Source of the DNA: an uncultured Pseudobdellovibrionaceae bacterium
GTDB taxonomy: Bacteria > Bdellovibrionota > Bdellovibrionia > Bdellovibrionales > Bdellovibrionaceae
Assembly (NCBI GenBank): GCA_964388665.1
Contig: CAYMBJ010000050.1
Location: 4,454 to 28,453 of the forward strand
Length of the DNA stretch: 24,000 bases
Direction of reading: 5' to 3'
Part shown: positions 1-24,000 of the stretch, one piece after another
How positions within the stretch are numbered: position 1 is the first letter of the stretch
Layout of the letters: every line of letters begins with the position of its first letter
Position numbers and translations under genes: made by a program
The notes under the pieces: model-generated
What the model was told of the DNA's origin: nothing
The model's database searches: none
The model's input: only the letters and a program-made list of their open reading frames with translations

Positions 1-48
1 CTGGCTGCAACAAATTGACAAGATGCGTACTGACTCTTTGTGACTTGC

Positions 49-1080
49 TTATTTTGTCTTCATAGAAAGTGCCGGGCGTCGTGGCGAGTCTTGGCAGGCG
101 AGCTTTACTCCCAGAGAATCCTGCATCATCAGGCGAGACCAAGGGCCGCGAGACTCTTCAGCAGCACAGACCCACGAATTAAAATCCTGAGTGGAAATGC
201 CATTGCCGTACTTAGAGACAGAAGCAAAGTGCTTGGCCGCGGGCAGATTGAGATTCTCTACAGCCACCTTCAAGAATTCCTTTTGTGCCGCCGCCTGCTC
301 ACGGGACGAGAGAACAGCAGACAAACTGGATTCGATAATCTGCGGATTCAATTCGAGACTTCGCTCAATAAATGAGACAGCCATCTCGCTACGAGCCTTG
401 AGAGTTTTTTCCGGCGCCGGCAATCGCTTTAAGGCTTCTACCAAGAAGAAACTGGGAAAGCGTTTCAATTCTGGCTCAAACTCAGAAAATCCAGATAACA
501 AATTTAGACCCTTGTCATAGCATTGCAGCTTTCTGCTTTTCACCACTGAAATTGCGGCATCGAAAACCTGAAAGCTCTTTTGCTGGAGCAGTTGCTTTTC
601 TAAAACAAGCAACTCTTCGTTTGTTTCCAATTGCGTAATGCTAGCCAAAGACATTTGCGCCACTTTGCAAACATCGATCGGAGCGATCTCTGCCTCAACC
701 TGCGCAAAAATCTCTCGAGTTAAGAATGGATGTGATTCCTCGCGAGGATCTATAGAGGTTGTTAAAAATGAGCGTTTTTCATTGTCCTCGCACTTTGCTA
801 GGTTCTTCGCCCTCTCCTTAACAAAGCTTTTCAGCTGGCTCCGCTCGGATGCAAATTTTCCCACGCAAGACGGCATCGATTCACAGCTTAGGTACATTTC
901 GTACTCAGTTGCACGATTGGCCAGGTCTTCGCAATTTATGGCTTCAAAAAATTCAGCTTGAGAATTCACAGCAAACAGCATCACGCTCAAGTTCATCAAC
1001 CATTTAATGCCAGCTTTCCATCCAATAATGGAAACTGGCTCTGCATCGCGGTTCGCACCCTGTGTACCAAAATTGCGCAT
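49..1080 (-). CDS. hypothetical protein (no family recognised)
   Basis: 343-aa ORF, the longest in this region. It lies on the same strand as, and 94 nt downstream of, the STAS-like gene. It has several Cys residues and an N-proximal hydrophobic segment (WLMNLSVMLFAVNSQA). An alternative ATG lies at 996. I could assign no catalytic or domain motif. Confidence 0.45.
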   Translation of the reverse strand: MRNFGTQGANRDAEPVSIIGWKAGIKWLMNLSVMLFAVNSQAEFFEAINCEDLANRATEYEMYLSCESMPSCVGKFASERSQLKSFVKERAKNLAKCEDNEKRSFLTTSIDPREESHPFLTREIFAQVEAEIAPIDVCKVAQMSLASITQLETNEELLVLEKQLLQQKSFQVFDAAISVVKSRKLQCYDKGLNLLSGFSEFEPELKRFPSFFLVEALKRLPAPEKTLKARSEMAVSFIERSLELNPQIIESSLSAVLSSREQAAAQKEFLKVAVENLNLPAAKHFASVSKYGNGISTQDFNSWVCAAEESRGPWSRLMMQDSLGVKLACQDSPRRPALSMKTK

Positions 1081-1174
1081 ACTCTCATCTCCAAATGCAA
1101 TCTATCGCATGGCCAAACGCCACCGAGCGAATATTCATCTAGAGTTGCGAAAATGGTTCCATTTAAAACTGTAT

Positions 1175-1900
1175 CTATTGCATTCTGGGACGTATCTCGC
1201 TGTCGAAGTTTTTGACACTATTTGCGGATTTTCCCGCGACCCAGGACTTGGCTCTATCGAACTCCTCATAGGCAAAATGCTTTACCTCTGCGTTGACAAA
1301 CCTCTTGGCAATTTGCTGCGCCAATTCTGGCAGTAAGCCATCAACAGCCAAGGCAATGCGCTCAATCTTTTTGTGGTGACCACGAATGAACTCTACATGA
1401 CTAAAAAAACTGCCAAGGTTTTCCCAACCAGGAAATCGTCGCGCATGAACAACTATTCCTTTGAATCGGCTTTCATTTTCAAGCCACGAATCCACCCTAT
1501 TTGTCATCACTTCAAAATCTTCAGACGAAAGCGGCCCCTTGACTTCAACTGCCAAAACACCAGTCTCGCGATCCAAAACATAAGAGAGATCGGTCGATGC
1601 CGAAGTCAACCAAGTCTTGGCTTGCGCCAATTCCTTGCCAGGATAAACCTTAACAGGAATGGGCATCATCGCCCCAAAGAATCGACTGGTGGCACAAATC
1701 CATTCCTTGTCACTGACCACCGCTATGCGAGCAAAAGCCTTCATGTACCGCATTTCCAACTTCATGTCCTGCCAGGCGGCTGCAGCTGAAGCCGCCGAGA
1801 ACGCAGCAGATTTTCCCTTTTCTTTTAAGGAGCCTGTTAATCTAGATCGCAGTTTCCAATTGCTTAAGAAGCCTTGGATAGATTCCGCCAAAGCCGCCAT
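1175..1900 (-). CDS. STAS/SEC14-like (DUF3478-type) domain protein: one complete repeat preceded by a partial repeat
   Basis: The C-terminal ~120 aa (LSYVLDRETGVLAVEVKGPLSSEDFE...FPGWENLGSFFSHVEFIRGHHKKIERIALAVDG...AEVKHFAYEEFDRAKSWV) match the pattern of small STAS/SEC14-like proteins. The N-terminal part (AAAWQDMKLEMRYMKAFARIAVVSDKEW...VKVYPGKELAQAKTWL) repeats only the second half of that pattern. The start is uncertain: the annotated start overlaps the mpl 3' end by 59 nt (1842-1900), and internal Met codons exist. Confidence 0.55.
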   Translation of the reverse strand: MAALAESIQGFLSNWKLRSRLTGSLKEKGKSAAFSAASAAAAWQDMKLEMRYMKAFARIAVVSDKEWICATSRFFGAMMPIPVKVYPGKELAQAKTWLTSASTDLSYVLDRETGVLAVEVKGPLSSEDFEVMTNRVDSWLENESRFKGIVVHARRFPGWENLGSFFSHVEFIRGHHKKIERIALAVDGLLPELAQQIAKRFVNAEVKHFAYEEFDRAKSWVAGKSANSVKNFDSEIRPRMQ

Positions 1901-3305
1901 TGCTCATGAGCACGATCACGTCTCCAGGGCGGGCCTGGCGAACAAGCTTTGCCAAGACGTCGTCAGTGGATTCGCCAAGTTCACTTTTTGAATTCACGTT
2001 GATATCCGCGACGAGTTCAGCGGAGGAAAAGCGGTCGGTCTCAGCAATTTTACTCTGGTCATAGGCCTGTGCGATGACACTGTAGTCAGCAACCTGAAAG
2101 GCGCGTCCATATTCGTGTTGAAAGAACTTTCTTCGGGAAGTGGCACTCCGAGGTTCAAAGGCGCAGAGGAGACGACGCTCGGGGTACTTTTGCTTGAGTC
2201 CTTCAAGTGTGAGCTTTACGGCCGTGGGATGATGAGCGAAGTCTTCGATCACCAAGATTCCGCGTGGTTCGCCCAAAATCTCTTGGCGGCGCTTAACGCC
2301 CTTAAAGCTAAGGAAGGCGCGCTGAATGTCTGCAAATGCAATTCCCTGCTCGATTGCAACAATCATGGCGGAAAGAGAATTGAGGACATTGTACTCGCCA
2401 GAGAGCAGACTCTCAAGGGTGCCGAGCTTTTCTCCTTGCTGAAAAGCATCAAACTTCACGCCCTTTGCCGATGCGGTGATGTATTTAGCTTGATAGTCTC
2501 CGGCGTGAATTCCGTAAGAGATCTTCTTGCCTGCAAAGGGCGCCACAACTTCTCGAACATTTTGGTGCTCTTGCCAATAGACCAAAGTCCCTTTTGGCGT
2601 AAGCACTTCAAGTAGCATACTGAAGGCTCGCTTTACATCATCGAGATCTTTATAGATATCGGCATGATCAAACTCCACGCTGGTCAAGATGGCGCAGCTG
2701 GGGCGATAGTGTATAAACTTGGGCACCTTATCAAAAAAGGCTGTGTCGTACTCATCTCCTTCGATCACAAAGCAGTCTGCTTTGGGCATAGCAAAGGAGT
2801 ATTCAAAATTAAGTGGAATGCCGCCAATCAGATATCCAGGCTTTCGCCCAGCCACCTCAAAGATCCAAGCCAATAGTGAGGTGGTGGTGGTTTTTCCGTG
2901 AGTGCCAGAGACCACAAAGGACTTGCGATTTTCGATCACGGCCTCACCCATGGCTTTGGCCAAGGAGGTGTACGGCAGCTGCCGACGCAGCACCTCTTCG
3001 ACCTCAACATTACCGCGCGAGATGACATTGCCAATGATTACAAAGTCAGGAACTTTTTCTGTAACGTTTTTTGCATCATAGCCCGCGTACAGATGGATAC
3101 CCAGCTTTTCAATCTGCGTGGACATGGGCGGATAGGGATTGGCGTCACTGCCCGTGATCTTGTAGCCCTTGGCCTGCAGCAAACCGGCCAGACTTGCCAT
3201 TGCGGTTCCGCAGATTCCAAGAAAATGAATATGGCTACCAGCAGGAAGGTTTTCAAGAGAAGAGTGAGTGCTCAATCGCAGCTCCTTATGCGCAACAACT
3301 CGCAA
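1842..3305 (-). CDS. mpl: UDP-N-acetylmuramate:L-alanyl-gamma-D-glutamyl-meso-diaminopimelate ligase (murein peptide ligase)
   Basis: 487-aa ORF with the N-terminal HFLGICGTAMASLAGLLQAKGYKITGSD motif typical of Mpl/MurC and the Mur-ligase P-loop SGTHGKTTTTS. Mpl-like layout and synteny with ldcA. About 25 aa of N-terminal extension precede the conserved block, so the true start may differ. Confidence 0.85.
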   Translation of the reverse strand: MRVVAHKELRLSTHSSLENLPAGSHIHFLGICGTAMASLAGLLQAKGYKITGSDANPYPPMSTQIEKLGIHLYAGYDAKNVTEKVPDFVIIGNVISRGNVEVEEVLRRQLPYTSLAKAMGEAVIENRKSFVVSGTHGKTTTTSLLAWIFEVAGRKPGYLIGGIPLNFEYSFAMPKADCFVIEGDEYDTAFFDKVPKFIHYRPSCAILTSVEFDHADIYKDLDDVKRAFSMLLEVLTPKGTLVYWQEHQNVREVVAPFAGKKISYGIHAGDYQAKYITASAKGVKFDAFQQGEKLGTLESLLSGEYNVLNSLSAMIVAIEQGIAFADIQRAFLSFKGVKRRQEILGEPRGILVIEDFAHHPTAVKLTLEGLKQKYPERRLLCAFEPRSATSRRKFFQHEYGRAFQVADYSVIAQAYDQSKIAETDRFSSAELVADINVNSKSELGESTDDVLAKLVRQARPGDVIVLMSNGGFGGIYPRLLKQLETAI

Positions 3306-3322
3306 AGCGAGTTCATAATAAT

Positions 3323-4387
3323 TTATAGCATCGAGGACTTTTTCATGCCCTCAACAATCCAATTGTGCAGAATCGGGCGTAACATCGCAAATGCTTTGTT
3401 GTCTCGACCGTAGGCCACGCGATTGCTGAGTATCACGACTATCAAATCCGTTCGCGGATCATACCAAAACGAAGTTCCCGTAAATCCCGTATGCCCTATG
3501 GATTGGCCCGAAAAGTAGGAGCCACTGCTGGCAGAGCCCAAGGTGGGCATCATAAATCCGAGCGCCCAATCGCCAACACTCTCTGGCACCTGGCGTGCCG
3601 CAAACACTTTGGCCGTCTTTTGCTTGATGTGGTAACGAGCGATTCCGAGCAGTTGCGAACGCACCTGAAGCGCATACCAACTCACATCATCAATGCTCCC
3701 AAAGAGACCAGCATGAGTGCTCAATCCTCCCATAGACCACGCATTTTCATCGTGCACTTCGCCCTGAAGCACTCGCTTTCGCCAAGCACACTCTTCGGTG
3801 GGCGCATAGAGACTCTGCCGATACATCGGTTCGTTATTTTGATTGAACTCAAGTGTCGTGCCATCATAAAAGCGCGTTTTTAAGCTCTGCCAGACCTGAT
3901 CGATCGGCTGATCATAGATCGCCTCCAAGACATAACTCAACAGCCAAAAGCCAACATCCGAATAGACACTTTGATCCTTGGCTTCGAGAGGAGTTTTGAT
4001 TAATATCTCTTTCAACTGTTCGCGCCGCTCAGCGGGAGTCTTATTGAGATCGCACCATTGATAAAAGGGCAACCACCAGGGCAGTCCAGAGCGATGAATG
4101 AGCACGTCGCGAATCGTGACCGTCTCAGAATTGAACCATGGCACCAAGCTCTGCACTTTGGTGTCTAAGGACCATCGCCCCTCCTCAAAAGCCGCCATAA
4201 AGGCCTGCACGGTGAAAATGATTTTGGTTAAGCTTGCTAAATCATAGTAGGCGTAGGTATCGCCCACCGCTACATCGCAAAAAACTTTACCATTGACGTA
4301 GGCGCGAACCATCAGACCTGGAGTCACATCGCGAATTTTAGATTCCAACTGCGTTATCAGATTTTTTTCGAATACACTGTATCTCAT
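3323..4387 (-). CDS. serine hydrolase, beta-lactamase/PBP family (AmpH/PBP4*-like)
   Basis: 354-aa ORF with an SxxK motif (ASLTK), a YSD/YxN-position motif (VYSDVGF) and a GHTGFTGTSFWYDP box equivalent to KTG. It sits 18 nt upstream of mpl on the same strand. Confidence 0.8.
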   Translation of the reverse strand: MRYSVFEKNLITQLESKIRDVTPGLMVRAYVNGKVFCDVAVGDTYAYYDLASLTKIIFTVQAFMAAFEEGRWSLDTKVQSLVPWFNSETVTIRDVLIHRSGLPWWLPFYQWCDLNKTPAERREQLKEILIKTPLEAKDQSVYSDVGFWLLSYVLEAIYDQPIDQVWQSLKTRFYDGTTLEFNQNNEPMYRQSLYAPTEECAWRKRVLQGEVHDENAWSMGGLSTHAGLFGSIDDVSWYALQVRSQLLGIARYHIKQKTAKVFAARQVPESVGDWALGFMMPTLGSASSGSYFSGQSIGHTGFTGTSFWYDPRTDLIVVILSNRVAYGRDNKAFAMLRPILHNWIVEGMKKSSML

Positions 4388-4408
4388 TATGAAGTCATTG
4401 GAGCAGGA

Positions 4409-5392
4409 TTAGCTCGATATTTCAATTTGATATTGGCTTGGCTGCACACTGAAAATCTTTGCTCGCCCACCAAACACCCAAGGCTTTTGCTGTGGACTAT
4501 GACCAAACGGAAATCCCGAAAAAACTGGAATATCGACCTCCTGCGCAAACCGTTTAAGAACAGGCTTTACGAGAGACTTTTCCTGCCCAGGCTCTTTGCC
4601 GCCAGAAAAATCGCCAAACACCACAGCCACCACCAATTGCCGAAACTTCGGCCACTGTTGCAGCTGAGTTAGCAGGCGATCAATACGGTAGCCTCGCTCC
4701 CCGACATCCTCAAAAAAAAGAATCTGCCGCTCAGCTTTGCGTTGGGGAAAGTAGGGCCCGCCTAGCAAACTCATATAGGTGACGAGATTTCCACCAAGGG
4801 CAACTCCCTCCAGGTGCTTTGTTGCCGTCACCTTGGTCATGATCTTGCGATCAGAGCTGCTCAGAAGTCTCACCTTTGCGGGCTTTGTGGGACTCTGTAT
4901 TGAATCTCGCTGCAAAATGCTCCAGGACTCTTGAACCCATTTTTTTTCCACCCCGTCGGCCGCCAACCTCTCAAGCACAGGCCCGTGCAGTGAGGGCCAG
5001 CGCCACTCTTGCCAAAGGTAAGCACTCAGTGCGGTGACATCACTCATGCCAATCAACCATTTTTTTTGTGATGGCTTTTTGATTTTGTCCAGATAAGGTA
5101 AAAGTCGTTGACTGCCGTATCCACCGCGCAAACACCACACGGCCCGACACTCCGGATTTTCCAGCGCCGCCACCAACTGCTTTGCGCGAATCTCATCACG
5201 ATGAGCATGCAAAAAGTGTCCACCCAAAACAGGCCTGCGGATCTGCACGCGATAGCCTTTGCCTTGCAAAAACTCTGTGGCCCGCAACAGCTGCACTCTG
5301 TCCGCACCAAATCCAGGAGCGATCACTTCAATCAGGTCTCCCCTTTTTAGGGAGGCAGGAGTGAAGGATTTAGAAAGTTTCTTTGAAGTCAT
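4409..5392 (-). CDS. ldcA: LD-carboxypeptidase (muramoyltetrapeptide carboxypeptidase, peptidase S66)
   Basis: 327-aa ORF. It carries GGYGSQRLLPYLD, the nucleophile motif GMSDVTAL, FFEDVGE and the C-terminal GFPFGHSP (His of the Ser-His-Glu triad). First gene of the minus-strand cluster. Confidence 0.85.
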   Translation of the reverse strand: MTSKKLSKSFTPASLKRGDLIEVIAPGFGADRVQLLRATEFLQGKGYRVQIRRPVLGGHFLHAHRDEIRAKQLVAALENPECRAVWCLRGGYGSQRLLPYLDKIKKPSQKKWLIGMSDVTALSAYLWQEWRWPSLHGPVLERLAADGVEKKWVQESWSILQRDSIQSPTKPAKVRLLSSSDRKIMTKVTATKHLEGVALGGNLVTYMSLLGGPYFPQRKAERQILFFEDVGERGYRIDRLLTQLQQWPKFRQLVVAVVFGDFSGGKEPGQEKSLVKPVLKRFAQEVDIPVFSGFPFGHSPQQKPWVFGGRAKIFSVQPSQYQIEISS

Positions 5393-5595
5393 TTAATTGC
5401 AACCTTGATTTCCGCAACTTCCTAGCTACGACCTGGAACGACAGTTCTCTTGACACTATAGCAACAATCTTTGACCCGTCAATCTTTTAGACAGTCGTCA
5501 CGGTCCACAGATTCCTACTGACACTGTCCTCCTTTGGCTTTGATCTTGCAATTTCGAAGATCTGTACAAATTCGCTAATTTTTAAGGAGTGCTCA
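5393..5595. promoter_or_regulatory. divergent intergenic region between ldcA (-) and paralog 1 (+), with a strong Shine-Dalgarno for paralog 1
   Basis: 203-nt non-coding gap between divergently oriented genes. AAGGAG at 5584-5589 lies 6 nt before the ATG at 5596. A TTGACA hexamer is present, but I could not pair it with a convincing -10 at canonical spacing, so no exact promoter is placed. Confidence 0.4.
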
Positions 5596-7053
5596 ATGAC
5601 TTTAAATAACAATGCCCGCCGATTCTTTGTTTCCGTTTTTACTTTAGGAGTCGTTTTTGCGTCTTCGCCAGGACTCGCATTCTCGTTTACTAAAAAGACT
5701 GAAGGATGTCGCCCAGCTGCTAGCAGTGACGACAAGTTGACTACCGATGAAACAATCAATTGTTTTGCAAATGACAAGGTGAAGTTTGCAGTTAAAACTC
5801 CTGACGAAATTACCATAGATGACCTTTCTGCGGAAATGCTTGCAGAAGGACCCAATATGCATGGTTTAACAGACCAAGAGCTCAGCTCAAAAAAGGTTTA
5901 CTGCCGTTATAAGTATCACGAAAAGTCACAAAACAGCCCCAAATTTCGCTGTTTCCGCACTGATTCCAATGGGCGTTTTTTTAACAGCCAAAATGAAATT
6001 GTAACTGAAGCCGTTGAGGCCTTGGATGCTGATAAAAAAATCAATGGAGTCGAATACAAAGAGGGCACTCTTTTAGACATCTCCGGACAACCAATTGCGG
6101 TGGGTTCAGAAATTCAAAGAGGTGACGAAATCAAGGTCAAATACCTTTCTACAAAAGTCAAATCTACTTCAGGCAACAGTTTCGTTCTTGAAGAAGAAAT
6201 TGAAATGCCAAGATACCGCGAAGTTTTCACAGAAGTCGTTGGCACGCGGCTGATGTGGGCGCTTGGTTTTCCTGCTGACAATATCTACCCTGTTGAAAAG
6301 CTCATTTGCTTTGGCTGCAACAATCACCCATTCGAGCAGCTCAAGTCCACAATCAATATGGAAGAAGTACGAAAATCAGCCAATCCTTTTGGTGTAATTA
6401 TCAACTACAATGCCCAATTTACATCGCCAATTATCGAAAGACGATATGAACCAAAAAAAATCGGCGAGAGCTGGGACTTCGACGTCATAACTAAAGACAA
6501 TGTAGTAAAGAATTGGACAGCGGAACAGAAAAACGACTTTGAGGCCATGATCTTGGCAGTCAGCCTGATCAACTATTACAATCCCATTGCACAGCAGAAT
6601 CGTTTGCACTGCGAGAGCAAACCTAAAGACAACCAGTGCGACTATCCAATGGCCATGATTCAGGACGTAGGATCAACCTTGGGTGGCGACCATCCAGGCC
6701 TTTTCAATTCTGGAATTGCGATTCCAGGCCTTATGCAAAACCCTCGTGGAGAGCTCTCGGCCTTTGAGAATGGCAAGATCTTCGCAAATGCAGCCACCTG
6801 TCAACTTGGCCATGCCTTCGGCGAAGTTACCCACATTTCAAACTCAGGCATGTCATCCTTTTTGGCCAGACTCAATGCCGCAGACCTAACAGAAGAAAAG
6901 GTTCGCGCTATCTTTGAGGCTTCACGAATCGTGAATGCTGACCCAGAACTGAGAGACACTTTGGGTGCCAATGTGGTCTTGAACCGCTGGGTGCAAGCCT
7001 TTATGAATCACGTTCAAGAGGTCAAGAGTGCGGGATCTTGTTTGGAACACTAG
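5596..7053 (+). CDS. secreted Cys-containing protein, paralog 1 of a tandem pair; kinase-like motif layout with a degenerate catalytic-loop position
   Basis: 485-aa ORF with a strong RBS and signal peptide MTLNNNARRFFVSVFTLGVVFASSPGLAFS. It shares sequence blocks with the next gene: PKFRC, IKVKY, TRLMWALGFPADNIYPVEKLICFGC, AQQNRLHC, IQDVGSTLGG, AATC. Confidence 0.75.
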   Translation: MTLNNNARRFFVSVFTLGVVFASSPGLAFSFTKKTEGCRPAASSDDKLTTDETINCFANDKVKFAVKTPDEITIDDLSAEMLAEGPNMHGLTDQELSSKKVYCRYKYHEKSQNSPKFRCFRTDSNGRFFNSQNEIVTEAVEALDADKKINGVEYKEGTLLDISGQPIAVGSEIQRGDEIKVKYLSTKVKSTSGNSFVLEEEIEMPRYREVFTEVVGTRLMWALGFPADNIYPVEKLICFGCNNHPFEQLKSTINMEEVRKSANPFGVIINYNAQFTSPIIERRYEPKKIGESWDFDVITKDNVVKNWTAEQKNDFEAMILAVSLINYYNPIAQQNRLHCESKPKDNQCDYPMAMIQDVGSTLGGDHPGLFNSGIAIPGLMQNPRGELSAFENGKIFANAATCQLGHAFGEVTHISNSGMSSFLARLNAADLTEEKVRAIFEASRIVNADPELRDTLGANVVLNRWVQAFMNHVQEVKSAGSCLEH

Positions 7054-7062
7054 CGATAGGGT

Positions 7063-7089
7063 AGGAGCGCTTTCTCTGAAAGCGCTCCT
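7063..7089 (+). terminator. perfect 12-bp stem / 3-nt loop hairpin just after the paralog 1 stop codon
   Basis: AGGAGCGCTTTC-TCT-GAAAGCGCTCCT begins 10 nt after the stop codon at 7051-7053. No U-tract follows (GTCGCGAAG), so it is an atypical intrinsic terminator or an RNA-stabilising hairpin. Confidence 0.4.
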
Positions 7090-7153
7090 GTCGCGAAGAC
7101 GTATCTGCACCTCTATAATTATACAAAAACCTGAATCTTGAAAGGGCCACTTT

Positions 7154-8653
7154 ATGAAAAGATCTTTAATTCTTACATCAATATTTGCCACTGCAAACCT
7201 AATTTCGACTGCAGCAAGTTCCGAAATTCTAATTAACACCTTGGACGAGAGAGCTGAACTTTTGAAACAAGCCGACGTTTGGGACCGTCCTGATTGGATC
7301 GAAAAGGACACTCACAAGTTTTTAGACTCTTACCAACTGTCTAAAAAAGGCGTTGATTCAGCAATACAGACCAATGGTGAATTTATTGAACTGGGTCCTG
7401 ATCGTGACTCTAGCATCGCTAAGGCTCTGAGCGAGGAAAACGTCGAATGCATCTATAACGACGAGCGAACGCAACGAAGCAAAAAGACCTCAGGATTCAC
7501 GCCTAAATTCTATTGCGATTTAAAATACACCAAAACCACAAATGATGGGATTGAAAATAAGACCAAAACTATCAAAATCAAGTATGACAACGGCGAAGCC
7601 TATTCAGAAATGGCTGCAACACGATTGATGTGGGCTCTGGGATTTAAAGCAGACAAAATGTATTCTGTTAAAAAACTGACTTGCCTTGGCTGCCCCGATG
7701 GTAATCCATGGAGGAATCAAGAGACTTACAGCTTGAGTAAATTTGGCGACAACCAAGTTGTTTTTGAAAATGTAGTGGCCGAACAAAAGTTTGACGCTGA
7801 AGAAATTGAGATGAATCCGGCTACCAATATCGCCTACAACGAATCAAAGGGATTTGACATGGGCACACTCTTTAATGGATTTTTGCGCCAAGATATTGAA
7901 CGCCTCCCTCGTGAAGATCAAGACATCGCCATTAAACGCAAAACACAGCGTGAAGCGCTTCGATTGCTTGCAGTGTTTTTGCAACATGGTGACAACAAGA
8001 GTGCTCAACAAAGACTTGCCTGTAAACTGAAAGATGGGAGCGAAGATAAATCAAGCATCACTATCGATGATTGCAAAGAGGGCAAACTCTACGCCTTAAT
8101 TCAAGACGTTGGCGCCACTTTTGGTATAGGATCTTGGACCATTCCTGAAAATCCAATCATGAACTTTTTTACCTCGATCCCCTCGAAAGTGATCCTTGAG
8201 TCAGCAAAAATGAATGCAGATGGCTGGAACCAATCTCCCTTCTGGAATGACGCAGCCACATGCCGTGCAAACTTGAATTCTGCCCACACAGAAAAGATGG
8301 ACGATCCGATCATTTCAGAGGAAGGTCGGCAGTTTTTGGCCACACTATTAAGTGGATTCATCGACGGCAGCAATGGCGAGGAACGACTGACAGCTTTGTT
8401 TACTAAGAGCCGCGCTGATATTCGCATGGCGAGAATTCGCTTAAACGCTGAACTCACCAGAGCATCCCAGGCCAAAGATTTACAAGAGTACTATAAGCTG
8501 ACTCGTGAATATGACCAAAATCTCAAAACACAAACTGCTATTGAACTCGCCAACTGGAAAAATATTTTCCGCCAAAAGGTGGCTGAATTGAAAAATCCAG
8601 TGCCAGAAAATCCAAACTTCTCATGCCCTACCAGCATTCTTGATGCTGAGTGA
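7154..8653 (+). CDS. secreted Cys-containing protein, paralog 2 of the tandem pair; putative PI3/4-kinase-like (type II PI4K-like) fold
   Basis: 499-aa ORF with signal peptide MKRSLILTSIFATANLISTAASS. Its motif order is reminiscent of atypical kinases: IKIKY (Lys strand), EAYSEMAATRLMWALGF (Glu helix), LLAVFLQHGDNKSAQQ (catalytic-loop-like), LIQDVGATFG (DFG-like). A predicted coiled/charged C-terminal tail follows. Confidence 0.75.
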   Translation: MKRSLILTSIFATANLISTAASSEILINTLDERAELLKQADVWDRPDWIEKDTHKFLDSYQLSKKGVDSAIQTNGEFIELGPDRDSSIAKALSEENVECIYNDERTQRSKKTSGFTPKFYCDLKYTKTTNDGIENKTKTIKIKYDNGEAYSEMAATRLMWALGFKADKMYSVKKLTCLGCPDGNPWRNQETYSLSKFGDNQVVFENVVAEQKFDAEEIEMNPATNIAYNESKGFDMGTLFNGFLRQDIERLPREDQDIAIKRKTQREALRLLAVFLQHGDNKSAQQRLACKLKDGSEDKSSITIDDCKEGKLYALIQDVGATFGIGSWTIPENPIMNFFTSIPSKVILESAKMNADGWNQSPFWNDAATCRANLNSAHTEKMDDPIISEEGRQFLATLLSGFIDGSNGEERLTALFTKSRADIRMARIRLNAELTRASQAKDLQEYYKLTREYDQNLKTQTAIELANWKNIFRQKVAELKNPVPENPNFSCPTSILDAE

Positions 8654-8666
8654 ATGGACTTCGGTG

Positions 8667-10193
8667 TCAAACCTCTTTGGCGAATTCGTGCAGATCGGTG
8701 GGGTATTTGCCATCAAAGCAGGCGGCGCAAAAGTCCTGGGAGGATTTTTCCAGGGCTTTGAACATTCCAGCAATGGACAGATATTTTAAACTGTCGGCTT
8801 CGATGAATTTGCAAATCTCTTCGCAGGTGTAGCGTGAAGCAATCAGTTGCGATTTCATGGGAGTATCGACGCCATAGAAGCACGGACCGACCGTGGGTGG
8901 TGCGGCAATGCGAATGTGCACCTCTTTGGCGCCAGCCTGGCGAATCAGTCCCACAATCTTGCGACTGGTGGTCCCTCGCACCAGGGAGTCATCAATCACA
9001 ATCACTCGTTTTCCTTTGAGCACAGAGCTTTGCGGATTGAGCTTGATGCGCACACCGAAATCACGAATGTCTTGGGTGGGCTGAATAAAGGTTCGGCCTA
9101 TGTAATGATTGCGGATGATGCCCAATTCAAAATCGATTCCGCTCTCTTGAGCATAACCAATTGCGGCCGCCACTCCACTGTCGGGGACAGGGATCACCAG
9201 GTCCGCATCCACAGAAAACTCTTTGGCTAGCTGCTTGCCAAAGGCCTTGCGGGCTTCATAAACGCTGCGATCAAACACCAAACTATCAGGCCGCGCAAAA
9301 TAAACGTGTTCAAAGACACAGTGAGCACGTCGCGGTGCTTTTTGAAAGGTCTGCGAGCGCAGACCCTGCTTGTCCACGACCACCAATTCACCAGGCGCCA
9401 CTTCCCGAATGTATTCGGCACCGATGAGATCAAAGGCACAGGTTTCACTGGCAAACACATAGGACTCTTGAGTTTCGCCTTTGGCATCTTCATATTTCAT
9501 TCGGCCCATCACAAGAGGACGAAAACCATAGGGATCGCGCGCCACCACCACTTGAGAATCACTCATCAGCACCATACTGTAGGCACCGTCGAGCCGGGGC
9601 AGAATATCTGCAAGCGCAGTGACAAAATCATCCGAAGGGTGCCGAGAAAGAAAGTGCAGCACCACCTCGGTGTCGGAGCTCCCTTGAAAGATCGCGCCTG
9701 ATTTCTGCAGTTCTTGCTTTAAGGCACGGTAATTGATCAGGTTTCCGTTGTGGGCAACGGCCACAGAACCATTGATCAGATTTGCAGTGAGCGGCTGAGC
9801 ATTGGCGATCAGATTTTGCCCCGTGGTGGAGTAGCGAACATGGCCAATGGCTGCATGACCGCTGATACGGTTGAGGTTGGTTTCATTGAACACTTCAGAA
9901 ACAAGACCCAAGCCCTTGTGGTGCAAATGAGTTCCATCCGCTTGGAGTGTCACCAGACCCGCAGACTCTTGCCCGCGATGCTGCATCGAAAACAGACCGA
10001 GATAAGAAATTTGTGAAGCCTGCGGATGATTCCATATCGCGAACACTCCGCATTCATCTTTCCAACCCTTAGACTCTTTTACCCCGCCAAATATCCCGCT
10101 AGATAGCCCGCCAAATCCGGCGCGAGACTCCCCACCAGGTGCGCCGTAAGATATGCCGATAGATGCTCTCTCGATTTCCGAATTTAGATCCAT
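8667..10193 (-). CDS. purF: amidophosphoribosyltransferase
   Basis: Ntn nucleophile context CGVFAIW, PRPP-binding loop VIVIDDSLVRGTTSRKIV, and Fe-S cysteines (CFYGVD, CAACFDGKYP). Its start overlaps the purL stop by 10 nt. Cys is residue 48, implying a long propeptide or a mis-set start. Confidence 0.93.
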   Translation of the reverse strand: MDLNSEIERASIGISYGAPGGESRAGFGGLSSGIFGGVKESKGWKDECGVFAIWNHPQASQISYLGLFSMQHRGQESAGLVTLQADGTHLHHKGLGLVSEVFNETNLNRISGHAAIGHVRYSTTGQNLIANAQPLTANLINGSVAVAHNGNLINYRALKQELQKSGAIFQGSSDTEVVLHFLSRHPSDDFVTALADILPRLDGAYSMVLMSDSQVVVARDPYGFRPLVMGRMKYEDAKGETQESYVFASETCAFDLIGAEYIREVAPGELVVVDKQGLRSQTFQKAPRRAHCVFEHVYFARPDSLVFDRSVYEARKAFGKQLAKEFSVDADLVIPVPDSGVAAAIGYAQESGIDFELGIIRNHYIGRTFIQPTQDIRDFGVRIKLNPQSSVLKGKRVIVIDDSLVRGTTSRKIVGLIRQAGAKEVHIRIAAPPTVGPCFYGVDTPMKSQLIASRYTCEEICKFIEADSLKYLSIAGMFKALEKSSQDFCAACFDGKYPTDLHEFAKEV

Positions 10194-12421
10194 GAAACCT
10201 CTTTGCGGTTATCACACCACTCGGCTGTGGAAATAGCAAACTCTCTGCCCCAGGTCACATGTTTTCGTTGAACTTCACCTATGTTCATGATCTGCAGGGC
10301 TTCGGTGGCCGAAGACGCCCCCACCCTTTCGGTCACACTCAAGCCCACATTTGAAAACTTTTCTTTGAGCTGAGCACTGACCGCATTGACCTCAGAGGCC
10401 TTCACTACAAAAACGGCCGAATACATATCTTCACTCATGAGCTCGGTCGGCGACTCAAAGGACTCGAGAACCTTTTCGGTGATCTCAAAACCCAAATCCT
10501 GTGTGCACATCTTCATGAGGGTCCAAAAGAGCCCGCCCACGCCGACACTTCTGGTGGTGGCGATGGTGTCGCAATTTTCTAAAATCATTTCGCGAATGGT
10601 TTTTAAAAAGTGATAGCCGGTCTCGCAATCAAACTGCCCCTCATAGATGGACTCTACCTTGAGCGCTTCTGAGATTTGAGCCACTGCCTTGACCTGCGGA
10701 CAGCGCACCCACAAGAGCCTTCCCTCACCAACAAAATGATCGCGCGGAATCGCATTGAGGTCGATTTCGCTCAGGCCAATCATGCCAGTTGCAGGAGTCG
10801 AGGTGATGTTTTGACCAAAGGTTTCGTTGTAAAAGCTGACATTGCCACTCACTACAGGGGCATCCAAAGTCTTTGCCGCTTTGGCGATGCACTCAACAGA
10901 AGTGACAAACTCAGCCATTATGCCTGCCTTTTCGGGGTTACCAAAATTCAGACAGTCCGTCACAGCCATTGGCAAAAATCCCTTCACCGCCATTTGCAGG
11001 GCTGGATAAAAGACGGCATCAAAGGCACCTAGCTCTGGGTTCATGCGCATAAATGCGGGACGACACCCCACCGCCACACTCAAGGCGCGCCCAGAGGGCA
11101 GTCGCAATATGGCCAGGCTCTCACTGCAATCACGAACCGTGCGCCCACCCACGCGTTGGTCGTACTGACGGTAAATCTCTTTTTTGCTCTGAAAGACGGG
11201 CGATTTAGAAAGCTCGGCAAAAACGCGCTCGACATAGCCAAACGTGTTGCTCATTTCGCTCAAGGGCAGATTGCGCCCCTGTTTGCGCGGAAGCCCCACA
11301 GCTCGGTCGTACTTAGGAGCGGAGTCAACAATGAGGCTGGGTTTGATTTTTGTTAAAACTTCGCCATGGTGGGAGATCACTATGTGGGGATCCTGAGTGA
11401 CCTGACCCAAAACCGCCGCGTCCAAATCCCATCGATTAAAAATTGCCGCCACCTCGTCAAAATCTTCGGGCTTTAAAATCAACAGCATGCGCTCTTGGGA
11501 CTCGCTGAGCAAAATCTCTTCGGCAGAGATGCTGCTGTCGCGCACGGGAACCTTATCCAAATCCAAAGTCAGGCCAACGCCTCCTTTGGCGGCCATTTCA
11601 AAAGAGCTTGAGGTGAGGCCCGCTGCACCCATATCCTGCATCGCCACAATCTTTTTTGTTTGCAGCGCCTCGAGACAGGCTTCGATCAGCAGCTTTTCGA
11701 AAAATGGATCACCGATCTGCACATTGGGTTTTTTACTTTCGGTATCATCAGAAAAACTCTCGCTCGCCATACTGGCGCCGTGAACGCCATCGCGCCCCGT
11801 TTTGGCGCCGACATAGACCACTAAATTTCCTGGCCCCTGAGCTCCGCTCAATGCCATAGGCATGCCTTCTTCAATCAACCCGACCGCCATCGCATTGACA
11901 AGCACGTTGGTGTTGTAGGAGCTATGAAACTCGGTCTGTCCAGTGACGGTGGGCACACCTACGCAATTGCCATAACCGCCAATCCCCTTGACCACGCCCT
12001 CGATGATGCTCGGCATACGCGGCGCCGTCACTTCACCAAAACACAAAAAGTCTGCGAGCGCGATGGGCCTTGCTCCCATCGTAAAGATGTCACGCAAGAT
12101 GCCGCCCACACCAGTCGCGGCCCCCTGGTAGGGTTCAATAAAGGAAGGATGGTTGTGGCTTTCCATTTTGAAGGCAACCTTTTCTCCCTGCCCCAAATCG
12201 ATCACGCCAGCATTTTCACCCTCAGACTCCATGGTGCGAGAGTTGCGGTAACTGAATTTTCGCAAATGAATTTTAGAGCTCTTGTAACTGCAGTGTTCAC
12301 TCCAGAGCGCCGAGAACAGGGCCCATTCGACACCCTTGGGCTCACGTCCCAGTAAGGATTTGATCAATTCGTACTCGTGGGAATTGAGGCGATAGTGCTT
12401 TAATCTGGCTTCAATATTCAT
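10184..12421 (-). CDS. purL: phosphoribosylformylglycinamidine synthase subunit PurL (small, three-subunit type)
   Basis: 745 aa with the motifs WSEHCSYKSSK and ESHNHPSFIEPYQGAATGVGG. Size and context (purS, purQ upstream) fit the split FGAM synthase. Confidence 0.95.
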   Translation of the reverse strand: MNIEARLKHYRLNSHEYELIKSLLGREPKGVEWALFSALWSEHCSYKSSKIHLRKFSYRNSRTMESEGENAGVIDLGQGEKVAFKMESHNHPSFIEPYQGAATGVGGILRDIFTMGARPIALADFLCFGEVTAPRMPSIIEGVVKGIGGYGNCVGVPTVTGQTEFHSSYNTNVLVNAMAVGLIEEGMPMALSGAQGPGNLVVYVGAKTGRDGVHGASMASESFSDDTESKKPNVQIGDPFFEKLLIEACLEALQTKKIVAMQDMGAAGLTSSSFEMAAKGGVGLTLDLDKVPVRDSSISAEEILLSESQERMLLILKPEDFDEVAAIFNRWDLDAAVLGQVTQDPHIVISHHGEVLTKIKPSLIVDSAPKYDRAVGLPRKQGRNLPLSEMSNTFGYVERVFAELSKSPVFQSKKEIYRQYDQRVGGRTVRDCSESLAILRLPSGRALSVAVGCRPAFMRMNPELGAFDAVFYPALQMAVKGFLPMAVTDCLNFGNPEKAGIMAEFVTSVECIAKAAKTLDAPVVSGNVSFYNETFGQNITSTPATGMIGLSEIDLNAIPRDHFVGEGRLLWVRCPQVKAVAQISEALKVESIYEGQFDCETGYHFLKTIREMILENCDTIATTRSVGVGGLFWTLMKMCTQDLGFEITEKVLESFESPTELMSEDMYSAVFVVKASEVNAVSAQLKEKFSNVGLSVTERVGASSATEALQIMNIGEVQRKHVTWGREFAISTAEWCDNRKEVSWI

Positions 12422-13056
12422 ACAAACAGAGCTCCATCCTGACTTCCCATCCAGGCAAAAAGTGCACGTTCCGGATGAGGCATCAAGGCCATAACATTTT
12501 TCTTTTCATTCATGACTCCTGCGACATCATCTAATGAGCCATTGGGATTGTCTTCGTAGGTGAACCACACCATGTCTTTGTCCCACAATCTTTTGAGCTG
12601 ATCCTTTTCACAAACAAAGCGCCCCTCACCATGGGCAATGGGCAAATTGAACCTTTGCCCGGTCTTAGCTTGCGGCAAAAAGCCCTTGGCAGAGTTCTGC
12701 AATTTGACCTGCACCCAATCATCAATAAAACGCAAATTTGAATTGCGAATCAAAGCTCCCGGCAGCAGTCCGGATTCGCACAGAACTTGAAAGCCATTGC
12801 ATATACCCAATACCGGCTTGCCTGCCTTGGCAAAGGCGCGCACCGAGGTCATGGCCTGACTTTTGGCCGCCATGGCGCCACAGCGCAGATAGTCCCCATA
12901 CGAAAAGCCACCTGGTACAATCACTGCATCCAAACCAGAAACTTCAAAGTGATCCTTGTGCCAGCACCACACGGGGGTGTGCCCGCGAGCGCTCACCATC
13001 TGCCATACGTCACGGTCACAGTTGGTCCCAGGAAATCGCAGCACTCCTATTTTCAT
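12418..13056 (-). CDS. purQ: phosphoribosylformylglycinamidine synthase glutaminase subunit PurQ
   Basis: 212 aa. MKIGVLRFPGTNCDRD, catalytic Cys in GICNGFQVL, and His/Glu in MPHPERA. It has 4-nt overlaps with both purS and purL. Confidence 0.93.
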   Translation of the reverse strand: MKIGVLRFPGTNCDRDVWQMVSARGHTPVWCWHKDHFEVSGLDAVIVPGGFSYGDYLRCGAMAAKSQAMTSVRAFAKAGKPVLGICNGFQVLCESGLLPGALIRNSNLRFIDDWVQVKLQNSAKGFLPQAKTGQRFNLPIAHGEGRFVCEKDQLKRLWDKDMVWFTYEDNPNGSLDDVAGVMNEKKNVMALMPHPERALFAWMGSQDGALFV

Positions 13057-13295
13057 TCGGATTGCCTTTCGATCACAAAGGTCTCAAGCAATGGGTTGTA
13101 AAGAACGAACTCCGTCATGGCCTTGACCTTGCTCTCGGCTTTCTCAACATCGGTTTCGTCCACTTCGATTTCGACGTACTTACCGATTCGGCAGTTTTCT
13201 AGCTCATAGTGATTGTCTTTAAGCAACTTTTCAACGGTGCGCCCCTGCGTATCGAGCAGTACACTTCTGGGCATAATGCGAACTCCAAATTTCAC
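13053..13295 (-). CDS. purS: phosphoribosylformylglycinamidine synthase subunit PurS
   Basis: 80 aa with VLLDTQGRTVEKLL, a typical PurS block. Located between purC and purQ. Confidence 0.88.
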   Translation of the reverse strand: MKFGVRIMPRSVLLDTQGRTVEKLLKDNHYELENCRIGKYVEIEVDETDVEKAESKVKAMTEFVLYNPLLETFVIERQSE

Positions 13296-13319
13296 GGTCT
13301 CTTTCTCCTTTAAAAATTA

Positions 13320-14087
13320 CTAAAGCTCAACGCCAATGTGACTCATATAGGTGCACAGGCGCTTGTGCACCTCTGCATAGGCTTCGGCCACGCCTCCCAA
13401 ATCATTGCGAAAACGATCCTTGTCATACTTCTCCAGGGTCTTTGCGTCCCACAGGCGACAGCAGTCCGGCGTTATCTCGTCAGCCAATAGGAGTTTTCCG
13501 TCAGCATCACGACCGAATTCCAGCTTAAAATCAATCAAGCGAAAACCAAGATCGCCAAAAATATCCTTTAAATGCACATTCACTTCGAGAGCGGCGGTCT
13601 TGAGCGCCATCAGATCCACCTCGGGAGCTAGGCCCATCGCCAAAATCTGATCATCAGAAACAAAGGGGTCGCTTAGTCCATCATCTTTAAAATAAAACTC
13701 CACCACAGGTCGAGTCAGCGCACCACCTTCCGGGCGATGAAATCGCTTCGCGAGCGAACCCGCCACAGAATTTCGCACCACAACTTCGAGTGGAACGATT
13801 TTGACCTTTTCCACCTGCATATAGCGCTCGGTTTGCCATTGCACAAAGTGCGAGGCGATGCCTTTGCGGCGCAAATAACGAAAAATCAAGGTCGCCATTT
13901 CGCCATTGAGTCGCCCTTTATCAGCAAAGCTTCCCTTTTTTTGCGCATTGAAGGCAGTGAGATCATCTTTGAACTCCATCCACACCTGGCGGGGAACATT
14001 GGGATCTTGATAAATCTTTTTTGCCTTACCTTCGTAAATCAGCTGACCGAAACGCTCCTTCATCTTGTCTGTGTTTATTGAATTCAT
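13320..14087 (-). CDS. purC: phosphoribosylaminoimidazole-succinocarboxamide (SAICAR) synthase
   Basis: 255 aa with the motifs LIYEGKAKKIY, LEVVVRN and LADEITPDCCRLWD. 4-nt overlap with purB. Confidence 0.93.
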   Translation of the reverse strand: MNSINTDKMKERFGQLIYEGKAKKIYQDPNVPRQVWMEFKDDLTAFNAQKKGSFADKGRLNGEMATLIFRYLRRKGIASHFVQWQTERYMQVEKVKIVPLEVVVRNSVAGSLAKRFHRPEGGALTRPVVEFYFKDDGLSDPFVSDDQILAMGLAPEVDLMALKTAALEVNVHLKDIFGDLGFRLIDFKLEFGRDADGKLLLADEITPDCCRLWDAKTLEKYDKDRFRNDLGGVAEAYAEVHKRLCTYMSHIGVEL

Positions 14088-15373
14088 AGATTGATCCTCT
14101 TCACTAATTGTTTAAATGCCTTTTGATGACCTTGACCCGAGAAAATAGAGTCCAATTCGGTTTTCGAAAAGTGCTTGCTCAGCACGCTGTCTTTTAAAAT
14201 CAAATCGCGCATATGATCGCCGCGCCCGAGCGAATGCGCCACTCGCTGCACGTGCTTATAGGCCTCTTCACGCGAGAACCCCTGCTTTACCAAATGCAAC
14301 AGCAGATGTGAGCTAAAGAGCGTGCCCTGTGAGAGTTCCAGGTTTTCAAGCATCTTCTTTTTATTAACATGCAAGCCATCCAAAAGGTCGGCCATGCGGT
14401 GTAAAGCATAGTCTACCACAATAAAAGCATCTGGAAAGATCACCCTCTCAACTGAGGAGTGCGAGATGTCACGCTCGTGCCAGAGAGCAATGTTTTCTAG
14501 CGCCGACAAAAAATAGCCTCGCACCAAGCGCGCAAGCCCGGTGATATTTTCGGCGCTGATGGGATTTTTTTTATGAGGCATGGCCGAGCTGCCCTTTTGA
14601 CCAACCGTAAATCCTTCGACCACTTCACTCACTTCAGATCTCTGCAAATGCCGAAGCTCGACGGCCAAGCGCTCGAGCCCTGCCATCACAAAGCTCAGCG
14701 CACCGATCATTTCGGCATGCCGATCGCGAGGGATCACCTGTGTGGCAACACTCTCTGCCTGCAAACCTAAACGCTTGGCCACTTTTTTCTCTACTTCAGG
14801 AGGCTGACTCGAATAGGTGCCAACCGCACCTGAGAGTTTGCAAATTTTAAAATTATCGAGAGCGAGCTCCAAGCGCCGATGATTGCGTTTGAGCTCCATC
14901 AAGAATCCCGCCATCTTGATCCCGAAACTCGTTGGCTCAGCAAACATGCCGTGGGTTCGCCCTGGGCAAATGGTCGACTCGTGCTTTTTCACCAACTTTG
15001 ACAAGGATCGTTCCAACCGCTGGACCCCGGCCATCAGCAGGTCTGTGGCTTCCCAAACCTGCAAGCTAAAAGCTGTGTCTAGAACATCAGATGAGGTCAT
15101 ACCGAAATGAACAAACTTTCCGTGGGGCCCCACATTCTCTGCAACTGAAGACACAAAGGCAATCACATCATGCTTGGTGATCTTTTCAATCTCTTGAATT
15201 CTTTTTACAGAGAACTTGGCTTTGGCACGGATACTGCGCGCGGCCGCTTTGGGTATGATTCCAAGCTCTGCTTGCGCCAATGCGACTTGAGTTTCTACTT
15301 CTAGCATTTTGCCAAAGCGATGCTCTAAGTCCCAAAGGACTCCCATTTCAGCTCGGGTGTAACGTTCGATCAC
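14084..15373 (-). CDS. purB: adenylosuccinate lyase
   Basis: 429 aa with the fumarate-lyase signature GSSAMPHKKNP and the N-terminal ERYTRAEM typical of PurB. Confidence 0.95.
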   Translation of the reverse strand: MIERYTRAEMGVLWDLEHRFGKMLEVETQVALAQAELGIIPKAAARSIRAKAKFSVKRIQEIEKITKHDVIAFVSSVAENVGPHGKFVHFGMTSSDVLDTAFSLQVWEATDLLMAGVQRLERSLSKLVKKHESTICPGRTHGMFAEPTSFGIKMAGFLMELKRNHRRLELALDNFKICKLSGAVGTYSSQPPEVEKKVAKRLGLQAESVATQVIPRDRHAEMIGALSFVMAGLERLAVELRHLQRSEVSEVVEGFTVGQKGSSAMPHKKNPISAENITGLARLVRGYFLSALENIALWHERDISHSSVERVIFPDAFIVVDYALHRMADLLDGLHVNKKKMLENLELSQGTLFSSHLLLHLVKQGFSREEAYKHVQRVAHSLGRGDHMRDLILKDSVLSKHFSKTELDSIFSGQGHQKAFKQLVKRINL

Positions 15374-16688
15374 GATCTTTTTCCTTCCTCAACCGAATCC
15401 ATCCTGCCAATTCTTCCAAATCTTCATTCTGCACTTGCGCCATGTCTGACCAGGAGTAATAAGACCACTGCTCCGGCGAACTGCCGATGACCATTTTTGC
15501 CAGACGCGGCCGTCCCACCGAATCTTCGCGGTAAACCGGAAATCGTGGTGGCCCAATCTCTTTGTAAGTATGACGAAACTCACGCGGATAGTCTTTAAGT
15601 TGCACGAAATCCACTTTCCCCATCCTATGATTGATGGCCGCAGAGATCTTTTCGCCCAATGCTTTTAAGTAATCAGAGTTGAATCTTTGTACAAAGGGAG
15701 CTTTTGCCCAAATTGCCCAGGTGTGTTGGCTCATTGCTTTTTGCACGATCAGATAATTTTCTCGAGACCAAAACAAATCAGGATCGCCAATAAACACAAA
15801 ATGATCCGGAAATTTATTAAAGTACTCGACGTCTTTCAAAGTGAATTCGTATCGCAACCAGCAAGACTCTGGATCTCGCCCCGTTTGCCCATATAGGGTT
15901 TTGCCCGCCGACTGCGATAAAAAGTAAGTCTCTTCACTGGTGAGCATCCACACCGCGGCCAAAGACTTCGTGAGCCCCACCCACTCGCCCGTGGTTTCAA
16001 TGGCAAAAAAACTCTCGGGATGCGACTTCAAAGCGACGTCTTTAAAAACGCTGTGGCTAGAAACCTGTATGCCATCCTGTTTGAGCATCTCCAGAGCCTT
16101 GGCATAGTCAGAAAGATTAAACTGCCGAAAGGAAAAGCTCTGGCGAATACGTCGCTGTGATTTCTTGTCCCAATCAATCACCCTGCGAAAGCTCATTTCG
16201 CGAGTGCTCCCCCAAATTTCGTTAAAGTACTCAAGCCAGTACTTAGCAAAAAAAGCCGGCTCGGCATTCAAGCTCGTGGTCACGGGCCCGGAGGTGGAGG
16301 CGTGAGCAGACGCGGAGGCCTGCGCTCTTCGATCCGCTTTTCTCCGATTGAAGGGACCGCGTTTATTTTGAATGTCTGCAGTCGAGCGCTCCAGATAGAA
16401 GTTTGCCATGGGCCCCTTCATTTCGTAGGGACCATCTGCAAGCCAGGCACAAATTCCACCGCCCTGTTCAATGATCTGCCCATCCAACTCCAATCGAGAT
16501 TTCCATTCTGGATGAGATTCTAATCCGGCAATTCCAAAAGGACCTTCAAAATCTTCTGTGGACCAATTACCAAGATCATGAGTAAGATCCAAAAAACCGA
16601 CGCTGAGACCCAACTTTCGAGCCTGCAACGCCAAATGCTGACCTCTGCCAAAAGCACTTACAATAAAGAGATCAAAATCTGTTTTCAT
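15348..16688 (-). CDS. uncharacterised protein embedded in the pur operon; N-terminal degenerate Rossmann-like (dinucleotide-binding-like) beta-alpha-beta
   Basis: 446-aa ORF with no competing ORF. Its 3' end overlaps the purB start by 26 nt. The N-terminus DLFIVSAFGRGQHLALQARKLGLSVGFLD resembles a degenerate GxGxxG fold ending in an acidic residue. It has a low-complexity basic/Ala-Ser segment (RRKADRRAQASASAHASTSG). I recognise no purine-pathway enzyme motif. Confidence 0.7.
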   Translation of the reverse strand: MKTDFDLFIVSAFGRGQHLALQARKLGLSVGFLDLTHDLGNWSTEDFEGPFGIAGLESHPEWKSRLELDGQIIEQGGGICAWLADGPYEMKGPMANFYLERSTADIQNKRGPFNRRKADRRAQASASAHASTSGPVTTSLNAEPAFFAKYWLEYFNEIWGSTREMSFRRVIDWDKKSQRRIRQSFSFRQFNLSDYAKALEMLKQDGIQVSSHSVFKDVALKSHPESFFAIETTGEWVGLTKSLAAVWMLTSEETYFLSQSAGKTLYGQTGRDPESCWLRYEFTLKDVEYFNKFPDHFVFIGDPDLFWSRENYLIVQKAMSQHTWAIWAKAPFVQRFNSDYLKALGEKISAAINHRMGKVDFVQLKDYPREFRHTYKEIGPPRFPVYREDSVGRPRLAKMVIGSSPEQWSYYSWSDMAQVQNEDLEELAGWIRLRKEKDRDRTLHPS

Positions 16689-16762
16689 AGAGGGCCGAAG
16701 TGTAACTGTAACTGCGACATTCGGTCAAAAACAAAATCCCTACGCAAGCTCAACCGATGACC

Positions 16763-17323
16763 CTATGTGATCTGCAAAAAACTTGCACATTGACGCACAA
16801 GTCGCTGCTCAATGGTGGCAATTAAAAACTTTGCCTGATCCAAGCTCTGCGGAAGAGGCTCTAGAGCCCTTTGACTGAGGACCGCCCCCTCATCAAGCCC
16901 AGGCGTCACCAGATGCACGCTTGCGCCAACGCCTGTTTGCGTGGCAAAGCTCTTTTCAATGGCATTCAATCCTTTGTGCTGCGGCAATAGTGAAGGATGC
17001 AGGTTGATCATGCGACCGGCAAAGGCAGCAATCACCTCCGCTGGAACAATTCGCATAAAACCCAATAAAAAAACATGAGTGATGCCATATTCTTGCAATA
17101 CAGATTGCAGTCGCTGCCAATCGGGTTGCTGATGGGACATCAGCTCCACCGGCACTCCCATGCGCCGCGCCTTTTTTACTCCCGGAGCTTGGGCTCGACT
17201 TGAAATCACCAATCCCACAGCAAAACTTTCTTGTAAATCTAAGACAGCTTGCAAATTGGAGCCGCGCCCAGAAATCCAGACCGCCCACCTTTGGCGTGAT
17301 TTAAGAGCCGATCTCATTCTCAA
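16763..17323 (-). CDS. purN: phosphoribosylglycinamide formyltransferase
   Basis: 186 aa with the motifs VWISGRGSNLQAVLD, INLHPSLLPQHKG and HLVTPGLDEG. 4-nt overlap with purM. Confidence 0.92.
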   Translation of the reverse strand: MRMRSALKSRQRWAVWISGRGSNLQAVLDLQESFAVGLVISSRAQAPGVKKARRMGVPVELMSHQQPDWQRLQSVLQEYGITHVFLLGFMRIVPAEVIAAFAGRMINLHPSLLPQHKGLNAIEKSFATQTGVGASVHLVTPGLDEGAVLSQRALEPLPQSLDQAKFLIATIEQRLVRQCASFLQIT

Positions 17324-18336
17324 AGCTCAGTCCACGCACTGTAATCCACACTTGCCTCCTGCGATGGATCTTCTAAATCAATCACGCGGCCCACGGCAAT
17401 GGCTTCAAAGCCGGCATTTTCAATCACCGCACGAGCCAGGGGCTCATTGATTGGCGAAACCGCCAAAACCAAGCCGACACCGCAGTTGAGAGATTCCAGC
17501 ATCTCTTGGGCTGACATTTCCGAGCGCCTCTGCACTTCTAAAAAGGGCTCCGGAAACGGCCAAGTTTTTAGTAGGGCCTGAGTTCCCTTTGGTAACACAC
17601 GTGGGACATTTTCCATCCCGCCTCCCGTGATGTGGGCTATCGCATTTACCAACTGGCTGGCCATCAAGGCTTTAGCCAATTTCACATAAAGAGCTGTGGG
17701 CTTCATAAGTATGTCTAGCCAGGCGGCGAGATCCTTTTCAAAGAGTTTCCGCAGCAACGAATATCCATTGGAATGAAAGCCTGAGGAACTCACCCCCAGC
17801 AGCACATCGCCCACGCGAACGCGCTGAGCTCCCAGCCGCTCATCTTCGTCCACCATGCCTATGGCAAAGCCAGCACAGTCAAAATGGGGCGCACGGTACA
17901 CACCTGGCATCTCGGCGGTTTCGCCGCCAATCAGCGCGCACTCCGCCTCTACGCAGGCCTGCCGAACCGAAGTTAAGAACTCTTTGGCCTGCTCCTCATC
18001 GAGCTTGGCCACAGCATAGTAATCTAAAAAAAACAGAGGCACGCCGCCAGTGCAGATCAGGTCGTTCACACACATGGCCACCAGATCCTGACCAATGCCA
18101 CGCAGGCGCTGGTGTTCTGCGGCCAAAATCACCTTGGTCCCCACGCCATCGGTGCAGGCCACCATACAGGGCTTTTTCATTTGCGGAAAATCCGCGCGAA
18201 ACAGCGCCGCAAATCCACCAACGCCATCCACAAGCCGTGATTGCCAAGCCTGATTGCCAGGATCTTTTTGCAACCACTCCACCAGCCGATCCCCTGCCTC
18301 TACGTCCACACCAGAATTTTTATATGTTTGTTTCAT
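17320..18336 (-). CDS. purM: phosphoribosylformylglycinamidine cyclo-ligase (AIR synthase)
   Basis: Motifs YKNSGVDVEAGDRLVEWL, GVGGFAALF and CTDGVGTK. The start is ambiguous. The ATG at 18336 gives the N-terminus MKQTYKNSGVD, which fits PurM, but its AGGAG lies only 1 nt upstream. An in-frame GTG at 18354 is the ORF-track start. Confidence 0.92.
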   Translation of the reverse strand: MKQTYKNSGVDVEAGDRLVEWLQKDPGNQAWQSRLVDGVGGFAALFRADFPQMKKPCMVACTDGVGTKVILAAEHQRLRGIGQDLVAMCVNDLICTGGVPLFFLDYYAVAKLDEEQAKEFLTSVRQACVEAECALIGGETAEMPGVYRAPHFDCAGFAIGMVDEDERLGAQRVRVGDVLLGVSSSGFHSNGYSLLRKLFEKDLAAWLDILMKPTALYVKLAKALMASQLVNAIAHITGGGMENVPRVLPKGTQALLKTWPFPEPFLEVQRRSEMSAQEMLESLNCGVGLVLAVSPINEPLARAVIENAGFEAIAVGRVIDLEDPSQEASVDYSAWTEL

Positions 18337-18354
18337 GCTCCTGAAATAAAACAC

Positions 18355-18531
18355 GAATTGCGATTTGACTGAACAAAAAAAGCGCCCATCACGAAAAAAG
18401 TATTATGTATCGCTACCTAGCTCAATTATGCGTCAGTTTCGATATCAATTGGGTATCAAAGCGCCATCGCCACTCGGCTGGACCTAAATAGGACCTCAAA
18501 TGGTGCCCAGTTCCTGCCGATAAGAACTCTG
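18355..18531. promoter_or_regulatory. divergent intergenic region: pur operon promoter/leader (-) and OMP gene promoter (+)
   Basis: 177-nt gap between divergent genes. It contains two similar direct-repeat boxes, AAAGCGCCCATCAC (18379-18392) and AAAGCGCCATCGCCAC (18458-18473). No exact -35/-10 pair could be placed with confidence. Confidence 0.35.
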
Positions 18532-19311
18532 ATGAAAAATTGCACCCTTGTTTCACGATTGATGATTGAGGTTTTGCGAGGCTCTGCCAAGGCGCTTGTG
18601 GCATCTCTGCTTTGCTTTTCGCTATGTCTGTTCATTCCCAAAGTGTCTTTGGCGCAAATGGACCCGGACGAGGCCTATGACCCCTTTGCTGACTATAGCG
18701 AATTTGACGAAGCTTCCGACGAAGAGGCCGACATCTACTTTTTTAAGAATGGCCGCTTTTTAACGGCTGGCTTTGTCATTGGTCCACGCATTTTCACCGA
18801 AAACATGACCTCCATATACGGCTCGGGCGCCACCTACGGACTTTACTTGAGTTACTTTTTTGATTTGCGCTCAGCTCTTATGTTTGGTTTTCTCACTGGC
18901 GATCACTCTGTGGATTTGCGCACCCTTCCTTCTGGTTCCTATGCCGGCAATGTTTCACTCACGGCACTCAACTTGGATTATAAGCACTACTTCAACACCC
19001 AAAACATCACCCGGGGGCTTGCCGACCTGAATCCGTATTTGTTGTTGGGCTTTTCACAGTGGTCGCGGGCTTACACCCTAGATGGCATTGACAACGGTAC
19101 AGACACAGACTCCACCGTGGGTGTGGATTTTGGCGCCGGCCTCGAGATTCCGATGATGCGCAAAAAAGGCTATCTGGGCATCCAAGCGGTCTATCATTTG
19201 GTGAATTTCAACGACGAAAACAAGGGCTTTATCCTTACAGATCAAAAATTAGAAAAGACCATCAGTGGTGACATCATAGATTTGGTATTTATTCTCGGTC
19301 TGAATTTCTAG
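18532..19311 (+). CDS. outer-membrane beta-barrel protein (OMP_b-brl/OmpA-barrel-like) with an acidic N-terminal segment
   Basis: Signal peptide (...AKALVASLLCFSLCLFIPKVSLAQ), an acidic stretch DEAYDPFADYSEFDEASDEEAD, alternating-strand pattern, and C-terminal ...FILGLNF ending in Phe. An alternative start lies at 18562 (MIEVLRGSAK...). Confidence 0.75.
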   Translation: MKNCTLVSRLMIEVLRGSAKALVASLLCFSLCLFIPKVSLAQMDPDEAYDPFADYSEFDEASDEEADIYFFKNGRFLTAGFVIGPRIFTENMTSIYGSGATYGLYLSYFFDLRSALMFGFLTGDHSVDLRTLPSGSYAGNVSLTALNLDYKHYFNTQNITRGLADLNPYLLLGFSQWSRAYTLDGIDNGTDTDSTVGVDFGAGLEIPMMRKKGYLGIQAVYHLVNFNDENKGFILTDQKLEKTISGDIIDLVFILGLNF

Positions 19312-19431
19312 AAACTTATAGACGCTCACAATCACGATGCTGTCGATGCGTGGCTCAACGCCTTAAGATTCATAGCTCTTGGATTTCGCCCCAGGTAGAG
19401 GGGAAACCCGTACAAGCGAAACAAAGTTCTC

Positions 19432-20826
19432 TTAAAAAACAAATCCAGCTTTGAACATAGTACTTTTCACTTCCAGATAAGAGTTATCAGTAACTTCTAT
19501 ATCATCCGATTCAACAACATCTTTTTGAATTGAGTGGCGGGTGATGTAGTGAGCAAGTTCCAAATTGAATTTCTGTTTAATGGTCACTCCCGCACCAAGC
19601 TGCAGACCAACTCCGGCACCAATCACCTTTTGTGATTGGTCAAGGTACTGAATATTGGGTCCACTCAAAAAATAGACTGCGTTCTGATTGCCAACATCCA
19701 GAGAAAAAGTTCCATTGCCCTCGCCTCTAAATAAAGTGTAGTCGGAAGTGTCTTTGTCGCGATTCGATTCCTTTGCGATGCTAAGGCCAGCTTGCCAGCC
19801 AAAGCCCTGCATGGGTACTCTTTCATACTGAGCATTGAGTGCTGTGTATTCCGGCGACCTATCTGATGAGCCCTTAATGGTTTGCAAGTTGCCAGTTGAC
19901 TTCCACTTCACGGTGACACTTAAATCCGTCTCTGCTTTGAAAAAACCGAGACCGATCGAAACACCTTTTTTTGCAAATGCACGAACGACATTGCGCGAGC
20001 TAGAAGATGAACTCCCGCCATCTTGAGCGGCATTTTGGAAATCAATACTTTTGATTCTTGCTTCCAATAGGTGCAGTAGATCCTCTCTTGTCATCTTTTT
20101 ATTTGCTGGCCATCTTTTGCCTTCACGCATTTTTGCTTCAAGATAGGCCAATTTGACCGGAATATTTTGGCCCAGATACCAGAGGAGATCATAAAAATCC
20201 CGCCCCTTAATTCGCTGCTTCCATTTGCGAAACAAGATTATATGCATTTTGCCGCTAAACAGATAAGAGGGTTTTAAAACTCTTATGGATGCTGTGATTG
20301 GTGGAAATAAAACTTTAACTTCTGTTTCAAATCCAAGCGGCGGCGTTATATCGACTTCAAATTTAATGCTCAGCTCTTTATTGTTTTGAATCTTTTCTGC
20401 AAACTTTTGTCCTGCCTCAATTCGCAAAAAATGCATTTTTGTATTTGCCTTTAGGAATGCGGATTCAACGTTAGTGGACTTGATTTTGTCGACCTCTTCG
20501 ATATCAACTTCGAGCCCAAATGATTCCAATGTGTTGGCAACGGCGCTAAAATATGTTTTCAAAGAGAAATCAGACTGTTTCGCCAGGAGTGTAAAGTCCA
20601 AATCTTCTGAAAATCTAGGGAGTCCATAGAAAATTCTTAAAGCCGTGCCGCCATAAAAGGCGGCTTTATCAAAAAACTTTCCGCGGGCTAGCCCCGCTAA
20701 CGTGATTTCTTGGATAATCTCTTTGAGTGCATTTTCGATTTCCAGAGGAGTCTTTGGTTGATATTTCGCGAGCAAGGAATCTATGGCTCCACTCAAGTTG
20801 ATTCTTCCTTTCGGTTGATGATCCAT
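19432..20826 (-). CDS. AbiEii-like nucleotidyltransferase toxin (type IV TA/abortive infection) fused to a C-terminal OMP-like beta-barrel domain
   Basis: Residues 1-269: FYGGTALRIFYGLPRFSEDLDFTL (NTase G[GS]...DxD motif) and KGRDFYDLLW, typical of AbiEii/DUF1814. Residues 270-277: GGSSSSSS linker (nt 19996-20019). Residues 278-464: amphipathic beta-strand periodicity ending in MFKAGFVF. Its start overlaps the AbiEi-like gene by 34 nt. Confidence 0.8.
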   Translation of the reverse strand: MDHQPKGRINLSGAIDSLLAKYQPKTPLEIENALKEIIQEITLAGLARGKFFDKAAFYGGTALRIFYGLPRFSEDLDFTLLAKQSDFSLKTYFSAVANTLESFGLEVDIEEVDKIKSTNVESAFLKANTKMHFLRIEAGQKFAEKIQNNKELSIKFEVDITPPLGFETEVKVLFPPITASIRVLKPSYLFSGKMHIILFRKWKQRIKGRDFYDLLWYLGQNIPVKLAYLEAKMREGKRWPANKKMTREDLLHLLEARIKSIDFQNAAQDGGSSSSSSRNVVRAFAKKGVSIGLGFFKAETDLSVTVKWKSTGNLQTIKGSSDRSPEYTALNAQYERVPMQGFGWQAGLSIAKESNRDKDTSDYTLFRGEGNGTFSLDVGNQNAVYFLSGPNIQYLDQSQKVIGAGVGLQLGAGVTIKQKFNLELAHYITRHSIQKDVVESDDIEVTDNSYLEVKSTMFKAGFVF

Positions 20827-21467
20827 TTAAGTATGCGATGTTCTTTTGAGTTCCGGTGATAGGAGGGACGAATCTCTTCTAAGTCTTTTACACTAATCAG
20901 ATCAAAAAATTGCGTCATCTCAAGACGGAGATCGTCTTCTAAAAACTCATGAATGTCCTTTTCGCTCTTGATGACCAAACTCTTGGTTTTGAGATTGATA
21001 TAATCAAGGAGCGCTTTTTCGGGTCTGGCGATAAAAAAACTGTCTCCGGCCTCATTGGTGCGAGAGAGGTACCCAATGGGATACCTGTTTTTGTTGATGT
21101 GACTGTATGAAAATGGCGCAAGCGGAGTTGTGAAAGTTTTCGAGCGCAATGTTGTCACAGAGGTCACTGTGGTGACTCGATCCATGATGAGTCCGTAATA
21201 TTGAAGAGCCCACTCCATCGAGACATAAGAGGGAAAATACAATGAGTTTGCAATCACATCATAGGGAGTGCTTTTCAGAAAGCTAGATTTTAGATTGAAG
21301 TATTGACCTCTCTTGATTGGCTGCAAATAGCCCTTGGCCTTAAGATCAAATATCTTTTTCTTTGGACTCTTGTAAGCGGATTGAGTCACATTGAAACCGC
21401 CACTGAGAAAGATGGCAACCAAAGGCTTCTTTCTTACTCTACATAATTGTAAATGGAAATCTTGCAA
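20793..21467 (-). CDS. AbiEi-like antitoxin/transcriptional regulator (type IV TA system)
   Basis: 224 aa. N-terminal wHTH-like ...DLKAKGYLQPIKRGQYF followed by PSYVSMEWALQYYGLI, the characteristic AbiEi pattern. It lies directly upstream of, and overlaps, the AbiEii-like gene. Confidence 0.75.
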   Translation of the reverse strand: MQDFHLQLCRVRKKPLVAIFLSGGFNVTQSAYKSPKKKIFDLKAKGYLQPIKRGQYFNLKSSFLKSTPYDVIANSLYFPSYVSMEWALQYYGLIMDRVTTVTSVTTLRSKTFTTPLAPFSYSHINKNRYPIGYLSRTNEAGDSFFIARPEKALLDYINLKTKSLVIKSEKDIHEFLEDDLRLEMTQFFDLISVKDLEEIRPSYHRNSKEHRILKWIINRKEEST

Positions 21468-23326
21468 CGACAGACACGAGCGAAGGATGCTATCTCTTCA
21501 CTACTTACAGGCGCCTTTCTCAGGCGCAAAGTCGCCCTCCCATCTCCATATTTGTCAGCAAAAGTCTCGCCGAGCCTTTCGCATGCACTGCAAATTGGCA
21601 TCAGATCAGACAAATCAAATCGACTCATGGGATTTCCCCGCAGATCAAGATCAAATTTCTTCCGGGAAACAATTTTTTCTGCCACTTCAGAGCTCAAATA
21701 GGGAATCTCTTCAATCAGATTGTCAGTCACATTCACTTTTTCACTTCCTATAAAGGCCAACTCCGCAAACTCTTCTGCGGAAAGCTCGGATATTCTGTTA
21801 TTGGCGAGATTCACAAAAAGCTCTTGCAAACGTACTGCCACCAAGTCCTGAATGCTCAATCGAGAGATCTGATTTTGGTCCAAATACAGATGCTTTAGAT
21901 TCGGCGCCAAAGCCAAACTGGGAAACTCCGAAATCTGATTTTGCCCAAGATCCAACAAAGACAATGAATTGAGCAGAGAAGGACTTAGTGCGCCGTGAAT
22001 CTGGTTGTTTCTTAAACCGATTGCTTCCAAATTAGGAGTCTTGTCAAAAAACTCTGGAAAGATATCGAGTCTATTCTCATTTGCCACAAACAGTCTCAAA
22101 AACTCCAAGACCTTACTCCCAGTGAATTTGATTTCTGTCAGGGCATTCCCAGCCACATCAAAAGCGCGAAGGTTGGGAGTTTGGTCAAACAGATCTCCCT
22201 GAAGACTCGCAATTCGATTGAAGGAAAAATCCAAATATTCCAGGCGCAGGAGCCCATAAAGGCTGTCTTTAAAAATATGATCAATGCGATTTCCAGAAAA
22301 GGTCATGACTGTGCGAGACTCAAAGGCCGTAAGATCCCCAGGGAGAAGCGTCGTAAGTCCAGCATTGACAAATGGACCTTCAATTTGACGGGCAGACTCA
22401 AGGTAGTGCTCAAGATAAAACCTCTCTATATCCTTCCAACTTGACGAAAAAAAGCCACTAAGAATGCTGCCCCTGGTCTCAAGTCTCCCGCCCTGCATGC
22501 CGGCCGCAAGATCACCCTCTGTCAGCAATTCACAGGGGGCCTTTAGCGCCAATACAATGGACTCTTGAATTCCAGGAGTTCGCTGACAGACAGGTACGAA
22601 CTTTCGCGGATGCAAACTGAGTCCCAAATTCTTGAGTGAGTTCTGAAAATCCACCTTGGATAGGGTCTCTGCTTGTGCCGAATGGAGAAAGCGATTGATC
22701 CGTCGCAAGGCCTCGGGGTCTTCGACAAAATCCCAAAGCCATTCATGGACAATCAAAAATGAGTATTGCAATGGCCTATAACGCAGTTGCCTCAACACTT
22801 CAGGATCGTAATTGTAGATGGTCGCGGACTCATTTTTTTGGCGAATGACCGCCTGAAGGACCTCAAGATGATTCTTTTCAGCTCCCTTTTTGTAACAATT
22901 GGGCGGCAGTTTTCGAATGGCCTGCTCATCTTCGAGGTCTACGAGCCCATAAATGGCCTCAAGCCAAAGGCGTTCCTGCAAATAAATCTGCTCAGGTGGA
23001 ACTGCATCTTCTCCTGGAATTCTGGCCAAAAAGTCCCTAAAAAAGCGCTCAAGATCAGGATATTTTTGCTCAAAGAGCCCCAAAAGACGCTCCCTTTGGT
23101 CCCCCCAGGTGGCCAACTCTTGAAGATCTGAGTTATCTTCTCGAAGGGTCATTAGGTAATCAAAGGAGTAGTACCCCGCATAGCTAGAATTGTCCGAGAC
23201 TTCGCAGCGCACGGCATCTCCACCATTCCCAACGGTGACTCCCGCAATTGCTGACTTACAGTGCAGCACAGACAAAAATAGCAGCGTCCAAATTTTAAAA
23301 ATCCCAATCTGATTCGATATTTTCAT
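21434..23326 (-). CDS. secreted leucine-rich-repeat protein with an unassigned N-terminal domain and a Cys-containing C-terminal tail
   Basis: Signal peptide MKISNQIGIFKIWTLLFLSVLHCKSAIAG from the ATG at 23326; the ORF-track start at 23404 adds 26 non-signal residues. There are about 9-10 LRRs (LxxLxLxxNxI type: LEYLDFSFNRIASL, LRAFDVAGNALTEI, LEAIGLRNNQIHG, LSLLDLGQNQISEF, LKHLYLDQNQISRL, LFVNLANNRISEL ...) at nt ~21620-22372. The stop overlaps the AbiEi-like start by 34 nt. Confidence 0.8.
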   Translation of the reverse strand: MKISNQIGIFKIWTLLFLSVLHCKSAIAGVTVGNGGDAVRCEVSDNSSYAGYYSFDYLMTLREDNSDLQELATWGDQRERLLGLFEQKYPDLERFFRDFLARIPGEDAVPPEQIYLQERLWLEAIYGLVDLEDEQAIRKLPPNCYKKGAEKNHLEVLQAVIRQKNESATIYNYDPEVLRQLRYRPLQYSFLIVHEWLWDFVEDPEALRRINRFLHSAQAETLSKVDFQNSLKNLGLSLHPRKFVPVCQRTPGIQESIVLALKAPCELLTEGDLAAGMQGGRLETRGSILSGFFSSSWKDIERFYLEHYLESARQIEGPFVNAGLTTLLPGDLTAFESRTVMTFSGNRIDHIFKDSLYGLLRLEYLDFSFNRIASLQGDLFDQTPNLRAFDVAGNALTEIKFTGSKVLEFLRLFVANENRLDIFPEFFDKTPNLEAIGLRNNQIHGALSPSLLNSLSLLDLGQNQISEFPSLALAPNLKHLYLDQNQISRLSIQDLVAVRLQELFVNLANNRISELSAEEFAELAFIGSEKVNVTDNLIEEIPYLSSEVAEKIVSRKKFDLDLRGNPMSRFDLSDLMPICSACERLGETFADKYGDGRATLRLRKAPVSSEEIASFARVCRCKISIYNYVE

Positions 23327-23463
23327 GATTTTAACAGAAACCCTTTTCTCCCATGCAAGACGACATGGAGAGCATCGAATAGGCTCCCGCTGCGGCTCTG
23401 TCAAGTTGGCAGATTTTCGTGATTATTTTCTGTTTTCTATGAGCGAACAGAGATAGATCCTGA

Positions 23464-24000
23464 TTAGCCTGCCCTTTGGTTTTCGCTCTTGCGGGAGGCG
23501 GCGATGTCATCAAGATGCTCTTTGAAGCTTGGATAGGCGCGCGTCACCTGCTCAAATTTCTTTTTTGGCAGGCGGTACAAATCACAGTATGTAATGGCAA
23601 CTGCCGTCGCGTTTCGATCTTGGTCAGTGATCAGAGCCATCTCGCCAAAAAAAGACCCTTCGCCGAGAGTGACAATGGTTTGTCCGTCACGCGCAACAAT
23701 TGCAACCTCGCCGCTGTGGACAAAGTACATGGCATCGCCCTGATCATCGATGCGAAAGATCTTTTCTGTGGGTACAAAGATCTTCGGCTCAAGTTCATGC
23801 ATAATGTCTTCGAGCAATTCCTCACTGGCACCACAAAGCAGAGGTACTTTTTGGATGATCTTTCTGTTTAAAAAGAGAAAAATTTCAGACTGCATTTTGT
23901 TGGGCAGCTCGCGAATGATCGTGCGCTGATTGTAGCCTTTTGAATTTGTGTCCGATTTCACCGATCTGACCACCCCGGTTTCACCACATTTGACCACCCA
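23464..24000 (-). CDS. cyclic-nucleotide-binding domain protein, C-terminal part (probably a cNMP-gated channel); partial at the window edge
   Basis: CNBD hallmarks: GEGSFFGEMALITDQDRNATAVA and a preceding C-linker-like LPNKMQSEIFLFLNRKIIQKVPLL. The frame stays open to nt 24000. The GTG at 23997 is only the first start-like codon in view, so the N-terminus lies outside the window. Confidence 0.8.
   Translation of the reverse strand, partial: WVVKCGETGVVRSVKSDTNSKGYNQRTIIRELPNKMQSEIFLFLNRKIIQKVPLLCGASEELLEDIMHELEPKIFVPTEKIFRIDDQGDAMYFVHSGEVAIVARDGQTIVTLGEGSFFGEMALITDQDRNATAVAITYCDLYRLPKKKFEQVTRAYPSFKEHLDDIAASRKSENQRAG

What the first reader, a model, noticed from the sequence alone, without database searches (positions are those of the whole stretch)
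5596..8653. Tandem secreted, cysteine-containing paralogs with an atypical kinase-like (type II PI4K-like) motif order
Seen in sequence: two adjacent plus-strand genes of 485 and 499 aa, each with a signal peptide, share collinear blocks. These are PKF[RY]C, IK[VI]KY, TRLMWALGF[PK]AD..Y.V.KL.C.GC, A[VS].L....AQQ.RL.C, IQDVG[SA]T[LF]G and AATC. They are otherwise divergent. In paralog 2 the order resembles PI3/4-kinase-like enzymes: IKIKY (Lys strand, nt 7571-7585), then EAYSEMAATRLMWALGF (Glu helix), then LLAVFLQHGDNKSAQQ (nt 7964-8011), then LIQDVGATFG (nt 8099-8125). For comparison, my recollection of type II PI4K is FKPK..EEPY, SE.A..L, DRGNDNWL and IDNGLAFP. Inference: this is a secreted, disulfide-stabilised atypical kinase/transferase family. 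The motif resemblance is by eye and weak (Gln where kinases have the catalytic-loop Asn), so the fold call is a hypothesis. My spot GC counts here are also low: 40% at line 6001 and 30% at line 7501.
Basis: partly seen in the sequence, partly recalled or inferred. Interest (0 to 1): 0.68.

Follow-up and report, generated by a model that had tools for sequence, protein, structure and literature searches.

The report
Exported bacterial kinase-like enzyme and pseudoenzyme pair
Two neighbouring genes encode exported, cysteine-rich proteins with a protein-kinase-like fold from a large unnamed bacterial family: one keeps every catalytic residue, the other has lost the catalytic loop, and the two types are almost always encoded side by side, which points to phosphorylation chemistry outside the bacterial cytoplasm.

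Summary
ORFs 5596-7053 (par1, 485 aa) and 7154-8653 (par2, 499 aa) are real paralogs (BLASTP E 4e-16) with signal-peptide-like N-termini, eight shared cysteines and the motif blocks at the stated coordinates.

The kinase-like reading is supported. No Pfam, NCBIfam, PADLOC or PDB-sequence hit exists. An AlphaFold model of a compact homolog (pLDDT 90) matches only kinases in Foldseek: H. pylori CtkA (E 2e-5, prob 1.0), then CotH, type II PI4K-alpha, HipA and Fam20C. Across 284 members the conserved residues are the beta3 Lys, a Glu, an HxDxKxx[Q/N] catalytic loop and an invariant DxG, each in the canonical secondary-structure position.

New findings:
- The family is large (about 2,070 clusters at 50% identity), mostly Acidobacteriota and Bdellovibrionota. 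About 87% carry a signal peptide or lipobox, and some are fused to PAP2 or subtilase domains.
- par1 belongs to a monophyletic subfamily that replaced HxDxK with [YF]xN and gained an NPRG motif.
- In 44 of 48 evaluable metagenome loci a par1-type gene sits next to a canonical member.
- In this window the pair is a low-GC insertion between purF and an LD-carboxypeptidase gene that directly abut in related genomes.

Best reading: an extracytoplasmic phosphotransferase plus a pseudoenzyme partner. Substrate and phosphate donor are unknown.

The parts
5393..8666 (.). Inserted segment carrying the pair, between the LD-carboxypeptidase gene (4409-5392, -) and purF (8667-10193, -)
   Evidence: In Bdellovibrionota loci L167 and L168 purF is directly followed by the Peptidase_S66 gene. 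Here 3.27 kb of lower-GC DNA on the opposite strand lies between them. No flanking repeats were found.
5596..7053 (+). par1: 485-aa exported kinase-like protein of the 'par1-type' subfamily with a degenerate catalytic loop
   Evidence: ORF; paralog of par2; 15 homologs; the subfamily is monophyletic; subfamily invariants.
5596..5679 (+). par1 signal-peptide-like N-terminus (residues 1-28, ...SSPGLA|F)
   Evidence: RR n-region and a 12-residue hydrophobic core, Kyte-Doolittle 2.5. Heuristic only.
6130..6144 (+). par1 beta3-strand motif IKVKY (retained Lys)
6244..6279 (+). par1 alphaC-helix block TRLMWALGFPAD
   Evidence: This is the most conserved block of the family.
6571..6603 (+). par1 degenerate catalytic loop NYYNPIAQQNR: His, Asp and Lys of HxDxK are lost, and Asn329 is invariant in the subfamily
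6658..6684 (+). par1 DxG (DFG-equivalent) motif IQDVGSTLG, retained
6739..6750 (+). par1-type-specific invariant NPRG motif
7063..7089 (+). Perfect 12-bp hairpin just after the par1 stop codon (no U-tract); a TATAAT-like box follows before par2
   Evidence: I13; fold -26 kcal/mol, z -3.2; sequence. Its function is inferred only.
7154..8653 (+). par2: 499-aa exported kinase-like protein with a complete catalytic motif set
   Evidence: ORF; 96 homologs; AF2 model pLDDT 84.5, pTM 0.87; Foldseek top hits are HipA and PI3K.
7154..7216 (+). par2 signal-peptide-like N-terminus (residues 1-21, ...STAA|S)
   Evidence: Heuristic only.
7493..7516 (+). par2 G-x-T-P-K-F-x-C loop between beta1 and beta2 (candidate phosphate-binding loop; the Lys is invariant across both subfamilies)
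   Evidence: The role is inferred.
7571..7585 (+). par2 beta3 strand IKIKY with K143
   Evidence: K143 is conserved in 94% of 284 members and lies at the end of strand E132-143 in the model.
7592..7645 (+). par2 alphaC helix GEAYSEMAATRLMWALGF (E148, E152, R157)
   Evidence: Helix H147-162 in the model. E148 and R157 are invariant in A1.
7985..8011 (+). par2 catalytic loop HGDNKSAQQ (H278, D280, K282, Q285)
   Evidence: It lies between helix H253-276 and strand E286-291.
8099..8125 (+). par2 DxG (DFG-equivalent) motif IQDVGATFG (D318, G320)
   Evidence: D318 is present in 279 of 279 aligned members and directly follows strand E311-316.

Best explanation
[quoted passage not shown] The family is structurally nearest to the CtkA / HipA / type II PI4K / CotH group.

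par2 carries a full phosphotransfer site: beta3 Lys143, Glu148 on the alphaC helix, catalytic loop His278-x-Asp280-x-Lys282-x-x-Gln285, and metal-binding Asp318-x-Gly320. It is most likely an active phosphotransferase working in the periplasm, on the cell surface or outside the cell.

par1 belongs to an old sister subfamily. It keeps the fold, the Lys, the Glu and the DxG Asp, but has replaced HxDxK with N-Y-Y-N and gained its own invariant residues (NPRG and a fifth cysteine pair). It is almost always encoded beside a canonical member. It therefore most likely acts as an obligate non-phosphotransferring partner of par2, either regulatory or substrate-presenting, in the way the pseudokinase Fam20A serves Fam20C.

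The substrate is unknown. Fusions of canonical members to periplasm-facing PAP2 lipid-phosphate phosphatases point to a phosphorylated envelope lipid or glycolipid.

Shown: paralogy, fold, motif conservation, export signals, pairing, and insertion into the pur/ldcA cluster. Inferred: catalysis, heterodimer formation, substrate class, and the phosphate donor.
For: Fold: the P0004 model (pLDDT 90.1) matches CtkA at E 2.4e-5, prob 1.00, TMt 0.49, and all top-50 PDB hits are kinases. BFVD hits are phage and giant-virus kinase or PI3/4K domains. The par2 model's top hits are HipA and PI3K.

Motifs sit in canonical secondary-structure positions and are conserved across 284 members. Position 285 is only ever Q or N.

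Export: 196 of 226 members have N-terminal hydrophobic leaders and 49 have lipobox-like sites. Eight cysteines are about 98% conserved. One member has an N-terminal subtilase fusion. The PAP2 fusions have a signal peptide, two TM segments and then intact C1/C2/C3 motifs, which places both domains on the periplasmic side.

Pairing: par1-type and par2-type genes are adjacent in L049, L061, L067, L074, L078 and L085, and in 44 of 48 evaluable metagenome loci. The par1-type clade is monophyletic and includes window par1. It is under its own purifying selection, with 37 invariant columns in 15 sequences at 27-38% identity to par1.
Against: No enzymatic data exist for any member. ATP is not known to be available in the periplasm, so the donor is unexplained. 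Sequence-profile methods give no link to any kinase family: Pfam and NCBIfam at E<=10, PDB profile search, and hhalign against E. coli HipA at prob 0.06. The fold call therefore rests on predicted structures. TM-scores to known kinases are modest (0.4-0.5). Spatial proximity of the catalytic residues and the cysteine pairing could not be measured. Physical interaction between par1 and par2 is untested, and some par1-type genes (L086, the P0247 contig, 4 metagenome loci) lack an adjacent partner. par1 and par2 are separated by a strong hairpin and may be transcribed separately.
Confidence: 0.55

Rival explanations
1. Secreted effector or toxin kinases. The proteins are exported to act inside other cells (prey of this Bdellovibrionota organism, or competitors), where ATP is available, rather than on the producer's own envelope. 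The chemistry would be the same as in the best explanation, but the site of action and the biological role would differ.
For: The nearest solved fold is CtkA, a translocated H. pylori effector kinase, and HipA toxins also rank high (PMC5536186). BFVD matches are PKL domains inside phage polyvalent proteins annotated as ADP-ribosyltransferase or MuF. The closest par2 homolog, P0002, sits among ADP-ribosyl exotoxin, TGase-elicitor and lectin genes. The window organism is a Bdellovibrionota lineage, and the pair is a low-GC insertion. This reading also removes the periplasmic ATP problem.
Against: Most members come from Acidobacteriota, which are not known as predators. Many are lipoproteins, which would stay tethered to the producer's membranes. 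The PAP2 fusions anchor the domain in the producer's own inner membrane. No immunity-like gene or secretion-system gene is linked. No PADLOC or toxin-family hit was found.
Confidence: 0.2
2. The kinase scaffold is used for non-kinase chemistry. The family would use the PKL fold for another nucleotide- or phosphate-dependent transfer (AMPylation as in SelO, glutamylation as in SidJ, or phosphotransfer from a lipid pyrophosphate), and par1-type proteins would be active enzymes with an altered site rather than pseudoenzymes.
For: There are unusual invariant residues with no counterpart in standard kinases: Gln at the Asn position in 62% of members, invariant R157, and QQ/QN after the loop. par1-type proteins have strongly conserved replacement residues (YxN, QNR, NPRG, invariant D357), which looks like a remodelled site rather than a decayed one. 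Association with PAP2, a family that includes phosphotransferases using undecaprenyl pyrophosphate (own knowledge: LpxT), would provide a donor that does not depend on periplasmic ATP.
Against: The full canonical set of K, E, HxDxKxxN/Q and DxG is what phosphotransferases keep. About a third of members have the canonical Asn. Nothing here positively indicates an inverted nucleotide pose or any other chemistry.
Confidence: 0.15
3. Non-catalytic binding or structural envelope proteins: both proteins are pseudoenzymes that only bind a ligand or partner.
For: No activity has been shown. Periplasmic ATP is scarce. par1 clearly lacks catalytic residues.
Against: Near-invariance of every catalytic residue in par2-type proteins across roughly 30%-identical sequences from several phyla is hard to explain without catalysis.
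Confidence: 0.05
4. Cytoplasmic proteins whose cysteines bind zinc, so that the hydrophobic N-termini are not export signals.
For: A CxGC motif and eight cysteines could form two Zn sites. No dedicated signal-peptide predictor was run.
Against: 87% of full-length members have leader-like N-termini and many have lipoboxes. One member is fused to a secreted subtilase. The PAP2 fusion topology places the domain outside the cytoplasm.
Confidence: 0.03

Closest known systems
CtkA (JHP0940), Helicobacter pylori cell-translocating Ser/Thr kinase (PDB 3AKJ/3AKK/3AKL)
   Same: It is the best structural match to the family model (E 2.4e-5, prob 1.00, TMq 0.41, TMt 0.49). It is a bacterial, atypical PKL-fold kinase that leaves the producing cell.
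   Different: There is no detectable sequence similarity. CtkA is encoded on the tfs3 ICE and depends on a type IV secretion system and a C-terminal signal (PMC5536186). The family here has N-terminal Sec or lipoprotein signals, eight conserved cysteines and extra N- and C-terminal elements.
Type II phosphatidylinositol 4-kinase alpha (PI4K2A; PDB 4HNE/4HND/4PLA)
   Same: It is among the top structural matches (E 1.3e-3, prob 0.95). The motif order is similar: Lys strand, a short Glu-containing helix directly followed by beta4, catalytic loop, then D-x-G. It is a membrane-associated lipid kinase, which fits the PAP2 fusions.
   Different: There is no PF00454 match. PI4K2A is a cytosolic, palmitoylated eukaryotic enzyme with no signal peptide or disulfides.
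HipA / HipT toxin kinases
   Same: They give structural matches for both models. The G-x-x-x-K loop before beta2 resembles the HipA P-loop (own knowledge; not tested here).
   Different: hhalign of the family profile against E. coli HipA finds nothing (prob 0.06), and there is no HipA_C Pfam hit. HipA is a cytoplasmic toxin with a HipB antitoxin, and no such partner is present here.
Fam20C / Fam20A secretory-pathway kinase and pseudokinase pair; CotH spore-coat kinases
   Same: Fam20C (4KQB) and CotH (5JD9) are among the structural matches. Fam20 proteins are signal-peptide-bearing, disulfide-bonded kinases that act outside the cytosol, and the Fam20A pseudokinase partners the active Fam20C (own knowledge). 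That is the same logic as the par2-type / par1-type pair.
   Different: There is no Pfam Fam20C or CotH match. Those are eukaryotic Golgi proteins (Fam20) or proteins assembled in the mother-cell cytoplasm (CotH). Heterodimerisation here is only inferred from gene adjacency.
SEAE1, a PIK-like bacterial PKL family described in a 2026 preprint (bioRxiv 10.64898/2026.09.18.752743)
   Same: It is a newly described bacterial PKL family whose nearest structures are lipid kinases, with only a weak link to PF00454. In Segetibacter it sits next to a PAP2 phosphatase.
   Different: SEAE1 is reported as non-secreted and mainly found in Bacteroidota and Verrucomicrobiota. Its residues (K140, R146, D216, N221, D241, D243) have different spacing, and no conserved cysteines are mentioned. 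Its sequence could not be obtained, so identity with this family is unlikely but not formally excluded.

Membership tests
Protein kinase-like (PKL) superfamily | Bilobal kinase fold: N-lobe beta-sheet plus alphaC helix, and a helical C-lobe | tested here: met
   AF2 models have pLDDT 84.5 and 90.1. All top-50 Foldseek PDB hits are kinases, with the best at E 2.4e-5 and prob 1.00. This rests on predicted structures only.
Protein kinase-like (PKL) superfamily | Conserved Lys at the end of beta3 and an acidic residue on alphaC | tested here: met
   K143 is conserved in 94% and E148 in 93% of 284 members. They sit at the end of the strand and the start of the helix in the models. par1 retains both.
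Protein kinase-like (PKL) superfamily | Catalytic loop with Asp base and Asn (HRDxKxxN-like) | tested here: met
   par2 reads HGDNKSAQQ. Family-wide, H is 86%, D 92%, K 87%, and position 285 is Q 62% / N 36%. par1 does not meet this feature: it reads NYYNPIAQQN.
Protein kinase-like (PKL) superfamily | Metal-binding Asp of the DFG motif after beta8 | tested here: met
   D318 is present in 279 of 279 aligned members and G320 in 278. Both par1 and par2 have it.
Protein kinase-like (PKL) superfamily | Nucleotide binding and phosphotransfer activity | not testable with these tools
   Biochemistry is required.
PI3/PI4-kinase family including type II PI4K (Pfam PF00454) | Match to the PI3_PI4_kinase profile | tested here: not met
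   No Pfam hit at E<=10 for par1, par2 or five homologs.
PI3/PI4-kinase family including type II PI4K (Pfam PF00454) | Structural similarity of the catalytic domain | tested here: inconclusive
   PI4KII-alpha matches at E 1.3e-3, prob 0.95, TM 0.32. PI3K and VPS34 match at E 0.01-0.3. These rank below CtkA.
HipA family (Pfam HipA_C) | Profile match to HipA | tested here: not met
   No Pfam hit. hhalign of A2 against E. coli HipA gives prob 0.06. Only structural similarity exists (E 3.6e-3).
CtkA-like kinases | Sequence homology to CtkA and a T4SS-type C-terminal secretion signal | tested here: not met
   PDB sequence and profile searches found no CtkA match. The proteins here carry N-terminal Sec-type leaders instead.
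Fam20 / CotH secreted-kinase families | Profile match to Pfam Fam20C or CotH | tested here: not met
   No Pfam hit. Structural matches are only at E 1e-3 to 1e-2.
Sec-exported / lipoprotein envelope proteins | N-terminal signal peptide or lipobox | tested here: met
   Hydrophobicity and regex heuristics give 196 of 226 members with leader-like N-termini and 49 with a lipobox. par1 and par2 leaders are shown. No dedicated predictor or experiment was available.
Kinase / pseudokinase partner systems (Fam20A-Fam20C-like) | A catalytically degenerate paralog that physically partners the active enzyme | tested here: inconclusive
   The degenerate loop and its conservation are shown. Gene adjacency holds in 44 of 48 evaluable loci. 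Physical interaction was not tested.

The most novel reading that the evidence does not exclude
Bacteria possess a dedicated extracytoplasmic phosphorylation system. A Sec- or lipoprotein-exported, disulfide-locked kinase works as a heterodimer with a pseudokinase paralog, making a prokaryotic counterpart of Fam20C/Fam20A. It modifies envelope lipids, glycans or proteins in the periplasm, possibly drawing phosphate from a lipid pyrophosphate through PAP2-type partners rather than from ATP.
Probability: 0.2. Interest if true: 0.88.

Novelty: new variant of a known kind. Interest (0 to 1): 0.7.

Why it matters
Kinase-fold enzymes that work outside the cytosol are well established in animals (Fam20C, VLK, POMK). 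To my knowledge, and in the papers I could search, none is established in the bacterial periplasm, where ATP is not expected. The only comparable report I found is a different, non-secreted PIK-like family.

Here a family of roughly two thousand 50%-identity clusters has every catalytic residue intact. It carries signal peptides or lipoboxes, has four conserved cysteine pairs, and is sometimes fused to a periplasm-facing lipid-phosphate phosphatase. It has no Pfam or NCBIfam model and no name.

If the proteins are active, they raise a concrete and testable question: what is the phosphate donor and what is the substrate in the envelope of abundant soil phyla (Acidobacteriota) and of predatory Bdellovibrionota? 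The conserved active/degenerate gene pair also offers a simple bacterial system for studying how pseudokinases partner kinases. If instead the proteins are delivered effectors, they would be a new toxin or effector kinase class.

Tried and rejected
- Pfam, NCBIfam and PADLOC scans of par1, par2 and several homologs gave no meaningful hit, even at E<=10. The single ZapA_metallo hit (E 0.08, 11.9 bits against a cutoff of 940) is noise.
- PDB sequence search with par2 and with the family profile found nothing apart from a chance dextransucrase hit at E 0.13.
- The first Foldseek run, using the par2 model itself, gave no hit at E<=1e-3 (best was HipA at 4.8e-3, TM about 0.2), probably because of par2's long insertions. 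A compact homolog was modelled instead and gave significant hits.
- hhalign of the family profile against a single E. coli HipA sequence gave prob 0.06. This test is uninformative with a one-sequence template.
- The exact-sequence contig look-up for par2 found nothing on record.
- I searched for conserved operon partners. Neighbourhoods of P0043, P0002, P0077, P0245, P0247 and P0249 share nothing except the paralog. A third gene conserved in acidobacterial pair loci has no Pfam hit and no homolog in the window.
- The idea that par1 is a recently duplicated, decaying copy is rejected. par1-type proteins form an old monophyletic clade with their own invariant residues.
- A search for target-site duplications or terminal inverted repeats around the insertion found none.
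- I tried to obtain the SEAE1 sequence for a direct comparison, but no supplements are held.
- An early literature search built around 'Bdellovibrio' was premature and gave nothing relevant. Searches for periplasmic or secreted bacterial kinase-like families found no description of this family.

Full report
**1. The observation**

The window has two adjacent plus-strand ORFs: 5596..7053 (485 aa, 'par1') and 7154..8653 (499 aa, 'par2'). They are genuine paralogs. BLASTP gives E 4e-16 with 29% identity over about 290 residues. Their most conserved block is still 71% identical over 104 nt of DNA.

Both proteins start with a basic n-region, a hydrophobic core and a small-residue c-region. Eight cysteines align between them, and par1 has two more. 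The low GC spot counts are correct. The genes are 43-44% GC, against 49-52% for their neighbours.

**2. No named family**

Neither protein, nor any of five homologs tested, matches any Pfam, NCBIfam or PADLOC model, even at E<=10. Sequence and profile searches of all PDB chains are empty.

The family is nonetheless large. par2 has 96 homologs at E<=1e-3 in the 90%-clustered database, all labelled 'hypothetical'. A profile of 56 members finds 2,070 representatives of 50%-identity clusters, 678 of them below 1e-30.

In species-representative genomes, 290 stretches encode a relative. The best 80 come almost entirely from MAGs of Acidobacteriota, especially Vicinamibacterales. The closest are from Bdellovibrionales / Pseudobdellovibrionaceae, and there are single cases from Labilithrix and Binatia.

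**3. The fold**

The AlphaFold2 model of par2 is confident (pLDDT 84.5, pTM 0.87). Its Foldseek hits are weak: HipA at E 4.8e-3, then about 50 PI3K entries. I attribute the weakness to par2's long insertions.

I therefore modelled a compact 360-aa homolog, P0004 (34% identical to par2), with a 102-sequence alignment. This model has pLDDT 90.1 and pTM 0.89. Foldseek against the PDB now gives seven hits at E<=1e-3. All seven are the Helicobacter pylori translocated Ser/Thr kinase CtkA (best E 2.4e-5, prob 1.00, TMt 0.49). After these come MK2, CotH, type II PI4K-alpha (E 1.3e-3, prob 0.95), HipA, ATM, Fam20C, VPS34 and HipT. All 50 listed hits are kinases.

Against viral models, the matches are kinase or PI3/4K-like domains of phage polyvalent proteins and giant-virus kinases. 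The family therefore has a protein-kinase-like fold, nearest to the CtkA / HipA / PI4K / CotH group of atypical kinases. This rests on predicted structures. hhalign against a single HipA sequence found nothing, and a proper HHpred run remains to be done.

**4. The active site**

The conserved motifs fall where a kinase needs them:
- A G-x-[TS]-P-K-F loop lies between beta1 and beta2.
- [VI]K[VI]K ends beta3.
- G-E-x-Y-x-E...TRLMWALGF forms the alphaC helix.
- HxDxKxx[QN]Q lies between the alphaE-like helix and the next strand.
- QDxGxTFG directly follows the following strand.

Across 284 aligned members (par2 numbering), conservation is:

| Residue | Conservation |
|---|---|
| K143 | 94% |
| E148 | 93% |
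| H278 | 86% |
| D280 | 92% |
| K282 | 87% |
| Position 285 | Q 62%, N 36% |
| D318 | 279 of 279 |
| G320 | 278 of 279 |
| The eight cysteines | about 98% |

Bdellovibrionales members read H-x-D-L-K-x-x-N, essentially the eukaryotic-type HRDLKPxN loop. I could not measure distances between these residues because model coordinates are not exposed.

**5. Location**

Of 226 members with a full N-terminus, 196 have a leader-like hydrophobic segment and 49 have a lipobox-like site. Most of the rest look like truncated gene calls.

One member has an N-terminal subtilase. Four members (P0056, P0119, P0134, P0150) have a C-terminal PAP2 domain. In the three fusions with an intact N-terminus (P0056, P0119, P0150), a signal peptide precedes the kinase-like domain. 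In all four, two hydrophobic segments then follow, and then intact PAP2 C1/C2/C3 motifs. This puts the kinase-like domain and the PAP2 active site on the same, periplasmic side.

Together with the invariant cysteines, this supports an extracytoplasmic, disulfide-bonded protein. No SignalP run or experiment backs this yet.

**6. par1 is not just a divergent copy**

par1 retains the beta3 Lys, the Glu and the DxG Asp, but its catalytic loop reads N-Y-Y-N-P-I-A-Q-Q-N. Its 15 database homologs and the relatives in fetched loci share this [YF]-x-N replacement of H-x-D-x-K. They also share two extra N-terminal cysteines and an invariant NPRG motif, and they have 37 invariant columns at only 27-38% identity to par1. 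In a neighbour-joining tree, the 38 par1-type sequences, including window par1, form a clade with no canonical member inside.

These par1-type genes almost always lie next to a canonical (par2-type) gene:
- They are in tandem in L049, L061, L067, L074 and L078, which come from Terriglobia, other Acidobacteriota and Binatia.
- They are divergent in L085. There the par1-type protein is window par1's nearest relative, and its neighbour is window par2's second nearest.
- A metagenome scan seeded with the par1-type alignment kept 79 loci with a par1-type gene. Of these, 44 have an adjacent same-strand canonical gene, 31 contigs are too short to tell, and only 4 have room on both sides and lack one.

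Canonical members, by contrast, are mostly solitary. This is the pattern expected of an obligate, catalytically altered partner.

**7. Genomic setting**

PurL's best matches are only 58-61% identical, and the named ones are Bdellovibrionaceae / Bdellovibrionota MAGs. The window is therefore from a deep Bdellovibrionota lineage.

In two such genomes, the order purM-purN-(unknown)-purB-purC-purS-purQ-purL-purF-Peptidase_S66-beta-lactamase-Mur ligase is conserved, with purF abutting the S66 gene. In the window, the same genes flank the pair. The pair lies on the opposite strand with lower GC, so it is an acquired 3.3-kb insertion. No flanking repeats were found.

A perfect 12-bp hairpin (-26 kcal/mol, z -3.2) follows par1. 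Other neighbourhoods share no further genes. The exception is a Pfam-less gene of about 314 aa, divergent from the pair in 44 acidobacterial loci, which has no homolog in the window.

**8. Mechanism**

Most likely (about 0.55), par2 is an exported phosphotransferase and par1 is its non-phosphotransferring partner, analogous to Fam20C/Fam20A. They would act on an envelope substrate. The PAP2 fusions hint at a phosphorylated lipid or glycolipid.

What is shown: paralogy, fold, motif conservation, export signals, pairing and insertion. What is inferred: catalysis, complex formation, substrate and donor. The main difficulty is the source of ATP outside the cytoplasm.

The rivals are:
- A delivered effector or toxin kinase acting in prey or competitor cells (0.2). 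This is favoured by the similarity to CtkA, HipA and phage polyvalent proteins, by the toxin-rich neighbourhood of P0002, and by the predatory lineage. It is disfavoured by the lipoprotein and PAP2-anchored forms and by the dominance of Acidobacteriota.
- Non-kinase chemistry on the kinase scaffold, with par1-type proteins as remodelled enzymes (0.15).
- Purely non-catalytic proteins (0.05).
- Cytoplasmic zinc proteins (0.03).

**9. Comparison with what is known**

The family works like, and folds like, atypical kinases of the CtkA / HipA / type II PI4K / CotH / Fam20 group. It fails the profile-membership test for each of them. It differs from all bacterial ones in having Sec or lipoprotein export and conserved disulfide cysteines.

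A 2026 preprint describes SEAE1, another PIK-like bacterial family found next to a PAP2 gene. SEAE1 is reported as non-secreted, mainly from Bacteroidota, and with different residue spacing.

I found no description of the present family in the searchable literature. That does not prove there is none.

**10. Verdict**

The feature is a new variant of a known kind: an unnamed, exported PKL family with a conserved active/degenerate gene pair. Interest is 0.70.

Noticed in passing
window 15348-16688 (-): A 445-aa ORF with no Pfam hit lies inside the purine operon, between purN and purB. A Pfam-less gene of 427-428 aa occupies the same position in two other Bdellovibrionota genomes (29% identity, E 2e-49 to L167:4842-6125). 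It is a conserved unknown in a purine-biosynthesis operon.
   Followed up: partly
window 19432-21467 (-): An AbiEii nucleotidyltransferase toxin gene (PF08843) overlaps a 224-aa Pfam-less ORF that may be its antitoxin. Both lie in the lowest-GC stretch of the window (40-43%).
   Followed up: no
window 21434-23404 (-): A 655-aa leucine-rich-repeat protein (LRR_8, LRR_4) sits next to the AbiE-like module, followed by a cNMP-binding protein at 23464-23997.
   Followed up: no
window 7063-7089 (+): A perfect 12-bp inverted repeat with a 3-nt loop lies ten bases after the par1 stop codon (-26 kcal/mol, z -3.2). It has no U-tract, and a TATAAT-like box follows before par2. It may separate or stabilise the two transcripts.
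   Followed up: partly
L105:1286-2227 (-) and 43 other loci: In acidobacterial loci, a gene of about 314 aa lies divergently upstream of the canonical/degenerate kinase-like pair. It has no signal peptide, no Pfam hit, and starts MLFVTLHGGKPE. It could be a third module component. It has no homolog in the window.
   Followed up: partly
L085:7456-8604 (+): The closest par1 homolog (P0245) is followed by a DUF2252 gene (PF10009, E 9e-8), which also gives weak hits to kinase-type families (EcKL, APH). That locus therefore encodes three kinase-like proteins in a row.
   Followed up: partly
L082:3296-7822: The closest par2 homolog (P0002) sits beside genes for an ADP-ribosylating exotoxin (PF03496), a TGase_elicitor protein (PF16683) and a B_lectin protein. 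This looks like a cluster of secreted effectors.
   Followed up: no
P0056, P0119, P0134, P0150; P0118: Family members occur fused to a C-terminal PAP2 lipid-phosphate phosphatase with intact catalytic motifs, or to an N-terminal subtilase. P0105, P0180, P0190, P0191 and P0209 carry large extra regions with no Pfam hit.
   Followed up: partly
BFVD hits to model m5c31ee66a402: The family model matches domains inside phage proteins of about 770-1,480 aa that are either unnamed or annotated as ADP-ribosyltransferase, portal or MuF head-morphogenesis proteins (best E 3e-6). This suggests related kinase-like modules in phage polyvalent proteins.
   Followed up: no

Follow-up and report, generated by a model that had tools for sequence, protein, structure and literature searches.

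AbiE is a type IV toxin–antitoxin and abortive infection system. It consists of the antitoxin AbiEi and of AbiEii, a DUF1814 GTP-binding nucleotidyltransferase (NTase), and has relatives in the MenA/MenT proteins. The N-terminal winged-helix domain of AbiEi is reported as needed for autoregulation of the operon. According to Dy et al. (2014; PMC3985639), NTase motifs I–IV of AbiEii are needed for GTP binding and toxicity, and the C-terminal domain of AbiEi is sufficient for toxin neutralization. This same C-terminal domain is also reported to contact AbiEii (bioRxiv 10.64898/2026.01.19.700257).

We analyzed a stretch of 24,000 nucleotides from an uncultured Pseudobdellovibrionaceae bacterium (hereafter, the window), in which an AbiEii toxin continues in frame into a predicted outer-membrane β-barrel (Table 1). 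The locus resembles AbiE (Dy et al. 2014; PMC3985639) in the bicistronic, overlapping arrangement of abiEi and abiEii, in strong profile matches and in the NTase motifs, and it also retains the C-terminal domain of AbiEi. It differs from AbiE in that the toxin is without its last 29 residues and carries instead a foreign tail of 195 aa, and in that the winged-helix domain of the antitoxin is short of its first ~29 residues; the promoter and operator of the operon are absent as well. The tail can be compared with the OMP_b-brl (PF13505) clan of outer-membrane proteins (OMPs), which includes OmpW/OprG, OmpX/Ail, NspA and the OmpA transmembrane domain. Like these, it is predicted to be an all-β barrel and ends with a C-terminal aromatic residue, and the members of its own family carry Sec signal peptides and match PF13505 in 10 of 17 cases. 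Unlike them, the copy in the window has no signal peptide and is joined to a cytoplasmic enzyme; its structural similarity to known barrels is moderate (TM-scores of 0.39–0.54), its Pfam match is below threshold, and even the closest relative in sequence shares just 36% identity with it. A third point of comparison is offered by the chimeric open reading frames (ORFs) left by mobile DNA: here too a mobile defense cassette, cut at both ends, appears to lie in a host gene on one contig, although no mobility genes or marks were found nearby and both junctions are in frame. We consider it fairly probable (roughly 0.6) that a fragment of an AbiE operon was inserted inside the gene of a small OMP, and that the 464-aa fusion arose as a by-product, not as an evolved two-domain effector.

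Table 1. Features of the fusion locus, in coordinates of the window
Feature	Position (nt)	Strand	Basis or remark
Convergent OMP-like neighbor OMP259, 259/249 aa	18532..19311	+	Conserved beside purM in related Bdellovibrionota
Chimeric ORF, AbiEii without C-terminus plus mature OMP barrel	19432..20826	-	464 aa
Predicted small outer-membrane β-barrel, mature part only, ends GFVF	19435..19995	-	AlphaFold2, Foldseek, family HMM
GGSSSSSS, low-complexity N-terminus of the mature barrel	19996..20019	-	HMMER alignment to P0121
AbiEii nucleotidyltransferase part, residues 1-269	20020..20826	-	PF08843, PADLOC, alignment to stand-alone homologs
AbiEi antitoxin without conserved N-terminus	20793..21389	-	PADLOC PDLC02230, six homologs
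Leader in frame with AbiEi, MQDFHLQLCRVRKKPLVAIFLSGGFNVTQ	21381..21467	-	Read from sequence; overlaps 3' end of upstream gene
Upstream secreted leucine-rich-repeat (LRR) protein gene	21434..23404	-	656 aa by longest ORF; Pfam LRR_8, LRR_4

Results

A continuous reading frame with two different halves

The chimeric ORF starts with ATG and contains no internal stop; gene callers choose an internal start, which gives a protein of 454 aa (P0001). An initial annotation of the window had proposed an AbiEii NTase and an OMP-type barrel in a single frame, on a polypeptide with no signal peptide. Both proposals are borne out: the ORF is continuous, the Pfam and PADLOC matches and the barrel prediction fall on the expected halves, and the N-terminus shows no hydrophobic, signal-like stretch. 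Within the window, no stop lies between the halves. All 464 codons are open, and neither the conserved AbiEii tail nor the conserved AbiEi N-terminus (both described below) is hidden in another frame of the window, which leads us to reject a simple frameshift or a two-gene explanation.

In the AlphaFold model of the full-length protein, the barrel is predicted with high confidence (pLDDT 87–98), the residues around the junction (264–281) are disordered (pLDDT <50), and no confident arrangement of the NTase relative to the barrel is obtained. The NTase half itself has low confidence because its alignment is shallow, and the model is therefore silent on the effect of the truncation described next.

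The toxin half is a close AbiEii homolog that lacks a conserved tail

Profile searches confirmed the identity of the NTase half. Pfam PF08843 (AbiEii) matches residues 43–269 with E 3.3e-30 and 106 bits (cut-off 22.5), and the PADLOC AbiEii profile PDLC02293 matches with E 7.7e-92. In an alignment with 13 stand-alone proteins, the closest AbiEii sequences are 75–77% identical to residues 1–269. Motif I (GG…DLD) and motif IV (KGRDxYD) of the NTase are both present, and the residues G59 G60, D75 D77 and K207 G208 R209 D210 Y212 D213, which form invariant columns in the alignment, are all kept in the window. The two motifs singled out initially, FYGGTALRIFYGLPRFSEDLDF and KGRDFYDLLW, are indeed there, and close homologs show no variation in the columns concerned. 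At sites that are invariant elsewhere, the window sequence has 2 changes specific to its lineage, compared with 0–4 in close homologs and 11 in the more divergent P0079. When an intact AbiEii homolog was searched by sequence against the PDB, no relevant structure was returned.

The initial annotation also placed the end of the domain near the natural C-terminus of AbiEii, and this did not hold. Homology to the 13 stand-alone proteins stops exactly at residue 269 (…NAAQD, nt 20020). All aligned homologs continue with a conserved tail of 29 residues (VAAFIKDPxEVxxWxQEMFLAAVKxIKTE), which is absent from the window in every frame. Accordingly, the match to PDLC02293 covers positions 2–241 of 270 in the window, versus 2–269 in the intact proteins P0004 and P0002.

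The other half corresponds to the mature part of a secreted barrel family

The last 195 aa of the protein (residues 270–464) are predicted by AlphaFold2, with an alignment of 16 relatives, to form an all-β barrel (mean pLDDT 89.8; pTM 0.82). The best PDB folds found for it by Foldseek are OmpW, OprG, Ail, NspA, OmpA and OmpX, all with probability 1.00 and with the TM-scores given above. The suggestion of a small OMP barrel at the C-terminus was therefore sound, both on the confidence of this model and on the unambiguous fold search. The same can be said of the terminal Phe, initially read as an OMP signature: the protein ends with …KAGFVF, and the last F is invariant across the barrel family. 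The match to an OMP profile that had been anticipated was found for the family and not for the window copy. Against Pfam, the latter reaches only DUF7840, with 21 bits (under the cut-off of 27), whereas the family members that match PF13505 do so with E-values down to 1.6e-10.

With the barrel half as query, a word-indexed protein search gave 0 relatives, and the family emerged only when 1.84 billion representatives were searched exhaustively with HMMER, which returned 33 matches. The top relatives are P0121, a protein of 247 aa with 36% identity (E 4e-26), and P0122, which has 230 aa. Members of the family are stand-alone proteins of ~220–330 aa, with an N-terminal signal peptide (…AFAQ) and a C-terminal aromatic-x-Phe pattern (e.g., Y-x-F). 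In the informative relatives, the homologous region is C-terminal, behind the signal peptide and often also behind a low-complexity linker. No AbiEii or other cytoplasmic domain was found in any barrel relative among the HMMER matches. We built a family HMM from 15 members, leaving out the window sequence; it scores the window barrel at 136.6 bits over HMM positions 31–225, with positions 1–30 uncovered. Every residue invariant in the family is kept in the window barrel. The convergent gene OMP259 was considered as a possible paralog of the fused barrel and rejected (E 0.28).

The junction between AbiEii and the barrel lies at nt 20019/20020, and the barrel side opens with GGSSSSSS, encoded by mixed codons (ggc ggg agt tca tct tct agc tcg). 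The initial annotation was right about the position of this segment and its mixed Ser codons; its view of the segment as an evolved linker did not stand. The HMMER alignment to P0121 reaches residue 1 of the extension, with GGSSSSSSRNVVRAFAKKGVSIGL opposite GDSSASESPPPPQVFASKGFSLGL, and pairs GGSSSSSS with GDSSASES, which directly follows the signal peptide in P0121. Moreover, longer members of the barrel family have Ser/Glu/Pro-rich linkers after their signal peptides. Because the alignment extends to the first residue and the family HMM misses only the signal peptide, we regard GGSSSSSS as the native N-terminus of the mature barrel protein, with AbiEii occupying the place of the signal peptide.

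The antitoxin is truncated at the opposite end of the module

The antitoxin AbiEi is called as 198 aa from GTG 21389 (a 198-aa product is on record), with the frame open as far as TTG 21467, and its gene overlaps the start of the toxin by 34 nt, as in intact cassettes. It is recognized by PADLOC PDLC02230 (E 1.8e-49) and by the NCBIfam model TAA_AbiEi. The PADLOC profile is covered at positions 14–182 of 192 in the window versus 3–182 in homologs. Compared with six homologs, AbiEi is 66–70% identical from YKSPKKK on, and before this point only 3–8 of 24 residues are shared. The first ~30 residues are conserved among the six relatives themselves (17–26 of 31 identical in pairwise comparison). 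In the window, unrelated sequence stands in place of ~29 conserved residues at this end, and homology begins at nt ~21380. Lineage-specific changes at otherwise invariant AbiEi sites amount to 9 here and to 2–12 in the homologs.

Three of the relatives (L002, L010 and L012) have in common an upstream promoter-like region (TTGCAC…TATATT). This region is absent upstream of abiEi in the window, where the 3' end of the LRR gene is found instead. On the minus strand, which is the strand of the gene, we found no sigma-70-like site and no convincing promoter or terminator.

The sequence that takes the place of the antitoxin N-terminus reads …RVRKK-PLVAIFLSGGF-NVTQ, that is, a basic n-region (RVRKK) followed by a hydrophobic core (LVAIFL). 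It resembles neither the N-termini of AbiEi proteins nor the promoter that is conserved in the relatives. When the window is scanned in six frames (47,996 positions), such a combination of a basic and a hydrophobic segment occurs at only 4 independent sites, counting the leader. Signal peptides are not conserved in sequence, which makes it uninformative that joining the leader to the barrel did not raise the score of the family HMM. We propose that this leader is a putative remnant of the 5' end of an interrupted OMP gene, coding for its signal peptide.

The fusion appears on a single contig

A whole-protein search of 5.8 billion protein clusters returned 7,940 AbiEii homologs. The best 120 of the 7,940 are proteins of 265–348 aa that cover 51–61% of the query and match PF08843 only. 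The one full-length match is P0001, which comes from the window's own contig of 28,454 bp and is alone in its cluster. The two-domain architecture was thus sought in vain among relatives, both in these best 120 of 7,940 AbiEii homologs and in the 33 barrel matches. The initial remark that no described AbiE toxin carries a barrel agrees with the literature that we searched, in which no AbiEii–barrel fusion is described. Judged by these searches, the fusion is a singleton, a one-off chimeric gene and not a conserved new kind of toxin. Taken singly, its parts appear unremarkable, one belonging to AbiE and the other to the OMP_b-brl clan, and what is new would be their combination.

The genomic context suggests a mobile module in a variable region

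The left part of the window is a conserved purine-biosynthesis cluster, and OMP259 has an ortholog in seven Bdellovibrionota loci. Relatives that share purN-purM-OMP259 diverge from the window right after OMP259, the closest two of the seven being L003 and L004, and in all seven, homologs of AbiE, the barrel and the LRR protein are absent within 10 kb of OMP259. Because synteny is missing even in L003 and L004 and all seven loci lack these genes, we consider the region beyond OMP259 a variable spot of the chromosome. On the other side, the stop of the LRR gene lies 51 nt ahead of the start of AbiE homology, and the LRR protein has only distant relatives in metagenomes (29–34% identity).

Six intact AbiE cassettes of the relatives (L002, L010, L012, L021, L022 and L023) are found in six different genomic contexts. 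Since these contexts are unrelated, the AbiE module can be considered mobile. Near the junctions we found no transposase, integrase, tRNA, inverted repeats or target-site duplication, and at the junctions themselves no repeats. GC and GC3 shift only mildly across the junctions. An empty-site ortholog, that is, the uninterrupted OMP gene with its leader, was not found in the databases searched, the seven OMP259 loci included.

Discussion

Probable origin of the fusion by insertion into an OMP gene

Three readings of the fusion were put forward initially: a second effector, a device for localization, and the scar of a toxin–antitoxin module in an OMP gene. We favor the last over the other two, because the architecture is unique to this contig, the toxin lacks its last 29 residues and the barrel begins at its mature N-terminus, and also because the opposite end of the module has a truncated antitoxin and a truncated promoter region. 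That the event was an insertion into the OMP gene we infer from the sequence. What entered would have been a promoter-less internal fragment of an AbiE operon of ~1.36 kb (~1,361 nt; nt ~20020–21380), short of ~29 codons at either end. It would have come to lie between the signal-peptide-like leader of the OMP gene and the codons for the mature protein, either by insertion or by a replacement through illegitimate recombination. The uninterrupted OMP gene would then have read …RVRKKPLVAIFLSGGFNVTQ-GGSSSSSSRNVVRAF…. After the event, the reading frame of the antitoxin remnant would continue that of the leader, and the frame of the toxin remnant would run into the mature barrel up to the barrel's own stop. 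Both junctions would be in frame by chance, for which the odds are about 1 in 9 in a random event. Selection may also have played a part, as without a translation start the antitoxin remnant could not be made. Neither the AbiE remnant nor the barrel shows decay, which would fit a very recent event or, equally, continued selection on the parts.

Expression would have to rely on host transcription from upstream, the promoter and operator of the module having been lost. Having no signal peptide and standing behind a cytoplasmic enzyme, the barrel half could not reach the outer membrane; it would be kept out of Sec/BAM, form no outer-membrane barrel and most likely stay unfolded, leaving the OMP gene inactivated. 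With its catalytic motifs kept and its conserved C-terminal element lost, the NTase half would be either inactive or a toxin whose tail is inert and probably unfolded. Should it have remained toxic, the retained C-terminal domain of AbiEi would restrain it. The pair may thus persist as a weak toxin–antitoxin pair running on host transcription, or may be inert.

Alternative explanations

The fusion may exist in no cell, an assembler having joined an AbiE fragment to unrelated flanks, or the binning having done so. The architecture is known from one contig of a metagenome-assembled genome (MAG) type of source, and related AbiE cassettes are frequent in Bdellovibrionota metagenomes. Chimeras of de Bruijn assembly require a shared k-mer at each junction, yet the flanks here have no AbiE homology, and repeats are missing from two junctions that would both have to provide them. 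Long reading frames are preserved across both junctions, the shift in GC and GC3 is slight, and the same proteins are listed under NCBI and Logan, although these are possibly not independent assemblies. We therefore think an assembly or binning chimera unlikely.

In a second alternative, a simple deletion, a complete abiEi–abiEii pair would once have preceded a complete barrel gene in the same orientation, and a single deletion would have taken the 3' end of the toxin, the spacer and the signal-peptide codons. An in-frame outcome would have a chance of ~1 in 3, and in L012 abiEii is indeed followed directly by a small OMP gene in the same orientation. The barrel of L012, however, is an unrelated OMP_b-brl_2 protein, and this locus was rejected as the ancestral arrangement on that ground. 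Furthermore, a deletion between toxin and barrel leaves unexplained the loss of the AbiEi N-terminus and of the promoter, as well as the signal-peptide-like leader, and we find this course of events distinctly improbable.

It is very doubtful, in our opinion, that the protein is a functional two-domain effector of abortive infection, in which the barrel was recruited to permeabilize the membrane or to sequester or localize the NTase. Such an effector would account for two halves free of decay, for the conservation of the catalytic motifs and for the translational coupling to the antitoxin, kept through the 34-nt overlap; the literature searched, in which no such fusion appears, also counts in its favor. 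Against it stand the singleton status of the fusion among thousands of homologs, a toxin deprived of a conserved C-terminal element, and a barrel that is an ordinary member of a secreted, Sec/BAM-dependent family with its signal peptide lost. The position of the junction, right at the boundary of the signal peptide, is what an accident would lead one to expect. The opposite end of the module shows damage to antitoxin and promoter, and AlphaFold gives no confident inter-domain arrangement, with the residues between the domains below a pLDDT of 50. We give the least credence of all to a working toxin whose signal-less barrel, released or unmasked upon activation, would damage the inner membrane, and no more to its variant, in which the barrel would hold the NTase inactive, in an aggregated or membrane-bound state; if true, this would be a new effector architecture of AbiE, caught at its birth in one lineage.

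Implications

As a new design of toxin the fusion would matter; the evidence points instead to an accident of genome rearrangement. This calls for caution with the fusion proteins that are met on MAG contigs: their conservation, and the intactness of their domain boundaries, should be checked before a function is given to them. Under the insertion that we favor, the locus would provide a clean natural case of a mobile defense cassette of which a fragment has entered a host gene and kept the frame at either junction. The AbiEii without its last 29 residues would be a ready-made construct bearing on the role of this tail in toxicity. More generally, insertion events of this sort would be raw material for new combinations of domains.

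OMP-like gene adjoining purM and its neighbors

The OMP-like protein encoded beside purM keeps this position across at least seven MAGs of the Bdellovibrionota, with identities of 42-70%, and matched no Pfam or NCBIfam family; it may represent an undescribed OMP family. Its N-terminal acidic motif, DPDEAYDPFADYSEFDEASDEEADIYFFKNGRF, is strikingly conserved, and its C-terminus reads …LGLNF.

The ORF directly downstream of purN has no Pfam match. Similar-sized ORFs occupy the same position in the two closest relatives (L003 and L004, loci carrying an ortholog of the OMP-like gene), their likeness to the window ORF being a by-eye judgment on translations. Pfam likewise gave no match for the two adjoining ORFs near the purine genes; GC3 is 0.43-0.45 in these two ORFs, against a higher 0.53-0.60 in the neighboring purine genes. 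In the secreted protein encoded upstream of the AbiEi remnant, an N-terminal domain of ~330 aa, without a family match, precedes the leucine-rich repeats (LRR_8 and LRR_4); the metagenome relatives of this protein are relatives of the N-terminal domain only, at 29-34% identity.

Features of the window and of loci in relatives
Feature	Locus	Coordinates (strand)	Length
ORF near purine genes	window	5596-7053 (+)	485 aa
ORF adjoining the preceding	window	7154-8653 (+)	499 aa
ORF downstream of purN	window	15348-16688 (-)	446 aa
Counterpart	L003	4899-6266	455 aa
Counterpart	L004	6290-7549	419 aa
OMP-like gene	window	18532-19311 (+)	~250 aa
OMP-like gene	L003	8159-8890	~250 aa
OMP-like gene	L004	9911-10666	~250 aa
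Leucine-rich-repeat gene	window	21434-23404 (-)	656 aa
OMP_b-brl_2 gene, complete, same strand as abiEi-abiEii	L012	6014-6637	207 aa

The AbiEii/barrel junction and other AbiEii ends

We compared the DNA just past the AbiEii/barrel junction (19996-20026, minus strand; GGCGGGAGTTCATCTTCTAGCTCGCGC) with ~6808-6835 of L002, a relative's locus with an intact AbiE cassette. About 15 of 26 positions match the next 26 nt of the homologs when shifted by one base, which could be microhomology used in the recombination or could be chance. At L012, another such locus, the intact abiEi-abiEii pair is followed after 117 nt by an OMP_b-brl_2 gene, unrelated to the window barrel; since small OMP genes are frequent neighbors in these genomes, chance juxtaposition is plausible.

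The stand-alone AbiEii homolog P0056 (348 aa) also has an aberrant C-terminus, departing from the family past approximately residue 236 and continuing for ~110 unrelated residues. It has the look of a frameshifted end or of a second chimeric end that arose independently, and suggests that such one-off C-terminal replacements recur in the AbiEii family.
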